Shown one piece after another: positions 1 through 64,000 of a stretch of 64,000 bases of DNA. Position numbers and translations under genes: made by a program. Under the pieces are notes generated by a model. The model worked only from the letters and a program-made list of their open reading frames with translations. It was not told where the DNA came from and made no database searches. Origin of the DNA: an uncultured Candidatus Peribacteria bacterium (GTDB lineage Bacteria > Patescibacteriota > Gracilibacteria > Peribacterales > Peribacteraceae). Where the stretch lies: contig CAZSMX010000006.1 in NCBI GenBank assembly GCA_964608325.1, forward strand, positions 1,426 to 65,425. Reading direction: 5' to 3'. Within the stretch, counting starts at the first letter, position 1, and each line of letters begins with the position of its first letter.

Positions 1-346
1 GAACGCGAAGCGTGGTAGGCGGATCCTCTCGAAGAGGTGTCCTCGGTTAGCCAACCGTTGCATCGCAGTAGCAGCTGCCGATCTGCCTTTCCTCGACGTG
101 AGGATGGTCAGACGACGTCAACTGCCCGCGCCCGAGCCAGAGAAGAAAAGAACATGACAGGCTCCTAGGGAGCCAATGAAACAATCATATCTTGGGGTCC
201 TCCATGGTTTCGGCGTCAACATGATGATGGCGGCGGGGCACCGTGCCCCGGAATCGCCGGGTGAAAGATCGCCTTCGTCGATTGCTCGTCGAAGGATGTG
301 CATATTAGCATCTAATTAACATATGTCAAATATATTCTATAATTAA

Positions 347-664
347 TTAAATGAGCCATTGGGTTCTAAAAACAAGCCCCCTGTCGAGGCTTTGGTGCGT
401 GGAATGAGTCACACCGAACCGGTGACAGGGGGCTTTGCGCATCAGCATCGTTGGAGGTCGCCCTCGTGCTAAGGCGAGCAGGACATGCTGATTGCTTGCC
501 ATACGGTATTCCCAGCCGTCATCCGCCGTCAAATTCTCCATACCCCTGACTTCCTTATATAGGCACTCCTGGAAAGGAATTCGAAACGCCGCATTTTTGT
601 GTTCGGTGCATGCAAAATCCATTTGACTTGAAATCTGAACATCCTTACAGTGCCCGCACTCCAT
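347..664 (-). CDS. hypothetical small Cys-containing protein (105 aa), unrecognised
   Basis: Only sizeable ORF in the 730 nt upstream of rplC. N-terminal CGHC motif. Its last ~29 codons run through a strong hairpin, so the true extent is uncertain. Confidence 0.3.
   Translation of the reverse strand: MECGHCKDVQISSQMDFACTEHKNAAFRIPFQECLYKEVRGMENLTADDGWEYRMASNQHVLLALARGRPPTMLMRKAPCHRFGVTHSTHQSLDRGLVFRTQWLI
366..435 (-). terminator. long hairpin with T-run on the minus strand (putative rho-independent terminator)
   Basis: 12-bp perfect stem: aagccccctgtc (374-385) pairs with gacagggggctt (424-435). On the minus strand it is followed by gttttta. The loop contains an inner caccg/cggtg stem. Confidence 0.45.
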
Positions 665-732
665 CGAACTTGTGTTCGAGAGCGCCTTGGATTTGCTCCA
701 ATAAGCGCTCCGGATGAACCTCCAAGCCCCCT

Positions 733-1335
733 ATGATTGGTCTAATCGCCCGCAAAATCGGTATGTCCCGCGCCTTCCTCCCCAACGGTGAGGCGGTTGC
801 CGTGACTTACCTCAAGGTCAGCCCGAACACGGTCGTCCGTCAGAAGACGAAGGAGAAGGACGGCTACGACGCCGTGGTCCTCGGCATGGAGCCGAAGGAA
901 TGGAAGACCCGCAAGGGCAACACGCACACGCGCTACAAGTTCCAGAAGGAATGGCAGGTCGACTCCCTCGACGGTTTCGAAACCGGCAAGGAGCTCACCG
1001 TCTCCATCCTTCCCCAGGACAGCAAGGTGACGATCATGGGTATCTCCAAGGGAAAGGGTTTCCAGGGAGTCATGAAGCGCCACGGGTTCCACGGAGGTCC
1101 GGGATCCCACGGTTCGCACTTCAAGCGCGAGCCGGGTTCCGTGGGTATGCGCGCCGATCCGGGACGCATCTTCAAGGGACACCGAATGGCAGGCCACATG
1201 GGCTTGGACAAGACCACCATCAAGAACCGCACGATCGTTGTGTGCGATGAAAAAGAAAATATCGTTGCCGTCACGGGACCCGTACCGGGACCCACCGGCA
1301 GTGCGGTATTCCTTACCCTCGAATCCTCCAAATAA
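733..1335 (+). CDS. rplC: 50S ribosomal protein L3
   Basis: GKGFQGVMKRHGFHGGPGSHGS...MAGHMG signature. First gene of the conserved r-protein string. Confidence 0.97.
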   Translation: MIGLIARKIGMSRAFLPNGEAVAVTYLKVSPNTVVRQKTKEKDGYDAVVLGMEPKEWKTRKGNTHTRYKFQKEWQVDSLDGFETGKELTVSILPQDSKVTIMGISKGKGFQGVMKRHGFHGGPGSHGSHFKREPGSVGMRADPGRIFKGHRMAGHMGLDKTTIKNRTIVVCDEKENIVAVTGPVPGPTGSAVFLTLESSK

Positions 1336-1337
1336 TC

Positions 1338-2090
1338 ATGACGATCGATGTCTATTCCATGACCGGCCAGAAAGGAAAGAGCATGGAGCTCCCTGAATCC
1401 CTCTTCGGAGCGGATGTGAACTGGGGCCTCATGCACCAGGCCGTGATGTTGCAGCAGGGCAACCGCCGTTCCAGCGGTGCACACGCCAAGACGCGCGGAG
1501 AAGTGCAGGGTTCCACCAAGAAGCTGTTCGCACAGAAGCACACGGGCCAGGCACGCCGCGGCGCGGTACGCAGCCCGCTCCTGCGCGGAGGAGGAAAGAC
1601 GTTCGGACCCCGCAACGTCATGAACTACGAGCGCAGTATGCCGAAGAAGATGCGCCACGCGGCTCTCCGCTCCTGCCTGAGCCTCCAGGCCCAGAAGGGA
1701 AACGTGATCGTCCTCGAGGGATACCCCGACGACGTGAAGACGAAGACGTTCGCGACGCTGCTCGGCAAGCTGCCGATCGAAGCCGGACGCAAGGTCCTCG
1801 TCGTGAGCCCGGGCAAGATGAAGTCCCTCCAGCTCTCCGCACGCAACGTTCCGTCCGTCACGACGGTCTACGCCAGCTACCTCAACCCCGAATCCATCCT
1901 GAACTCCCGCTACGTCGTTTTCCTCGTCGATTCCATCAAGGAAGCCGAGCAGATCTTCGGAAAGAAGGACATGATCTCCCAGAAGGTGAAGCCGCTCGCG
2001 AAGAAGGAGGTGAAGGAGAAGGCTCCCAAGGCACCCAAGAAGGCAGCCGCCGCCAAGAAGCCGGCCGCCAAGAAGAAAGCTTCTAAATAA
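1338..2090 (+). CDS. rplD: 50S ribosomal protein L4 with Lys/Ala-rich C-terminal tail
   Basis: KTRGEVQGSTKKLFAQKHTGQARRG...GGGKTFGPR motif. Position after rplC. Tail: KKEVKEKAPKAPKKAAAAKKPAAKKKASK. Confidence 0.96.
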   Translation: MTIDVYSMTGQKGKSMELPESLFGADVNWGLMHQAVMLQQGNRRSSGAHAKTRGEVQGSTKKLFAQKHTGQARRGAVRSPLLRGGGKTFGPRNVMNYERSMPKKMRHAALRSCLSLQAQKGNVIVLEGYPDDVKTKTFATLLGKLPIEAGRKVLVVSPGKMKSLQLSARNVPSVTTVYASYLNPESILNSRYVVFLVDSIKEAEQIFGKKDMISQKVKPLAKKEVKEKAPKAPKKAAAAKKPAAKKKASK

Positions 2091-2128
2091 TTACCCTCTC
2101 GATACTCTCCCTACCTACGAATTACTCC

Positions 2129-2428
2129 ATGGAACTCTCCCGCGTCATCGTCGGCCCCGTCACCACGGAAAAGTCCGAGCGCCTGAAGGCAGGCCGCACC
2201 TACACCGTGCGCGTCGCCCCCGAGGCAACCCGCATCGAAGTGCAGAAGGCGCTTGAGTCGTTCTATGACGTCGAAGTCTCCAGCGTGCGCATCCTGCACG
2301 TCCGCGAGAAGACCCGCATGCTCAACTCACACCGCAGCCTGACGAAGCGCCACACCCAGAAGCGCGCCCTCGTGACGCTGGCCCCGAAGAGCAAGTTGCT
2401 CGACCTCTCCCAATTCAAAGCTTCCTAA
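2129..2428 (+). CDS. rplW: 50S ribosomal protein L23
   Basis: Size (99 aa), synteny between rplD and rplB, and a YTVRVAPEATRIEVQKALE-type sequence. Confidence 0.95.
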   Translation: MELSRVIVGPVTTEKSERLKAGRTYTVRVAPEATRIEVQKALESFYDVEVSSVRILHVREKTRMLNSHRSLTKRHTQKRALVTLAPKSKLLDLSQFKAS

Positions 2429-2434
2429 CCTCCC

Positions 2435-3283
2435 ATGGCTCTCAAGAAGATGAAACCAACGACTCCGGGACGCCGCCAGATGATGGTCGCGGACTTCTCG
2501 GACCTGAGCAAGAAGCGCCCTGAAAAGTCGCTGTCCCATGGTAAGAAGCGCTTGTCCGGCCGCGACGGCAAGGGACAGGTGTCCATCCGCCACCGCGGAG
2601 GAGGCCACAAGAAGCTGTACCGCGACATCGACTTCAAGCAGCTCGATAAGAAGGGAATCCCGGGAACGGTTCTCGGCCTCGAATACGATCCGAACCGCAC
2701 CGCGCGCATCGCCCTCATCCAGTACGTCGACGGTGAAAAGCGCTACATCCTGGCTCCCCAGACCCTGAAGGCAGGCGACCAGATCGTCTCCGGAGAGCGC
2801 ACGAAGGTGAAGGTGGGCAACCGCATGCAACTCCAGCACATCCCGGTGGGATACAAGGTATTCAACCTCGAGATGCAGGCAGGACGCGGCGGACAGATCG
2901 TCCGCAGCGCGGGAACGTCCGCGACGCTCGTGGGATTCGACGGCGACTTCGCCCTCATCGAGCTTCCGTCCTCCGAAATGCGCCGTATCCGCAAGGAGTG
3001 CAGCGCGACCATTGGCATCGTCAGCAACCCGGAGCATAATCTCATCAACATCGGAAAGGCCGGACGCATGCGCTGGAAGGGCCGCCGCCCGCAGGTTCTC
3101 GGAACGGCCATGAACGCCGTCGACCACCCGCACGGAGGAGGAGAAGGACACTCGTCCATCGGTCTCAAGGCCCCGAAGACCCCGTGGGGAAAGAAGGCCC
3201 TTGGCGTCAAAACCCGCAAGCGCAAACTCAAGAGCAACGACCTTATCGTTCGCCGCCGCGTGAAGAAGAACAAGAAGAAGTAA
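2435..3283 (+). CDS. rplB: 50S ribosomal protein L2
   Basis: GGGHKKLYR and MNAVDHPHGGGEG motifs. Confidence 0.98.
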   Translation: MALKKMKPTTPGRRQMMVADFSDLSKKRPEKSLSHGKKRLSGRDGKGQVSIRHRGGGHKKLYRDIDFKQLDKKGIPGTVLGLEYDPNRTARIALIQYVDGEKRYILAPQTLKAGDQIVSGERTKVKVGNRMQLQHIPVGYKVFNLEMQAGRGGQIVRSAGTSATLVGFDGDFALIELPSSEMRRIRKECSATIGIVSNPEHNLINIGKAGRMRWKGRRPQVLGTAMNAVDHPHGGGEGHSSIGLKAPKTPWGKKALGVKTRKRKLKSNDLIVRRRVKKNKKK

Positions 3284-3322
3284 TCTCCTCTTTCCTAACC
3301 CCAACCCTACTCCTACCCACCC

Positions 3323-3646
3323 ATGTCCCGCTCCCTCAAGAAAGGCCCCCACATCGACGAGAAGTTGATGAAGAAGGTCTCGGCCATGATCGCCAAAGGC
3401 GAGAAGAAGATCATCAAGACGTGGGCTCGCGACTGCGACATCCCGCCGGAGTTCGTGGGATTCACCTTCGCGGTTCACAACGGCAAGGAATTCCCGGCCG
3501 TCTACGTTACGGAACAGATGGTAGGACACAAGCTCGGGGAGTTCTCCTGGACCACGAAGTTCAAGGCTCACGGAGGCAAGGCCGCCGCTGCAGATGCAGC
3601 GCCCGGTGCCAAGCCCGCAGCAGCCCCCTCAGCTCCCGCAAAATAA
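3323..3646 (+). CDS. rpsS: 30S ribosomal protein S19 with Ala/Pro-rich tail
   Basis: [12 protein letters not shown]...[21 protein letters not shown]. Confidence 0.97.
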
Positions 3647-3668
3647 TCCCTGAATTACTCACCCTCTC

Positions 3669-4106
3669 ATGAAAGCATTCCTCAAGTCAGCACCGATCGC
3701 CCCTAAGAAGGCAAACATCATCGCCAAGATGGTGCGAGGCATGCCCGTCGTCGACGCGCAGATCGCGCTGCGCCGCACGAACAAGAAGGCCGCGCGCATG
3801 GTGGAGAAGCTCATCGCTTCCGCCGTCGCCAACGCGACGCACAACGACAAGCAGGACAAGCAGCTCCTCGTCGTGAAGACCCTCTACGTCAACCAGTCCA
3901 TCGGTATGCGCCGCGGAATGCCCAAGGCCCGCGGTCAGACGCGTCCGTACCGCAAGTTCATGACGCACATCACGCTGGAACTCGGCATTGCCGACCTCGA
4001 GGGCAAGGAACAGAAGAAGGCCGAAAAGAAAGCGGCCAAGGCCCCGAAGGCTCCCAAGGCATCCTCCAAGAAGACCACTCCTGATACTTCCTCTTCCGCT
4101 TCCTAA
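3669..4106 (+). CDS. rplV: 50S ribosomal protein L22 with Lys/Ala-rich tail
   Basis: APKKANIIAKMVRGMPVVDAQIALR motif and synteny. Confidence 0.96.
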   Translation: MKAFLKSAPIAPKKANIIAKMVRGMPVVDAQIALRRTNKKAARMVEKLIASAVANATHNDKQDKQLLVVKTLYVNQSIGMRRGMPKARGQTRPYRKFMTHITLELGIADLEGKEQKKAEKKAAKAPKAPKASSKKTTPDTSSSAS

Positions 4107-4108
4107 GT

Positions 4109-4798
4109 ATGGGTCAGAAAGTTAACCCCAACGGCTTCCGCATCGGTATCACCCATACCTGGGCGAGCACGTGGTTCGCACGCGGCAAGAAGTACCGCGA
4201 TCTGTTCCTCCAGGACCAGCTCATCAAGCGCCATATCAACTCGAAGCTGAAGGACGCCGGTATCAGCGAGATCCACATCGACCGCAACAAGAAGATCTCG
4301 GTATCCATCGAAAGCAGCAAGCCGGGCGTGATCATCGGCAAGCAGGGCGCCGCCATCGAGGAGCTCCGCAAGGATCTCGAGCACAAGTTCGGCGGATCGT
4401 TCGAAGTCGATATCAAGGAACTGCGCAACCCGGATGCGGATCCCACGGTGATCGCCGAGAGCATCCAGGGCCAGATCGAGCGCCGCATGCCGTACCGCCG
4501 CGCCGCCAAGATGGCGATGGAAAAGGCGATGCAGGCAGGCGCGCAGGGTGTGAAGGTCCTCGTCGCGGGACGCTTGAACGGCGCCGAAATCGCACGCAGC
4601 GAACTCTTCAAAGAAGGCAACATTCCCCTGCAGACGCTCCGCGCCGACATCCGCTTCGCACGCCGCCATGCGGTGACGAAGTTCGGAACGATCGGCATCC
4701 AGGTGCACGTCTACAAAGGAATGGTGTTCAAGAACGTGCAGCAGGCACAATCCTCCTCGTTGAACGCGCAGCCCTCCGCTAACCTCTCCACTAAATAA
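4109..4798 (+). CDS. rpsC: 30S ribosomal protein S3
   Basis: MGQKVNPNGFRIGI N-terminus, KH-domain sequence and synteny. Confidence 0.98.
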   Translation: MGQKVNPNGFRIGITHTWASTWFARGKKYRDLFLQDQLIKRHINSKLKDAGISEIHIDRNKKISVSIESSKPGVIIGKQGAAIEELRKDLEHKFGGSFEVDIKELRNPDADPTVIAESIQGQIERRMPYRRAAKMAMEKAMQAGAQGVKVLVAGRLNGAEIARSELFKEGNIPLQTLRADIRFARRHAVTKFGTIGIQVHVYKGMVFKNVQQAQSSSLNAQPSANLSTK

Positions 4799-4816
4799 AG
4801 CCTTCTCTATCCTCCC

Positions 4817-5239
4817 ATGTTAGAACCCAAGAAACTAAAGCGCCGTAAACAGCACCGCAACCGCGGGGCTTGGTCGGGCAAGGCGACGCGCGGAGCGAAC
4901 CTGGCCTTCGGGTTCATCGGCCTGAAGTGCACGCACGGAGGGGAAGTCACCGCCCGCCAGATCGAAGCCGCCCGCAAGGCCATGGCCCACAGCGTCGAGC
5001 GCAAAGGAAAGTTCTGGATCCGTCCGTTCCCGCACACGCCGGTCACCCGCAAGGCTGCCGAAGTGCCGATGGGAGCCGGAAAGGGTTCGCTCGAGTACTT
5101 CTCGGTCGTGCTGAAGCGCGGCGCCCTCATCTTCGAAATGGACGGTCTCCCCGAAGCCGAGGCACGCGAGGCTCTCCGTCTCGCCGGCCACAAGCTTCCG
5201 GTCCCGACGAAAATCGTCATTGATCCTACCAAGCGTTAA
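4817..5239 (+). CDS. rplP: 50S ribosomal protein L16
   Basis: MLEPKKLKRRKQHRNRG N-terminus and synteny. Confidence 0.97.
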   Translation: MLEPKKLKRRKQHRNRGAWSGKATRGANLAFGFIGLKCTHGGEVTARQIEAARKAMAHSVERKGKFWIRPFPHTPVTRKAAEVPMGAGKGSLEYFSVVLKRGALIFEMDGLPEAEAREALRLAGHKLPVPTKIVIDPTKR

Positions 5240-5250
5240 TCCACCCCATC

Positions 5251-5544
5251 ATGGCATCCACCCTCTCCCTCACCGACCTCCGCAAGATGCAAGTCTCCGA
5301 CTTGGAGAAAGATCTCCAGGAAAAGAAGCTCGCCGTCGCGAAGATCCGCCTCGACATCGGTATGATGTCGCAGAAGGACACGGCCGCGTACAAGAAGGAG
5401 AAGAAGGACATCGCCCGCATGCTTACCGTCATCAACGAGAAGAAAGGCGAGGGAATGACGTTGAAGACCGGAGAAAAAACCGCTACTGTACGCGCCCCTC
5501 GCGCCTCCAAGAAGGCTAAGGGCTCTTCCACCTCCTCCAAATGA
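5251..5544 (+). CDS. rpmC: 50S ribosomal protein L29 (extended)
   Basis: LRKMQVSDLEKDLQEKKLAVAKIRL helix and synteny. 97 aa. Confidence 0.93.
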   Translation: MASTLSLTDLRKMQVSDLEKDLQEKKLAVAKIRLDIGMMSQKDTAAYKKEKKDIARMLTVINEKKGEGMTLKTGEKTATVRAPRASKKAKGSSTSSK

Positions 5545-5870
5545 CCGAGAAACAGGGAATCGTCACAAAGGCAGGCACCATGAAGCGCACGGTTACCGTG
5601 ACGGTCCACCAGTCTGTCCGTCACCCGCTCTACAAGAAGAGCTACCGCATGAGCAAGAAGTTCCTCGTCGATACGGGGGACGTGACGGACATCGCCGTCG
5701 GCGACGAAGTCATCATCCAGGAATGCCGCCCCCTCAGTAAAAACAAGCACTTCATGCTGAAGGAAGTCACGAAGCGCGTTCCCCGCGTGAGCGAGATGAA
5801 GGACGAAGCATCCGTGACCTCGGCTCTTAAGCTCGATAAAGAGGAAGAAGTTTCCACCCCCGCCAAATGA
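5541..5870 (+). CDS. rpsQ: 30S ribosomal protein S17
   Basis: [28 protein letters not shown]...[22 protein letters not shown] overlaps with both neighbours. Confidence 0.96.
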
Positions 5871-6235
5871 TCCAGCAGACCACTTACCTCACCGTATGCG
5901 ATAACACAGGCGCCAAGCAGGCGAGCTGCATCCTGGTGCTGGGTGGTACGCGCCGCCGCTACGCCAGAGTCGGCGATGTGATCATCGTCTCCATCAAGGA
6001 GGCGTCCCCCCGCGGAGCCGTGAAGAAGAAGAGCGTGGAGCGCGCCGTGGTCGTTCGAACCAAGTTCCCCACCCGCCGCAAAGACGGCTCCGTCATCACC
6101 TTCGATGACAACGCCTGCGTGATCATCCAGACGGATGGCATGCCGAAGGGTACCCGCGTCTTCGGACCGGTCGCCCGCGAACTGCGCGCAAAGGGATACC
6201 AGAAAATTATCTCCCAGGCCCCCGAAGTCCTATGA
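5867..6235 (+). CDS. rplN: 50S ribosomal protein L14
   Basis: [18 protein letters not shown]-terminus. Confidence 0.98.
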
Positions 6236-6753
6236 AGATCCACACCGGCGACACCGTCGTCATCATCACCGGCAAGGACAAAGGCAAGAGCGGTCGTGTC
6301 ATGAAGATCCTCAAGGAAAAAAACCGCGTCGTCGTGGAGGGCATCAACATGCGCATCCGCCACATCAAGAAGACGGCCCAGGGCCCCGGACAGCGCCTCA
6401 GCTACGAAGCCAGCCTCCATGCTTCCAACGTCATGATCGTCGATCCGAAGACGAAGAAGCCCGCCCGCATCGGATTCAAGATGGATGAGAAGAAGGGCAA
6501 GGTCCGCATTGCGAAGGGCTCCGGCGAAATGATCGTGAAGGCCGCCAAGGCAACCCCCGCGAAGGGCGCCAAGAAGACGGAGGGCGAGAAGAAGGAGAAG
6601 GCCGCACCCAAGTCCGACGCCAAGCCGACGAAGCAGCCGTTCTGGAAGCGCGGAGGCGAAGGCAATCCCGAGGCAAGCGACCAGAAAGTCACTGAAACGA
6701 AAACCGGCGGCGCCGCATCCATGCCGAGTGCTCATCGTTCCCAAGGCGGCTAA
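6232..6753 (+). CDS. rplX: 50S ribosomal protein L24 with ~70-aa Lys/Ala-rich C-terminal extension
   Basis: [29 protein letters not shown] motif. 173 aa. Confidence 0.95.
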
Positions 6754-6758
6754 TCCCT

Positions 6759-7331
6759 ATGGCATACGCAACCCTCCATGACCGGCTCAAAGGACCGATC
6801 GCCGAAGCCCTGAAGAAGGAGCTCTCGATCTCCAACGTCAACGCCCTTCCGAAGATGAAGAAGGTGATCGTGAACGTGGGTATCAACCGCTCGAAGATGG
6901 AAGGAAAGGAAGTGATCGAGTTCATTACGGACGCCCTCCAGCGCATTACGGGACAGAAGCCCGTCCTCCGCGAGAGCAAGAAGGCCATCTCCAACTTCAA
7001 GATCCGCAAGGGTCTCGTGGTGGGAGCCATGGTCACCCTCCGCGGCAAGAAGATGGAGCAGTTCGTCGACCGCCTGGTGAGCTACGTGCTCCCGCGCATC
7101 CGCGACTTCCGCGGCCTCCCCACGAAGCTCGACGGACAGGGCAACTACGCCATCGGTCTCACGGACCACAGCGTATTCCCGGAAATCCCGAACATGGATA
7201 TCCAAAAGACGTTCGGTCTCCAGATCCAGATCACCACGAGTGCCAAGAACGACGAAGAGGCCAAGGCCCTTCTGAAGCAGATCGGCATCCCGTTCCGTCC
7301 CGATCGCAAGACCCTCGCGGAACTGTCGTAA
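6759..7331 (+). CDS. rplE: 50S ribosomal protein L5
   Basis: Synteny plus NALPKMKKVIVNVGI and later conserved blocks. Confidence 0.97.
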   Translation: MAYATLHDRLKGPIAEALKKELSISNVNALPKMKKVIVNVGINRSKMEGKEVIEFITDALQRITGQKPVLRESKKAISNFKIRKGLVVGAMVTLRGKKMEQFVDRLVSYVLPRIRDFRGLPTKLDGQGNYAIGLTDHSVFPEIPNMDIQKTFGLQIQITTSAKNDEEAKALLKQIGIPFRPDRKTLAELS

Positions 7332-7384
7332 TTCTTCCTTGATTCTTTTCCCTTCCTTCTAGACAATCCCCCCACTTTGATTCC

Positions 7385-7609
7385 ATGGCTCGCACTTCGA
7401 TCGTCCTTCGGCAACAGCGCGGACTTGAGGCATTCCTCAAGGCCAAGGCTGCGGGAAAGAAGCCCAAGTTCCCGACGCGCGTGTACAACCGCTGCAGTCT
7501 CTGCGGCCGCCGCCATGGCTTCATCCGATTCTTCGGAGTCTGCCGCATTTGCTTCCGCGAGCTCGCCACGAACGGCGATATCCCGGGCGTCACCAAATCC
7601 TCCTGGTAA
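7385..7609 (+). CDS. rpsN: 30S ribosomal protein S14, zinc-binding (type Z)
   Basis: [23 protein letters not shown] (two CxxC pairs) and C-terminal SSW. Confidence 0.95.
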
Positions 7610-7612
7610 CCC

Positions 7613-7999
7613 ATGTCTTACGTGAACGACCCCATCGGCGACCTTCTCACCCGCATGCGCAACGCGCAGAACGCCCGCAAGGCCACCTGCTCCGCACCGC
7701 ATTCGAAGATGAAGCTCCAGCTCTGCGAACTTCTGAAGAAGGAAGGATGGATCGCCGACGTCAAAGTGACGGGCGATGCCCCAAAGCAGGACATCGAAAT
7801 CACGTTTGATCCTGAAAAGCAGCTCCTCCTCTCCCGCGTATCCAAGCCCGGACGCCGCGTCTACGCGAAGTCCGAGGAATTGAAGCCCATCCTCCGCGGC
7901 TACGGCATCGCCGTCCTCACGACGAGCGAGGGAATCATGACCGACGCCGACGCCCGCAGGAAGAAGATCGGCGGAGAAGTTCTCTGCACAATCGCTTAA
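7613..7999 (+). CDS. rpsH: 30S ribosomal protein S8
   Basis: NDPIGDLLTRMRNAQNA N-terminus. Confidence 0.97.
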   Translation: MSYVNDPIGDLLTRMRNAQNARKATCSAPHSKMKLQLCELLKKEGWIADVKVTGDAPKQDIEITFDPEKQLLLSRVSKPGRRVYAKSEELKPILRGYGIAVLTTSEGIMTDADARRKKIGGEVLCTIA

Positions 8000-8024
8000 C
8001 CCCAACCCTAATTCTAACCCTATA

Positions 8025-8582
8025 ATGTCTCGCATTGGACGCAAATCAGTGGCACTCCCGAGCGGCGTCACCCTTGAGGTGAAGGGCTCCACGGTCTCCG
8101 TCAAAGGAGGCAAGGGAGAACTGACCTACGTTCTCCTTCCGGAAGTTTCCGTGAAGGTCGAGGACAACGAAGTGACCGTCGAGCGCAAGGATGATTCCAA
8201 GGCTTCCCGCGCACGCCACGGCCTCACCCGCGCCATCATCGCCAATATGGTGAAGGGCGTGTCCGACGGCTACCAGAAGACGCTCGAGATCATCGGAGTG
8301 GGTTACAAGGCGAACGTGAAGAGCAAGACCCTCCTCGTCCTCAACCTCGGTCACAGCCATCCGATCGACTTCGTCATCCCGGCCAACATCGAGATCGCCC
8401 AGGACGAGAAGAACAAGAACATCCTGTACATCAAGGGCGCCGACAAGCAGCTCGTGGGACAGGTTGCCGCACAGATCCGCGAACTCCGCCCGCCCGAGCC
8501 GTACAAGGGCAAGGGTATCCGTTACATCGACGAGCAGGTCCGCCGCAAGGTCGGTAAGGCCGCCGCCGCCAAGTCCGCATAA
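8025..8582 (+). CDS. rplF: 50S ribosomal protein L6
   Basis: [16 protein letters not shown]-terminus and [11 protein letters not shown] motif. Confidence 0.97.
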
Positions 8583-8587
8583 TCCCC

Positions 8588-8932
8588 ATGACGCTTTCCC
8601 GCTCCCTCTCCCGGCTCTCCCGCAAGAAGCGCATCCGCGCCCGCATCCAGGGTACGGCCGCGCGTCCGCGCCTCACGGTGCACCGCTCCCTGACGCAGAT
8701 CCGCGCCCAGGTGGTGGACGACTCCACGGGCAAGACGCTCGCAGCCGCTTCCACCAAGGAGGCGAAGGCGAAGATGACCGTCGAGGGCGCCAAGAAGGTC
8801 GGCGAACTCCTGGCCAAGAAGGCCAAGGACGCCGGCGTTACCTCCGTCGTCTTCGACCGCAACGCCTACAAGTACCACGGCCGCGTGAAGGCCCTGGCCG
8901 ACGGCGCCCGCGAAGGAGGCCTCCAATTCTGA
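8588..8932 (+). CDS. rplR: 50S ribosomal protein L18
   Basis: [20 protein letters not shown] and C-terminal [19 protein letters not shown]. Confidence 0.96.
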
Positions 8933-8963
8933 TCCCAACCCTAACCCTAATCCTATCCCTACG

Positions 8964-9578
8964 ATGTCCGCCAAGACCACCAACACCGACCGTCAGAACA
9001 AGCGAGACCGCGGTCAGCGCGCTCCCTCCGAGTTCACGGAAACGACGCTCTCGTTGGACCGCGTCACCCGCGTGGTGAAGGGAGGTCGCCGCATGCGTTT
9101 CCGCGCCGTCGTGGTCGTCGGTGACCGCAAGGGCCGCGTGGGAATGGGAACGGGCAAGGCGAACGAAGTGCAGGTTGCCGTCCAGAAGGCCACGAAGGAC
9201 GCCAAGCGCTACATGATTCGCATCCCGCTCGTGAAGGGAACGATCCCGCACCAGGTCGACGTGAAGTTCAAGTCCGCCAAGCTCCGCATCATGCCCGCTT
9301 CCGAAGGAACGGGAATCATCGCCGGAGGCGCCCTGCGCGTCGTGTTGGACCATGCCGGCGTGAAGAACGTGCTGGCCAAGCGCTTCGGCACGGGAAACAA
9401 GCTCGTTAACGCACAGGCTACGTTCCGCGCCCTTAAGCTCCTGAAGCCTGCTCGCCAGAAGGATCTCGAAGTCGTCGAAGTGAACAAGGATGCTGTCCAA
9501 GTGAAAGAAGTCGGTTCCGACGAGATCAAGCACGGCGGAATCGTTGAGAAGAAGAAAGAGAAGAAGGACGCGAAGTAA
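8964..9578 (+). CDS. rpsE: 30S ribosomal protein S5 with C-terminal extension
   Basis: [34 protein letters not shown] motif. Confidence 0.97.
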
Positions 9579-9583
9579 GCCTC

Positions 9584-12577
9584 TTAGGACGGATTGCGGG
9601 AAGTAAGATCCCGATAGTCGTAATTTGCCATTCCCCGAAGGGCTTGGATCAGTTCGGGCTTTTTCCTGTATCCGCTCCATAAGACCCAAATCGGGTCGCT
9701 TTTGTCCGGCCATGTCGCCGGGTCCTCCGTCATCTCGGAAAAGGCTTTTTCGGCCCTCGCTCCCTCGTACCATTCATGCGGTTTCAGTTCCGTTCTCTCA
9801 ACGTCCGGCCTGTTTTTTGCATAGAATTCCCAGAGGGCGAATGCGTCATCCGATACGCGCTTGCGGTCCGATGTCAGCCACAGGCCGCGTGTTGTGGCCA
9901 GCTCCATGGCGATGTCGTACATCACCGGTCCGATGCCGCCCGTGGCGCTGGAAGATTCCACGACCATCACTTGGGAATTCGGGATCCGCTGGCAATCGAT
10001 CATTCCTTTTACTTCTCCGTCGAAAGCAATCGTGATGCGCTGATCGCTATCGGTTACTTTTATGTTGGTATTCTTCAAGGAAAGCAATTTTTCCAACGTC
10101 GTGCGCTTTTTGGGCGCTACTTCGACCGCGGAGTCACCGGATTGCGCTTCTTTCTGATGTACCGCCGTTTCCTTGTTCGTCTCGGCATCGCCATCGGGGC
10201 TTGCCTCGGGTACATCAGGAAGCGCAGCCGCCTTCGCGAACGCCGCTTCGAATTCCGCCTTCGTCTTCTTCAGTCCGTCGAGTTCCTCGAAGATCTGCTT
10301 CAGCTCGGTGTCCCCGACCTTGTTCTTTTTCAGGAGCGCGGCGGGATCGGCGGAAGACAGGAGGTCTTCCACGTGGATGCCTCCGCTCAATTTGTGCACG
10401 TTCATCCGTCCCAGGTTCGCCTTGTTCACCAGCTGGGACAGGCCATGGAGTTCCGCATCCGGCGCGCTGCGCAGCTTCCTCAGAAGGCCGCTCATTCCCT
10501 GCTGGCCGAATTCCGCGAAACTGAGTCCGAAGAACATCGCGTTGCTCTGCAGGTTCTCGATGAATTCGCCGCCCTTGATGGTGGTGTCGAGCGTGGTTCC
10601 GACCAAGAGGTCCGCCGTGCCTTCGCCCGTCGCGCCGATGAGGCGCGTAGCTAGGCTCGACGCGTCGTCGAGGGAACCCAAGAGCTTCGCGCCGCCGGCC
10701 TTGCCCGCGATGCTGAAGATCTTCGAGAGTCCGCCCGCCTGTTGTAGCAGTCCCGCGCGCGATAGTTGGAACGCCGCGCGTCCCGCCGAGATGTAGCGTG
10801 CCGCGCCCATCGTCGCGGTGTTCACCGCGAAGTCTTTTCCGTATGTCTTGAATGCGTCTTCCAAATTGTCGAATCCCTGCTGGTTGATCACCGCGTTGAC
10901 GCCCGTCATTGCCGCGCCTCCCGCAAGGGCTGCCGCGACGACGCCGAGTCCTCCGGTCGCGATACCGACGGCGATACCCGCGGCGATCATGGCCGCGATC
11001 TTGGCGCCGATCGCCACGTAGCTCCACGTCTTGTCGGACACGTCGTATCCGTATCCCTGGATGTCCGCCAGCAGTTGCCATGCTTCCACCTGCATCGGGT
11101 TGAGTCCCGGCTCGCCGATGGTGGCGTTGATTTCATTCAGAGTCGCGGCGCCCCCGATGGTGCCGTCCAGGAAGGTTTCGAATTTCACATACGCGCTTTC
11201 CAGGAAGGGGATGAAATCCTTGTTGATTTCCCCCTGGATGGTTTCCTGATTGATTCCCGAGCCGCTCATCTGTGCCTCGATGTTGCGCAGGAGGGCGTAC
11301 TGCGCGGAAATCCCGGTGACGTCCGTCGGATTGCCGTTCAGTTGCGCTTCTATCTGCACGATCTGGTCGGTGCGTTGTTCGGGCGGCAGTGACGCGAACT
11401 TCGAGAGGATGGCCCCCTTTTTTTCGGAGACGTAGTTTTTCAGTGGGTTTTTCTCACTCAGGGTTTTTTCGACGTAGCGCATCGCCAGTTCCTCGAATCC
11501 CATGGCGTCCTTCGCCATCGCCTCCGCGAAGTCGATATCGGTGAGGGCGCTGTCGATGGGGGAGCCGCGGTCCGTGAAGAGTTTCGCCAGTTCCATCGCG
11601 TGGCGGCAGAAATCGGCGGCCCTGGCCGGGTCGTTTCCGATGTTGCCCTTTTCTTCCGCCAGTTTTTTCTGGATGGCGGCTTTGCACGTATTGATGAGTT
11701 TTCCGTACGTTTCCTTCAGGCCGCTGCTCTGCCAGTCGTTCCCGTCGATGGAAGACAGCGTCTGCTGCACCCAATCGATCGCTTCTTCCATGGTCATGTT
11801 CGGGATCATTTCGGCAGCCTGCTGCGTCGCCAGGGTCGCGTCGCGCAGTTCCACGTTCTCCTCATCCTCGTTCACGCTCGCCACCAGTTCGGTATAGCGC
11901 TTCGCGCGTTGCAAGTAGAGGGCGCGGAGGTGTTCGTATTCCTTGCCGCCCTTCGGGTCTGCGGACGCCAGCGCCTTCGACAGCTCGCTCAGGTTCCTGC
12001 GGATCGATTGCGCGATGCTTTGCAGAAGGTTTTTTTCCAACTGAGCCTCATTGCTTCCGTCTGCCAGCCATTCGTCCTTGTCCTTCATTTCCTCCAGCAC
12101 GTGCTCCAGGAAGGGGACGTATCCCAAGCTGTCGTGGATGTACGCAACGTGGTATTCCACGTCAGGCGTGATCGCGCTGTCCGCGGCTACTTTTTCCTTG
12201 GCCAGGTAATCGGCAGCCACGCCCGCGAGCCGTTCCGCTTGGAGATCTTTCTTCGCCTCGGCCTTCAACCCCAAGTCGTCCGCGAGCTTATTCATCTTCT
12301 CCCGGTTCGTTTTCACATCCGCGTCCACTCCCGCGGTCGGGAAGCGTTCGCCGTCCAGCCATTTGCCGACCGGTTCCGAATTATTCCTCCACTGCCATGT
12401 GTTTCCGTTCTTGCGGAACTCCACGTTCGTGATCTCCGTTCCGTTGAATCCCGCGCCGAGTCGCAATTCTTTTTTCCACACGCCGTCCTTTTGGACGAGG
12501 CCGGCTTGCTCCAGTTTTTGGGCGTCCGCGTCCGTATTGTTTTGGTCGGGCCGTTCCTGGAATGATTCGGGTGACAT
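9584..12577 (-). CDS. giant hypothetical protein (997 aa): helical N-terminal region, Ala/Gly-rich hydrophobic hairpin, GNAT-like C-terminal domain
   Basis: Uninterrupted 2994-nt ORF whose antisense ORFs are low-complexity noise. Residues ~518-565 (YVAIGAKIAAMIAAGIAVGIATGGLGVVAAALAGGAAMTGV) form a glycine-zipper-like hydrophobic segment. Residues ~868-905 (QVMVVESSSATGGIGPVMYDIAMELATTRGLWLTSD) resemble GNAT motif A. No signal peptide was seen. Confidence 0.8.
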   Translation of the reverse strand: MSPESFQERPDQNNTDADAQKLEQAGLVQKDGVWKKELRLGAGFNGTEITNVEFRKNGNTWQWRNNSEPVGKWLDGERFPTAGVDADVKTNREKMNKLADDLGLKAEAKKDLQAERLAGVAADYLAKEKVAADSAITPDVEYHVAYIHDSLGYVPFLEHVLEEMKDKDEWLADGSNEAQLEKNLLQSIAQSIRRNLSELSKALASADPKGGKEYEHLRALYLQRAKRYTELVASVNEDEENVELRDATLATQQAAEMIPNMTMEEAIDWVQQTLSSIDGNDWQSSGLKETYGKLINTCKAAIQKKLAEEKGNIGNDPARAADFCRHAMELAKLFTDRGSPIDSALTDIDFAEAMAKDAMGFEELAMRYVEKTLSEKNPLKNYVSEKKGAILSKFASLPPEQRTDQIVQIEAQLNGNPTDVTGISAQYALLRNIEAQMSGSGINQETIQGEINKDFIPFLESAYVKFETFLDGTIGGAATLNEINATIGEPGLNPMQVEAWQLLADIQGYGYDVSDKTWSYVAIGAKIAAMIAAGIAVGIATGGLGVVAAALAGGAAMTGVNAVINQQGFDNLEDAFKTYGKDFAVNTATMGAARYISAGRAAFQLSRAGLLQQAGGLSKIFSIAGKAGGAKLLGSLDDASSLATRLIGATGEGTADLLVGTTLDTTIKGGEFIENLQSNAMFFGLSFAEFGQQGMSGLLRKLRSAPDAELHGLSQLVNKANLGRMNVHKLSGGIHVEDLLSSADPAALLKKNKVGDTELKQIFEELDGLKKTKAEFEAAFAKAAALPDVPEASPDGDAETNKETAVHQKEAQSGDSAVEVAPKKRTTLEKLLSLKNTNIKVTDSDQRITIAFDGEVKGMIDCQRIPNSQVMVVESSSATGGIGPVMYDIAMELATTRGLWLTSDRKRVSDDAFALWEFYAKNRPDVERTELKPHEWYEGARAEKAFSEMTEDPATWPDKSDPIWVLWSGYRKKPELIQALRGMANYDYRDLTSRNPS

Positions 12578-12580
12578 GGG

Positions 12581-13216
12581 TTAATTCGAAGCGGTATCGC
12601 CTTCGTTTTCTTTCTCCTCGCGCCTGCTCGCATTCCTCGCGACGATGTCGGAAATGCTCGGGATCGGTCTGTCCGATGCCTTCCAATCCACGTCGATGTC
12701 CGGCAGCGCGGGAAGTACGTCGATAGCTTCCTCTTCTTCTTTTTGCACGGCGTCCAGACGGTATATGGAATTTTTCGTCCGCACGTACGCGTTGCCATAC
12801 TGGTCCATGAGACACTGCGTCACCGGGCTCGTTGCTCCCGCTCCTTCATTCAGCGAAAGCGATTCGCCCAGGGCCACGTCCTCGTCCATTTCCCCCCAAT
12901 CAGACATCTTGGCGCGGACGGTGTTCGTCTGCGGATCGACCTTCGACAGTCCGACGATGCTGCCTTTTTGAAAAGGGAATTCCGCAGGATCCACTTCCAC
13001 CAATGTCGGCGACTCCCGCCCGTCGGCCGTCGGGTCGCCTTCCCTGATGACCTTCATCATCTTTTTCCGATCGTCTCCGAGCATCCTGGCCATTCGTTTG
13101 ATCATCTTCAGGAAACGGCGGCGACTGTCGTCTTCGTTACGTTCCTCCGGTTGCCGCGCTTCAGGCTGCACGCCTTCGTTTTCATGTTCTTCCCGCTGTT
13201 GTTTGTTTTCTGCCAT
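12581..13216 (-). CDS. hypothetical protein with highly charged N- and C-terminal tails (211 aa from ATG 13216)
   Basis: ORF 12581..13261. The internal ATG at 13216 is preferred because it avoids overlap with the upstream gene. Only 3 nt separate it from the 997-aa gene. Confidence 0.6.
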   Translation of the reverse strand: MAENKQQREEHENEGVQPEARQPEERNEDDSRRRFLKMIKRMARMLGDDRKKMMKVIREGDPTADGRESPTLVEVDPAEFPFQKGSIVGLSKVDPQTNTVRAKMSDWGEMDEDVALGESLSLNEGAGATSPVTQCLMDQYGNAYVRTKNSIYRLDAVQKEEEEAIDVLPALPDIDVDWKASDRPIPSISDIVARNASRREEKENEGDTASN

Positions 13217-13224
13217 AGGATATT

Positions 13225-14340
13225 TTAGGGTAAAAGGACGCCGCCGAAGTGCTGGACCCACAGGCCCCCGAACACTCCGATGCCAATGTCCGAATAATCA
13301 GGATTGAGAATCGCTTCCTTGTGGGAAGGGGATTTCATCCACGCCGTCACCACTTCCTCCGCCGTCTTCTGTCCGCGCGCGATATTCTCGCCGAACGTGT
13401 ATCCCTTGATGCATCCGCAATCGCGGGAGAACGAGCGGTCGTAGTAACCCGTCGCCCCGACGCGGTCCTTCAGCGTCTTGCCGTCCGGGCTCACATGCCC
13501 GAAGAATCCCTGTTCCGCCATGTCGATGGCGTACTGCTGGGCGGAGCCCTCCAAGTAGACGTTGTAGGTGAGGGGTTTGATTCCTTCCTTTCTGCGGATG
13601 TCATTCACGCGGTCGATGATTTGCGTGCGTATTTCCGGAAGCGTCAGGAGAATCGACGGCGCTTCCTCTGCTGCCGGGGCCGCGTGCGCAGATCCGGGCG
13701 GGGGAGTCGTGTCTAGGATCGCGTTCGTCTTGCGCGTGGAAATCACCGAATAAATCGTCAGTCCGCCTTTCGCTTCCTCCTTCGCCAGTTGCTTTTCCAT
13801 CTGGCCTCCCGCTACTCCCTGCGGTACCGATGCCGAGATGAAGCGTTCCATGGCGAATGCTGCTTCCGTTTCCAGCATACGGAGCGTTGGCTGGAGGGAG
13901 TGCGGATTCTTGAGGTCGAAGAGGCGGTACTTCTGCGCGATGCCCGCGTATTTCTTGTACCAGGCGTCATCCGGGATATCCGTGTACAGATACGGGTATT
14001 CCTTCGCGATGCCGAAGGTGAAGGACAGCATTTTCAGGAATTCGGCGCGTGAAACGGAACCCATGGGGCGGAGGTTTCCGTGTTCATCGGGCGACAGGAT
14101 GCCGAACTGCGCCGCCGCAAGCATGGCGCTTTCGTACCAGCTTCCTTTCGGGATATCCCCGAATTGCCCTTTGTTTTCAATGACGGGCAGCGTCGTGCTG
14201 CGTGCCGACAGCAACACGGAAACGAGTTCCGCGCGCGTCACGTAGTTCGTCGCTTCGATATCCGCACTCACCGCCAACGAACGCCCGGCGCCGAGCGCGA
14301 CGATCATCAAGCCTATGAGGGCGAGACGGATACGGGTCAT
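13225..14340 (-). CDS. secreted SLH-repeat protein with C-terminal CAP/SCP (YkwD-like) domain
   Basis: N-terminal signal-like MTRIRLALIGLMIVALGAG. Two SLH-like repeats (FGDIPKGSWYESAMLAAAQFGIL...SRAEFLKML and YTDIPDDAWYKKYAGIAQKY). CAP motifs: FFGHVSPDG, GENIARG, WMKSPSHKEAILNP. Confidence 0.75.
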   Translation of the reverse strand: MTRIRLALIGLMIVALGAGRSLAVSADIEATNYVTRAELVSVLLSARSTTLPVIENKGQFGDIPKGSWYESAMLAAAQFGILSPDEHGNLRPMGSVSRAEFLKMLSFTFGIAKEYPYLYTDIPDDAWYKKYAGIAQKYRLFDLKNPHSLQPTLRMLETEAAFAMERFISASVPQGVAGGQMEKQLAKEEAKGGLTIYSVISTRKTNAILDTTPPPGSAHAAPAAEEAPSILLTLPEIRTQIIDRVNDIRRKEGIKPLTYNVYLEGSAQQYAIDMAEQGFFGHVSPDGKTLKDRVGATGYYDRSFSRDCGCIKGYTFGENIARGQKTAEEVVTAWMKSPSHKEAILNPDYSDIGIGVFGGLWVQHFGGVLLP

Positions 14341-14384
14341 CGAGTGGGAAACGGAGAGGGGAGTGAATGTGAATTTTTCTATCT

Positions 14385-14390
14385 ATTATA
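14385..14390 (-). promoter_or_regulatory. candidate -10 box (TATAAT on the minus strand) for the antisense cassette
   Basis: Plus-strand attata at 14385-14390 lies ~45 nt upstream of the ATG at 14340. The -35 is poor. The leader that follows is G-depleted. Confidence 0.3.
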
Positions 14391-14548
14391 CCTTTTTACG
14401 CCATTTTAGGCCAGGCTCTAGGGAAATACCTCATACTGTATTAAGGCATTGGTCAAGGTCTTTCCCATTCCCGTAAAAACACCAGCAATTTGCCCTTTAC
14501 GGGGTGGGAATCACCGTTTACTATGGCGCCCTCGAACACCCTTTTCCC

Positions 14549-14992
14549 ATGCTTCACAACCTCCGACCAGCATCCGGCTCCCGTCCTTCCAGAAAGCGCA
14601 TTGCCCGCGGTAACAGCGGCGCAGGCGGTACGACCGCAGGACGCGGAACCAAAGGACAGCATTCCCGCACGGGAAAGGGTCGCAAGCACGGCTTTGAAGG
14701 AGGACAGGTTCCGCTGCTCCGCCGCCAGCCGAAGCTCGGCGGTTTCAAGCGCGATCGCCGCAAGGAATACGAAGTCGTGAACCTTTGGTCGTTGGAAGAG
14801 GTCCTTCCGGCCGGAACGTACACGATCGAAGATCTGCGCCAGAAGCGCCTGATCCGCAAGGGAAAGCTCGTGAAGATCCTCGCAGACGGCGAGATCTCCA
14901 AGAAGTTCGTCCTCGAAGCGCATGCCGCTTCGAAGAAGGCCAAGCAGATGCTTGAAAAGGCGGGCGGAACGCTCACCATTCTCCGCGACTAA
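14549..14992 (+). CDS. rplO: 50S ribosomal protein L15
   Basis: MLHNLRPASGSRPSRKRIARGNSGAGGTTAGRGTKGQ matches the L15 N-terminus. The ORF's upstream extension to 14504 is rejected. Confidence 0.95.
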   Translation: MLHNLRPASGSRPSRKRIARGNSGAGGTTAGRGTKGQHSRTGKGRKHGFEGGQVPLLRRQPKLGGFKRDRRKEYEVVNLWSLEEVLPAGTYTIEDLRQKRLIRKGKLVKILADGEISKKFVLEAHAASKKAKQMLEKAGGTLTILRD

Positions 14993-15003
14993 CCCCCACA
15001 GAC

Positions 15004-16287
15004 ATGTTCTCGTACTTGCGACAGATCTGGCATACGAAGGATCTCCGCCGACGCATTTTGATCACGGTCGGACTTCTGGTCGTATACCGTATTACGGCCC
15101 ACACCCCCATCCCGGGCACCGATCCTCTGATTCTCCAGCAGTTCCTGGCATCGCGCGGAGCGGGTGGAATCCTTGGCGTGTTCGCTTCCCTCACGGGAGG
15201 AGCCGTCGACAATTTCTCGATCGCCCTGCTCGGTTTGTCCCCGTATATCAACGCATCCATCGTCATCCAGCTCTGCACCGTTATCTTCCCGAAGCTTGAA
15301 GCCCTCAGTAAAGAGGGTATCCAGGGACAGCAGGCATTGAACCGCTACACGCGCTGGCTCGCGCTGCCGCTCGCATTCGTCCAGAGTTACGGATTCCTGC
15401 TCCTGATCGCCCAGCCGGGCACGGGAACGGGGCTTGTGGATCTGTCCTTCCCGAACGTTCTCCTTCCGATGCTTTTCGCGACGGTCGGTTCGCTGTTCAT
15501 CATGTGGCTGGGCGAGATGATTTCCGAGAAGGGAATCGGCAATGGCATCTCCATGATCATCTTCGCAGGTATCGTTGCCAGCATCCCGACGAACATCGGA
15601 GCCCTCTTCATCGGGGGAACCGGCGTAGGGGGCCAGGCCGTTTTCTTCGGAATCCTGGCCATCGCCATGCTTATCGCCGTTGTGCTCTTCACCGATGCGC
15701 ACCGCCTCGTTCCGCTGACGTACGCCAACCAGGGCGCCGGACGCGGAGTGGCCGGAAACCTCCCGATCCGCCTCAACCAGGCGGGCATGATCCCGATCAT
15801 CTTCGCGGTCTCACTCATCACGCTGCCGGCTATCGCCGCCCAGTTCCTCCAGAATTCGCCGCGCTTCTCTGGAATCGCGTCTTTCATTACGACCCATTTG
15901 AATGCCAATAACCCGGGATGGGCCTACATCGTCGCCTACTTCGTTCTCGTCATCATCTTCACGTACTTCTACGTGTCCGTCACGTTCAAGCCTGCGGACC
16001 TTGCCGAGAGTATCCAGAAGAGAGGAGGATTCATTCCGGGAACGCGCCCGGGTGCCGCCACCGCGAGCATGCTCCAGAAGATCAGCAACCGCCTGAACCT
16101 GTGGGGCGGACTCTTCCTCGGCATCATCGCCATTATCCCGCTCGTGTTCACCAAGTTCACGGCGCTCGGCAGCTCCAGCCTGCTCATCTCCGGCTCCAGC
16201 CTCATCATCGTGGTGGGGGTGGTGATGGAACTCATCCGCCAGATTAACGCGCAGATGCTCGCGCACGATTACGAGAAGTTGGTCTGA
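15004..16287 (+). CDS. secY: preprotein translocase subunit SecY
   Basis: 10-TM protein after rplO, with LGISPYINASIV-like and GGFIPGTRPG motifs. Confidence 0.97.
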   Translation: MFSYLRQIWHTKDLRRRILITVGLLVVYRITAHTPIPGTDPLILQQFLASRGAGGILGVFASLTGGAVDNFSIALLGLSPYINASIVIQLCTVIFPKLEALSKEGIQGQQALNRYTRWLALPLAFVQSYGFLLLIAQPGTGTGLVDLSFPNVLLPMLFATVGSLFIMWLGEMISEKGIGNGISMIIFAGIVASIPTNIGALFIGGTGVGGQAVFFGILAIAMLIAVVLFTDAHRLVPLTYANQGAGRGVAGNLPIRLNQAGMIPIIFAVSLITLPAIAAQFLQNSPRFSGIASFITTHLNANNPGWAYIVAYFVLVIIFTYFYVSVTFKPADLAESIQKRGGFIPGTRPGAATASMLQKISNRLNLWGGLFLGIIAIIPLVFTKFTALGSSSLLISGSSLIIVVGVVMELIRQINAQMLAHDYEKLV

Positions 16288-16528
16288 TATCGTGAAAGAC
16301 AAACCTCCGGTTTTTCTTTCACGGGCTATCTTTTCGGCATGGAGCGTCTCCACTTCGGGCGTAGCCCTCGTTCGACGCGGTTCGTTTGATGATCGTCCAT
16401 ATGGAGTGTCACGGATGATGTGTCACACAACATATTGGATTCGCGAGCAGTTCACCTTTGCCAATGTGAAGCAGATTGTTCTGGACGGAGATAGCCGCGA
16501 CCATTAGTCTCGCGTCTCCCTTCCATTC

Positions 16529-17083
16529 ATGGATCTCTCTCTGTTCGGTATCCAGGGCTGTGGCAAAGGAACGCACGCGAAGATCCTCGCCGCAGAATTC
16601 GATTATGATATTTTCGGCGCGGGATCCCAGCTGCGCAGGGTGGCAGCGCAGGACACGGACGTCGGTCGCATCGTGAAGCAACATACGGATGCGGGAGATC
16701 TCGTTCCCATCGAGATCACGATGGGCATCACCGCCGATTGGCTGAAGGAGCATGCTTCAAGAAAGGTCATTTTCGACGGCATTCCGCGCAGCATGGAACA
16801 GCTCGAGTATTTCAGCAAGATCGTTGAGGACTCCGGCCGCACGCTCATGGGCGTGCATATCGTGCTGAGCGAGGACGCCGCGTTCGACCGCATCATGAAG
16901 CGCGCGTCGGGACGCATCGACGACGCCACGGAGGGGTCCATCCGCCGCCGTCTCCAGATCTTCCGCGAGACGACGATGCCGGTGATCGAGTGGTACCGCG
17001 AGCGCGGCGCGATGGTCGACATAGACGGGGACGGCCCCATCGAGGAGGTCTACGCGAACATCAAAAAAGCGCTGGCACTCTGA
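16529..17083 (+). CDS. adk: adenylate kinase (short form)
   Basis: P-loop GIQGCGKGTHA, DGIPRSMEQ, and synteny after secY. Confidence 0.9.
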   Translation: MDLSLFGIQGCGKGTHAKILAAEFDYDIFGAGSQLRRVAAQDTDVGRIVKQHTDAGDLVPIEITMGITADWLKEHASRKVIFDGIPRSMEQLEYFSKIVEDSGRTLMGVHIVLSEDAAFDRIMKRASGRIDDATEGSIRRRLQIFRETTMPVIEWYRERGAMVDIDGDGPIEEVYANIKKALAL

Positions 17084-17159
17084 GACTTTCGCTTCCGTTA
17101 GCCATTTTAGACGGTAATTTGGCCTCCAAACCGGGTCCGTTTTGCTTTACAATGCCCGC

Positions 17160-17906
17160 ATGTCCCAATGCCAGATTTTCCGGCCCGAAGAAATCGCCAG
17201 CGTCCGCCGCGCGGGCTCCATCCTGAAGGCCTGCCTGGAGATGCTTGCGAAGGAAGTGAAGCCGGGCATCACTACGGTGGAGCTCGACAAGCTCGCGGAG
17301 GACTTCATCCGCCACCATGGTGGGGAGCCTGCGTTCAAGGGCTACCACAATTTCCCGGCTACGCTCTGCACGTCGGTGAACGACGAGTGCGTGCATGGCA
17401 TCCCGAGTATGCGCGTGTTGGAGGAAGGGGACGTCGTGTCATTGGATTGCGGTGTGGTCGTCGACGAACTCTACACGGATGCCTGTATCACGGTGCCCGT
17501 CGGGCAGGTATCCAAGGATGCGCAGCGCTTGCTCACCGTCACGAAACAGGCCTTGGAGGACGCCGTTGCCGTCATCAAAGAAGGGGCGAGGGTAGGCGAT
17601 ATTTCCGCCACCATCCAGAAAACGGTGGAGGGCGGGGGATGCACGCCGGTCCGTTCCCTTACGGGCCACGGTCTCGGACGCACGTTGCACCAATTTCCGG
17701 ATATCCCGAATATCGGCAAGGCACACACCGGAGCCGCGCTCCCGGCTTGGACGGTCATCGCCATCGAACCCATCGTATCGCTCGGCAGCGGGGAAGTACG
17801 TGACGGAGGCGACGGTTGGACGTTGAATATTGCCGACGGATCCTTGGCCGCGCACTTCGAACATACGGTCCTGGTGACCCCGGATGGGTGCGAAGTCTTG
17901 GCATAA
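17160..17906 (+). CDS. map: type I methionine aminopeptidase
   Basis: Metal-ligand blocks (VSLDCG, GHGLGRTLHQ, IAIEP, EHTVLVT). ATG 17160 is preferred over TTG 17142. Confidence 0.95.
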   Translation: MSQCQIFRPEEIASVRRAGSILKACLEMLAKEVKPGITTVELDKLAEDFIRHHGGEPAFKGYHNFPATLCTSVNDECVHGIPSMRVLEEGDVVSLDCGVVVDELYTDACITVPVGQVSKDAQRLLTVTKQALEDAVAVIKEGARVGDISATIQKTVEGGGCTPVRSLTGHGLGRTLHQFPDIPNIGKAHTGAALPAWTVIAIEPIVSLGSGEVRDGGDGWTLNIADGSLAAHFEHTVLVTPDGCEVLA

Positions 17907-18130
17907 GACACAACCCATTGTGAAGCGAGTATATTTGGCAATAAGACATGAATTCCTGTCCAGAACGCATGTCTGGTTTACTTGGTAATTATATATTAAT
18001 AAAACATTTTCAGAATATTGCAATACAAAGTGGCAAATATCCCGTAAAAATGGTCCCCAGGCCTTGCTGGAGGCCTCTTCGCTCTGTAGGATTGCGCGGC
18101 TTTTCGCACCGTTTTTCCCTTTATTCTTCT

Positions 18131-18415
18131 GTGTCCAAGGATGTAATTGAGCTCATGGGTGTGGTGGAAGAAACCTTCCCCAATGCCACCTTCCGCGTCA
18201 AAATTCTGAGTCCTGAAGCGAAAGATCACGAGCTCCACTGTCACCTGGCCGGACGCATGCGCGTCAACCGGGTCCGCATCCTCCCCGGAGACAAGGTAAG
18301 GGTTGAAATGACGCCGTACGATTTGCAAAAGGGACGCATCACGTACAGATTCCGTTCGGATGCACCCCTGGATTCTTCCGGTTCCCCCATTCAGCCTTCC
18401 CAGCCCGCATCATGA
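18131..18415 (+). CDS. infA: translation initiation factor IF-1 with ~20-aa C-terminal extension
   Basis: GTG start gives (M)[22 protein letters not shown]...[26 protein letters not shown]. The upstream part of ORF 17948.. is rejected. Confidence 0.9.
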
Positions 18416-18540
18416 AAGTTCGCGCTTCCGTCAAAAAGATTTGCAAGGATTGCTTCACCTTCCGCCGCAGAAATGGGGCGGGCAAGGTCGTGATCCGCAA
18501 CGGCTGCAAGAATCCCAAGCACAAGCAGCGCCAGGGCTGA
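18412..18540 (+). CDS. rpmJ: 50S ribosomal protein L36 (42 aa; absent from the ORF track because it is <60 aa)
   Basis: [46 protein letters not shown] overlap with the infA stop. Confidence 0.93.
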
Positions 18541-18580
18541 TTCCTCTTTTGATTTTCCTTTTCAGTTTTCCTTCTCTCCT

Positions 18581-18961
18581 ATGGTTCGTATCTCCGGAGT
18601 CGTCCTCCCCGGCCACAAGAATATCGACATCGCGCTGACGTCCATCAAGGGCATCGGCCGTCCGTTGGCTGGACGCATCGTCAAAGAGCTCAAGATCGAC
18701 GCCGCCACGAAAGCGGACAAGATCACCGAGGAGCAGGAAGCACGCCTTCGCACCCGCATCGAGCAGGAAGTGACGGAGGGAGAGCTGACGCGCAAGGTGT
18801 CGCTCGACGTGAAGCGCCTCCAGGACATCGGAACGTGGCGCGGCATGCGTCACCGCAAGAAGCTCCCGGTGCGCGGACAGACGTCCCGCCGCAACGCCCG
18901 CACGAAGCGCGGCAAGCGCAAGACGGGTTCCTCGGGCCGCACGACCCTGACCAAGACCTAA
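18581..18961 (+). CDS. rpsM: 30S ribosomal protein S13
   Basis: MVRISGVVLPGHKNIDIALTSIKGIG N-terminus. Confidence 0.97.
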   Translation: MVRISGVVLPGHKNIDIALTSIKGIGRPLAGRIVKELKIDAATKADKITEEQEARLRTRIEQEVTEGELTRKVSLDVKRLQDIGTWRGMRHRKKLPVRGQTSRRNARTKRGKRKTGSSGRTTLTKT

Positions 18962-19007
18962 ACCTCCTTCTTCCAAATCCTAACCCTAGCCCTAACCCTA
19001 TTCTCCC

Positions 19008-19466
19008 ATGGCTGAAACGACCACTCCCGCCGCCACTCCCTCCGTTACGGACCTTCTCGGTTCGGATACGGCAGCAGCTGCAGCAGCCCCCAAGACCCGC
19101 CGCAAGAAAGTGAAGCGCAGCATCAAGAACGCTCGCGTTTGCATTCACGCAGGCGAGAACAACACGATCGTGACGATTACGGACATGGAAGGAAACACGC
19201 TCGCATGGGCCAGCTCCGGTTCCTCCGGTTTCGAAGGAACGCGCAAGTCCACGCCGTACTCCTCCAAGGTCGCCGCCGAGAACGCGGTCGCCAAGGTCGC
19301 CGGTTACGGCATCGAGTCGGTTACGGTGGAAGTGAAGGGCCTCGGCCCCGGACGCGAGCAGAGCATCCGCGGCCTCCAGGCTGCCGGCCTCAACCTCGAC
19401 GCCATCATCGACGTCACGCCCATCCCGCACGGAGGCTGCCGTCCGTCCCGCCGCCGCCGCGTCTAA
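19008..19466 (+). CDS. rpsK: 30S ribosomal protein S11
   Basis: [26 protein letters not shown] and C-terminal [18 protein letters not shown]. Confidence 0.97.
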
Positions 19467-19505
19467 TCCTCAACTCCCCCTAGCCCCAACCCTAACCCTA
19501 ACCCT

Positions 19506-20123
19506 ATGAAGTATACCGGTCCCAAAGCACGCAAAGTCCGCCGCCTCGGCATGAACCTCTACGGAAGCGACAAGTATGATCGCATCCTGACGAAGAAGCC
19601 GTACGGTCCGGGCAAGAGCCCCAAGACGCGTTCCGGCCGCGACAGCGAATACGCCAAGCAGCTGAAGGAGAAGCAGAAGGCCCGCGATATCTACGGCCTC
19701 TCGGAGAAGCAGTTCCGCCGCCTCTACAGCGACGCCATCAAGTCCAAGGGCCGCACGGGAGACACGCTCCAGCAGCTCCTTGAGCAGCGCCTCGACAACG
19801 CCATTTTCCGCGCCGGATTCGCCATGACGCGTTTCCAGTCCCGCCAGTTCGCGGGTCACGGCCTGTTCCTCGTGGACGGCCAGCGCGTGACGTCGCCGAG
19901 CTACCGCCTCAAGCCGGGCCAGGTGATCACGGTCCGCCCCAAGGCGAAGGATTCCCCGGTCTTCGCCGGAATCCGCGAGCGCAACAGCAAGTACCTCGCG
20001 CCGAAGTGGCTCAAGGCCGACAGCGACAAGCTCTCCGCCGAAGTGGTGGCCGTTCCCACCGCGCAGGACGCAGAGCAGGCCGTCGATATGCGTCTCGTCA
20101 TCGAGTTCTACTCACGCAACTAA
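19506..20123 (+). CDS. rpsD: 30S ribosomal protein S4
   Basis: MKYTGPKARKVRRLG N-terminus and the S4 domain. Confidence 0.97.
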   Translation: MKYTGPKARKVRRLGMNLYGSDKYDRILTKKPYGPGKSPKTRSGRDSEYAKQLKEKQKARDIYGLSEKQFRRLYSDAIKSKGRTGDTLQQLLEQRLDNAIFRAGFAMTRFQSRQFAGHGLFLVDGQRVTSPSYRLKPGQVITVRPKAKDSPVFAGIRERNSKYLAPKWLKADSDKLSAEVVAVPTAQDAEQAVDMRLVIEFYSRN

Positions 20124-20131
20124 TTTTTCTT

Positions 20132-20168
20132 CCCTGCACCCGTATGGTGCGGGGTATTCTCCTTTTTT
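20132..20168 (+). terminator. intra-operon hairpin plus T-run between rpsD and rpoA (attenuator/terminator)
   Basis: Stem ccctgcacc (20132-20140) pairs with ggtgcgggg (20146-20154), with one G-U pair. Loop is cgtat, followed by tattctcctttttt. Confidence 0.5.
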
Positions 20169-20187
20169 CCTCTTCCTTCCATCCATT

Positions 20188-21189
20188 ATGCACATTATTC
20201 AGGAAGAAATCGGATTGCCAGTCTTCAGCACCCAGAAGGGCGCCAAAGGTGACGATTCGCATAAGATCTTCACCATTTCGCCGCTCCCTCCGGGATTCGC
20301 GATGACCCTCGGCAATGCGTTGCGCCGCGCGCTGCTTTCCAGTTTGCCCGGTGCCGCAGTCAGTTCGATTCGCATCCAGGGTGTGCAGCACGAGTACACG
20401 ACCATCAAGGGCGTGAAGGAGAGCGTCGTCGATATCATGTTGAACCTCAAGCAGCTGAAGCTTCGCAAGCACAGCAAGGACGCCGAGGTCATCACGCTCG
20501 ACATCAAGGGTCCGAAGGATGTCACGGCACGCGACCTCAAGGTCTCGTCCGATATCGAAGTCCTGAACCCGGATCTCCCGTTGTTCACCATTGAGAAGGG
20601 CGGTTCCGTCGAGATGCAGATCACGGTGGAGAAGGACGTCGGATTCGAAGTCGCCACCGAACGCAACAAGTTGCACCATGAACCGGGCCTCATCTACCTC
20701 GATGCGGTCTACAGCCCGGTCGAGAAGGTCCGCTTCGATGTCGAGCTCGCCCGTGTCGGTCAGCGCACCAACCTCGAGAAGCTCGTCCTGGAAGTCCAGA
20801 CGAACGGATCCCTCAACGCCGAGGAAGCCGTCCAGTTCGCTTCCCAGCTCCTCCAGAGCTACTTCAAGTACTTCGGTTCCGACCAGAAGACGGTCGAGCC
20901 GGAATTCATGGCAGACTTCTCCCGCGCGTCCGTCCAGCAGATGGAAGACATGTCCGGCGGAGGCGCCGTCCCGGTGAAGGAAAGCTACACCCCGATCGAA
21001 ATCCTCAACCTCAGCCCGCGCACCCTGAACGCCCTTATCAACGCAGGCGTCGGTTCCATCGAGCAGCTCACGAAGTGCACGGAATCCATGCTGAGCAACT
21101 TCCGCGGATTCGGCGCAAAGGCCCTGGATGAGGTCAAAGCGACCCTTGCGACCCGCGGCCTGACCCTGGGTTCCGAGTCCGAAGAATAA
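20188..21189 (+). CDS. rpoA: DNA-directed RNA polymerase subunit alpha
   Basis: PLPPGFAMTLGNALRRALLSSLPGAAV, and a C-terminal domain with ILNLSPRTLNAL. Confidence 0.97.
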   Translation: MHIIQEEIGLPVFSTQKGAKGDDSHKIFTISPLPPGFAMTLGNALRRALLSSLPGAAVSSIRIQGVQHEYTTIKGVKESVVDIMLNLKQLKLRKHSKDAEVITLDIKGPKDVTARDLKVSSDIEVLNPDLPLFTIEKGGSVEMQITVEKDVGFEVATERNKLHHEPGLIYLDAVYSPVEKVRFDVELARVGQRTNLEKLVLEVQTNGSLNAEEAVQFASQLLQSYFKYFGSDQKTVEPEFMADFSRASVQQMEDMSGGGAVPVKESYTPIEILNLSPRTLNALINAGVGSIEQLTKCTESMLSNFRGFGAKALDEVKATLATRGLTLGSESEE

Positions 21190-21257
21190 GCTTGTTTTCG
21201 ACCCCGGTTTTCCCTATTCTCCCCGCCCCGAGCGAAATTCCCTATTAGCCCCGACCA

Positions 21258-21707
21258 ATGCGTCACCAGCACTCCAAAGCAGAGCTCAACCTGAAACTCA
21301 ACCACGCCCGTCTCCTGACGAGGAACCTGGCCACGTCCTTGATCCTCTACGAGTCCATCCGCACGACGAAGTCGCGCGCACGCGTGGTCCAGCCCATCGT
21401 CGATCGTCTCATCACGATCGCCAAGAAGAAGCAGGGACAGCAGGCCATCCGCGCGATCAACGCCGTGGTGACCGATCTCAACGCATCCAGGAAGCTCATG
21501 GAAGTTCTGGCCAAGCGCTACGCTTCCCGCCCGTCCGGATTCTCCAAGGCCAAGCCGGCCGGAGCCCGCAAGGGTGACGGAGCCGCGCTCGTGGACCTCA
21601 TGCTCATCGACGCGGAAACGCGTGCAGTCGCCGAGCCGAAGAAGGAGAAGAAGGCGGCCGCTCCCAAGAAAGCAGCATCCAAGAAAGCTACCACCTCCGA
21701 ATCATGA
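21258..21707 (+). CDS. rplQ: 50S ribosomal protein L17 with Lys/Ala-rich tail
   Basis: MRHQHSKAELNLKLNHARLLTRNLATSLILYESIRTT. Confidence 0.96.
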   Translation: MRHQHSKAELNLKLNHARLLTRNLATSLILYESIRTTKSRARVVQPIVDRLITIAKKKQGQQAIRAINAVVTDLNASRKLMEVLAKRYASRPSGFSKAKPAGARKGDGAALVDLMLIDAETRAVAEPKKEKKAAAPKKAASKKATTSES

Positions 21708-22138
21708 AGACGACGACCGTTCCAGTATCGGCGCCCAAGTGGCACATCATCGACGCCGAAGGCCAGTCGATCGGTAAGATCGCCGTGAAGGCCGCCATGG
21801 TCATCCGTGGCAAGCACAAGGCCACGTTCTCCCCTCACCAGCTGTGCGGAGACCACGTCATTGTGATCAATGCGGAGAAGGTGAAGCTTCCGCCGAAGAA
21901 AGGTCTGCGCAAGGTCTACCACCGCCACACCGGTTTCCCCGGAAACATGAAGCATGCGAACCTGACGCAGATGCTTGAGAAGAAGCCGACCTACGTTATC
22001 GAGAACGCCGTCAAAGGAATGCTTGAGGCCAACCGCCTCCGCCAGCAGATGGTGAAGCGCCTCCACGTCTTCGTGGGAGCAGAGCATCCCTACAACGCAC
22101 AGCAGCCCACTCCTCTCACCCTCATCCGCACCAAGTAA
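21704..22138 (+). CDS. rplM: 50S ribosomal protein L13
   Basis: WHIIDAEGQSIGKIAVKAAMVIRGKHK N-terminal block. Confidence 0.96.
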   Translation: MKTTTVPVSAPKWHIIDAEGQSIGKIAVKAAMVIRGKHKATFSPHQLCGDHVIVINAEKVKLPPKKGLRKVYHRHTGFPGNMKHANLTQMLEKKPTYVIENAVKGMLEANRLRQQMVKRLHVFVGAEHPYNAQQPTPLTLIRTK

Positions 22139-22140
22139 TC

Positions 22141-22533
22141 ATGGCCTCCACGTACACCTACAGCGTCGGCAAGAGAAAGACCGCGATCGCCCGCGTGAAA
22201 CTGTTCCAGGGCGGATCCGGTGAACTGAAGGTGAATGACAAGCCTGCCAAGACGTACTTCACGCCGCTCCAGATCGAGAACCTCTTCGCCCCCCTCGTCC
22301 TTACCGGACAGAAGGGCAGCTTCGATATCGAGGCTCGCCTGACGGGAGGCGGAAAGTCCGCCCAGAGTGATGCGATCCGCCACGGCATCAGCCGCGCACT
22401 GCTCCTCGTGAACCCTGAATTCCGCACCGAACTCAAGCGCGCCGGATTCCTCCGCCGCGATTCCCGCGTCAAGGAGCGCAAGAAGCCGGGTCTCCACAGA
22501 GCACGCCGCGCGCCGCAGTTCTCCAAGCGCTAA
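22141..22533 (+). CDS. rpsI: 30S ribosomal protein S9
   Basis: GKRKTAIARV... and C-terminal RRDSRVKERKKPGLHRARRAPQFSKR. Confidence 0.97.
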   Translation: MASTYTYSVGKRKTAIARVKLFQGGSGELKVNDKPAKTYFTPLQIENLFAPLVLTGQKGSFDIEARLTGGGKSAQSDAIRHGISRALLLVNPEFRTELKRAGFLRRDSRVKERKKPGLHRARRAPQFSKR

Positions 22534-22545
22534 CATCGACTCTCC

Positions 22546-22575
22546 AAGAAGGCCCGAAAGGGCCTTCTTTCGTAT
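22546..22575 (+). terminator. rho-independent terminator closing the ribosomal super-operon
   Basis: 10-bp stem aagaaggccc/gggccttctt with gaaa loop and a T-rich tail. Confidence 0.8.
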
Positions 22576-22576
22576 A

Positions 22577-22604
22577 TTGACGTAGGTTTGAATATACTTA
22601 TAGT
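22577..22604 (+). promoter_or_regulatory. sigma70-like promoter (TTGACG, 16-nt spacer, TATAGT)
   Basis: TTGACG at 22577-22582 and TATAGT at 22599-22604, ~50 nt upstream of the ATG at 22654. Confidence 0.5.
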
Positions 22605-22653
22605 ACGCGGGCGTTCTTTTCCCGTTCGTTGTTTGCAAACCTGAGAGGTGTGT

Positions 22654-22971
22654 ATGTCGTCAGTCGCAAACCCTGTTGCGTCGAAGGAATTTTTCCTGCC
22701 TGGTGAAGCCGCGATCCTGCTGCAGTGCAGCCCCGAGTCGGTCAGTAATTACTACGACAAGGGTAAATTGAAGGGCGACCGCAACGGCCCGCGCAAATGT
22801 CGCCGCATCAGTCGTGGAAGCCTTATCGCCCTGATGAAGGAGAAACAGCTCGACACCAGTGAACTCGAACCCGACGCGTCCTCCGACGCGGCACTGACCG
22901 GCGTAAGTAGCACGAATTCCTCCGCCCAGGGCACTCCGCCTCCCGGCGACGGCGTTGCTGCTGATCAGTAA
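22654..22971 (+). CDS. excisionase/MerR-like helix-turn-helix DNA-binding protein
   Basis: FFLPGEAAILLQCSPESVSNYYDKGKLKG...RRISRGSLIALM fits the excisionase-family HTH pattern. A GAGAGG SD-like element lies 6 nt upstream of the ATG. Confidence 0.55.
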   Translation: MSSVANPVASKEFFLPGEAAILLQCSPESVSNYYDKGKLKGDRNGPRKCRRISRGSLIALMKEKQLDTSELEPDASSDAALTGVSSTNSSAQGTPPPGDGVAADQ

Positions 22972-23011
22972 CGGTCAAAAACGCACCGCGCAGGCGTAGT
23001 CTGCGCACGAG

Positions 23012-23044
23012 CCCCTGGCAGCAATGCCAGGGGTCTCTTTTTTA
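23012..23044 (+). terminator. rho-independent terminator
   Basis: 9-bp stem cccctggca/tgccagggg with gcaa loop, followed by tctctttttt. Confidence 0.85.
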
Positions 23045-23073
23045 TACCTTGCCATACGTGGCCTCGGGCTGCG

Positions 23074-24720
23074 TTGCTCGGCTATCATATCCCTGTGCTC
23101 CGCCGTGCGTTACGTCGTCTACCGGCTTCCGTTTGGCTTCTGATAGGCCTGGTATGCATCTTGTACCTTCCGTCCCTGTCGTACGGGTTCGTGAGTTGGG
23201 ACGACGAACTGCTGGTAACGCGTAATCCTCTACTACGCCTGCCGTTTTTCGCCATGGTCGGGAAGGCCTTCACATCCTACGACCCGGAGCTCTACGCGCC
23301 CCTCACGACGCTTTCCTTCGGCTTGCAGTACAAGGTGTTTGGCCTTTGGGCGCCTGCCTACCACGCATTCAATCTCCTGCTGCACCTTGGCAATGCCGTC
23401 TTTGTGTTTCTCATCCTGGGCCGCCTGACGGGCAAGCAGAAGGTTGCATTCGCCTGCGCGCTTCTCTGGGCCATCCATCCGTTGAACGTGGAGGCGGTTA
23501 CATGGATCAGCGCCAGGAAGGATCTCTTGGCCTCCTGTTTCGCTCTGGCTTCCATTCTGGCCTATCTCCATGACCGGAAGGGGTGGAGCGCCGTGCTGTA
23601 TGTCTTGGGCCTTCTCAGCAAGGTTTCCATCGTGCCGTTGCCCTTCGCTCTCTTGCTTCTCGATTGGCATCGCGGACGGGACCTCAAACGTTCCCTGAAG
23701 GATCAAGGGCCGTTATTCCTCGTCGCGGCGGTCTTCGTCTTCATCGCATTCATGGGAAAGACGCGCGGCATCGCGGCGTTGTCGTTCGGCGATACGTTCC
23801 TGCTCGCAATCCAAAGCACGTGGTTCTACCTGTGGAAACTGATCGCCCCCGTGTCGCTGTCCATCCTCTATCCGCCGTCGGCATCGCATGCGCCGGTCAT
23901 TCTGTCTGCCATCGCGAGCGTCGCCGCATGCGCGCTCATCGCCTGGGCGCTCCGAAAGAAGATGCCCGCCATTCCCTTTGCGGCCGGGTGGTACGTATGT
24001 TTCCTGCTTCCAAGCTTCGCGTCGTTCGTCCGTGCCGGCAGGGTCTCCGTCGCGGTGGATCACTATGCGTATCTCGCGATTCTCGCACCCCTCGCACTGA
24101 TCACCTTGTTCATCGACCGTTTGGCGACAAATCGAAGAACCTATGGCGCCGCCATCGCGTGCCTGTCTCTCGCGTTGGCCTACGGGTCGTACCTGCGCAT
24201 GACCGAGTGGCGGAGCAGCGAAGCCCTCTATGCCTCGGCTATCCGTCTGTCCCCGCAGGAAGCGGTCCTCCACTACAACCTGGGCGTAGAGTATTCCGTG
24301 CAGAGCCGCTGGGACGAGGCGATCGGTTCGTATCGCAGCGCCATCGCGGCTGATCCGGCGTACGACAGTGCCATGAGCAACCTGGCCATACTCCTGTCGG
24401 CCCGGGGGGAAACCGAAGAGGCGCGAGCGCTATTGGAGAAGGCTATCGCACTCAATCCGAAAAACGCGAACGCATACAACAACAGGGGGTCGATGCTGTT
24501 GGATGAGGGGAATGTCGAAGCGGCGATCCGGGATTTCCAAACGGCCATACGGCTCGATGAAACCAATGTCAAAGCCCATCGCAACCTTGGCGCTGCCTAC
24601 GGGAAAAAGGGGATGTACCGCGAAGGTCTCCTGGAGTTCAAGCGGGCGTTGGAACTGGATCCTAATGCCGACCCGGAAGAGATACGCAAAATCGAGAGAG
24701 CTCTAGATCAAGCCAATTAA
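23074..24720 (+). CDS. multi-pass membrane protein with C-terminal TPR repeats (PMT/TMTC-like glycosyltransferase family candidate)
   Basis: About 9-10 hydrophobic segments, then TPR repeats (YNLGVEY..W.EAI..Y..AI..DP; NAYNNRGSMLLDEGNVEAAI). Start codon uncertain (TTG). Confidence 0.7.
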   Translation: MLGYHIPVLRRALRRLPASVWLLIGLVCILYLPSLSYGFVSWDDELLVTRNPLLRLPFFAMVGKAFTSYDPELYAPLTTLSFGLQYKVFGLWAPAYHAFNLLLHLGNAVFVFLILGRLTGKQKVAFACALLWAIHPLNVEAVTWISARKDLLASCFALASILAYLHDRKGWSAVLYVLGLLSKVSIVPLPFALLLLDWHRGRDLKRSLKDQGPLFLVAAVFVFIAFMGKTRGIAALSFGDTFLLAIQSTWFYLWKLIAPVSLSILYPPSASHAPVILSAIASVAACALIAWALRKKMPAIPFAAGWYVCFLLPSFASFVRAGRVSVAVDHYAYLAILAPLALITLFIDRLATNRRTYGAAIACLSLALAYGSYLRMTEWRSSEALYASAIRLSPQEAVLHYNLGVEYSVQSRWDEAIGSYRSAIAADPAYDSAMSNLAILLSARGETEEARALLEKAIALNPKNANAYNNRGSMLLDEGNVEAAIRDFQTAIRLDETNVKAHRNLGAAYGKKGMYREGLLEFKRALELDPNADPEEIRKIERALDQAN

Positions 24721-24757
24721 CGAGTGCTCATGAGAGAAGGCCGGAGGTTTTTTCGTG

Positions 24758-25114
24758 TTACGCCAGCGCCATCCTCACGTAGTACAGGCTCGATCCGCTG
24801 TCGGTATCGAGGATGAACTTCGCGTCCAGCAGCTGAAGCTGGATGATCGTCTGGCACATGCGCAGGAGCATGCGCGGCGGAAGGGCGACGCCCGATTCCA
24901 GTACCACGGCGCAGAGGCCGGCGGAGTCCTGGGATCTCAAATACTTTTCGCCCGACTCGCGAATGACATTGCACAAACTCTCGTGCATCTGGCTGACGTA
25001 CTGTTCAACGTACGGCTCCAGTTGTTCCACGGGGAGGTCCTGGATTTCCGGAAGCGCCTCGACGATGTCGAGGTCCTTGTGGATGGCGTGCGCGATGCAG
25101 GTATCGATCGTCAT
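24758..25114 (-). CDS. hypothetical protein (118 aa from ATG 25114)
   Basis: ORF 24758..25228. The internal ATG is preferred because it lies just downstream of a G-free CA-rich leader. Confidence 0.45.
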   Translation of the reverse strand: MTIDTCIAHAIHKDLDIVEALPEIQDLPVEQLEPYVEQYVSQMHESLCNVIRESGEKYLRSQDSAGLCAVVLESGVALPPRMLLRMCQTIIQLQLLDAKFILDTDSGSSLYYVRMALA

Positions 25115-25373
25115 AAAGTTTGTGTGTTTGTTTGTATGTGTTTGTGAAATCCAATCAGTATAGCAAAAATCGTGGATTTTCTCAAGGGTAGGGGAAAGTC
25201 GCGGGCGTGCGAACACATGGATGGGCACGGGGACCCTTTCAGGGCTTTTCCAGGCGTATGAATCATAAAGTGCGAATACCCTTCCGTTTGATTATTAGTC
25301 AAATTTGCCAGATTGGGGATAGTGGTCTTGCTGCTTCTTTTCTCCATAGGCGCGATCTCGTATACTCCGCCTC

Positions 25374-25886
25374 ATGCGCGCCGCCTTCTTCCTATTTTTC
25401 AGTTTCCTGTCCATTCCCGTCTCGTTCGCCCACACGGGCGGTCTTTCTTTCGAACGGCAAATAAAGGACGTGTTAATCGATATCGGTTTCGGCACGGATA
25501 TCCCGACGGTAGGTTCCGCACCCACCTATTCCTTCGATCTCTTCAATACCGCGGATCCCAATGCCTACGCGTTCGAACCGTTCAGCAAGGTCCACGTGCG
25601 CGTCTTCAAGGATCGCCAGGAACTGCTGAGTAGGACGTTGGAAAACAACGGCCTCAACGTACCCTTTCTTTCGTTCCAGTATAAGGAAGCAGGGGACTAT
25701 TCCATGGCGGTAAAATTCGAACGCAAGGGAAAGGATTCGGTGGATGCTTCCTTTGGCTACCGCGTCATGCCGGCCCCGACGCCCTCCGTGAATGTCTCGC
25801 CGGGCATGACGGTCATGATCTTAGGCGTCGTTACGGCCATCATTGCCTTCCTGTTGTACAAGTTGGTCGTCGCGGTGCGCGCGTAG
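25374..25886 (+). CDS. hypothetical secreted protein with C-terminal membrane anchor
   Basis: Signal-like MRAAFFLFFSFLSIPVSFA and C-terminal TM MTVMILGVVTAIIAFLLYKLVV. Confidence 0.6.
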   Translation: MRAAFFLFFSFLSIPVSFAHTGGLSFERQIKDVLIDIGFGTDIPTVGSAPTYSFDLFNTADPNAYAFEPFSKVHVRVFKDRQELLSRTLENNGLNVPFLSFQYKEAGDYSMAVKFERKGKDSVDASFGYRVMPAPTPSVNVSPGMTVMILGVVTAIIAFLLYKLVVAVRA

Positions 25887-25888
25887 CC

Positions 25889-26257
25889 TTACCCTACGTA
25901 CGACGTCACGCGTTCGAAGATCGCCTGCAGCGGCATCTTGTGCTTCACTATGTATTCCTTCACTCCGGACATGGTGCACTTCTCGCGGTAGTCCGCTGTA
26001 TCGTAGTTCGTCAGTACGACCACGGGTACGTCCGGGTTACTCTTCTGCAGGTGTTCCAACACGGCGAATCCGTCCGCCTTGGGCATGCGCAAATCAAGGA
26101 CGAGGAGATCGGGTTTCGTGCGGTTGATGGCGTTGATGGCTTCCTCCCCGTTCTCCGCGGCACGTACCACCACGTCCAGGTCGCGGTTATCGAACTCGAT
26201 ACTCATCAGCTTCATCATGGTCAGGTCATCGTCTGCTACAAGGATGTTTTTAGACAT
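25889..26257 (-). CDS. stand-alone response-regulator receiver domain (CheY-like)
   Basis: ILVADDD...DLLVLDLRMPKADGF...VVVLTN receiver motifs. No output domain. Confidence 0.85.
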   Translation of the reverse strand: MSKNILVADDDLTMMKLMSIEFDNRDLDVVVRAAENGEEAINAINRTKPDLLVLDLRMPKADGFAVLEHLQKSNPDVPVVVLTNYDTADYREKCTMSGVKEYIVKHKMPLQAIFERVTSYVG

Positions 26258-26412
26258 ATCTGTTGGTATTGATACTATTTTATTATAGCATAAATATATG
26301 TTTTGTAAAATACAAAAAAATGGCTTCAAATAGGGCTGATTCAAAATATATATGTTTTTTCATGACTTTGATTTATTTGACATTTGTTTTTCAGAGTATC
26401 AGCATCGTGTGC

Positions 26413-26682
26413 ATGAGTGGGGAATCTCCATTATCAACGTCGGAATTGGGCCATGATGCAGGGCAGGAAGTTGTAAAAGATTGGAATTTTCTTTGGTCGC
26501 AGTACGGCGTCCAGGCTACGTGCGATTTGTACTGGGGAAAGTATCTTGTAGTTTTCGAGGGAGAAATCGTTGCAAGCGGAGAAAGAGAGACGCCTGCCCG
26601 TGAAGAAGGCGTAAGAAAATTGGCAGAAAAAGGAAAAAATGTTCCTGCCGAACGTTTGGTTGTGGGTTATTTAGGTTGGTAG
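26413..26682 (+). CDS. small DUF5678-like protein (89 aa)
   Basis: W..YG....DLYWGKYLVVFEGEIVASG pattern recalled from the DUF5678 family. Low-GC upstream region. Confidence 0.4.
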   Translation: MSGESPLSTSELGHDAGQEVVKDWNFLWSQYGVQATCDLYWGKYLVVFEGEIVASGERETPAREEGVRKLAEKGKNVPAERLVVGYLGW

Positions 26683-26705
26683 GCCACCGAAAAAGAAAAC
26701 GCTCG

Positions 26706-27179
26706 TTAGTGCCAGGCGTATTTTTGTGATGTGATCAATTTGCCGTCCAGGAAATTCTGGAACGGAATGAAGCGCGGGGTGGGGAGTTTGGAGGTTGGCA
26801 CCCATCCCACGAACGCTGTTTCGCGCGGCGACGTGATGGTCGGTTCGCCGTAGGCGTACTCCGCTTCCACCCACATCGTCACGTAGTGCTTTCCTTCCTC
26901 GCGAAAGACGTCGTTCGTGTATCCCAGGAAGCGGGCATTGCGTATAACCACGCCCGTCTCTTCCAATACTTCGCGCGCTGCGCACTCCTCCACGCTCTCG
27001 CCGAAATCGATATGCCCTCCGGGCACCGACCACGAACCCGCGCCGTGCGAACCCTGGCGTTGGATCTGCAAGATCTCCCCGTCCCTGCGGACGATCACTC
27101 CCACGCCGACGCTGGCTCGATCAACTGCCACGTCCGCAGTATAGATCCGGGCCACCGGCGGGCCTAGCGTCATGATCAC
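26706..27179 (-). CDS. NUDIX hydrolase
   Basis: Canonical Nudix box GGHIDFGESVEECAAREVLEETG. Confidence 0.9.
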   Translation of the reverse strand: MIMTLGPPVARIYTADVAVDRASVGVGVIVRRDGEILQIQRQGSHGAGSWSVPGGHIDFGESVEECAAREVLEETGVVIRNARFLGYTNDVFREEGKHYVTMWVEAEYAYGEPTITSPRETAFVGWVPTSKLPTPRFIPFQNFLDGKLITSQKYAWH

Positions 27180-27311
27180 CTTTTTGATCCGTCATCTAAG
27201 GCACTATGCCAACCATTCTTAAGGCCGCGCTCATCGCGGTCGTCTTCGGAGGCGGCTGGGCCGTACTCTACCTGCTCTTCAAGGCGATCACGTGATGGGT
27301 ATACTGTCCGC

Positions 27312-27809
27312 ATGACGCGATCCAAAGAGCAGGTATTTTCCTTGGTCGAAGGTCTCCTTGCCGAAACGGGCCTTCCCGTCGTCGCGAAAGACGATGCACG
27401 TCCTTGGGGCGGCTTCTTCGTCATCGACGAGGCGCATGCCGCGGACTTTATGAAGAAGTTTTTTCCGAGGGAGGATCCCGCGCAGTTCGCGGGAAAGAAG
27501 ATCAGCCCGAAGATGCTGCTCGTGGCGCCGAAGATGCGGCTCTCCTGGCAGTACCACCATCGCCGCGCGGAACTCTGGCGCGTGTATGAAGGCGAGGTGT
27601 TCGTGATGATGAGCGACACCGACGACGAAACCGAGCCGAAGAAATTCGTGCCCGGAGATCTCGTTCGCCTGAAGCAAGGGGAGCGTCACCGATTGATTGG
27701 CGCGGACGGCTGGGGGATCGTCGCGGAGATCTGGCAGCACACGGATCCGAACAATTCCAGCGACGAAAACGACATCGTGCGTGTGCAGGATGATTTCGGG
27801 AGGGGGTAA
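27312..27809 (+). CDS. cupin-fold protein, type II phosphomannose isomerase-like
   Basis: RPWGGF...SWQYHHRRAELWRV.EGEV...GERHRL cupin motifs. Confidence 0.7.
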   Translation: MTRSKEQVFSLVEGLLAETGLPVVAKDDARPWGGFFVIDEAHAADFMKKFFPREDPAQFAGKKISPKMLLVAPKMRLSWQYHHRRAELWRVYEGEVFVMMSDTDDETEPKKFVPGDLVRLKQGERHRLIGADGWGIVAEIWQHTDPNNSSDENDIVRVQDDFGRG

Positions 27810-27862
27810 GGGGGAGGGTAATGGAGCTTCCTATGTGAGCGTATCAGGAACTGGTATTAATA

Positions 27863-27891
27863 TTGACAAAATTTATAAATTTGATATTTTA
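27863..27891 (+). promoter_or_regulatory. candidate promoter (TTGACA, 17-nt spacer, ATTTTA) for the Gly-rich peptide gene
   Basis: TTGACA at 27863-27868 in an AT-rich stretch. The -10 is weak. Confidence 0.35.
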
Positions 27892-27925
27892 ATTAAAATT
27901 GCTGAAGATGCATTAAGACGGTCTT

Positions 27926-28072
27926 ATGCCAGCAATTCAAAGCTCTTTCAGTGGAGGTCATATGCCTGGTGGCAATGGCGGAAACGGAACGGGTTCCGGT
28001 GGTCAAGGTGGCGGCGGTGGCCGCGGTGGCTCTGGAACCGGTAGCGGCCAAAGTGGAGGCCGTGGAAAGTAG
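27926..28072 (+). CDS. 48-aa glycine-rich peptide
   Basis: ATG..TAG reading MPAIQSSFSGGHMPGGNGGNGTGSGGQGGGGGRGGSGTGSGQSGGRGK. GGN codon periodicity. Flanked by a promoter-like element and a strong terminator. Too short for the ORF track. Confidence 0.5.
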   Translation: MPAIQSSFSGGHMPGGNGGNGTGSGGQGGGGGRGGSGTGSGQSGGRGK

Positions 28073-28110
28073 TCTAGTGTAGGAATCCTCGTGATTCTTC
28101 CACGCCAAGG

Positions 28111-28146
28111 TCCCCGGTTAGCAATAACCGGGGACTGTTTTATCTC
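28111..28146 (+). terminator. rho-independent terminator after the Gly-rich peptide gene
   Basis: 10-bp stem tccccggtta/taaccgggga with gcaa loop, followed by ctgtttta. Confidence 0.85.
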
Positions 28147-28174
28147 TCATTTCTATTTGGGTATAATCCCATCT

Positions 28175-28945
28175 ATGTCAGCAATCAGTCTTTCGAAATT
28201 GGCACAGGAAAAACGTGCATCCATTGTGCGGATCGTGTGCATGCGCGGTAAAAAAATCGCCATGACCGGCACTGGTTTTTTTATTGATGACTCCTATGTT
28301 CTGACATGCGCGCATGTCTTGCTTTGCAATGCGAATATAGCTTCTCTTCTAGGGGCAGGAGATAAATTAACTAAAGAATCCACATCTTTGGAACAGAAAT
28401 TAAAGACGCACTTTCTAAAATCAAAAATCACCGTTTTTGTGGAAACTGAGAAAGGAAAGAGAATGAAGGCAAAGTCAGTGTTATTCAATGGTTCAATGGA
28501 TGTTGGTTTGGTTTCCATTCAAAGTCGCGGCGTTCCCGTTGAAGTGAAAATGCGTCCGACAAAAATAGGGGAAACGATAATGTCCCTCGGTTTTCCTTAC
28601 GCAATACAAACTGCAGACGATAAGTTCCCTTTTTCGGCGGTGCAGGGGAATGTCATGTCTCAACCGAAGGTTCAAATCGGGGGCTACTTGCGTCGATCAT
28701 TCACACAAATTTATTGTCCTTCGATGGGTGGTGCTTCCGGATCCCCGGTTTTTGATGAGCAGGGCTTTGTTATTGGCATCCTAAATGGCCAGATGAGATG
28801 GGGGGATGACAATTTTTTGTTTAGAGATGAAGACGCAAAAGATTCATCTAAAATAATAAAGGATGCGTTTCATGTGCCACTTCCCTATGGTTTCATTACC
28901 CCCCTTCAGAAAATTTGGCCCAAAGTCGAGAGTCTGAAGTCATAA
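28175..28945 (+). CDS. trypsin-like (S1/Trypsin_2) serine protease without signal peptide
   Basis: Catalytic triad contexts LTCAHV, MDVGLVSI and MGGASGSPVF. TATAAT at 28162-28167 lies just upstream of the ATG. Low-GC gene. Confidence 0.8.
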   Translation: MSAISLSKLAQEKRASIVRIVCMRGKKIAMTGTGFFIDDSYVLTCAHVLLCNANIASLLGAGDKLTKESTSLEQKLKTHFLKSKITVFVETEKGKRMKAKSVLFNGSMDVGLVSIQSRGVPVEVKMRPTKIGETIMSLGFPYAIQTADDKFPFSAVQGNVMSQPKVQIGGYLRRSFTQIYCPSMGGASGSPVFDEQGFVIGILNGQMRWGDDNFLFRDEDAKDSSKIIKDAFHVPLPYGFITPLQKIWPKVESLKS

Positions 28946-28958
28946 TAATTTTTTTTAG

Positions 28959-29083
28959 TGGAGCCGACGACCGGATTTGAACCGGTGATCCGCCTTAGGC
29001 GGATTTACGATACCTATGAGCTGCGCTTTGGTTATTTCAGAACGTCTTTGCAAGCAAAGACGTAGCAACTGAGCTACGTCGGC
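28959..29083 (-). tRNA. tRNA-Thr(CGU)-like unit 1: D-loop insertion plus altered anticodon-stem/variable region (possible pseudogene or novel tRNA-like RNA)
   Basis: Same acceptor, T arm, CCA and ATCGTAA loop as the canonical copy. 47 nt replace the 6-nt D-loop segment, and ACCTAGGGTC is replaced by the hairpin ATCCGCCTAAGGCGGATC. Confidence 0.5.
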
Positions 29084-29101
29084 TTACTAAGTGGTGAGTG
29101 A

Positions 29102-29218
29102 TGGAGCCGACGACCGGATTTGAACCGGTGACCCTAGGTTTACGATACCTATGAGCTGCGCTTTGGTTATTTTAGAACGTCTTTGCAAGCAAAGACGTAG
29201 CAACTGAGCTACGTCGGC
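29102..29218 (-). tRNA. tRNA-Thr(CGU)-like unit 2 with net 41-nt D-loop insertion (possible pseudogene or novel tRNA-like RNA)
   Basis: Identical to the canonical copy except that GTAGAG is replaced by CTACGTCTTTGCTTGCAAAGACGTTCTAAAATAACCAAAGCGCAGCT. Confidence 0.5.
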
Positions 29219-29235
29219 TTTTGAGTGGTGAGTGA

Positions 29236-29311
29236 TGGAGCCGACGACCGGATTTGAACCGGTGACCCTAGGTTTACGATACCTATGCTCTACCAACTGA
29301 GCTACGTCGGC
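29236..29311 (-). tRNA. tRNA-Thr (anticodon CGU), CCA encoded
   Basis: GCCGACGTAGCTCAGTTGGTAGAGCATAGGTATCGTAAACCTAGGGTCACCGGTTCAAATCCGGTCGTCGGCTCCA folds as a 76-nt cloverleaf. Confidence 0.95.
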
Positions 29312-29458
29312 GTATTTGGTGCGCTGGTGCAAAAGGAGAATCCGTTCCGTTCCCTTTGGGAACCGAAGGGAGCCCTATTGTGGGTGTTTTGCCGTTGCGG
29401 GGCAAGGTTTTTTCAGATGCTTCGGCCCCTTTGTCCATGGGTCCCATACAATGGCTTT

Positions 29459-30544
29459 ATGAAGCCAGAAACGGCACTTCTCTGGTGGTATCTTCAAATC
29501 CTTCCCAATCGGAGGAGGTATGACATGCTGATAGAACGCTTCGGAAGCCTAGATGAGGCGACTGCGAATATGACGTCACGCCTCTTGGGGGAACTGGGGT
29601 GTCGCCAAGATACCATCCTGGATATCTTCCGGAAGAAGGAGGAGTTCGATGTCGGGAAATTCGGGGATGAACTGGCGAGGAAAAATATCGTTCTGATCTC
29701 TCTGGAAGACGACGCGTATCCCGAGCAACTGAAAACGATCGACGACGCGCCCGTGTTCATGAGTTACCACGGTGACATATCTATTCTCACCCAACCTCTT
29801 ATTGGTTTGGTGGGAACGCGCAACATGTCGTCGTACGGGAAGCGTGTCGTGGGGTCCTTCGTGCCCGATCTCGTCCGATGCGGTGTGGTGACCGTCAGCG
29901 GGTTGGCTCTCGGGATCGATGCGGAGGTCGCGCGCGAAACGATGGTCGCGGGAGGGAAGACGGTCGCGGTGCTGGGCGGGGGACTCAGCGCCATCTACCC
30001 GAAGACGAACGAATTGCTCGCACGAGAGATCGTCGCGTCGGGGGGACTCCTTATCAGCGAGTTCCCGCTCCACGCGACGCCGGAGCGTTTCACCTTTCCG
30101 TCGCGCAACCGCATCATCGCCGGGCTCAGTCTTGGCACGGTCGTGCTGGAGGCCGCGGAAAAATCCGGTGCGATCATCACGGCGCAGCTCGCACTCGACT
30201 ACAACCGAGGCGTATTCGCGGTGCCGGGTTCCGTCTTCGATCCCGGCAGTCCCGGTTGCCATATGCTTATAACCAAGGGGGAGGCCAAGCTCGTCTCCTG
30301 CGCTCGCGATATCCTTTTGGAAGTAGGAATAATGGCTTCGGATAGGGCTGAAGCCATATCGTTCGATTCTTCATCCGTCGAAGAGGAAGCGCTTTGGAAT
30401 ACGTTAAGCTCGTTACCGCAGACGATGGACGACTTGGTGGAGCGGTCGAATCTCTCAGTCGGTACGGTTTCCGCGGCACTGACCGTGATGGAGTTGCAAG
30501 GCGTGGTGAAAAATATCGGCGGAGGGCAGTGGGTGAAAAACTGA
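29459..30544 (+). CDS. dprA: DNA-processing protein DprA (Smf)
   Basis: [12 protein letters not shown]...[14 protein letters not shown]...[12 protein letters not shown]...[10 protein letters not shown] blocks. The upstream ORF extension overlaps the tRNA and is rejected. Confidence 0.9.
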
Positions 30545-30590
30545 CGGTTCCCTTTTTCGGAAAGTCCGTTGCGGGTATGCTCCGCTCACT

Positions 30591-31265
30591 ATGAAGAAAC
30601 TCATCGCAGCAAATTGGAAAATGAACGCGGCTCCCGCAGGATTCGAATCCGCCTCGGCGTTTCGCTCCACAGACTCGGCGGACGTCGTCGTCTTTCCTTC
30701 CGCCCTCGACATCCATGCCGTCGTGAAAGCGGGCATCGTCACGGGCGGACAGGCATCGCGCCCCGAAGAAAAAGGTGCCTTCACGGGCGACGTGAGCATC
30801 CATGCCCTGAAGAACGCCGGTTGCGCGTACGTACTCTGCGGACACAGCGAGCGCAGGCAGCATCACCATGAAACCGACGAAGACATCGCCAAGCAGGCGG
30901 ACGCCGCCAAGGCGCTCGGCCTTACTCCTATCCTTTGCATCGGCGAGACCCTTGCGGAGCGCGAGGCCGGCAAGGAAGAGGAGGTCGTCGGCAAGCAGCT
31001 GTCGCTCGCGAAGGACGTTCCCGTCGTCGCCTACGAGCCCGTGTGGGCCATTGGCACCGGCAAGACAGCCACCACCGAGCAGGTCGCCGCGATGCACGCG
31101 TTCATCCGTTCCATCGTAGGCGAGGGCACGCGCATCCTGTACGGCGGATCCGTGAAGCCGGATAACGCGAGGGAGCTGTTGTCCCAGCCAAACGTCGACG
31201 GCGCCCTTGTAGGAGGCGCATCTTTGGACGCCAATTCCTTTGCATCCATCGTCGCGGGCGTATAA
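30591..31265 (+). CDS. tpiA: triosephosphate isomerase
   Basis: AANWKMN, CGHSERR and [11 protein letters not shown] motifs. Confidence 0.95.
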
Positions 31266-31292
31266 TCAGGTCTTATCCTTTCCTTCTTTGAC

Positions 31293-32033
31293 ATGGGATT
31301 CCTGATTCCTATCATCATCGTCTTCGTTCTGGGTTGCATCCGTCAGATCAACCAGTACGAACGCGGCATCCTGTTCACCATGGGAAAATATTCCCGCATG
31401 TGGGAGCCGGGTTGGCACATCCTCATTCCCGTTTTCCAGTCGCTCAAGAAAGTGGACGTGCGCGTGAAAGCCGTCGACGTGCCGGATCAGGAGGCGATCA
31501 CCAAGGATAACATTCCCATCCGCATCAACGCCGTCATTTACTTCCGCGTGAATGACGCCGGCAAGGCGGTTATCGAAGTCGAGGATTTCTTCAATGCCGT
31601 TGGCCAGCTGGCGCAGACGACGATGCGTAATGCCGTTGGAGAGGTAACGCTCAATGAACTGCTTTCGAATAAGAAGCAGGTGAGCGAAAACATCAAGGAT
31701 GCGGTGGATAGCGTTTCCGAGAAATGGGGTGTGGATGTTCAGTCGATGGAGCTCAAGGATATCGTCCTTCCGGAAACCCTGAAGCGCACGATCGCCAAGG
31801 TTGCCGAGGCGGAACGCGAGAAGCAGGCCGTCATCATCAACTCCGAAGGAGAGGTTGGTGCCGCAGCGAACATGGCGAAGGCCGCGGAAATGCTCGCCAC
31901 CGTTCCTGGCGCGTTGCATCTGCGCACGCTGCAGAGCATCAACGATATCAGTTCCGACCAGTCGAACACGACGGTGTGGATGGTGCCGGTCGAAGTGCTG
32001 AAAGCGATCGAAGGGCTGGCGAAGAAGCAATAG
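31293..32033 (+). CDS. SPFH/band-7 (stomatin/prohibitin-like) membrane protein
   Basis: N-terminal TM followed by an SPFH core (QYERGILFTMGKY..., AEAEREKQA). Confidence 0.85.
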   Translation: MGFLIPIIIVFVLGCIRQINQYERGILFTMGKYSRMWEPGWHILIPVFQSLKKVDVRVKAVDVPDQEAITKDNIPIRINAVIYFRVNDAGKAVIEVEDFFNAVGQLAQTTMRNAVGEVTLNELLSNKKQVSENIKDAVDSVSEKWGVDVQSMELKDIVLPETLKRTIAKVAEAEREKQAVIINSEGEVGAAANMAKAAEMLATVPGALHLRTLQSINDISSDQSNTTVWMVPVEVLKAIEGLAKKQ

Positions 32034-32044
32034 AACGACATACG

Positions 32045-32139
32045 AATCACCAATAATCAATGATCAATCATCAATGAAGGAATACAAAACATTCCAACAT
32101 TGGTGATTGGTTATAGGTGATTGATCATTTTCTTTTTAT
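32045..32139 (+). terminator. long imperfect inverted repeat of (ATCAAT)-like units with T-run
   Basis: The left arm aatcaccaataatcaatgatcaatcatcaatg and right arm cattggtgattggttataggtgattgatcatt contain complementary blocks (catcaatg/cattggtg; atcaccaat/attggtgat). The overall alignment is imperfect and partly rearranged. Followed by ttctttttatt. Confidence 0.5.
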
Positions 32140-32178
32140 TGGATGTACACATGCACCCTCCTGTATGCTTCTTTTATT

Positions 32179-32625
32179 ATGAGCATCACGAAAGTCGTTC
32201 TCGCCTCCGACCATGCCGGCTTCCACCTGAAGGAAGAGATCAAAGAGTACCTGGAAGAGAAGGGGATCGAAGTAGAAGACGTCGGCACGGATTCGACGGA
32301 TCCCGTCGACTATCCCGCCATCATGCGCGCTGGAGCGCGGATCGTGGTGGACGAAGGCGTGCCCGGGATCTTCTTCGGAGGCAGCGGCAATGGAGAAGTA
32401 ATGGCAGCCAATAAGGTGAAGGGGATTCGCGCAGCGGTGTGCTGGTCCGAGGAATCCGCCCGACTCGCACGCGCTCATAACGATGCAAACGTGATGAGCC
32501 TTGGCGCACGCCTTATCGAACCCGATCTCGCGCGTGCCTTGGTCGATATCTTCCTTACGACAGCATTCGAAGGAGGACGCCATATCGCACGCATCAACGA
32601 TCTCGATACCCCCCTCGCATCATGA
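32179..32625 (+). CDS. rpiB: ribose-5-phosphate isomerase B
   Basis: VVLASDHAGFHLKEEIKEYL...GGSGNGEVMAANK...ARAHNDANV motifs. Confidence 0.93.
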   Translation: MSITKVVLASDHAGFHLKEEIKEYLEEKGIEVEDVGTDSTDPVDYPAIMRAGARIVVDEGVPGIFFGGSGNGEVMAANKVKGIRAAVCWSEESARLARAHNDANVMSLGARLIEPDLARALVDIFLTTAFEGGRHIARINDLDTPLAS

Positions 32626-33254
32626 AAGCCCTTGTCGCCCCCTCCATCCTCGCGGCCGATCTCAGCCACCTCCAAGACGAAGTCGACAGCGTTTCGTCCG
32701 CGGACTGGTTGCAAGTGGACGTGATGGACGGGCACTTCGTTCCGAACCTTTCCTTCGGCGCACCCATCCTGAAGCACCTGCGCACCACCCTTCCCCTCGA
32801 TATCCACCTAATGGTGGAGAACCCGGAGGACCGCATCGAGGAATTCCTGGAGCTTAAAGTAAAGAACATCACCTTCCATGCCGAGGCGGTGCACCAGACG
32901 GATTCAAGAAGAGCCCTTATACAAGCCATTCGTGACGGGGATGCTACTGCGGGGATCGCATTGCGCCCGGCGACCCCATTGGAAGATATCGACGATGTTG
33001 TCGAGGACGTGGACCTGGTGCTGATCATGTCCGTGGAGCCCGGTTTCTCCGGCCAGCCGTTTGACCAGTCTGTCCTGGCGAAAGTCGTGAAGCTGCGCGA
33101 ACGATTCCCGAACCTTATGATCCAGGTGGATGGCGGGGTGAACGTCGAGACCGCGGCGCTATGCCGCGAGGCGGGCGCGAACAACCTTGTGGCGGGCAAT
33201 GCCGTATTCCTCGCTTCGGATAGGGCCGATGCCATTTCCAAAATTCGGGGATGA
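32622..33254 (+). CDS. rpe: ribulose-phosphate 3-epimerase
   Basis: PSILAADL...VDVMDGHFVPNLSFG...MSVEPGFSGQ motifs. Confidence 0.95.
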   Translation: MKALVAPSILAADLSHLQDEVDSVSSADWLQVDVMDGHFVPNLSFGAPILKHLRTTLPLDIHLMVENPEDRIEEFLELKVKNITFHAEAVHQTDSRRALIQAIRDGDATAGIALRPATPLEDIDDVVEDVDLVLIMSVEPGFSGQPFDQSVLAKVVKLRERFPNLMIQVDGGVNVETAALCREAGANNLVAGNAVFLASDRADAISKIRG

Positions 33255-33736
33255 AAAAGATTATTCCACTTATTGCAATCGTTCTTCTCTCTGGATGCGT
33301 GACACAAACGGAGCCAATGGCGCAGTCGGAGTCGTCATCTTCGTCCGCTCCGTACATCAGGGGTGTGGCGCTCTACGAACCGGGTAAGGAAATGGATCAG
33401 GTCATGCTCGGTGCAGAAATCGTGGACACGCCTGAGCAGCGCGAGAAGGGCATGATGTTCCGGACGGATTTCGGTGACGCGCAAGGTATGTTGTTCTTCT
33501 TCGACGAAGAACAGCCTTTATCTTTCTGGATGAAGAACACGCTGATTCCCCTGGATGTCCTGTTCTTCGACGATGAAGCGACATTCGTATCATTCTCGAC
33601 CATGGTCCCGTGCGAATCCGATCCTTGCCCGATCTACTCATCCGAAGAACCGGCGATGTCGGCTCTGGAAGTACCTGCGGGGTTTGTGAAAAAACACGGG
33701 ATCGGCAAAGGGTGGAAGATTCGGCTGATGGAGTGA
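33251..33736 (+). CDS. DUF192 family protein (lipoprotein-like signal)
   Basis: LLSGC lipobox; EKGMMFR...GMLFFF...FWMKNTLIPLDVLFFD. Confidence 0.8.
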   Translation: MKKIIPLIAIVLLSGCVTQTEPMAQSESSSSSAPYIRGVALYEPGKEMDQVMLGAEIVDTPEQREKGMMFRTDFGDAQGMLFFFDEEQPLSFWMKNTLIPLDVLFFDDEATFVSFSTMVPCESDPCPIYSSEEPAMSALEVPAGFVKKHGIGKGWKIRLME

Positions 33737-33746
33737 TACTGGATGC

Positions 33747-34226
33747 ATGAACGCAACGGTCGCGCATGCATGGAGGTCCGTCCTGTCGGTACGAGATGAG
33801 ATTCTCAGGATCCTCCTGTTGGCTCTGGGATTTTGCGCGGGCATGCCCGTGGGGATTGCTGCGGCGTTCCTCATCCAATCCGATGCGATTGCGTTCACCG
33901 TGGCTGATGGGATACCCCGGATCCCGACCGTCATCATCGAGGCCGCGCCGAACGGGACGGTAGAGGGGCGGGTGAGCGGCGACGCCCGGTTGCTCCTCGG
34001 AAACGACCTGGTGGCCGCCGGCAGCGGGTCCTTCCGCGGCCTGATGCAGGGCAGTCTGCCCGTGGTCGTCGAGGTGGCCGTCCCGCCCGGCATGCAATAC
34101 GTCGCTTCGAAAACAGGCAAGAAGTATTACGACGTGACCTCCGCCATGGGGAATCGCCTTCTGCCCAAGAACCGCGTGTATTTTCCGGATCGGCAATCCG
34201 CCGAAGCGGCCGGATACAAGCCGTAA
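33747..34226 (+). CDS. hypothetical membrane-anchored protein with C-terminal Ada/sunset-like motif
   Basis: TM ILLLALGFCAGMPVGIAAAFLI. C-terminal KKYYD....N.VYF.D..SAEAAGYKP. Confidence 0.5.
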   Translation: MNATVAHAWRSVLSVRDEILRILLLALGFCAGMPVGIAAAFLIQSDAIAFTVADGIPRIPTVIIEAAPNGTVEGRVSGDARLLLGNDLVAAGSGSFRGLMQGSLPVVVEVAVPPGMQYVASKTGKKYYDVTSAMGNRLLPKNRVYFPDRQSAEAAGYKP

Positions 34227-34240
34227 AAAAACTCGCCTTG

Positions 34241-36208
34241 ATGCGTGACTATCGCCGAAAACGCGCTACAATGCGGCGTATTCCAATGACGCCGCGCAGA
34301 TCACCGGGTAACCGACAGCAATGGCTCCTGAGCTTACTCCTCTTCGCGTCCCTTTTGTCGTTGTCGTTCTATTATCTTACCGCCCCCGAACGCGGCCAGG
34401 AGGAGCAGTATGCGATGGCCAAGGAAGTTTCCATCAGCGAGATCACCAAGGGGTACAACGAGAATAAATTCAGCAAGATCCTCGTCCGCGACAACAAAGT
34501 CTACGCGACGACGTCCACGGGCGTCGTATTGCAGTCGTACAAGGAGACCCTCGATACCGTCAGCCAGCTCGGCTGGAACAATCCCAGGAACCCGACCGTC
34601 GTGCAGGTGGAGAACCGCGAAGCGGCGAACATGTTTTTCGCCGTCTTGCCCGATCTCCTTTTCTTCGTATTGGTCATAGGAGGAGTGATCTGGCTCTTCC
34701 GGGGCATCTCGCGCAGCCAGAACAACGCCATGTCGTTCGGAAAGTCCCGCGCGCGCGTGGCGGATGCCAAGCAAGTGAAGACGCGTTTCAAGGACGTTGC
34801 GGGCGTGGCGGAGGCGAAGGAAGAGCTTGTCGAAGTCGTCGACTTCCTGAAAGCGCCGAAGAAGTACCTCGATATCGGTGCGAAGATCCCGAAGGGCGTG
34901 TTGCTCGTGGGATCGCCAGGAACGGGTAAGACGTTGCTCGCGCGCGCCGTCGCCGGCGAAGCGGGCGTGCCGTTCTTCTCCATTTCCGGTTCGGAATTCG
35001 TGGAGATGTTCGTCGGCGTGGGAGCCTCCCGCGTCCGCGATCTGTTCGTCCGCGCCAAGCGTAACGCCCCGTGCATCATCTTCATCGACGAAATCGACGC
35101 GGTGGGCCGCCAGCGCGGAGGCGCCGGATTCGGCGGAGGACACGATGAGCGCGAACAGACGTTGAACCAGATCCTTACCGAAATGGACGGTTTCGAGCAG
35201 GGCACGAACGTCATCGTCATGGCCGCCACGAACCGCCCCGACGTTCTCGACAGCGCATTGCTGCGTCCGGGCCGCTTCGACCGCCACGTCTACCTCGATA
35301 AGCCGGACATCGATGCCCGCGAGGAAATCCTGGCCGTCCACGCCCGTAACAAGCCGCTGGCCAAGGGTATCGACCTCAACGCCATCGCGCGCCAGACGGT
35401 GGGTATGACGGGAGCCGATCTGGAGAGCGTCATGAACGAGGCTGCCATCTTCGCTGCCAAGCGCAACCGCAAGAGCATCACGCAGCAGGACATCGTCGAT
35501 GCTTTGGAAAAGGTGAGCATCGGTCCGGAGCGCAAATCCCGCAAGCTGACGCAGAAGGAGAAGGAGATTACCGCGTACCACGAACTCGGCCACGCCATCG
35601 TGGGGCATCTCTGCAAGGAATCCGACAAGCTGCACAAGGTCTCCATCGTCTCGCGCGGCTCCGCGCTGGGCGTCACATGGTTCCTGCCCGAGGAAGACCA
35701 GTACACCACCAGCCGCAATAAATTCCTCGACGAGATCTGCGGGCTCCTCGCAGGACGTGCCGCGGAGAAGCTGATCTTCAACGATATCTCCACGGGCGCC
35801 AGCAACGACATCGAGCGCGCCTCGCAGATCGCCCGCAACATGGCGATGCGCTACGGCATGGATGAGGAGCTTGGGCTCGTGGCCTACGGAGAATCCAACG
35901 GAGCCACGGCAACCGGAATGGATCCACACCTGGCCCGCAACTATTCCGAGGAAAGCGCTCAGAAGATCGATGCGTTCGTGAAGACGACGTTGGACGTCCA
36001 GTACAAGCGCGCCATGGACATGCTCGTAAAGCACGAGGACAAGCTGCGCAGCATCGAGGTGGTGCTGATGAAGGAGGAGACGCTCTCCGCCGAGGAATTC
36101 ATCGAACTCTTCGAAGGCAAGACGTCCGCCGAGGCGATCGAGACGAAGCGCAAGACGAGGAAGAAAGCCATCGCTCCGGTCGAAGGAACGGAGGAGAAGG
36201 AGGTGTGA
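34241..36208 (+). CDS. ftsH: ATP-dependent zinc metalloprotease FtsH
   Basis: Walker [15 protein letters not shown] region and HELGHAIVG zinc motif. Confidence 0.97.
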
Positions 36209-36239
36209 TGCCGCATATATGTGCGACAGATAAAAGAAG

Positions 36240-36323
36240 ATGTACGATGTACGTATGGTTTTGATTGCAATCGCAGTGGTTGTCATTCTTGTTGTTGTGT
36301 TCGTTGTCGTTCGCAACGACTGA
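36240..36323 (+). CDS. candidate 27-aa hydrophobic mini-protein
   Basis: ATG..TGA reading MYDVRMVLIAIAVVVILVVVFVVVRND, 32 nt after the ftsH stop. No other support. Confidence 0.25.
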   Translation: MYDVRMVLIAIAVVVILVVVFVVVRND

Positions 36324-36360
36324 CAATAGTTTGAATGTTCTATGGAGCAGGCAATGGGAG

Positions 36361-37023
36361 CTATTCCCTTTCCCATCGGATCTTCACGATCTTCTTGCAC
36401 ATTTCCGCATCGGAAAGCCTGTCACACAGCGAGGAATTGTTTGCGGCAACCGCAATGTCGAAGTAGCAATTGTGCTTTTCGCTTTGGAGGATGCCCTTGC
36501 TCCTTTCCGTTGTGCCTTCCGGGATCAAATCGCAGTAGGAAGTATCCAACCTTTTCACTGCGACTGCCGCGAAACATCTCCCGATATTGCTTTCGGTGAT
36601 ATCTTCTGTGATGTCTTTCAAATTTCCCTCCGTGCAGTTGGAGGGATCTCCCAATTCCATGGCGCGGTATGTGCGCTGAATTGGGCCAATCGAGGTGTCG
36701 GCCTTCAGGATCGGTTGCATCTGCAATAGGAAAACGATCGGTGCGAAGACGTATCCCCAACGCATTCCCTTTGATACCTCCGGATATTTCTTCCGAAGCA
36801 GCAGCCATGCAACGGTGATCGCGAGAACCATCGGGAAAACGGCGAGGGCGCTGAATACGATGCCTGCCGTCAAAAATGATTTGGTGGCACTGGATGTCAC
36901 GAGCATCCACGTCCAAAGCCGGTAACCAAAAAGAACCTGCACGGCCACGTGGCACACGGCGCTGATGACGAGAGACAATCCGAAGCCCAAGAGAATTTTC
37001 GCGAAGCGCGAGGTAGCAGTCAT
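36361..37023 (-). CDS. hypothetical multi-pass membrane protein
   Basis: Several TM segments. ATG 37023 is chosen because the longer ORF overlaps tRNA-Leu. Confidence 0.6.
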   Translation of the reverse strand: MTATSRFAKILLGFGLSLVISAVCHVAVQVLFGYRLWTWMLVTSSATKSFLTAGIVFSALAVFPMVLAITVAWLLLRKKYPEVSKGMRWGYVFAPIVFLLQMQPILKADTSIGPIQRTYRAMELGDPSNCTEGNLKDITEDITESNIGRCFAAVAVKRLDTSYCDLIPEGTTERSKGILQSEKHNCYFDIAVAANNSSLCDRLSDAEMCKKIVKIRWERE

Positions 37024-37059
37024 TATTTTCGGGTGAAATAATCCAAAGAATATAAGTAC

Positions 37060-37146
37060 TGGTGCCGTGGAGAGGACTCGAACCTCCACAAGATTACTCT
37101 TACACGCCCCTCAAGCGTGCGCGTCTACCAATTCCGCCACCACGGC
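37060..37146 (-). tRNA. tRNA-Leu (anticodon GAG), long variable arm, CCA encoded
   Basis: GCCGTGGTGGCGGAATTGGTAGACGC...CACGC-TTGAGGG-GCGTG...GGAGGTTCGAGTCCTCTCCACGGCACCA, 87 nt. Confidence 0.93.
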
Positions 37147-37262
37147 ACGTGGTTGTTTACTGAGGATCCGTTCATGACAAAAGGACCGAGGGCCCAAAGT
37201 GTACCAAGATTTGCAGGTTCGGCAATGTCGAATTCGGCCTTTCAAAGGCTTTATAGTTCTTT

Positions 37263-38126
37263 TCAGGCCCTTCCCATCTTCCGCCTGGTCTCCCAGCCGA
37301 TGTGCTGCAGGCGCTTCATGACGTGCGGGTCCGATGCTTTCTTTTTCCTGGTGATGCCTTTCTTCAGGGGATTCGTGGCGATGAGGCGCTGCCCGGTTCG
37401 TTTCGCCGTTTTCTTTGTGCGGGTCGCAGCCGTCGCCATTGCCAGGGGGAAGGCGAGCAGGAGATCCGCCGGGTCCGTGGGATCGGTGTCGTCGATATCG
37501 CGCGTGACGTAGTCCTTGGTTTTTTTGTGGCGCATCCCGATCCACGCCAGCACCCCGCCTGCCAGGAAGACGAGCGCATCGAGGAGGTTTCCGAACGCAT
37601 CTCGCAGCATCCTTAGAAGCCAGGCGAGCGGTTTCAAGATAGCGCCCATCGTCCGCAGCACGCCCGGGAAATCTCGGATGAGATCGCCGATGAACGAAAG
37701 GACGGATCGAACGAAATTAGTGATTGCCCGGATGATTCCCAGGGCCGCGTTCCAAAACGTGCGTAATGCGTAGCGTATCGTCTTGGCCAAGCCCCGCAGC
37801 AGCGGTCCCAGGCTTTTGAAGAGCTCTTTGATCATCTTCAGGATCCATTCGATCAGTTTCCCGATCCATTCGAAGAGCGTGCGGAACATCGGCGTGATCA
37901 TTTCCCACAGCGCGGCGATCGCCTGCGCAAGGACCAGCGCCATCTGGCCCAATCCGAACATCAGCCATCCCAGCAGCACGAACGGCGCGAACAACAAACC
38001 GATCAGCAGACCGCCGCCTTTTCCATCGGATTTCTTTTTGTCTCCTTTCGCATCACCGGCCTCCGTGCCGAACACGACCCAGATGATGAAGAAAACCGAG
38101 AAGAGGGTGAAGAGTGTCTGTAACAT
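37263..38126 (-). CDS. hypothetical membrane protein (287 aa)
   Basis: Hydrophobic N-terminus and repeated amphipathic segments, with a basic C-terminal tail. Unrecognised. Confidence 0.6.
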   Translation of the reverse strand: MLQTLFTLFSVFFIIWVVFGTEAGDAKGDKKKSDGKGGGLLIGLLFAPFVLLGWLMFGLGQMALVLAQAIAALWEMITPMFRTLFEWIGKLIEWILKMIKELFKSLGPLLRGLAKTIRYALRTFWNAALGIIRAITNFVRSVLSFIGDLIRDFPGVLRTMGAILKPLAWLLRMLRDAFGNLLDALVFLAGGVLAWIGMRHKKTKDYVTRDIDDTDPTDPADLLLAFPLAMATAATRTKKTAKRTGQRLIATNPLKKGITRKKKASDPHVMKRLQHIGWETRRKMGRA

Positions 38127-38252
38127 TAATATATAATTATAACATATTTATAGTTATATGTGAATAACGAGAAAAAGGCTTGAATCAGGGCTTTGCTTGA
38201 TTCTTGTCATGGTTCGCCGTACCGTTCGTCTTAGTATCACCAACCATTCCCT

Positions 38253-38849
38253 ATGCGCGTTTCGCCCGTTTCCGCCGGCCTTCTCAGTCTCTTGCTTCTC
38301 TCCGGATGCTGGGGTGCATCGACCGACGGAGGCTCTTCGTCATCGTCTTCTTCCTCCGCGTCGTCAAACCCGGCCGCCTCCCGCATCGCGTCTTCGTCGC
38401 CGTCTTGGGATGCCGGTGAATTCCGGAGGACGGACAAGGGCTACCTCGGCATGGTGACGCTCACCGGATACGTGACGAAGAGGGAGGCGAGGGAGCCGTT
38501 CTGCGAGACTGATTGCAAAACGTACCAGTACGTCTTTTTCAACATCACCGATGGCGAAACGGCTGCGCTGCGGGAATTCCTTGGCGATAACGAAGGCAAT
38601 TCCTACGCGGGCCGGGGGATGATCGGGCTCGGCTGCGTGTCTGACAACGGCAAGACGATCGTGAGCGAAGTGGCGGATGCGGATACGTACATGTCTTCGC
38701 GAGAAATCAGTGCCGCCGACTCGGCGGTCATCCTCACATCCAACCCGCGCAATCTCGTGACGATCACGTTGAACCGCGACTACGAACCCGCGGGCGGCGA
38801 GGCACCGGCCTGCTACTCGCACTTCGAGTACGTGATGGTGACGGATTAA
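38253..38849 (+). CDS. hypothetical lipoprotein
   Basis: Lipobox LLLLSGC followed by a Ser-rich linker. Confidence 0.65.
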   Translation: MRVSPVSAGLLSLLLLSGCWGASTDGGSSSSSSSSASSNPAASRIASSSPSWDAGEFRRTDKGYLGMVTLTGYVTKREAREPFCETDCKTYQYVFFNITDGETAALREFLGDNEGNSYAGRGMIGLGCVSDNGKTIVSEVADADTYMSSREISAADSAVILTSNPRNLVTITLNRDYEPAGGEAPACYSHFEYVMVTD

Positions 38850-38993
38850 GGCTTCATCGATGGCAAAACAAGGGAAAAACAGCTCACTTGGGCCAAAAAA
38901 CCCTTGCAATTAATTTGGCCAAAAGGTACAAGCTCTGCTCGCGCGGCGTCGGAATGCCGGTTCCGCGTGCATTCTCCATTTTCCGTCATTGTT

Positions 38994-39710
38994 ATGCATA
39001 CATCAGCCGACGTGACGTCCGAGGACGTCCAGACCATCGATACCATTTGCATCTCCGGCCTTCCCGGCTCCGGCAAGGGGACCGCGAACGAATACCTGGA
39101 ACAGCAGATCAAAGAACGCGGCTTGCAGTATTCCTACCTGGGAACGGGTGATCGCATTCGCCAGGAGAAGGAGCAGGGGACCGAATTCGGATTGCTCTGC
39201 CAACAGTACCAGGAGAACGGCATCATGGTCCCCGCGGAGATTATCAACGACAACATCTGGCAGTGGATCCGCGAGATCGACAGAAGGGCGATCGCGGTGA
39301 TCGATGGCGCGCCGCGCACGGAAGACCAGACGGATCCGTACCTGGATCTTATGGACGAGCTTGGCAGGAAGGACATCATGGTGTTCCTCGATGTTCCCGC
39401 GGAGGTGGCGGAAGAGCGTATGATCAAGCGCGGAGAGAAGGCGATTGAAGAGGGCAGAATTCCCCGTCCTGAAGATATTGATCCGGAAAAGCGCAGCAGG
39501 CGCCTGGATGACGGGAAGATGCTGAAGGACGTGGTCCTTCCCCGATTTGCGGAGCGCGACAAACTCCTGCTTATCGACGCCCTGGGTGATATTGAAGAAG
39601 TGCGCGGCATCATGGCCGAGCGGATTTTGAAGCTTCTGCCCCAGGTCCGCAGGAAAGATACCACGGTCAGTGATCACGGACGCAGCCGCGTCGCGGCGCC
39701 CGCCTACTGA
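38994..39710 (+). CDS. adenylate kinase-family nucleoside monophosphate kinase (second paralogue)
   Basis: P-loop GLPGSGKGT, LGTGDRIR, VIDGAPRTEDQ, and LID-like RGEKAIEEGRIPRPEDID. Confidence 0.75.
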   Translation: MHTSADVTSEDVQTIDTICISGLPGSGKGTANEYLEQQIKERGLQYSYLGTGDRIRQEKEQGTEFGLLCQQYQENGIMVPAEIINDNIWQWIREIDRRAIAVIDGAPRTEDQTDPYLDLMDELGRKDIMVFLDVPAEVAEERMIKRGEKAIEEGRIPRPEDIDPEKRSRRLDDGKMLKDVVLPRFAERDKLLLIDALGDIEEVRGIMAERILKLLPQVRRKDTTVSDHGRSRVAAPAY

Positions 39711-39740
39711 GCGGCGTTACCACATCTCGCGATTGATATT

Positions 39741-39768
39741 GAAAAGCGCCCCGCGAGGGGCGCTTTTC
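39741..39768. terminator. bidirectional rho-independent terminator between the adk-like gene and eno
   Basis: Perfect 12-bp stem gaaaagcgcccc/ggggcgcttttc with gcga loop. The A/T runs form part of the stem on both strands. Confidence 0.85.
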
Positions 39769-39788
39769 AGTTCGATGTTCGGTCTGGT

Positions 39789-41054
39789 TTAGAACGGGCT
39801 GACGTAGCGTGCCTTGCTTCCGAGTTCCTCCTCGATGCGCAGGAGCTGGTTGTACTTGCAGATGCGGTCCGTGCGGGAGAGGGAACCGGTCTTGATCTGC
39901 CCCGTGCCTAGTCCCACGGCGAGGTCCGCGATGAAGGTGTCCTCGGTCTCGCCGGAGCGGTGGCTGGAGATGGCGGTCCATCCGGCCTTCTGCGCCATCT
40001 GAATGGCGTCGACGGTCTCGGAGACGGAGCCGATTTGGTTCAGCTTGATGAGCACGCTGGATGCGGCCTTGGAACCGATGGCCTTCTCAATGCGCTGGAC
40101 GTTCGTGACGAGCAGGTCGTCGCCGACGATCTGCACCTTTCCTTCCATCTTCTGCACCATCGTCTGGAAGCCTTCCCAGTCGTCCTCGGCGTGGCTGTCC
40201 TCGATGGAGACGATGGGATACTTGGCGCAGAGCGCTTCATAGTAAGCGACGAGTTCCTGGGACGAGAGCGTCTTGCCGTCGATATGGTACATGCCGTCCT
40301 TGTAGAACTCGGACGCGGCGGCGTCGATGGCGAACTTGATGCGGCCCGTGTAGCCGGCCTTCTCGATCGCTTCCGTGAGCACCGCGAACGCGTCGTCGCT
40401 GTTCGTGAGGTGCGGGGCGAATCCTCCCTCATCGCCAACGGCCGTCACGTGTCCCTTGGCCTTCAGGATGGACTTGAGGTTGTGGAACACTTCGGCTCCC
40501 GCGCGCAGGGCGTCGCTGAAGGTCGTGAAATCGGTGGGAACGAGCATGCACTCCTGGAAGGAGAGTCCGCTGTCCGCGTGGGCGCCTCCGTTGATGACGT
40601 TCATCAGCGGAACCGGGAGTAGCGTCGTGTTAGCGACTCCGAACTGCTTCGCGAGGGACGCGTAGAGCGGGAGCTTCTCGCTCGTCGCGCGGGCCTTGGA
40701 GACGGCCATGGAAGCGCCAAGGATGGCATTGGCGCCGAGCTTGGACTTGTTGGGCGTTCCGTCCAGGGCGAGCATCGCCTTGTCGATGGCGCGCTGGTCC
40801 GAGACCTCCTTTCCCTTCAATTCGTTGGCGATCGCCGTGTTCACGTTCTCCACTGCATTCAGCACGGACTTGCCGAGGTAGACGGACTTATCGCCGTCGC
40901 GCAGTTCGAGTGCTTCGTGCGAACCCGTGGACGCTCCGGACGGCACGGCCGCGCGACCGAAGGAACCGTCGTCGAGCATGCAGTCGACTTCCACCGTGGG
41001 GTTGCCGCGGGAGTCGAGGATCTGTCGGGCCTTGAGGGAAACGATGGTAGGCAT
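39789..41054 (-). CDS. eno: enolase
   Basis: [25 protein letters not shown] and [10 protein letters not shown] motifs. Confidence 0.98.
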
Positions 41055-41090
41055 GTGATGTTAGGAGGTAGGAAGTAGGTGTGTAGGAGA

Positions 41091-42425
41091 TCAGAGGGTG
41101 ACGACCGAGGGGGCCGGGTTCTCCGCGGAAGCGGCGACGACTTTCGTGCCGGCTTTGAGCCACTTCTTGGCTCCGGAGAGGTCGCTGCCTGCGACCGGGT
41201 AGATCGCGAAGCGCAACTGGAGCATGCGCAGGATCTTCGCGTTGCCGGAGCACACGATGATCGGCATGTTCGGGCGCAGGGCCGAGATGGCCGCGGGCAA
41301 TTCTTCCGTTTCGGTCGAGATCACGATCGCTTCCACGTCGTCGGCCTTCGCTTCGTTGATGATGCGCATGGCGTCGGAGTGGTGCGGCGCGCGTTCCACG
41401 ATGGATCCGCGCTGCATCGTTTCTTCGGCCTCAACGAGGATCTTTGCCATGGATTCCGCGGACTTGAACGGGTACTTGCCGTTCGCGGACTCTCCGGAAA
41501 GCATCGTGGAATCCGCGTGCGTCTCCGCCGCATGGAATACGTCCGTCACTTCGGCGCGAGTCGGAATGGGGTTACCGATCATGCTTTCCAGCATGTGCGT
41601 GGCGACGATCACCGGCTTGCCCGCGCGGATGCAGCGGTCGACGATGTCGTTCTGGACGCGGGGGATCTTCTCGAAAGGCATTTCGGCCCCCAAGTCGCCG
41701 CGGGCCACCATGATGCCGTCGGACTCGCGGATGACCGCTTCGATGTCTTCCACCGACTGGCGCGTCTCCACCTTCGTGATGATCTTCATGGTGCCGCCGT
41801 GCTTCTTGATGAACTCGCGCACTTCGGGGATCTCGTCGCCGCGGCGGATGAACGACAAGGCGACGAAGTCGGCGTCTTCCTTGCATCCCATTTCGATGGC
41901 TTCCCAGTCAGTCGGCATGAGGGAAGGGAGGGACACGTCCGCGCCCGGAAGGTTGATGTGGCGGCGGGAACCGATCTTGCCGTTATCGCGGCTCTTCGCG
42001 TGCACCGCTCCGTTCGCACGCACCTCGATGACGTCGAAGATCGTCTCGCCGTTGTCGACGAGGATGCATTCCGCCTTCTTCACGTCCTCGCTGAATTCCT
42101 TGTAGTTGACGCGGATTACCGTGAGGTCCGGGTTTGCGATCTCATCGAAGGAGAACAGGACTTCCTGTCCCGGCACGACGATGATCGGTTCGGTGACTTC
42201 GCCCGTGCGGATTTCCGCGCCCTTCGTATCCAGGAGGATGCCCAGGGTGAATTCGCCTTCGGCGTTCACGGCCTTCACGCGCTGCAGGACTTCCTGCTGG
42301 CTCTGCACCGTTCCATGGGAGAAATTGAGGCGAGCGACGTTCATGCCGGCCTTCGCGAGCGCGCGGATTCCTTCGGGGGAGTTGGAGGTGGGTCCGAGGG
42401 TACACACCATTTTCGTCAGTCTCAT
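41091..42425 (-). CDS. pyk: pyruvate kinase
   Basis: KMVCTLGP, NFSHG, MVARGDLG and ATHMLESM motifs. Confidence 0.97.
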   Translation of the reverse strand: MRLTKMVCTLGPTSNSPEGIRALAKAGMNVARLNFSHGTVQSQQEVLQRVKAVNAEGEFTLGILLDTKGAEIRTGEVTEPIIVVPGQEVLFSFDEIANPDLTVIRVNYKEFSEDVKKAECILVDNGETIFDVIEVRANGAVHAKSRDNGKIGSRRHINLPGADVSLPSLMPTDWEAIEMGCKEDADFVALSFIRRGDEIPEVREFIKKHGGTMKIITKVETRQSVEDIEAVIRESDGIMVARGDLGAEMPFEKIPRVQNDIVDRCIRAGKPVIVATHMLESMIGNPIPTRAEVTDVFHAAETHADSTMLSGESANGKYPFKSAESMAKILVEAEETMQRGSIVERAPHHSDAMRIINEAKADDVEAIVISTETEELPAAISALRPNMPIIVCSGNAKILRMLQLRFAIYPVAGSDLSGAKKWLKAGTKVVAASAENPAPSVVTL

Positions 42426-42583
42426 GTGGCAATAAGGAAGAGCAAGCGCCTAAAACTGCGTTTGCAGGGGCATTGAATAGCGATTTCTCGCCTAAAAATC
42501 AAGGCTCCGACATTTTTCTTCGCATTGAAATAGCCTCAAAAACCCAGCAAATGCTATACTTCCCGACGTTTTCACCCCCTCTT

Positions 42584-43201
42584 ATGACCATGTACGTCTG
42601 CCCCATGCACCCTGAGATTCTCCAAGATCATCCGGGAACGTGTCCCAAATGCGGCGGCATGCAGCTGGTTCCCGAAAACGATGTGACGTCCGCCGCACAC
42701 CATTCCGGGGAGACGACGGAGGGATTCTTTGTTACCTACAAGCCTCTTTTCATTATCGTGGGCCTGATCCTTCTGCCGGTGATCGCGGTGTACCTTACCG
42801 CGCCGTCCCATTGGACGGATGCGATGCAGAATTTCATGGCCGGCTTCTTTCTGGTTTTCTCGGGTTTGAAGTTGCTGGATGTCCCGGGTTTCGCGGAGGG
42901 GTATTCCACATACGATCTGCTTGCCCGCCGCGTGAAGGCGTACGGTTATGTCTATCCGTTCCTCGAATTGCTGCTCGGACTGGCGTACCTCACGCGCTTC
43001 GAACCCCTTTTCACGAACTGGTTCGCATTGGTCCTCATGTCATTCAGCGGCATCGGCGTCGTCCAAAGTCTCATGCAAAAAAGGAAGTTCCAGTGCGCAT
43101 GCCTCGGTACCTTCATCAAGGTTCCCCTCACGAAAGTAACCATCATCGAGGATTTCGGCATGGCCCTCATGGCTGCCGTCATGCTCTTGGATCTCGCGTA
43201 A
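42584..43201 (+). CDS. heavy-metal-binding (CPMHPE...CPKCGM) domain fused to a MauE/DoxX-like membrane domain
   Basis: YVCPMHPEILQDHPGTCPKCGGMQL followed by ~4 TM segments. Confidence 0.65.
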   Translation: MTMYVCPMHPEILQDHPGTCPKCGGMQLVPENDVTSAAHHSGETTEGFFVTYKPLFIIVGLILLPVIAVYLTAPSHWTDAMQNFMAGFFLVFSGLKLLDVPGFAEGYSTYDLLARRVKAYGYVYPFLELLLGLAYLTRFEPLFTNWFALVLMSFSGIGVVQSLMQKRKFQCACLGTFIKVPLTKVTIIEDFGMALMAAVMLLDLA

Positions 43202-43217
43202 GGAACGCCGGTTTTTC

Positions 43218-43976
43218 TCAGCATTGCCGGTTTTCCTGCTCCGGTTGCGGTTCGAAAGCGATGCCGTTCAGCGAGAACACTTTGTCGATCTGTTTGTCCG
43301 CGTGCACGAGGTGTTTTTCCTGGATGCCCAATATCGAGAGCGTGTTTTCCTTCGAGTCGTTGCGCCCCTTGTGCGTCCGAACCGTCGCAAGGATGGCATC
43401 GCGCGTTTCCGTCTTCATCGGCTTCACCCACGAGAGCATGCCGTAGTGCTCTTCCGTCATCAGTCCCTCGATCGCCTTGCTCGGGCTTTTCGTCGCGAAG
43501 AAACTAAGCGCCAAGGGAAGAAGGGTGTGGTTTTTTGTCGGGAAGTCCCCGTTTCCGTTCAACGTCTCGATCGTTTTGCGAACCCATACGATTTCTTCCA
43601 TGATCTGCGTTTTGAAATGCGCGAACGCCGTCAGCATGGAGGAATATCCCGATATGTCCACCGACGGGCGGAACGCATGCGCGTCGTACAGGTTGGACCA
43701 TTGCAGCAGGGTCGTGATTTGGAAAAGGGTGTTGAGCCTCTCGTTGCCGATGCTGGATTCCCCCTTGCCGAGGGAATGAAGCGCGATATAGCGTGCCAGT
43801 TGTCCCGGATCCCGGTTCGATGCCCACTGATGAAAGTCAGCGTGGCGGCTTTTCGGCACGTCGGAAATATTCACGTCGTGGTCGCTGCCACCGCGGGAAC
43901 AGGGAATATTGTGGTGTTCGTTTGATTTTGAGTGTCTGCCGGAATCGCTCCCTTTGAGGGCGTTCGACATGACCAA
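43218..43976 (-). CDS. HNH-motif protein with unrecognised ~170-aa C-terminal domain
   Basis: EHHNIPCSRGGSDHDVNISDVPKSRHADFHQW fits the HNH (H-N-H) pattern. Confidence 0.6.
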   Translation of the reverse strand: MVMSNALKGSDSGRHSKSNEHHNIPCSRGGSDHDVNISDVPKSRHADFHQWASNRDPGQLARYIALHSLGKGESSIGNERLNTLFQITTLLQWSNLYDAHAFRPSVDISGYSSMLTAFAHFKTQIMEEIVWVRKTIETLNGNGDFPTKNHTLLPLALSFFATKSPSKAIEGLMTEEHYGMLSWVKPMKTETRDAILATVRTHKGRNDSKENTLSILGIQEKHLVHADKQIDKVFSLNGIAFEPQPEQENRQC

Positions 43977-44016
43977 ACAGTAGCACTCGCCCGAACGCTG
44001 CCAAGTATGATTCGGT

Positions 44017-44907
44017 TTACATTCCTTGCGACCAGCGGGCGACGATGCCCGTCGAGATCAGCCGCTTGTCCTTCTGCTCCAGGCACAGTTCGCCGTATTC
44101 CAGCTTTCCTTTCTTCTTCGCCGTCGTGTCTTCCAGCAGGTTCTTCAGCGCGATCGCCGAGGAGTTCGTCGCATATCCGTTGATGATCAGGAAGTCGGCA
44201 TCATCCGTCAGCAGTTCCACGCAATCGGAAAGAAGATTCGGCACGTCATCGTTGAATTTCCACGTGCGTCCGTCCGGCGAGTGCCCGAACGCCGGCGGGT
44301 CCATGATGATGCCGTCGTATTTCTGGCCGCGCTTGATTTCGCGCATCACGAATTTGGACGCATCGTCCAGGATCCAACGGATGGAATCCGCCGGGAGTTT
44401 GTTCAGTTCCTGGTTTTCCTTCGCCCAGCCGATCGCCGGCTTGCTGGCGTCCACGTGCGTCACGCTGTGTCCGAGCGCCGTGAGCATCACGCTCGCCGCG
44501 CCGGTGTATCCGAACAGGTTCAGGATCTTGCGTCCTTTCTTTCCCTCCAGCTTCTTGGCCATCCACTCCCAGTTCGCCGCCTGCTCGGCGAAGACGCCCG
44601 TATGCTTGAACGGCGTGAGGCGCGCCTTGAACGAGAGCTGCGTCGATGTTCCCGGCACGTCGTAGCGGATAGGCCACGATGCCGGAAGCTTCGTGATCAT
44701 GTTCCACTGGCCCTTGTCCCCCCGCGTTTCAAACCTCGCATCGCATGCGTTCCATTCGTTGTCGTCCAGGTGCTTGTTCCAAATGATCTGCGGATCCGGT
44801 CGCGCGAGACGGTAGGGTCCCCATTGCTCCAGGCGGTATCCGTCGCCCGTGTCGAGCAACTGGAAATCCGTGAAAGCCGAGAAGTGGTCCTGGAGGAAAG
44901 AATCCAT
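44017..44907 (-). CDS. class I SAM-dependent methyltransferase (RlmI/RlmK-like rRNA methyltransferase family)
   Basis: ILNLFGYTGAASV (motif I), VTHVDAS and IIMDPPAFG (motif IV). Confidence 0.75.
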   Translation of the reverse strand: MDSFLQDHFSAFTDFQLLDTGDGYRLEQWGPYRLARPDPQIIWNKHLDDNEWNACDARFETRGDKGQWNMITKLPASWPIRYDVPGTSTQLSFKARLTPFKHTGVFAEQAANWEWMAKKLEGKKGRKILNLFGYTGAASVMLTALGHSVTHVDASKPAIGWAKENQELNKLPADSIRWILDDASKFVMREIKRGQKYDGIIMDPPAFGHSPDGRTWKFNDDVPNLLSDCVELLTDDADFLIINGYATNSSAIALKNLLEDTTAKKKGKLEYGELCLEQKDKRLISTGIVARWSQGM

Positions 44908-44992
44908 GAGCGCAGGATACAGGATTTATGGCTTTTTAGAAGGGTATTACGATAGATTGATAATATATCATATCAGTATGTAATATATTCAT

Positions 44993-47697
<2,705 letters not shown>

Positions 47698-47699
47698 TT

Positions 47700-47951
47700 A
47701 TGGGCAAAGATCTCCACCAGGAAACCATGAAGCAGTATGCAACCATCCTCGATGCCCTCGAGGAGCTCACGCTGCTCTATGCCGATGCCGATGAGGAAGA
47801 GGAGGAAGAGAAGGATGATTCCGATGCGTCCGAACACGACGATGTCGACCTGATGGTGGAATCCGCTACCGAGCGCGGCATGGACGAGGAGAGCGTGGAG
47901 AAGGTCTTCCGCGCCGTCGCTGCATTAGCGAAGAAGGCGAAGGAAGGTTGA
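47700..47951 (+). CDS. small highly acidic hypothetical protein
   Basis: 83-aa ORF with a DADEEEEEEKDDSDASEHDD tract. Confidence 0.4.
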   Translation: MGKDLHQETMKQYATILDALEELTLLYADADEEEEEEKDDSDASEHDDVDLMVESATERGMDEESVEKVFRAVAALAKKAKEG

Positions 47952-48024
47952 TTTTCGGGCACGAGAAATCGCAGGGGAGCTGCGATTTTCCCACCTTCAT
48001 CCAAGGATGAAGATATTCTTGTTA

Positions 48025-48693
48025 CTAACTCTTCGCGCCTGAGTCGGCGGTTTCGCGACGGCTGCCGTTACGACCGGGCTCGGCCGAAGCGCTGTTGCCG
48101 CGGCGATTGAGACGGCTGAGCAACATGCCCAAGCCGCTTTCGTCGAGCATCTTTCCGAGACCGCCTTCGCCGCCGCTCATCAAATCGCCGAGAGTGACGA
48201 CGCGAACGCCGTCGCCGAACAGGTTTCCGAACGCCGGGCCGCCCATAAATCCGCCGGCCGGCAGAAATTCGCCGAGGTTGAACGGCTGCATGCTGCTGAT
48301 CGGCTGATCGAGGTTGGTCACGAAGCCGGTGCGGATCGACGGAAGTCGGACGGTCAGCTTGTTGCACTGACCGCAGATGCAGGCCGGACTACGGCCGCCG
48401 ATTTCCAGCATCACGACCTTGTCGTGTTCCAGGTTCGAAACAACTTCGATCGTGCCGATGTTGTTCGGCATCGATATGACGCATTCGGCGTCGGAGATGG
48501 CGAAATTCGCTTCGAATCCCTTGGCGACCTTCGTGCGGAAGCTGTAGTGGCGATCATTCAGACATCGGACGACGACGTCGTTTCCGGAATTCAAGACGAC
48601 GAAATCGGTCTTCTGTCCGTGTCCCGGTTTCGGCAGGACAAGATCCAGCAAGCCGCGTGCTTCTTCCAAGCGTTGTGAAAGCATGGGTGTCAT
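48025..48693 (-). CDS. hypothetical protein with Gly-rich C-terminal half
   Basis: 222-aa ORF, divergent from pilT. Unrecognised. Confidence 0.5.
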   Translation of the reverse strand: MTPMLSQRLEEARGLLDLVLPKPGHGQKTDFVVLNSGNDVVVRCLNDRHYSFRTKVAKGFEANFAISDAECVISMPNNIGTIEVVSNLEHDKVVMLEIGGRSPACICGQCNKLTVRLPSIRTGFVTNLDQPISSMQPFNLGEFLPAGGFMGGPAFGNLFGDGVRVVTLGDLMSGGEGGLGKMLDESGLGMLLSRLNRRGNSASAEPGRNGSRRETADSGAKS

Positions 48694-48980
48694 TAAGTCG
48701 ATCCTTCGTTTCTAGAATAATTGTAGTAACAAAAAATGAAAATCTGCTCCCCCACGAATCCTTTCTAGACTGTCGCTCCCCGACAATCTGTAAGAGAATG
48801 TCGTGCGGACGCAGCCCCTAGAAAGGGTATATGGGGGTCAGGAACGGTGTTTTTAATGACCTGGATGCGTATAATAATATATTTAACAATAAAGTCAAAT
48901 ATCTTCCTTTGGGCTTCGGAAGGCCCAGAGGATAGTCAAAATGACTTCAAAAACAAGCCAGATTCTGCTATACTTATTGG

Positions 48981-50012
48981 ATGTCTTCCCTTCCCGATTC
49001 CGTATTTGAAAAAGCCCTGGCGGCCAAAGCATCCGATGTCCACATCGTCGCCGGAGCTCCTTTATTGTTCCGCATCGACGGCGTGCTCACGCCGCAGACG
49101 CAGACCGATGTGAGTCCGAAGGAAGTGGAAGCATTCGTGAAGGACCTCCTGGGTACCGCGGCTTTTGAGCGTTTCCAGAAGGAGAAGGAGATCGACATGG
49201 CTCATGGATTGCCTAACGGCGTCCGCCTGCGCGTGAACTGCCACTTCGAACGCGGCAACATGGCCGTCGCCGCGCGCATCATTCCCGTGGAAATCCCCAA
49301 CCTCGCGGATGTCGATCTCACGGACATCGCGACGCAGGTCGTGGGACTTCGCGAAGGACTCATCCTGTTCACCGGTCCCACGGGATCCGGAAAGAGCACG
49401 TCGCTCGCAGCACTGTTGCAGAGCATCAATGAATCGCGCGCCGAGAATATCATCACTTTGGAAGACCCGATCGAGTTCCTCTTCCCGAAGGGCAAGGGCG
49501 TCATTCGCCAGCGCCAGTACATGGAAGATTTCCTCTCGTTCCCCGAGGCGATGAAGCGCATCCTGCGCCAGGACCCGAATATCATCATGGTCGGCGAAAT
49601 GCGCGATCCCGAAACGATCGCCGCTGCCCTCACGCTTGCTGAGACGGGTCACCTTGTCCTTGCGACGCTCCATACGCCGAACGTCATGCAGACCATCGAC
49701 CGCATCGTGGATGTCTTCCCGCCTCACCAGCAGCCGCAGGTGCGTTCACAGCTCGCGCTATCGCTCAAAACCATCGTCGCACAGAAACTTCTGCCGAAGG
49801 AAGGCGGGGGACGCGTGGCGCTTCGCGAAGTGCTCATCAATACGCCTGCGGCGCAGAACATCATCCGCGATAACCGCGTACAGGAGCTTGCGTCGGTCTT
49901 GCAGACGGGCAAGGAGCTTGGCATGCGTTCCTTCGAGGCAGATCTGAAGCGCCTGAAGAAGGACGGGCTCATCAGCGAGGAGACGCTGGAGCTTATGATG
50001 GGAAACCTGTAA
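48981..50012 (+). CDS. pilT: type IV pilus retraction ATPase PilT
   Basis: Walker A GPTGSGKST, Asp/His boxes and TLHT motif. 343 aa. Confidence 0.92.
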   Translation: MSSLPDSVFEKALAAKASDVHIVAGAPLLFRIDGVLTPQTQTDVSPKEVEAFVKDLLGTAAFERFQKEKEIDMAHGLPNGVRLRVNCHFERGNMAVAARIIPVEIPNLADVDLTDIATQVVGLREGLILFTGPTGSGKSTSLAALLQSINESRAENIITLEDPIEFLFPKGKGVIRQRQYMEDFLSFPEAMKRILRQDPNIIMVGEMRDPETIAAALTLAETGHLVLATLHTPNVMQTIDRIVDVFPPHQQPQVRSQLALSLKTIVAQKLLPKEGGGRVALREVLINTPAAQNIIRDNRVQELASVLQTGKELGMRSFEADLKRLKKDGLISEETLELMMGNL

Positions 50013-50021
50013 GACCATTCT

Positions 50022-50050
50022 GTTCCATAGGGGTATGGAACGGTAATTTT
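50022..50050 (+). terminator. hairpin after pilT
   Basis: 8-bp stem gttccata/tatggaac with gggg loop, followed by ggtaatttt. Confidence 0.5.
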
Positions 50051-50139
50051 GGCTTTCGGAAGCGTCTTTTCGGAAGCCGCATTTCACGCATGGAACGTGC
50101 GTTTGTTTCGCAAAACCCTCTCCCGTAAAGTGAGGAGCT

Positions 50140-51711
50140 ATGAACAGCCTCCCTTCCAGCATCGAGACGTATTTCCAAGAGGCGGGCTTCTCCGGCACGG
50201 AGATCGCCATCATCAAGAAGCTTGTGGAAGGGGATGCCATGACCTTGCGCGACCTCGCGTTCAAGACGGGCAAGAGCACGGGAGTGTTGGACCAGGCGAT
50301 GAAGAAGCTCCTGAAAAAGAAGATCGTCGTGCGTGAGATGATCAACGGCACGCCGAAGTACGTCCTGCATTCGTTGGAATCCGTGTCGAAGTGGCTGCAG
50401 GATGATATGAAGCAGAAGAAGAACGTTCTGGAATTGCGTCATCAAAACTTCGAATCATTCATCTCTTCCATCACGTCTGGCAAGAGGCGTCCCGAGATGC
50501 AGTTCTTCCAGGGTGCGGAAGGCCTGAAGAAGGCCTACACGCTGCTGCTGGAAAAGGGGAATGACTTCGTACAGTACGGCCCTGTTCTGTATACGGAAAC
50601 CGAGGATCCTTTGCGGGAATTCAATGTCCAGTATTTCCGCGAGCGCCGGAAAAGGAACATCTTCCTCCGGGTCATCGCGCACAACACGCCGCTTGGGCGT
50701 CGATTCCAGAACAGGGATCCGTTCGAATACAGGAAGACCGTACTCGTGAACGAGAACCTGTATCCGTTCGCCTTTGAGAAGATTGTCGTCGGAAATACGG
50801 TGGCCTGCTTCCAGCATGAAACGCAGGAGGCGTGCTTTATCGAATATAAGGAACTTGCTGAACGAGAGCGTCAGTTCTTCGAGAGGCTCTGGAATATGAA
50901 GTTGCAGCATCCTGACGAGGGGGTGGAACCGGTAGTGGATCTCAATCCATTGCCGATCGTTTCCGTGTCGATGACGGTGCCGACGAAAACGAAGGTACTT
51001 TCGCAAGTGAGGGAGTTCTTCTTGAGTCCAAAGAGTATTTTTGCATTCGTTATTTGTGGCATTCTCTCGGCTGGCGTGACGTATTTTTTGTACCAACATA
51101 GCTTGTCATTAAATCTTGAGAGAATTCAGGAAAAAGCAAAGGTGGTCGCTGCAACTGGTGCACTCCAATTTAGTATTAACGATTTAAATCAATTACATAC
51201 TCTTGAAGATACGAAAAAAAGTGAGTATTCAAAAATTGTTTCATTATTAAATGAAATTCGTAACCAGGATAAAGATATAAAATATGCTTACATTATGAGG
51301 TTAACTGAGGAGGAAGGTGTTTGGGAATTTATTGCAGACGCAGATTCTCTTGATCCTTCTGCAAAAAAAGATATTACCGGCGATGGAAAAATTGATGATA
51401 AAGATTTGTTATCTCCACCTGGTCAAAAATATGACACCAAAGCCTTTCCTCCAATTGAAGATAATAAGCAGGCATTAATACATCCAATAATCCTAGGTCC
51501 ATTTGTTGATCATTGGGGAAGTCTTATTTCTGGCTGGGCACCAATAAGAGATGAAAATGGAAAAGGGGTAGCAATATTAGGAATAGATATTTTTAGTGAA
51601 ACCGCTGTAAAATTATCAAAACAAGCTTTCGCCTCAATTTCATACTTTCTAGGATTTTTCTTGGTTTTCATACTGTTTAGGCTAATTGCTTTCAATAAAT
51701 TCTTGTTATAA
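50140..51711 (+). CDS. membrane-tethered TrmB-like winged-helix regulator fused to a periplasmic Cache/PDC-like sensor domain
   Basis: N-terminus EIAIIKKLVEGDAMTLRDLAFKTGKSTGVLDQAMKKLLKKKIV (wHTH). Two TM segments flank a domain paralogous to the sensor of the kinase at 52684. GC content drops inside the gene. Confidence 0.7.
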   Translation: MNSLPSSIETYFQEAGFSGTEIAIIKKLVEGDAMTLRDLAFKTGKSTGVLDQAMKKLLKKKIVVREMINGTPKYVLHSLESVSKWLQDDMKQKKNVLELRHQNFESFISSITSGKRRPEMQFFQGAEGLKKAYTLLLEKGNDFVQYGPVLYTETEDPLREFNVQYFRERRKRNIFLRVIAHNTPLGRRFQNRDPFEYRKTVLVNENLYPFAFEKIVVGNTVACFQHETQEACFIEYKELAERERQFFERLWNMKLQHPDEGVEPVVDLNPLPIVSVSMTVPTKTKVLSQVREFFLSPKSIFAFVICGILSAGVTYFLYQHSLSLNLERIQEKAKVVAATGALQFSINDLNQLHTLEDTKKSEYSKIVSLLNEIRNQDKDIKYAYIMRLTEEEGVWEFIADADSLDPSAKKDITGDGKIDDKDLLSPPGQKYDTKAFPPIEDNKQALIHPIILGPFVDHWGSLISGWAPIRDENGKGVAILGIDIFSETAVKLSKQAFASISYFLGFFLVFILFRLIAFNKFLL

Positions 51712-51797
51712 ACCACATAAGATACTTAATAAACTTATAGACAAATGCTAAATAAAATAAGCATGTAGTTTTGAATTTGTAGTGATATTATTTATAT

Positions 51798-52613
51798 ATG
51801 AGCAAATCTAAAACTGAAGGTAACTATTCCCCAAAAGATTGGGATCAGATTGAGGACATAAATGAAGTTAAAGTAATTACTGCAAATCTGGAGAAGTTAA
51901 ATAAAGTGCATGTTTATGATCATGCTGAACTCTATGATATTGCTTATCCTGGTTATGAAGGAGACATGAGTTTTTATTTAAAGAAAGGTAGGGTTGGGAA
52001 GGTGCTCTATTTAGGCATAGGATCCGGAAGGATATTTTCTGAGCTTGTAAAGGTTAATCAAAATATCATAGGAATTGATAACTCAGTTGAAATGTTGAAC
52101 CTTCTTTATAAAAAATTTCCCCATATCAACAAAAATCAAGCCATCTTAAAAGATGCGCTGGTTGACGAATTTCCAACAGAAGAATTTGATTTAGTGTTAG
52201 CGCCATACTCTTTTATGCAATGTTTCGAAGTAGAGCAGTTAGAAATTTTACTTTCAAATGTTAAAAAATGGCTAAAGCCCAACGGTAAATTTTATACTGA
52301 TACTTTCTCAACATTTTTAATTCCTTTTAGAAAGAAAGGTCTTGAGACAATTAGAGAAAAAATAGGAGATATCGATTTCCAAATTTTTATTAAATACAAT
52401 CACATTCTACAAAAAATGAGAGAATGGGTTCTAATTAAGAAGGGCGAAAAAGAGTATTTAATTGAAATGAACTTAAATTATTACTTCCCTCATGAAATCT
52501 TTCCTATCGCAAAAAAAGCGCATTTAAAAAATATAAAAGTTTTTGGCGATTATTCAGAGGATATTTTTGATCCAACTTTGCATAACGTAATTAGCTACGA
52601 AATGCAAAAATAA
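51798..52613 (+). CDS. class I SAM-dependent methyltransferase
   Basis: Motif I VLYLGIGSGRI, followed by IGIDNS. Low-GC. Confidence 0.75.
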   Translation: MSKSKTEGNYSPKDWDQIEDINEVKVITANLEKLNKVHVYDHAELYDIAYPGYEGDMSFYLKKGRVGKVLYLGIGSGRIFSELVKVNQNIIGIDNSVEMLNLLYKKFPHINKNQAILKDALVDEFPTEEFDLVLAPYSFMQCFEVEQLEILLSNVKKWLKPNGKFYTDTFSTFLIPFRKKGLETIREKIGDIDFQIFIKYNHILQKMREWVLIKKGEKEYLIEMNLNYYFPHEIFPIAKKAHLKNIKVFGDYSEDIFDPTLHNVISYEMQK

Positions 52614-52683
52614 GGTCAATTATGATGCTTATTTGCTGTTTTACTAGCTTTAAAAGTAAAGGACTTTATGATATAATGTATTG

Positions 52684-54135
52684 ATGTCTAGAAATACAAA
52701 TAGCCAGGCTGTGACCGATCAAAAAGCAGCAGGGAAATTCCATTCCTTGCGGATATATTTATTGCTATTTGTGTTTTTAACTTTGACGGTAATAACTACC
52801 CTTGTTCTTTACAATAAAACTCAAGAATTCTTTAGGTGGAGTTTAAATGAAAGAATGCTGGCTTTAGCATCTATTGCTTCAACAGAATTTGAAGCTGAAG
52901 ATCTCAATAAAATCACTGGTCCTGAAAGTATCCATTTAAATGTTTATAAAGAAACAGTAATTAAATTGCAGAGAATTCGAAATAAGACTGATAAATTGAA
53001 ATACATTTACATTTTAAGAGAAACAAACAATCCGAATGAATTAGAGTTCGTTGCCGATGCAGATTCTCTAGAGCCTGATAAACCGATTGATCTTAATGAA
53101 GATGGGATCGTAGATGAGGAAGATGCACTTACATTTCCAGGAGATATATACGACATTTCTGAATTTCCAGAGTTTAAAGAGGCAGCATTTGATAAATCTT
53201 TTGTAGATCCTGAGCTTACCTCTGATCAATGGGGAACTTTTCTTTCTGGGACTTCGCCGATAATTGGTTTCAGTAAAGATGGAAAAAGATATGTTATTGG
53301 TTTAGATCTTGATGTTTCGGAATATTTGAATTTAACAAATCTTGCTTTGGTGCCATTCGCATTGTTCGTTGTATTTCTTTTGTTAATACTCACAACTTTG
53401 ACGCTGATTCTTAAAAGATTGTGGAAAACGCAAGTAAAATTATTGGCAGAACTAGATATTCAAAAAGATGAGCTATTAAGCATTGTGAGTCACCAGCTAG
53501 CAACTCCGGTTTCATCTATTAAATGGTATTTGGAAATGATGAAGGATGGAGATCTGGGTAAATTAAATGATGAACAAAAAGCACATGTTACTTCTATGCA
53601 AGAAGTAGCTGTGAATCTTTCAGATCTTGTAAGCATGATCCTCGATGTGTCCCGTATTCAGTTGGGGCGTATGCATATCGAGAAGCAAGACCTCGATCTC
53701 AGTGCTTTCTTTAAGGAGATTCTTGAAATTATCGAGCCGAAAGCTCTCGAAAAGAAAGTGAATTTTATTAAAAAAATTCCCACATCTTTCCCTGCTGCAA
53801 AACTTGATAAGAGGTATACACATATGACAATTGAGAACCTGCTGAGTAATGCTGTGAAATACACACCGGAGAATGGGAATGTAGATTTCACAGTAACAAT
53901 TACTGGCAATATATTGCGTTGCGTTGTGAAAGATACTGGAGTTGGTATCCCGAAGGCTGATCAAGAAAAGATTTTTGGAAAATTGTTCCGTGCCAGTAAC
54001 GTACGCAATAGCGTAGATGGAAATGGATTTGGATTATATGTTGCAAAAGGCGCTGTAGAAGCTCAAGGGGGAAAAATTTGGTTTGAAAGTACAGAAGGAA
54101 AAGGAACTACTTTCTTTATTGAATTACCTTTGTAA
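52684..54135 (+). CDS. sensor histidine kinase (TM - Cache/PDC-like sensor - TM - HisKA - HATPase_c)
   Basis: H-box SIVSHQLATP, N-box LLSNAVKYT, G1 DTGVGI and G2 GNGFGL. Confidence 0.9.
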   Translation: MSRNTNSQAVTDQKAAGKFHSLRIYLLLFVFLTLTVITTLVLYNKTQEFFRWSLNERMLALASIASTEFEAEDLNKITGPESIHLNVYKETVIKLQRIRNKTDKLKYIYILRETNNPNELEFVADADSLEPDKPIDLNEDGIVDEEDALTFPGDIYDISEFPEFKEAAFDKSFVDPELTSDQWGTFLSGTSPIIGFSKDGKRYVIGLDLDVSEYLNLTNLALVPFALFVVFLLLILTTLTLILKRLWKTQVKLLAELDIQKDELLSIVSHQLATPVSSIKWYLEMMKDGDLGKLNDEQKAHVTSMQEVAVNLSDLVSMILDVSRIQLGRMHIEKQDLDLSAFFKEILEIIEPKALEKKVNFIKKIPTSFPAAKLDKRYTHMTIENLLSNAVKYTPENGNVDFTVTITGNILRCVVKDTGVGIPKADQEKIFGKLFRASNVRNSVDGNGFGLYVAKGAVEAQGGKIWFESTEGKGTTFFIELPL

Positions 54136-54139
54136 AAAA

Positions 54140-54161
54140 CCCACCAAGTTGCCTTGGTGGG
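54140..54161. terminator. shared hairpin between the kinase (+) and DMT (-) genes
   Basis: 9-bp stem cccaccaag/cttggtggg with ttgc loop. An A-run on the plus side gives the T-tail for the minus-strand gene. Confidence 0.7.
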
Positions 54162-54185
54162 TAAATATCGATGAGAGTGATGAGA

Positions 54186-54656
54186 TTATTTTGCAGTACC
54201 TATAAGATACAAAGCACCTCCTCCTAAGAACCAAGCTACAACGATCTGTAGTGATGGAAATTTGTGCTCAAAGATTGCGGTAAAAAGAGCTGCGGCGACC
54301 GGCATTAATGAGTAGGCCATCGTAAGCGTTAAAGTTCCTACATTTTGATGAAGTGCCTGAAAATGTGAGCTGGCTGCAATGAAGGATGCAACAATCATCA
54401 AGAATATAAAACTAGATTGTTTTAAGTCTGGGGTAACAATACTAGTCTTATAAAAAAACAACGTAGTAAGAGAAAAAATTGCCATCCCCACCGCATAACA
54501 TGCAGTGATGAATTTAGGGGGGAGACTGGTTAATTTTAAATCCGTTATTGTGATTTCCAATGCATAGAAGAGCATTGCGATCACACACATGAACATACCA
54601 CTTTTCATATAAGTACTCCTATACTCTCTTGAAACGATATTTGAAAGACCTATCAA
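54186..54656 (-). CDS. small EamA/DMT-like membrane protein (about 5 TM)
   Basis: 156-aa all-hydrophobic ORF. Low-GC. Confidence 0.6.
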   Translation of the reverse strand: MIGLSNIVSREYRSTYMKSGMFMCVIAMLFYALEITITDLKLTSLPPKFITACYAVGMAIFSLTTLFFYKTSIVTPDLKQSSFIFLMIVASFIAASSHFQALHQNVGTLTLTMAYSLMPVAAALFTAIFEHKFPSLQIVVAWFLGGGALYLIGTAK

Positions 54657-54747
54657 TAACTTATTATTAATATAAAATTAAAAATGTATTTAGTCAATAT
54701 ATTACATATTAAGTTTAAATTTCAATATTCAGTGATATTGTTCAAAC

Positions 54748-56487
54748 ATGACCAACGCCGAGATTGCCTCCATTTTCGAGCGCATCGGGAAAATCCTCAC
54801 GTTGAAAGACGAAAACCCCTTCCGTATCCGCGCCTACGATCGCGCGGCTCTCACCATTCTCTCCCTCTCGGAAGACCTTTCTTCCATCTATAAGGAGAAG
54901 GGGACGGAGGGTCTCATGGATATTCCCGGCATCGGAGAAGACTTGGCCGCGAAGATCGAGGAGCTGGTGACCACCGGGAAGCTGCAGTACCTGGAGAAGA
55001 TGCAGAAGGAAGTGCCGGCGGGATTGTTCGACATCATGCAGATCCAGGGGATGGGTCCCAAGAAAACGCATTTCGTGTGGAAGGAATACAAGGTGGAGAC
55101 GGTGGCAGACCTGAAGAAATTGATGGAATCCGGAAAGTTGGAGGGCGTGAAGAACTGGGGCGAGAAGAGCATCCAGAACGTGCTGTTGGGCATCCAGTCC
55201 ATGCAGTCCCATGGGTCGCGAGTCGCGTTGCCCGTGGCTCTGAAGGTCGCGCAGAACATCGTCATGGAACTGAAAGCGACCGGACTGTGCAGCAATATCG
55301 AGATCGCCGGGAGCGTGCGCCGCCGCAAGGAGAGCATCGGGGATATCGATATCCTCGTAAGCAGCAAGAAGCCGGAGAAGGTGATGGACGTCTTCTGCGC
55401 GTACGCGCTCGTGGAGCGCGTGCTGGGAAAGGGGGAAACGAAATCCAGCGTGCAGCTGAGCTCCGGTTTGAATGCCGACCTGCGCGTCGTGGACGAGGAA
55501 GTCTTCGGCGCCGCGTTGCACTACTTCACCGGAAGCAAGGAACACAACGTGGCGGTGCGTTCGCTGGGTATCAAGAAGGGGATGACGATCAACGAATACG
55601 GGGTACACAAGGGAACCGCGGAGAAGAAGGGAAAGTTGCTCGCGTCGCGCACCGAGGAAGACGTGTACAAGGCGGTGGGGCTCGCATACGTTCCGCCGGT
55701 ATTGCGCGAGGACCGCGGGGAAGTCCAGCTGGCCATGAAGGGGGACCTGCCTGTGTTGATCGAAGAGAAAGATATCCGCGGGGACCTGCACATGCACAGC
55801 AACTTCAGCGACGGAAGCGCGACGATGACCGAGATGGCCAAATCCGCTGCCGCGCAAGGACACGAGTACATCGCCATCACGGATCATGCTTCCCCGATGG
55901 GCATGGTTGCGGGCATCAAGAAGGACAACATCAAGGAATACTTGAAGCTCATCGACAAGGCGCGCAATGCCGTGCCGGACATCCGCATCTTCGCCGGAAC
56001 CGAGGTGGACATCTTGGACGACGGATCCCTGTACCTGGATGACAAGGTGCTCGCCCAGTTGGATTGGGTCGTCGCATCCGTCCACGGCAACTTCAAGATG
56101 TCCCGCGAGGACATGACGGATCGCTTGCTGCGGGCCATCGAAAATCCGCACGTTCGCATGATTGCCCATCCCATGGCACGCAAACTCCTGAAGCGCGATC
56201 CCATCGACTTCGATATCGATACCGTGTTCCGCGCCGCTGCCAAGCACGGCGTCGCATTGGAAGTGAGTGCATCCGTGGACCGCTTGGATCTGAACGACGT
56301 GCTCTGCAAGCGCGCGAAGGACCTGGGGGTGAAAATGCTCATCAACGCGGATGCGCACAACCCGGGCGAGTTGGATTACACCTACGGCATCAGCCAAGCG
56401 CAGCGCGGGTGGCTGACGAAAGAAGACGTGTTGAATACCCTTCCGTTAAAAAATTTTGAAAGTTATGTACAAAAAAAGAGATCATGA
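54748..56487 (+). CDS. polX: family X DNA polymerase with C-terminal PHP domain
   Basis: N-terminal NAEIASIFERIGKILTLKDENPFRIRAYDRAA, GSVRRRKESIGDIDIL, and PHP motif HMHSNFSDG. Confidence 0.92.
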   Translation: MTNAEIASIFERIGKILTLKDENPFRIRAYDRAALTILSLSEDLSSIYKEKGTEGLMDIPGIGEDLAAKIEELVTTGKLQYLEKMQKEVPAGLFDIMQIQGMGPKKTHFVWKEYKVETVADLKKLMESGKLEGVKNWGEKSIQNVLLGIQSMQSHGSRVALPVALKVAQNIVMELKATGLCSNIEIAGSVRRRKESIGDIDILVSSKKPEKVMDVFCAYALVERVLGKGETKSSVQLSSGLNADLRVVDEEVFGAALHYFTGSKEHNVAVRSLGIKKGMTINEYGVHKGTAEKKGKLLASRTEEDVYKAVGLAYVPPVLREDRGEVQLAMKGDLPVLIEEKDIRGDLHMHSNFSDGSATMTEMAKSAAAQGHEYIAITDHASPMGMVAGIKKDNIKEYLKLIDKARNAVPDIRIFAGTEVDILDDGSLYLDDKVLAQLDWVVASVHGNFKMSREDMTDRLLRAIENPHVRMIAHPMARKLLKRDPIDFDIDTVFRAAAKHGVALEVSASVDRLDLNDVLCKRAKDLGVKMLINADAHNPGELDYTYGISQAQRGWLTKEDVLNTLPLKNFESYVQKKRS

Positions 56488-56632
56488 TTAACGGCTTATC
56501 TAAGGCTTATTTGATAATTAAAATATATTATTAATAAACGAAAATAAGATCGTACTCCGAAGGGCATTTACACTATTTTACTGTGGTGATATACACGGCG
56601 TCCGGTTTTTTGCATCAGCGCCTCAATAAAGA

Positions 56633-57130
56633 ATGGAGTTGAATATGGTGGAGAAACGTCTCGACACGGGGTTGATCCTTGTCACGAAACATAATGGGAA
56701 AAAGACCGCGTTGCTCATGCAGCGCATGGAAGATGAAGGCACGAAGGATTGTTCCGTCACGTGTTTCGGTATGTGGCGTCCCGACGGCAAGACGCCTCTG
56801 GCGAAGGGGGATCCTCGGTTCCTTAACATCATCAGTAATGCCAACGCCTTATTCGGCCACGATGTCGGGGAAATGGTCCTGCGGAATATCCATAACGCGC
56901 GGCTCGTCGTCGAAGACGAAACGGAAACAGTGCATTTGCAACTGTATGCACTGGAACTGGATGTGCCAAAGGAAGCATGGCCCGAACGCACCGTTCCCGT
57001 CACCCGGGAAACCAGGATCGCCGTCCGCCAGAACAACGAAGAAGATCTCAAAGTCGGACCCGATACCTACTTCATGGCCATCCATGGAAAGGAGGCGCTG
57101 GAAAAAGCTTTCCATCTCTTCGCTGCATAG
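56633..57130 (+). CDS. degenerate Nudix-fold-like protein, paralogue 1
   Basis: GLILVTKHNGKKTALLMQR strand pattern. SVTCFG aligns with QVTCHG of paralogue 3. The Nudix box is degraded. Confidence 0.45.
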   Translation: MELNMVEKRLDTGLILVTKHNGKKTALLMQRMEDEGTKDCSVTCFGMWRPDGKTPLAKGDPRFLNIISNANALFGHDVGEMVLRNIHNARLVVEDETETVHLQLYALELDVPKEAWPERTVPVTRETRIAVRQNNEEDLKVGPDTYFMAIHGKEALEKAFHLFAA

Positions 57131-57166
57131 CGGCGTAACTGCTTGGAACCCTTAAAAGCCGGAACG

Positions 57167-57193
57167 CGGCAGACCTCCGGGTCTGCCGTTTTT
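57167..57193 (+). terminator. rho-independent terminator
   Basis: 9-bp stem cggcagacc/ggtctgccg followed by ttttt. Confidence 0.8.
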
Positions 57194-57335
57194 CCATGCG
57201 AAAAGTCAGGGAAAGTTCTCTCTTAGACCCTTTACAGGAAAAGGCCACGGTGATATATCGCGCGAACGGTTTTTCATTAATCTGTTCATTTTTCATATCC
57301 GGTTACGGAAGCATCGCACAAAAGGAGTGTTCCCA

Positions 57336-57818
57336 GTGTCCGCCAAGTTTAAAGTCCGTTTGCTCGTCATCTGCGCTTCGTCCGGCGAGGGCGCGTTCGC
57401 GTATCTGAAGAGAAAGTCCGACGGTACCCACAGTCTCACCTACAGCGAGGATGTCGGCAGCCGATCCGAAGGGGAAGAGTGGGTCAAGCGACAGTTGCGC
57501 GAATCGTTTGGTCGCCGCGACGCCGAACGCCTCATGGAACGGAGCGAATCGTTCTTCATCATCGACGAAAATTCGATGGAGTTGAACTTCGGCGTTCTCG
57601 TTCCCCATGGTCAGATCCCGAATGCGATCGGGGCATGCAAGAAAAAGACGCCTCATTTGCTCGAAGCCGTGGCACGCGACGTAAAAATCGCGGCGCCGGG
57701 CGAAGAGTACGACGGAGCCGGCCTGTACATGTCCGCGGCCGCCATCGCCGTCATTCAAAAGACGGCCGAGAAGTTTCGCCCGAAGCAAGCCGAACGTCGA
57801 GTTCCCGCAACCGTATAG
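57336..57818 (+). CDS. Nudix-like protein, paralogue 2
   Basis: GTG start 8 nt after AAGGAG. GSRSEGEEWVKRQLRESFG matches G-x5-E-x7-RE. Confidence 0.5.
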   Translation: MSAKFKVRLLVICASSGEGAFAYLKRKSDGTHSLTYSEDVGSRSEGEEWVKRQLRESFGRRDAERLMERSESFFIIDENSMELNFGVLVPHGQIPNAIGACKKKTPHLLEAVARDVKIAAPGEEYDGAGLYMSAAAIAVIQKTAEKFRPKQAERRVPATV

Positions 57819-57860
57819 CTGCCTGCCCCCACGGGTCAGGCGGCCGAGAAAAACCAACCC

Positions 57861-57884
57861 CCGCCAGACCCATGCGTCTGGCGG
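57861..57884 (+). terminator. hairpin after paralogue 2
   Basis: 9-bp stem ccgccagac/gtctggcgg followed by atttaat. Confidence 0.55.
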
Positions 57885-57975
57885 ATTTAATAATGGACAA
57901 TATTTTCTATGAATGTAGAATATCCATTCCGTAGTTCTTTCGCAGTATCAGTAACCCTTTTGAAGAGGTGTAATC

Positions 57976-58491
57976 GTGGCCAAAAAACGAGGTTCGGGTT
58001 TGGTTCTCACGTCTCATCATCCGAAGCTTGGATATTTCGCTCTCCTGAGCCGGCGGGGAACATACAATTGGGAGAAGATGGAGCCCGAAAGTTTCCCGGG
58101 TGCCTGCCAAGTGACGTGCCACGGCGGGCTGGAAGGTGACGAGAGTTTCCGTGAAGGTCTCTTCCGCGAAGCGGAGCAGGAACTCGGACCGCAGTTCGCG
58201 AACGCGTTGCGTCTCCACGAAGGCGAGCTGAGGGAAGTCGGCCACAAGGACGATGACCGCGCTGAAGTCGTCACCGAAGGATTGCACGTCGACTACGAGC
58301 TGATCGAAATGATTTTCGCGGATCGGGGTTCGGAAAAATTCGTTCCGTGCACGGTGGAACAGGCCCGGACTATCCGGATTCTCCATCCCAAGGAAGACAG
58401 GGTCAAAGGCGTCACCGACGGAAGCATCGCGATGTTCGGGGATGAAATGGAGGCCGTCGTCCAGGCGCTGGACGACATCGTGGGTTCTTGA
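57976..58491 (+). CDS. Nudix hydrolase-like protein, paralogue 3 (near-canonical Nudix box)
   Basis: GGLEGDESFREGLFREAEQELG versus the consensus Gx5Ex7REUxEExGU. GTG start after GAAGAGG. Confidence 0.6.
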   Translation: MAKKRGSGLVLTSHHPKLGYFALLSRRGTYNWEKMEPESFPGACQVTCHGGLEGDESFREGLFREAEQELGPQFANALRLHEGELREVGHKDDDRAEVVTEGLHVDYELIEMIFADRGSEKFVPCTVEQARTIRILHPKEDRVKGVTDGSIAMFGDEMEAVVQALDDIVGS

Positions 58492-58523
58492 AGAAGCGAA
58501 GCCATATACTACGGAGAAACAAC

Positions 58524-58558
58524 GGGCGGCAATTCCATGCGAGTTGCCGCCCTTTTTA
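58524..58558. terminator. hairpin between the convergent Nudix-like and SEC-C genes
   Basis: 9-bp stem gggcggcaa/ttgccgccc followed by ttttta. Confidence 0.7.
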
Positions 58559-59089
58559 TTTCCTCTTTTTGCCCAGGCAGCACTGTTTGTATTTTTTCCC
58601 GCTGCCGCAGGAGCAGGGATCGTTGCGTCCCGGCGCTTCCTTTGTATTCCTGATGGTTCCGGCTCCGAAACCGCTCATGACTTCCTTCACGTTCCTGCGG
58701 ATTTCCTTTCCCGTCGCGTGTGCCGGGGCGACCTTTTCCAGGACGTGCTGCTTCACGCCTTCCAGGAAACCCTTGTCCGTCGCGCTCACGCCGCCTGTCG
58801 CCATATCCATGCGTACGTCTTCCGGAAGGGTTGCCAGCAGGCTTCGCATTCCTTCCTCGGTCAGTCCGGCAATGTCCACCAAGCTGCCGGAAGGCAAATG
58901 CAGGCGCGCCCTCTGTTCCGCATCCGCTCCATCGCCCTTGGATAGCTCTGTGAGAAGATTCTCGATGCCCTCGGCATCCAGTCCCGATATATCGATCTTG
59001 CTTCCCTCCGGAAGATGCAGTTTCAGTATCCGTTGCGCCAAATCGTCTCCTAACGCATCGTGGCCCGGGGTTTCCGTCTGATTCTCCAT
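58556..59089 (-). CDS. SEC-C motif protein with two internal ~37-aa repeats
   Basis: C-terminal RNDPCSCGSGKKYKQCC. Repeats: LHLPEGSKIDISGLDAEGIENLL and LHLPSGSLVDIAGLTEEGMRSLL. Confidence 0.75.
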   Translation of the reverse strand: MENQTETPGHDALGDDLAQRILKLHLPEGSKIDISGLDAEGIENLLTELSKGDGADAEQRARLHLPSGSLVDIAGLTEEGMRSLLATLPEDVRMDMATGGVSATDKGFLEGVKQHVLEKVAPAHATGKEIRRNVKEVMSGFGAGTIRNTKEAPGRNDPCSCGSGKKYKQCCLGKKRK

Positions 59090-59113
59090 GAAAAAGTGGG
59101 AAAGTATGCGATG

Positions 59114-59266
59114 TTACTCCTTTCCGTTATCGCAACAAGTCTCGCAGAGCGTGCCGCACACCGTGCAATGTTTCTTCAGCCTGCGCTCCTTCAATTCGCC
59201 GCCGCAGACGTAGCACTTGTCTTCGATCGAGCAGGCCGGGTCGTTTACCGGAAGAGTTTCCACCAT
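59114..59266 (-). CDS. 50-aa zinc-ribbon mini-protein
   Basis: MVETLPVNDPACSIEDKCYVCGGELKERRLKKHCTVCGTLCETCCDNGKE (CxxC...CxxC). Confidence 0.45.
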   Translation of the reverse strand: MVETLPVNDPACSIEDKCYVCGGELKERRLKKHCTVCGTLCETCCDNGKE

Positions 59267-59448
59267 GTGAGCAGCAGGGAAACGCCGGTCAGGATGAAGA
59301 ACGACGCGACGATGTAGGCGAGGAGTTCCGGTGCTTCGATGATCGCGAGTCCGAAGACGATGCACACGATGCTCAAAAGCAGAAGCCACGAACGAGCGGC
59401 AGACGATCCCTTTTCGTACGGTTGCCTGGGGCGCATGAGAAACCACAT
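59245..59448 (-). CDS. 67-aa two-TM mini-protein
   Basis: WLLLLSIVCIVFGLAII...LLAYIVASFFILTGVSLLLTWW. The longer ORF form would overlap ogt. Confidence 0.45.
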   Translation of the reverse strand: MWFLMRPRQPYEKGSSAARSWLLLLSIVCIVFGLAIIEAPELLAYIVASFFILTGVSLLLTWWKLFR

Positions 59449-59515
59449 GAACCGATCATAGCATAAATCGTCCGCGTTTGTTTGATTGCGTATTTCTACG
59501 GAGTAGGATGAAAGC

Positions 59516-59986
59516 ATGCAAATGTTCAGGACGTACGTCGATTCGCCAATCGGGCGCGTGCGCATCAGCGGCACGGAGCGCGGCATCACCCACGTGGATT
59601 TCGCGGAGGAAAAGGAAGCGCCGATGGATACTTTGCCCCCGTCCTTCCTGCTCTGCGTCGCGCAGCTCCAGGAATATTTCGACGGTTCCCGCAAGGCGTT
59701 CGATTCGCTCCCGCTCGTTTTGCGCGGGACGGAGTTCCAGCTGAAGGTGTGGGAAGCGACGTCGGACGTCCCTTTCGGGGAGACGGTCCATTACGGCGAT
59801 ATCGCGAAGGCAATCGGACATCCGGATGCGGTCCGCGCGGTCGGAACGGCATTGGGCAGGAATCCCCTGTGCCTCATCGTTCCGTGCCATCGCATCCTTC
59901 CCAAGGGCGAGAACGGGGGAGGGTATGCCTGGGGCTTGGAGAGGAAAGAGTGGTTATTGAAGCATGAAGCGGCCAAAACGGCATAG
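59516..59986 (+). CDS. ogt: methylated-DNA-protein-cysteine methyltransferase
   Basis: YGDIAKAIGHPDAVRAVGTALGRNPLCLIVPCHRI active-site motif. Confidence 0.93.
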   Translation: MQMFRTYVDSPIGRVRISGTERGITHVDFAEEKEAPMDTLPPSFLLCVAQLQEYFDGSRKAFDSLPLVLRGTEFQLKVWEATSDVPFGETVHYGDIAKAIGHPDAVRAVGTALGRNPLCLIVPCHRILPKGENGGGYAWGLERKEWLLKHEAAKTA

Positions 59987-60073
59987 AAACGGCCATTTTC
60001 GATTGATTTTCGGCCTTCGAGAGCCTATAAGGGTGGCTCCCGATTTCGGGATGCTTTTTTGACCCTCTTTCGT

Positions 60074-61885
60074 ATGGAAATCCGCAATATCGCCATTATC
60101 GCCCACGTCGACCACGGCAAGACGACCCTCGTCGATGCCCTTCTCAAGCAAGGAGGCGCCTTCAACGACCACGAAGCGGTGGGGGAATTGATGATGGACA
60201 GCAACGATCAGGAGCGTGAGCGCGGCATCACCATCTATGCGAAGAACTGCAGCATCCGTTACAAGGATACGATCATCAACATCGTCGATACGCCGGGACA
60301 TGCCGACTTCGGATCCGAAGTGGAGCGCATCCTGCGCACCGTCGACTGCGTGCTTCTCCTCGTGGACGCGCAGGAAGGTCCGATGCCGCAGACGAAGTTC
60401 GTGTTGAAGAAGTCGTTGCAACTCGGCATCCGCCCCATCGTGGTCATCAACAAGATCGACAAGCCCGCCGCCCGCCCGATGAAAGTGGTCGACATGGTCT
60501 TCGACCTCTTCGGAGCCCTCGGCGCCAACAACGAACAGTTGGACTTCCCCTACGTCTTCGCCATCGCCCGCGAGGGAATCGCGAAGAAGAACCTGGAAGA
60601 CGAGTCCAAGGACCTTACGCCGCTCTTCGAACTCGTTATGCAGCACGTGAAGCCCGCGGAGCAGAACCTCACGGCGCCGTTCCGCATGCAGCCCAGCTCC
60701 CTCGGATATGATAACTTCGTGGGACGCCTCGCCATCGGACGCGTGTTCGAAGGAGTCGCGCACGTCGGTGACGCCGTGTTCGTGAAGGCCGAAGGAAAGG
60801 AAACGCGCCGCGGCAAGATCACCAAGATCTTCAAGTACCAGGGAATGAAGCGCATGGAAGCGCAGGAAGCGAGCGCCGGCGACATCCTCATCCTCGCCGG
60901 AATCCCGGACATCTACGTGGGAGAGACGATCACGACCGATGAGAACGTGGAGACGTTGCCCGCCATCCGTATCGATCCTCCGACCGTCACGATGACGTTC
61001 CTCGTCAACGATTCCCCGTTCGCGGGCAAGGAAGGAAAGCTCGTCACCACCCGCCACATCCGCGAGCGCCTCTTCAAGGAGAAGGAAACGAACGTCGGAC
61101 TCGAAGTGGCCGAAGTGCCCAACAGCGATTCCTACAAGGTATCCGGACGCGGCGAGCTCCACCTCTCGGTGTTGCTCGAGCAGATGCGCCGCGAGGGATT
61201 CGAGATCCAGGTGTCGCGCCCGCAGGTGATCATGCGCGACGGACCGAGCGGAAAGGAGGAGCCGATCGAGCAGGCGATCATCGACGTGCCGGAATCCAAC
61301 GCCGGAACGATCATCGACATGATGAACAGGCGCAAGGCCGAACTCGTCGACATGCGCACGGAGGAAGGACACACCCGCATCGAATTCAAGGTCCCGACGC
61401 GCGGACTCCTCGGTTTCCGCGGAGACTTCATCATCGAGACGCGCGGCGAGGGAATCCTGAACCACTCGTTCCTCGCGTACGAACCGTACAAGGGTGACCT
61501 GCCGGGACGTTCCCGCGGCTCCATGATCTCCATGATCGCCGGCGAGGCGATGGGATTCGACCTGTGGAAGCTCGAGGAGCGCGGCAAGCTGTTCATCGTC
61601 CCGCAGACGAAGATCTACGAAGGCATGATCGTCGGCGAGAGTGCCAAGGACCAGGATATGGTCGTGAACGTCACCAAGGGAAAGAAGCTCACGAACATGC
61701 GCGCCTCCGGAAGCGACGAAGCCACCAAGCTCACGCCGATCAAGCCGATGAGCTTGGAGGAAGCGTTGGAATACATCGACGAGGATGAACTCGTCGAGAT
61801 CACGCCGACGTCCATCCGCCTGCGCAAGAAGCTCCTCACGGAAAACGAGCGCAAGCGTGCAGGAAAGAGCGCTGCATCGGAATAA
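60074..61885 (+). CDS. typA: translational GTPase TypA/BipA
   Basis: IRNIAIIAHVDHGKTTL, DTPGHADF, NKID and the BipA-type C-terminus. Confidence 0.96.
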   Translation: MEIRNIAIIAHVDHGKTTLVDALLKQGGAFNDHEAVGELMMDSNDQERERGITIYAKNCSIRYKDTIINIVDTPGHADFGSEVERILRTVDCVLLLVDAQEGPMPQTKFVLKKSLQLGIRPIVVINKIDKPAARPMKVVDMVFDLFGALGANNEQLDFPYVFAIAREGIAKKNLEDESKDLTPLFELVMQHVKPAEQNLTAPFRMQPSSLGYDNFVGRLAIGRVFEGVAHVGDAVFVKAEGKETRRGKITKIFKYQGMKRMEAQEASAGDILILAGIPDIYVGETITTDENVETLPAIRIDPPTVTMTFLVNDSPFAGKEGKLVTTRHIRERLFKEKETNVGLEVAEVPNSDSYKVSGRGELHLSVLLEQMRREGFEIQVSRPQVIMRDGPSGKEEPIEQAIIDVPESNAGTIIDMMNRRKAELVDMRTEEGHTRIEFKVPTRGLLGFRGDFIIETRGEGILNHSFLAYEPYKGDLPGRSRGSMISMIAGEAMGFDLWKLEERGKLFIVPQTKIYEGMIVGESAKDQDMVVNVTKGKKLTNMRASGSDEATKLTPIKPMSLEEALEYIDEDELVEITPTSIRLRKKLLTENERKRAGKSAASE

Positions 61886-61934
61886 AGCATCGCACAAGCC
61901 AAAATCCGGTTGTGTTGGTGTATGATTTGGTGCG

Positions 61935-64000
61935 ATGTTCCACTCGTTGTCATCGGACGAAACGCTCATCCGTCTCGGAAGTTTCCGCGAGGGATTGGAC
62001 GACGCGTCCATTGAGTTGAAGCGCAAGGAGCACGGATGGAACGAATTGCCCCATAAGAAGAAGAGTTTGATTCTCCTGTTCCTGCGCCAGTTCCAGGATA
62101 TTTTGGTGTATATACTCATTGCGGCGCTCTTCCTGTCCATCGCATTGCGCGTGCTGGAAGGCTCCGGATCCTGGGAGGAGAACGTCGATATCGGCGCCAT
62201 CCTGGCGATCCTGATCCTTAACGCGGTCCTCGGGTTCGTGCAGGAGTACCGCGCGGGGAAGGCGCTCGAGAGTTTGCAGCAACTGACGTCCCCGCATGCC
62301 CGCGTGCGCAGGGCCGGCCGCGAGATGCTCATAACGTCCCGTGAACTCGTTCCCGGAGACATCGTCATCGTGGAAGCCGGCGACCGCATCTCCGCCGACG
62401 GACGCATTTTGGAATTGTCGCATGCCGAGGCGGACGAATCGAGCCTGACGGGCGAGAGCTTGCCGGCCGGGAAAACGAGCGATGCCGTATCGCGCGATGC
62501 GGGGATCAGCGATCAGAAGAACATGCTCTTCGCAGGAACCCTCGTCACCCGCGGTTCCGCGGAGTACGTCGTTACGTCCATCGGCAAGGATACGCAGATC
62601 GGCACCATCGCCACCCTCGTCACGCAATCCGAAACGCCGCCGACGCCGCTGGAAAACCGCATGAAGCATTTCAGCGCGCTCATCGGCGCCGTCGTCGTTC
62701 CGCTCAGCGCGGCGCTTGCGGTATTGCAATGGTATCGCGGCGAGCCGGTCATGTCGGTCGTTCTGCTCGGCGTCAGTCTTGCGGTATCCGCCGTCCCGGA
62801 AGGATTACCCGCCGTCGTCACCGCTTGCTTGGCAATGGGCGTGAAGCGCATGGCCGCGAAGAACGCCCTCGTCATGCGGCTCGACGCACTCGAAACTCTG
62901 GGCAGCGTTAACATCATCTGTTCCGATAAGACGGGTACCATCACGGAGAACAAGATGAAGGTGACGGAGATCTGGGTGGCGGAAGGGGAGAGCGAGAAGC
63001 TGCTCGTCCAGATCGCCATTTCCTGCAACCGCGCGTCCTTGCCGAACCTGGGCGATCCCACGGAGATCGGGCTCCTCCATTACGCGAAAGGAAAAGGCAT
63101 CGAGCGCTTGGACATCGACGAGGAAACGGTGCCGTTCAGTTCCGAGCTCAAGTACATGCAGACCCGCCACGGGCCGAGGCTGTTCATGAAGGGCGCGCCG
63201 GAAAAAATCGTCACCCTGTGCGACCATTGCGACCATGCGGAAGTGCTGGCGCAGACGATGCGCATGGCTGGCAACGGGCTGCGCGTTCTCGCCATGGCCA
63301 TGGAGGAAAAGGGCGAGCTGCGCCTCATCGGTCTCATGGGTATGCAGGATCCTCCGCGCAAGGAAGTGATGCGCGCCATGAGGGATGCCGCATCCGCCGG
63401 CATCCGCACCGTGATGATCACGGGCGATAACGTGGATACCGCTTCCGCGATCGCGAAGAAAGTCGGCATCAAGGGGCACGCGCTCGACGGGGCGGCGCTC
63501 GATCGCATGACGCCGGAACAGCTGAAGGATGCCGTACAGTTCGTTTCCATCTACGCGCGCGTGTCGCCGCAGCACAAGATCGACATCCTGAAAGCGCTGC
63601 AATCCCACGGCAACGTGGTGGCCATGACGGGAGACGGCGTGAACGACGCACCCGCCTTGAAGGCCGCGCACGTCGGCATCGCGATGGGGCGCGACGGGAC
63701 GCAGGTGGCGCGCGAGGCGGCAAGCCTGGTCCTGACGGACGACAACTACGCGACGATTGTCATGGCGATACGCGAAGGGAGGCGCATCTACGACAACATC
63801 CGCAAGTTCATCCTGTATCTCGTACGCGCGAACCTGGGGCAGATGGCGCTCATCACGCTGACGGTCATCATGGGTCTGCCGCTGCCCCTCCTGCCCGTCC
63901 ATTTGCTGTGGATTAACCTTATGACCGACGGATTGCCCGCGCTCGCGCTGGGCATGGAGAACGAAGAGCCGGGCATCATGCAGCGCCTGCCCCGAAAGCA
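61935..64000 (+). CDS. P-type cation-transporting ATPase (Ca2+/Mg2+-type, P2-like), 3'-truncated by the window end
   Basis: Not in the ORF track because it has no stop inside the window. N-terminus [16 protein letters not shown]...[25 protein letters not shown] phosphorylation site near 62920. [13 protein letters not shown] hinge near 63625. Confidence 0.92.

Follow-up and report, generated by a model that had tools for sequence, protein, structure and literature searches.

Partial copies of a tRNA gene standing beside the intact gene are the classic mark of integrase att sites, where it is usually the 3' part of the tRNA that is used. Genes for free-standing GIY-YIG homing endonucleases also adjoin tRNA genes, as SegB does in the tRNA cluster of phage T4. 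The Rickettsia palindromic elements, the GC clusters of fungal mitochondria and the double-hairpin elements are small mobile elements made of GC-rich palindromes. Group I introns of bacterial tRNA genes lie in the anticodon loop, measure about 200-300 nt and have a P1-P9 core. The tRNA-linked repeats (TLRs) of E. coli (Egan and Landy 1978, Rudd 1999) are short non-coding units behind tRNA or rRNA genes, often in tandem. What they repeat is confined to the last 18-19 bp of the gene, and for most of them no function is known; three of them, in rRNA operons, give small RNAs that bind Hfq and CsrA (PMC8144298).

The window, a stretch of 64,000 nt from the genome of a Peribacteria bacterium (G000, 90% complete), carries on its minus strand a tandem array that can be set beside these systems. 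Unit 3 (29236..29311) is a canonical tRNA-Thr(CGU) of 76 nt, a working gene that ARAGORN calls as the only tRNA-Thr(CGU) of the genome, that has the cloverleaf as its minimum-free-energy fold and that scores 70.6 bits with the Rfam tRNA model (RF00005, gathering score 29). A 17-nt spacer (TCACTCACCACTCAAAA, 29219..29235) leads from this gene to unit 2 (29102..29218, 117 nt), a spare tRNA-Thr copy in which nt 19-24 (GTAGAG) are swapped for a 47-nt module. An 18-nt spacer (TCACTCACCACTTAGTAA, 29084..29101) leads on to unit 1 (28959..29083, 125 nt), which differs from unit 2 by a single A>G substitution in the module's linker and by a second hairpin in the anticodon-stem/variable region. This second plug, ATCCGCCTAAGGCGGATC (28987..29004, again on the minus strand), is a perfect 7-bp hairpin, unique in the genome; it takes the place of ACCTAGGGTC and removes the 3' strand of the anticodon stem. 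Comparable extra insertions occur in the Asp and Ile units of the same genome. An earlier sequence-only reading had described this layout, from the canonical 76-nt gene and the replacement of GTAGAG in unit 2 to the single substitution and second hairpin of unit 1, and had reported a sequence common to the spacers. String tests returned true for both units, the ARAGORN call and the Rfam score agree for unit 3, and both spacers contain AGTGGTGAGTGA (plus strand). When the tRNA finder and the covariance model were run on the spare units, ARAGORN called neither as a plain tRNA, and the Rfam scores were 40.9 bits for unit 2 and 29.7 bits for unit 1. The tRNA-derived parts of both are identical to the unit 3 gene; acceptor stem, T arm and CCA are intact, as is the anticodon arm of unit 2. 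The 3' strand of the D stem, GAGC, is replaced in both units, and the D stem (10-13 with 22-25) therefore cannot form. The region 28959-29235 is free of ORFs.

Like TLRs, the units stand directly behind a tRNA gene, in the same transcription unit, and repeat the mature gene end exactly, both closing with the full 3' part of tRNA-Thr including CCA; the likeness is one of layout only. Unlike TLRs, they repeat nt 1-18 and nt 25-76 (the leader form described below repeats nt 1-18 alone), have the 3' half of the D arm exchanged for a conserved two-hairpin module, belong to a different taxon (Peribacteria, candidate phyla radiation) and have no apparent sequence relation to the E. coli repeats.

In unit 2, tRNA nt 4-11 form a terminator-like hairpin with GCTACGTC, followed by TTTGCTT (29194..29215, minus strand, like the next three features). 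A second hairpin, H1, composed of ACGTCTTTGC, TT and GCAAAGACGT (29177..29198), aligns to the paired columns of the covariance model R1 introduced below and overlaps the first by ACGTC; the terminator scan called both hairpins terminator-like. An A-rich linker follows (TCTAAAATAACCAA, 29163..29176), corresponding to an A/purine-rich block conserved in all modules, and then a mini hairpin, H2 (AGC-GCA-GCT, 29154..29162), which is joined directly to tRNA nt 25-26. Counterparts of H2 in the same genome read GAGC-GCA-GCTC (His) and GAGC-CGCA-GCTC (Phe); those of other genomes are TGCGCGCAGCGC and similar. The two mutually exclusive helices proposed in the sequence-only reading both exist: the isolated 5' part has the helix GACGTAGC/GCTACGTC as its minimum-free-energy fold, and the helix ACGTCTTTGC/GCAAAGACGT wins once the acceptor stem forms. 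The same reading correctly stated that removal of the insertion restores no D stem, since GCTC...GCTC would be left; the 3' side reads GCTC and not GAGC because GCTC is the 3' arm of H2.

These helices, the intact acceptor stem, T arm and CCA (with the anticodon arm of unit 2) and scores that still pass the Rfam tRNA threshold are what would speak for units 1 and 2 as functional genes, either tRNAs that lose the D-loop insertion by splicing or tRNA-like RNAs whose 5' domain can switch. Archaeal bulge-helix-bulge introns at non-canonical tRNA positions are similar in that they, too, add tens of nt to the D-arm region. Unlike the setting of those introns, this is a bacterium with tmRNA, the intact gene is always adjacent and no splicing endonuclease was found: the EndA profile (PF01974) had no match in the 90% complete genome, its archaeal controls being positive. 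An archaeal origin of the window was discarded, as tmRNA is present and the relatives carry the name Candidatus Peribacteria. The insertion shows no demonstrated bulge-helix-bulge motif. A group I intron was rejected as well, the insertion being 47 nt long and in the D arm and the Rfam intron models having no match in the window. The archaeal-type intron reading finds no support, given the adjacent cognate gene, 17 nt upstream here and likewise present for every other such unit examined, the failure to find an endonuclease gene and an excision product, GCTC...GCTC, that has no D stem. The proposed switchable tRNA-like class is made improbable by degenerate acceptor strands in the homologous units of most relatives, gain and loss between congeneric genomes and, in unit 1, a hairpin that destroys the anticodon stem; in addition, the first helix runs into a T-run and reads as a terminator. 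With no D stem, no anticodon stem in unit 1 and falling Rfam scores, the units would be without tRNA function, and we regard functional genes of either kind as hardly probable at all.

At this locus the 47-nt segment represents a family of modules that is specific to this Peribacteria family. R1 was built from 10 modules from other loci and genomes, with the units of the window left out. It scores 47.1 bits on unit 2 (29153-29218) and 47.0 bits on unit 1 (29018-29083), with E about 4e-9 genome-wide, and the array is thus not a chance match. R1 matches 63 of the 101 genomes of the family, with more than 180 matches and up to 15 copies per genome, and has no match in a sample of 148 other genomes of the phylum; the carriers have genomes of 1.1-1.4 Mb with up to 15 module loci each. 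A strict sequence pattern found matches in 13 of 64 family genomes and, among about 337 other genomes of the class, few matches, which included ordinary tRNA-Lys genes and tRNA-less sites. The module follows one order: the first ~18 nt of a tRNA, the GC hairpin H1, an A-rich linker and the small GC hairpin H2. The tRNA fragment comprises nt 1-17/18 and ends in the D loop (TAGCTCAGYTG), units 1 and 2 sharing nt 1-18; the junction between fragment and hairpin is identical in 46 distinct modules, and H1, of 8-10 bp, begins directly after it. Behind the linker comes a 3' box, either GCTCGGTC or H2; units 1 and 2 have H2, and the exact GCTCGGTC box is absent from both. Loops and linker show no sequence conservation beyond composition among the modules. 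Full-text literature searches and the Peribacter genome paper mention nothing that resembles these modules.

Recent tandem duplication of tRNA-Thr and nothing more, followed by decay through random mutation and template switching and with no relation to anything elsewhere, would account for tRNA-derived parts identical to the gene and for the variable copy number expected of tandem repeats, and template switching could perfect quasi-palindromes like ACCTAGGGT. It would not account for an insertion that scores 47 bits with a model made from other loci and genomes, for like architecture at six tRNA loci of this genome and in some 20 other genomes, or for an H1 that differs from its counterparts in the sister species G002 and at tRNA-Trp by compensatory pairs. 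We therefore consider plain decay very improbable. The earlier suggestion of decaying duplicates had the direction right, and missed that a conserved, structured module family stands beside many tRNA genes.

The modules occur in two layouts. In type U the module lies in the 5' leader, the distance from module start to tRNA start is fixed at 88-99 nt and only nt 1-18 are repeated. A promoter -10 box lies upstream of the module, which should therefore be co-transcribed with the tRNA. In type D, the layout of units 1 and 2, a second tRNA copy has the module where the 3' half of its D arm would be; this copy repeats nt 1-18 and nt 25-76 and lies 9-23 nt behind the intact cognate gene. Type D units are found behind the intact cognate tRNAs for Thr, Asp, Phe, Ile, His and Pro in the window's genome (six loci) and in about 20 other genomes; every one that was examined directly follows such a gene. 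The strict junction GCAGCTC plus T loop is confined to the window's genome, and a broader pattern was used for type D units elsewhere. In most relatives the acceptor 5' strand of type D units is degenerate; units 1 and 2, unlike many of these, have it intact. Where the repeated 5' fragment was compared with its tRNA, it matched nt 1-17/18 perfectly in 20 of 21 cases; the two leaders, by contrast, were unrelated. Two ideas on the 3' part of the module were discarded: a sigma-70 promoter within it (the A-rich block as UP element, GCTCGGTC as -35), since most modules have no -10 at the right distance, and pairing of the invariant GCTCGGTC box, or of the sequence flanking it, with the 5' strand of the acceptor stem, which was inconsistent across tRNAs by eye and in folds.

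Plain MAFFT alignment misplaced the hairpin in a set of 21 modules, so that RNAalifold predicted no structure; the modules were accordingly aligned from a seed alignment with supplied structure and then realigned to the model. In the resulting H1 alignment 92.6% of cells are paired, and double compensatory changes occur in 8 of 8 pairs. The covariation score is 0.584, compared with 0.135 for shuffles (none of 500 reach 0.584); slid controls do not exceed 0.13. Among the non-canonical cells, 6 are G.U, 0 A.C and 25 tandem G.A. H1 of unit 2 itself shows compensatory changes relative both to the G002 module and to the tRNA-Trp module of its own genome.

Such covariation would be expected if the module were a selected cis-acting RNA element of the pre-tRNA (5' leader in type U, 3' trailer in type D) that guides processing, stabilises, terminates or yields a small RNA, with the tRNA-derived parts as handles for processing enzymes. 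G.U and tandem G.A on the sense strand only, loops of RNA-stable types (CUUG, GNA/GNRA), the constant 88-99 nt between module and tRNA with a -10 box upstream, the 5' fragments identical to tRNA nt 1-17/18 (20 of 21, the two leaders being unrelated) and the survival of the hairpin and T-run in decayed remnants all fit such an element, and the three E. coli TLRs of rRNA operons that give small RNAs offer a precedent (PMC8144298). Its patchy distribution does not fit: 63 of 101 genomes, differing tRNAs and gain or loss between congeners. Nor do loops and linker conserved in composition only, degenerate type D acceptor strands and the further disruptive plugs that accumulate in units. A selected element is thus a possibility that we take seriously and still find doubtful. 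As a separate observation, the covarying hairpin, the stable loops (CUUG, GNA), the sense-strand G.U and the fixed spacing, which also fit a selected RNA element, count against reading the units as mere spare copies.

Two sister species of the same genus, G001 and G002, allowed gain and loss to be followed. The tRNA-Trp module is present in the window's genome and absent from both sisters, and a type U module at tRNA-Thr is found in G002 and in neither of the other two. Upstream of tRNA-Thr, G000 and G002 differ in a segment with a GGAAC repeat at its boundaries, and a deletion may account for this difference. In G001 a spacer homologous to TCACTCACCACTCAAAA stands before a unit remnant. The nt 4-11-type hairpin is kept, with a cleaner T-run, behind tRNA-Thr in G002 and G001 and behind tRNA-Asp, and the hairpin with its T-run is the only part left in the decayed remnants at Thr (G001 and G002) and Asp (G002). 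A pair of empty and filled sites with clean target duplication was sought and none was found, and the genome holds no dispersed copies of the window's hairpins or plugs, whose uniqueness means that there is no sign of recent intragenomic transposition. The missing site pair and the missing sign of recent transposition, together with the intact acceptor 5' strand of units 1 and 2, also run against the spare-copy reading. The comparison of orthologous units for selection yielded little: the Pro-GGG locus is about 99.6% identical including its flanks, and the Asp unit has 4 changes over 132 nt, all of them outside the hairpins, a number too small for a decision.

The array itself varies in nature. 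A repeat period of 135 nt (29004..29138) is missing from a 390-nt contig of X4, an independent DNA run (metagenome) from another study; the contig spans the locus with one unit fewer and joins 29003 to 29139, with an ambiguity of 34 nt at the joint. This independent contig across the locus makes an assembly artefact an unlikely source of the array; that there are exactly two copies depends on the assembly, as contigs of the probable source run break inside the repeat. The contigs of two metatranscriptome runs cover only 28300-28631 of the window, outside the array.

A direct repeat of part of a tRNA beside the intact gene, at a locus prone to foreign insertion, is what the units share with integrase attL and attR sites, and the sequence-only reading had offered att-site scars of repeated integration at tRNA-Thr as one of its explanations. 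In its fuller form, the units would be attL/attR-type scars of repeated integration and excision by a tyrosine integrase, and the module a remnant of an attP arm (integrase-less and cis-mobilisable). Besides the classic association of partial copies with att sites, G001 lends this some support, as a 2.4-kb island with foreign-looking cargo lies at the 3' end of its tRNA-Thr and is bounded by a short copy of the tRNA end. The tyrosine recombinase profile PF00589 has a single match in the window's genome (C5:60058-60588), probably the chromosomal Xer type, and no tyrosine recombinase was found in the G001 island, so that neither offers an integrase gene besides Xer. The units further differ from attL and attR in their fixed size of ~50 nt, with a two-hairpin architecture and spacing maintained at more than 180 loci (up to 15 per genome) that random deletion remnants would not show; in type U repeats that take the 5' end, exactly from +1 to the D loop, where integrases usually use the 3' part, type D units holding nt 25-76 besides nt 1-18; and in H1 arms that covary rather than keep a protein-binding sequence. 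Insertion was the right direction, and an integrase origin is unsupported; we judge it improbable.

A second kind of insertion occupies the same niche. Of 61 family genomes, 51 have small GIY-YIG genes, and at 21 of 30 loci a co-oriented tRNA lies no more than 300 nt away. In the window's genome three of four such genes abut tRNAs, and a module, a plugged spare copy or a GIY-YIG cassette accompanies at least 14 of its ~43 tRNA genes. In G001, and only there, a GIY-YIG gene (PF01541) lies at the position homologous to the window's units, 13 nt after tRNA-Thr(CGU) and between the tRNA and the unit remnant. Similar to SegB-type genes, the family genes abut co-oriented tRNAs and are flanked by partial copies of that tRNA; these copies carry GC-palindrome plugs in the D loop, T loop or anticodon arm. 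Unlike SegB-type cassettes, the window's units are gene-less, with no GIY-YIG ORF, and the family proteins are bare catalytic domains of 78-106 aa in which a DNA-binding domain is absent; examples are encoded at L028:4172-4405 and at C5:39936-40142 of the window's genome. Homology of the module to the cassette plugs was considered and dropped, as R1 had no match on them, and the link as it stands appears to be one of shared niche and theme.

A bolder proposal builds on this niche, namely that the modules make up a new class of parasites that exploit tRNA genes and have no genes of their own. Each lineage would carry a copy of the first 18 nt of its target tRNA and would spread between strains at that locus by homing-like events or recombination, possibly with the tRNA-linked mini GIY-YIG nucleases acting in trans, and parts of it would have been domesticated as pre-tRNA leaders and terminators. 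We offer this proposal tentatively and think it rather unlikely to hold in full.

The explanation that we favour, with confidence slightly above even, takes units 1 and 2 for spare copies of tRNA-Thr(CGU) that are plugged with hairpins and non-functional, and not for intron-bearing tRNAs; they would have been produced by insertion at tRNA genes and unequal crossing-over, with a co-opted terminator. As the module sits beside many tRNA genes of the family, the array would be a footprint of tRNA-gene parasitism or duplication rather than of an intron. Under the spare-copy explanation, modules would come from a process of insertion or duplication that targets tRNA genes, in a selfish-DNA niche common to the GIY-YIG cassettes, and the hairpins would keep the spare copy from folding, or recombining, as a tRNA. 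Unequal crossing-over between the canonical gene and unit 1 could have produced unit 2, and would explain its unit-1-like 5' half and canonical 3' half. In this genus the hairpin of nt 4-11 with its complement and the T-run would terminate transcription of tRNA-Thr; this first hairpin was probably co-opted as the tRNA-Thr terminator, in which case the units would be transcribed weakly at most.

Little of the DNA in any cell is as conserved as its tRNA genes, which are therefore ideal landing sites for selfish DNA. If the spare-copy explanation is true, a structured module that contains no gene accompanies up to a third of the tRNA genes in an entire family of ultra-small bacteria, which are probably symbionts, and one may ask how streamlined genomes tolerate, and perhaps reuse as terminators and leaders, parasitic insertions in essential RNA genes. 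There are practical consequences for annotation, since the units pass the Rfam tRNA threshold and would be labelled pseudo-tRNAs or intron-bearing tRNAs, and for assembly, as several contigs of the window's genome end at such repeats. The loci also provide a concrete substrate for probing the role of very small stand-alone GIY-YIG proteins.

The palindromic elements named at the outset resemble the modules as gene-less hairpin insertions tolerated inside structural RNA or protein genes. The modules differ in that their copies are not near-identical, are linked to tRNA genes and include a stretch that matches the target tRNA. In one relative (G435, L091) the D loop holds a perfect 24-nt palindrome by itself, with a 4-nt repeat on its flanks.

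On the minus strand of the window, ARAGORN identified a canonical 76-nt tRNA-Thr(CGU) gene at 29311-29236 (70.6 bits with the Rfam tRNA model), followed by two insertion-bearing copies of it. String tests showed that in unit 2 (29218-29102, minus strand) GTAGAG of the tRNA is swapped for 47 nt, and that unit 1 (29083-28959, minus strand) differs from unit 2 by a single A>G change and by having ATCCGCCTAAGGCGGATC, a perfect hairpin, in place of ACCTAGGGTC. The spacers between the units, 17 and 18 nt long, have AGTGGTGAGTGA in common (plus strand). The sequence-only reading had described the units, the insertion, the substitution and the spacers exactly so, and its third unit is indeed the canonical gene. 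The insertion-bearing units score 40.9 bits (unit 2) and 29.7 bits (unit 1) with the Rfam tRNA model, and no other Rfam family matched in the window. The count of exactly two such units depends on the assembly. In an independent DNA run, a contig fuses 29003 to 29139 and so has a single insertion-bearing unit, not two. In unit 2 the 5' half is that of unit 1 and the 3' half that of the canonical gene, as unequal crossing-over between these two would yield, and it may have arisen in this way.

The insertion of the window is a member of a family of modules, each made of nucleotides 1-17/18 of a tRNA, a GC hairpin (H1), an A-rich linker and a small hairpin (H2). In the sister species G002, the stretch upstream of tRNA-Thr(CGU) opens with the 18 nt of the tRNA that the units also carry. 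Its hairpin differs from that of the window by compensatory pairs (CGCCATTGC/GCAATGGCG vs ACGTCTTTGC/GCAAAGACG), the kind of change for which a comparison of relatives had been proposed, and is followed by an A-rich run with AACCAA common to both. The same arrangement was found in other genera. A strict pattern matched 13 of 64 genomes of this Peribacteria family and a looser one 53 of 121; among ~337 other genomes of the class the strict pattern gave few matches, including ordinary tRNA-Lys genes and loci without a tRNA nearby. A covariance model (R1; 64 positions, 8 pairs) was built from ten modules, excluding the window. Its scores were 47.1 bits for unit 2 and 47.0 bits for unit 1. It matched 63 of 101 family genomes (E <= 1e-4, up to 15 matches per genome) and had no match in a sample of 148 genomes from elsewhere in the phylum; the family counts here and for the patterns rest on genome samples. 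Over 46 distinct R1 matches, H1 is paired in 92.6% of cells, with double compensatory changes in all eight pairs. Its covariation score was 0.584 vs 0.135 for shuffles (0 of 500 reached 0.584) and no more than 0.13 for slid controls, in an alignment fitted to the structure and therefore biased in its favour. The non-canonical cells comprise 6 G.U, no A.C and 25 tandem G.A, so the structured strand is the tRNA-sense one.

Modules occur in two layouts. In the first (type U), the module lies in the 5' leader of a complete tRNA, in the order promoter -10 box, short leader, tRNA nucleotides 1-17/18, H1, A-rich linker, GCTCGGTC or a small GC hairpin, ~33 nt and the tRNA. Of 20 measured loci, 19 have the tRNA starting 88-99 nt after the start of the module, the exception (L078) being a tandem module pair that contains a run of N. 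The repeat shared by module and tRNA has its first base at exactly +1 and shows no mismatch in 20 of 21 cases, and the leaders of the two are mostly unrelated to each other. Type U modules are often in tandem, with a period of ~97 nt, and accompany tRNAs for Thr (three isoacceptors), Lys, Trp, Val, Ala, Pro, Phe, Met and Arg. In the window's genome (G000), a variant (C9:82-190) lies upstream of tRNA-Arg-CCU, a tRNA whose D box, GTAGTTCAACAGAT, is non-standard. The 5' fragment of the variant matches this tRNA, and it also has hairpins, an A-rich linker and GGCTCCCTT plus GTTCTTTC. Modules therefore extend beyond TAGCTCAG-type tRNAs.

In the second layout (type D), to which the window array belongs, the module replaces the 3' half of the D arm in a spare tRNA copy 9-23 nt behind the intact gene. 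In G000 it was found at Thr-CGU (two units), Phe, Ile-GAU, His, Pro-GGG and Asp, the last with at least two units in an array reaching the contig end. Type D units also occur in about 20 further genomes of the family, at Trp, Thr, His, Met, Arg and Asp; there the acceptor 5' strand is often degenerate, and TAGCTCAGYTGG and nucleotides 26-76 are retained. H2, a small GC hairpin, has a loop of the GNA or GNRA type; in G000 its sequence is GAGC-GCA-GCTC in His, GAGC-CGCA-GCTC in Phe and AGC-GCA-GCT in Thr. Its presence accounts for the earlier remark that the 3' side of the Thr units reads GCTC, not GAGC. In its simplest form (L091) the D loop holds just a 24-nt palindrome with CTGG repeats on either side. 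A spliced intron is not supported: an intact cognate gene adjoins every interrupted unit examined, and no splicing endonuclease gene was found in the ~90% complete G000.

Within the genus, modules have been gained or lost. G000 has a tRNA-Trp module that its two sister species G001 and G002 lack, and among the three only G002 has a type U module at tRNA-Thr. Upstream of that gene, G000 and G002 (window 29312-29380 vs L029 4446-4552) differ by a clean ~95-nt indel with a GGAAC direct repeat at its bounds, which fits either a slippage deletion or an insertion with a 5-nt duplication. Behind tRNA-Thr, G001 and G002 retain just the hairpin (GCC)GACGTAGCTCRGTTGCTACGT and a T-run, and a decayed second Asp unit of G002 retains a hairpin and T-run of like kind. 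This retention, together with a terminator scan that calls the tRNA-Thr trailer hairpin in both window units, suggests that the hairpin and T-run are the terminator of the tRNA transcription unit. Another hairpin with a T-run, TTGCCGTTGCGGGGCAA (window 29385-29408, plus strand), is conserved in all three species between tRNA-Thr and the start of dprA; it looks like a plus-strand terminator, its position upstream of dprA being odd.

From the patchiness of the modules and their context we infer a probable origin by insertion, as against a selected RNA function. The scar of an integrase is unlikely, just one tyrosine recombinase gene having been found in G000. No dispersed copies of the window's hairpins were found in that genome. 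The nearest published concept that we found is that of the E. coli tRNA-linked repeats; each of the 22 units closes with 18-19 bp of the gene upstream, and most have no known function (PMC8144298). We rate the module as akin to such repeats or to footprints of tRNA-targeting elements. Nothing on it was found in the Peribacter genome paper or in full-text literature searches.

Stand-alone GIY-YIG genes also sit beside tRNAs. Three of the four in G000 (C5:39936-40142, C1:6037-6252, C21:3983-4177 and C2:107551-107763) adjoin tRNA-Pro(UGG), tRNA-Pro(CGG) and tRNA-Lys(CUU), and each has a partial copy of the adjoining tRNA on its other side. Near the fourth, at a distance of ~300 nt, is an orphan tRNA-5'-like hairpin (C2:107186). 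Such genes occur in 51 of 61 family genomes, in up to nine copies. A tRNA, always co-oriented, stands within 300 nt at 21 of 30 loci, where the chance expectation is an estimated ~2-3% per locus. The cassettes run either from a plugged partial tRNA through the ORF to a complete tRNA or in the reverse order, and the partial tRNAs carry GC palindromes in the D loop, T loop or anticodon arm. R1 did not match these plugs. Module and cassette are linked by a common niche and design, which does not imply homology. In G001, a 78-aa GIY-YIG gene (PF01541, 49.8 bits) begins 13 nt past tRNA-Thr(CGU) and leads a 2.4-kb island that stops just short of the spacer and unit remnant. The islet (L028 4172-6522, G001:C10) also encodes a GNAT acetyltransferase (PF13523), a class I methyltransferase and a secreted-looking 133-aa protein with no Pfam match.

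The bacterial genome G000 (1.07 Mb, 62 contigs, 56.7% G+C, ~90% complete) carries tmRNA and 42 plain tRNA genes, with one tRNA-Thr gene each for CGU, GGU and UGU. It also encodes tRNA-Ile with anticodon UAU (C10:21567-21643). In its intron mode ARAGORN called a candidate tRNA-Arg(GCG) with a 509-nt intervening sequence (C2:99507-100107), which may be a false call or a group I intron. Several contigs end at or inside tRNA genes or module arrays (C7:45158, C24:1-79, C9:1-81, C3:78008-78097, C48:2932); tRNA and module repeats probably break the assembly, and module counts are therefore lower bounds.

A second conserved element of ~100 nt with two hairpins, AAGTCGTRCCGAACGAGCGC..GCGCGAAGT..GGCACTCC..GAAAAGAGAGCCCWTGAGAGAAAA.CC..TCTCATG, is unrelated to the two-hairpin module. 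It lies beside the tRNA genes Leu-UAA, Gly-UCC and Trp, and beside Thr-CGU in G001 (L028 3950-4082). In G000 it occurs at C1 ~24600-24707, at C2 ~89976-90085 and, inverted, immediately downstream of tRNA-Trp (L059, contig C7); in L035 it lies upstream of the module.
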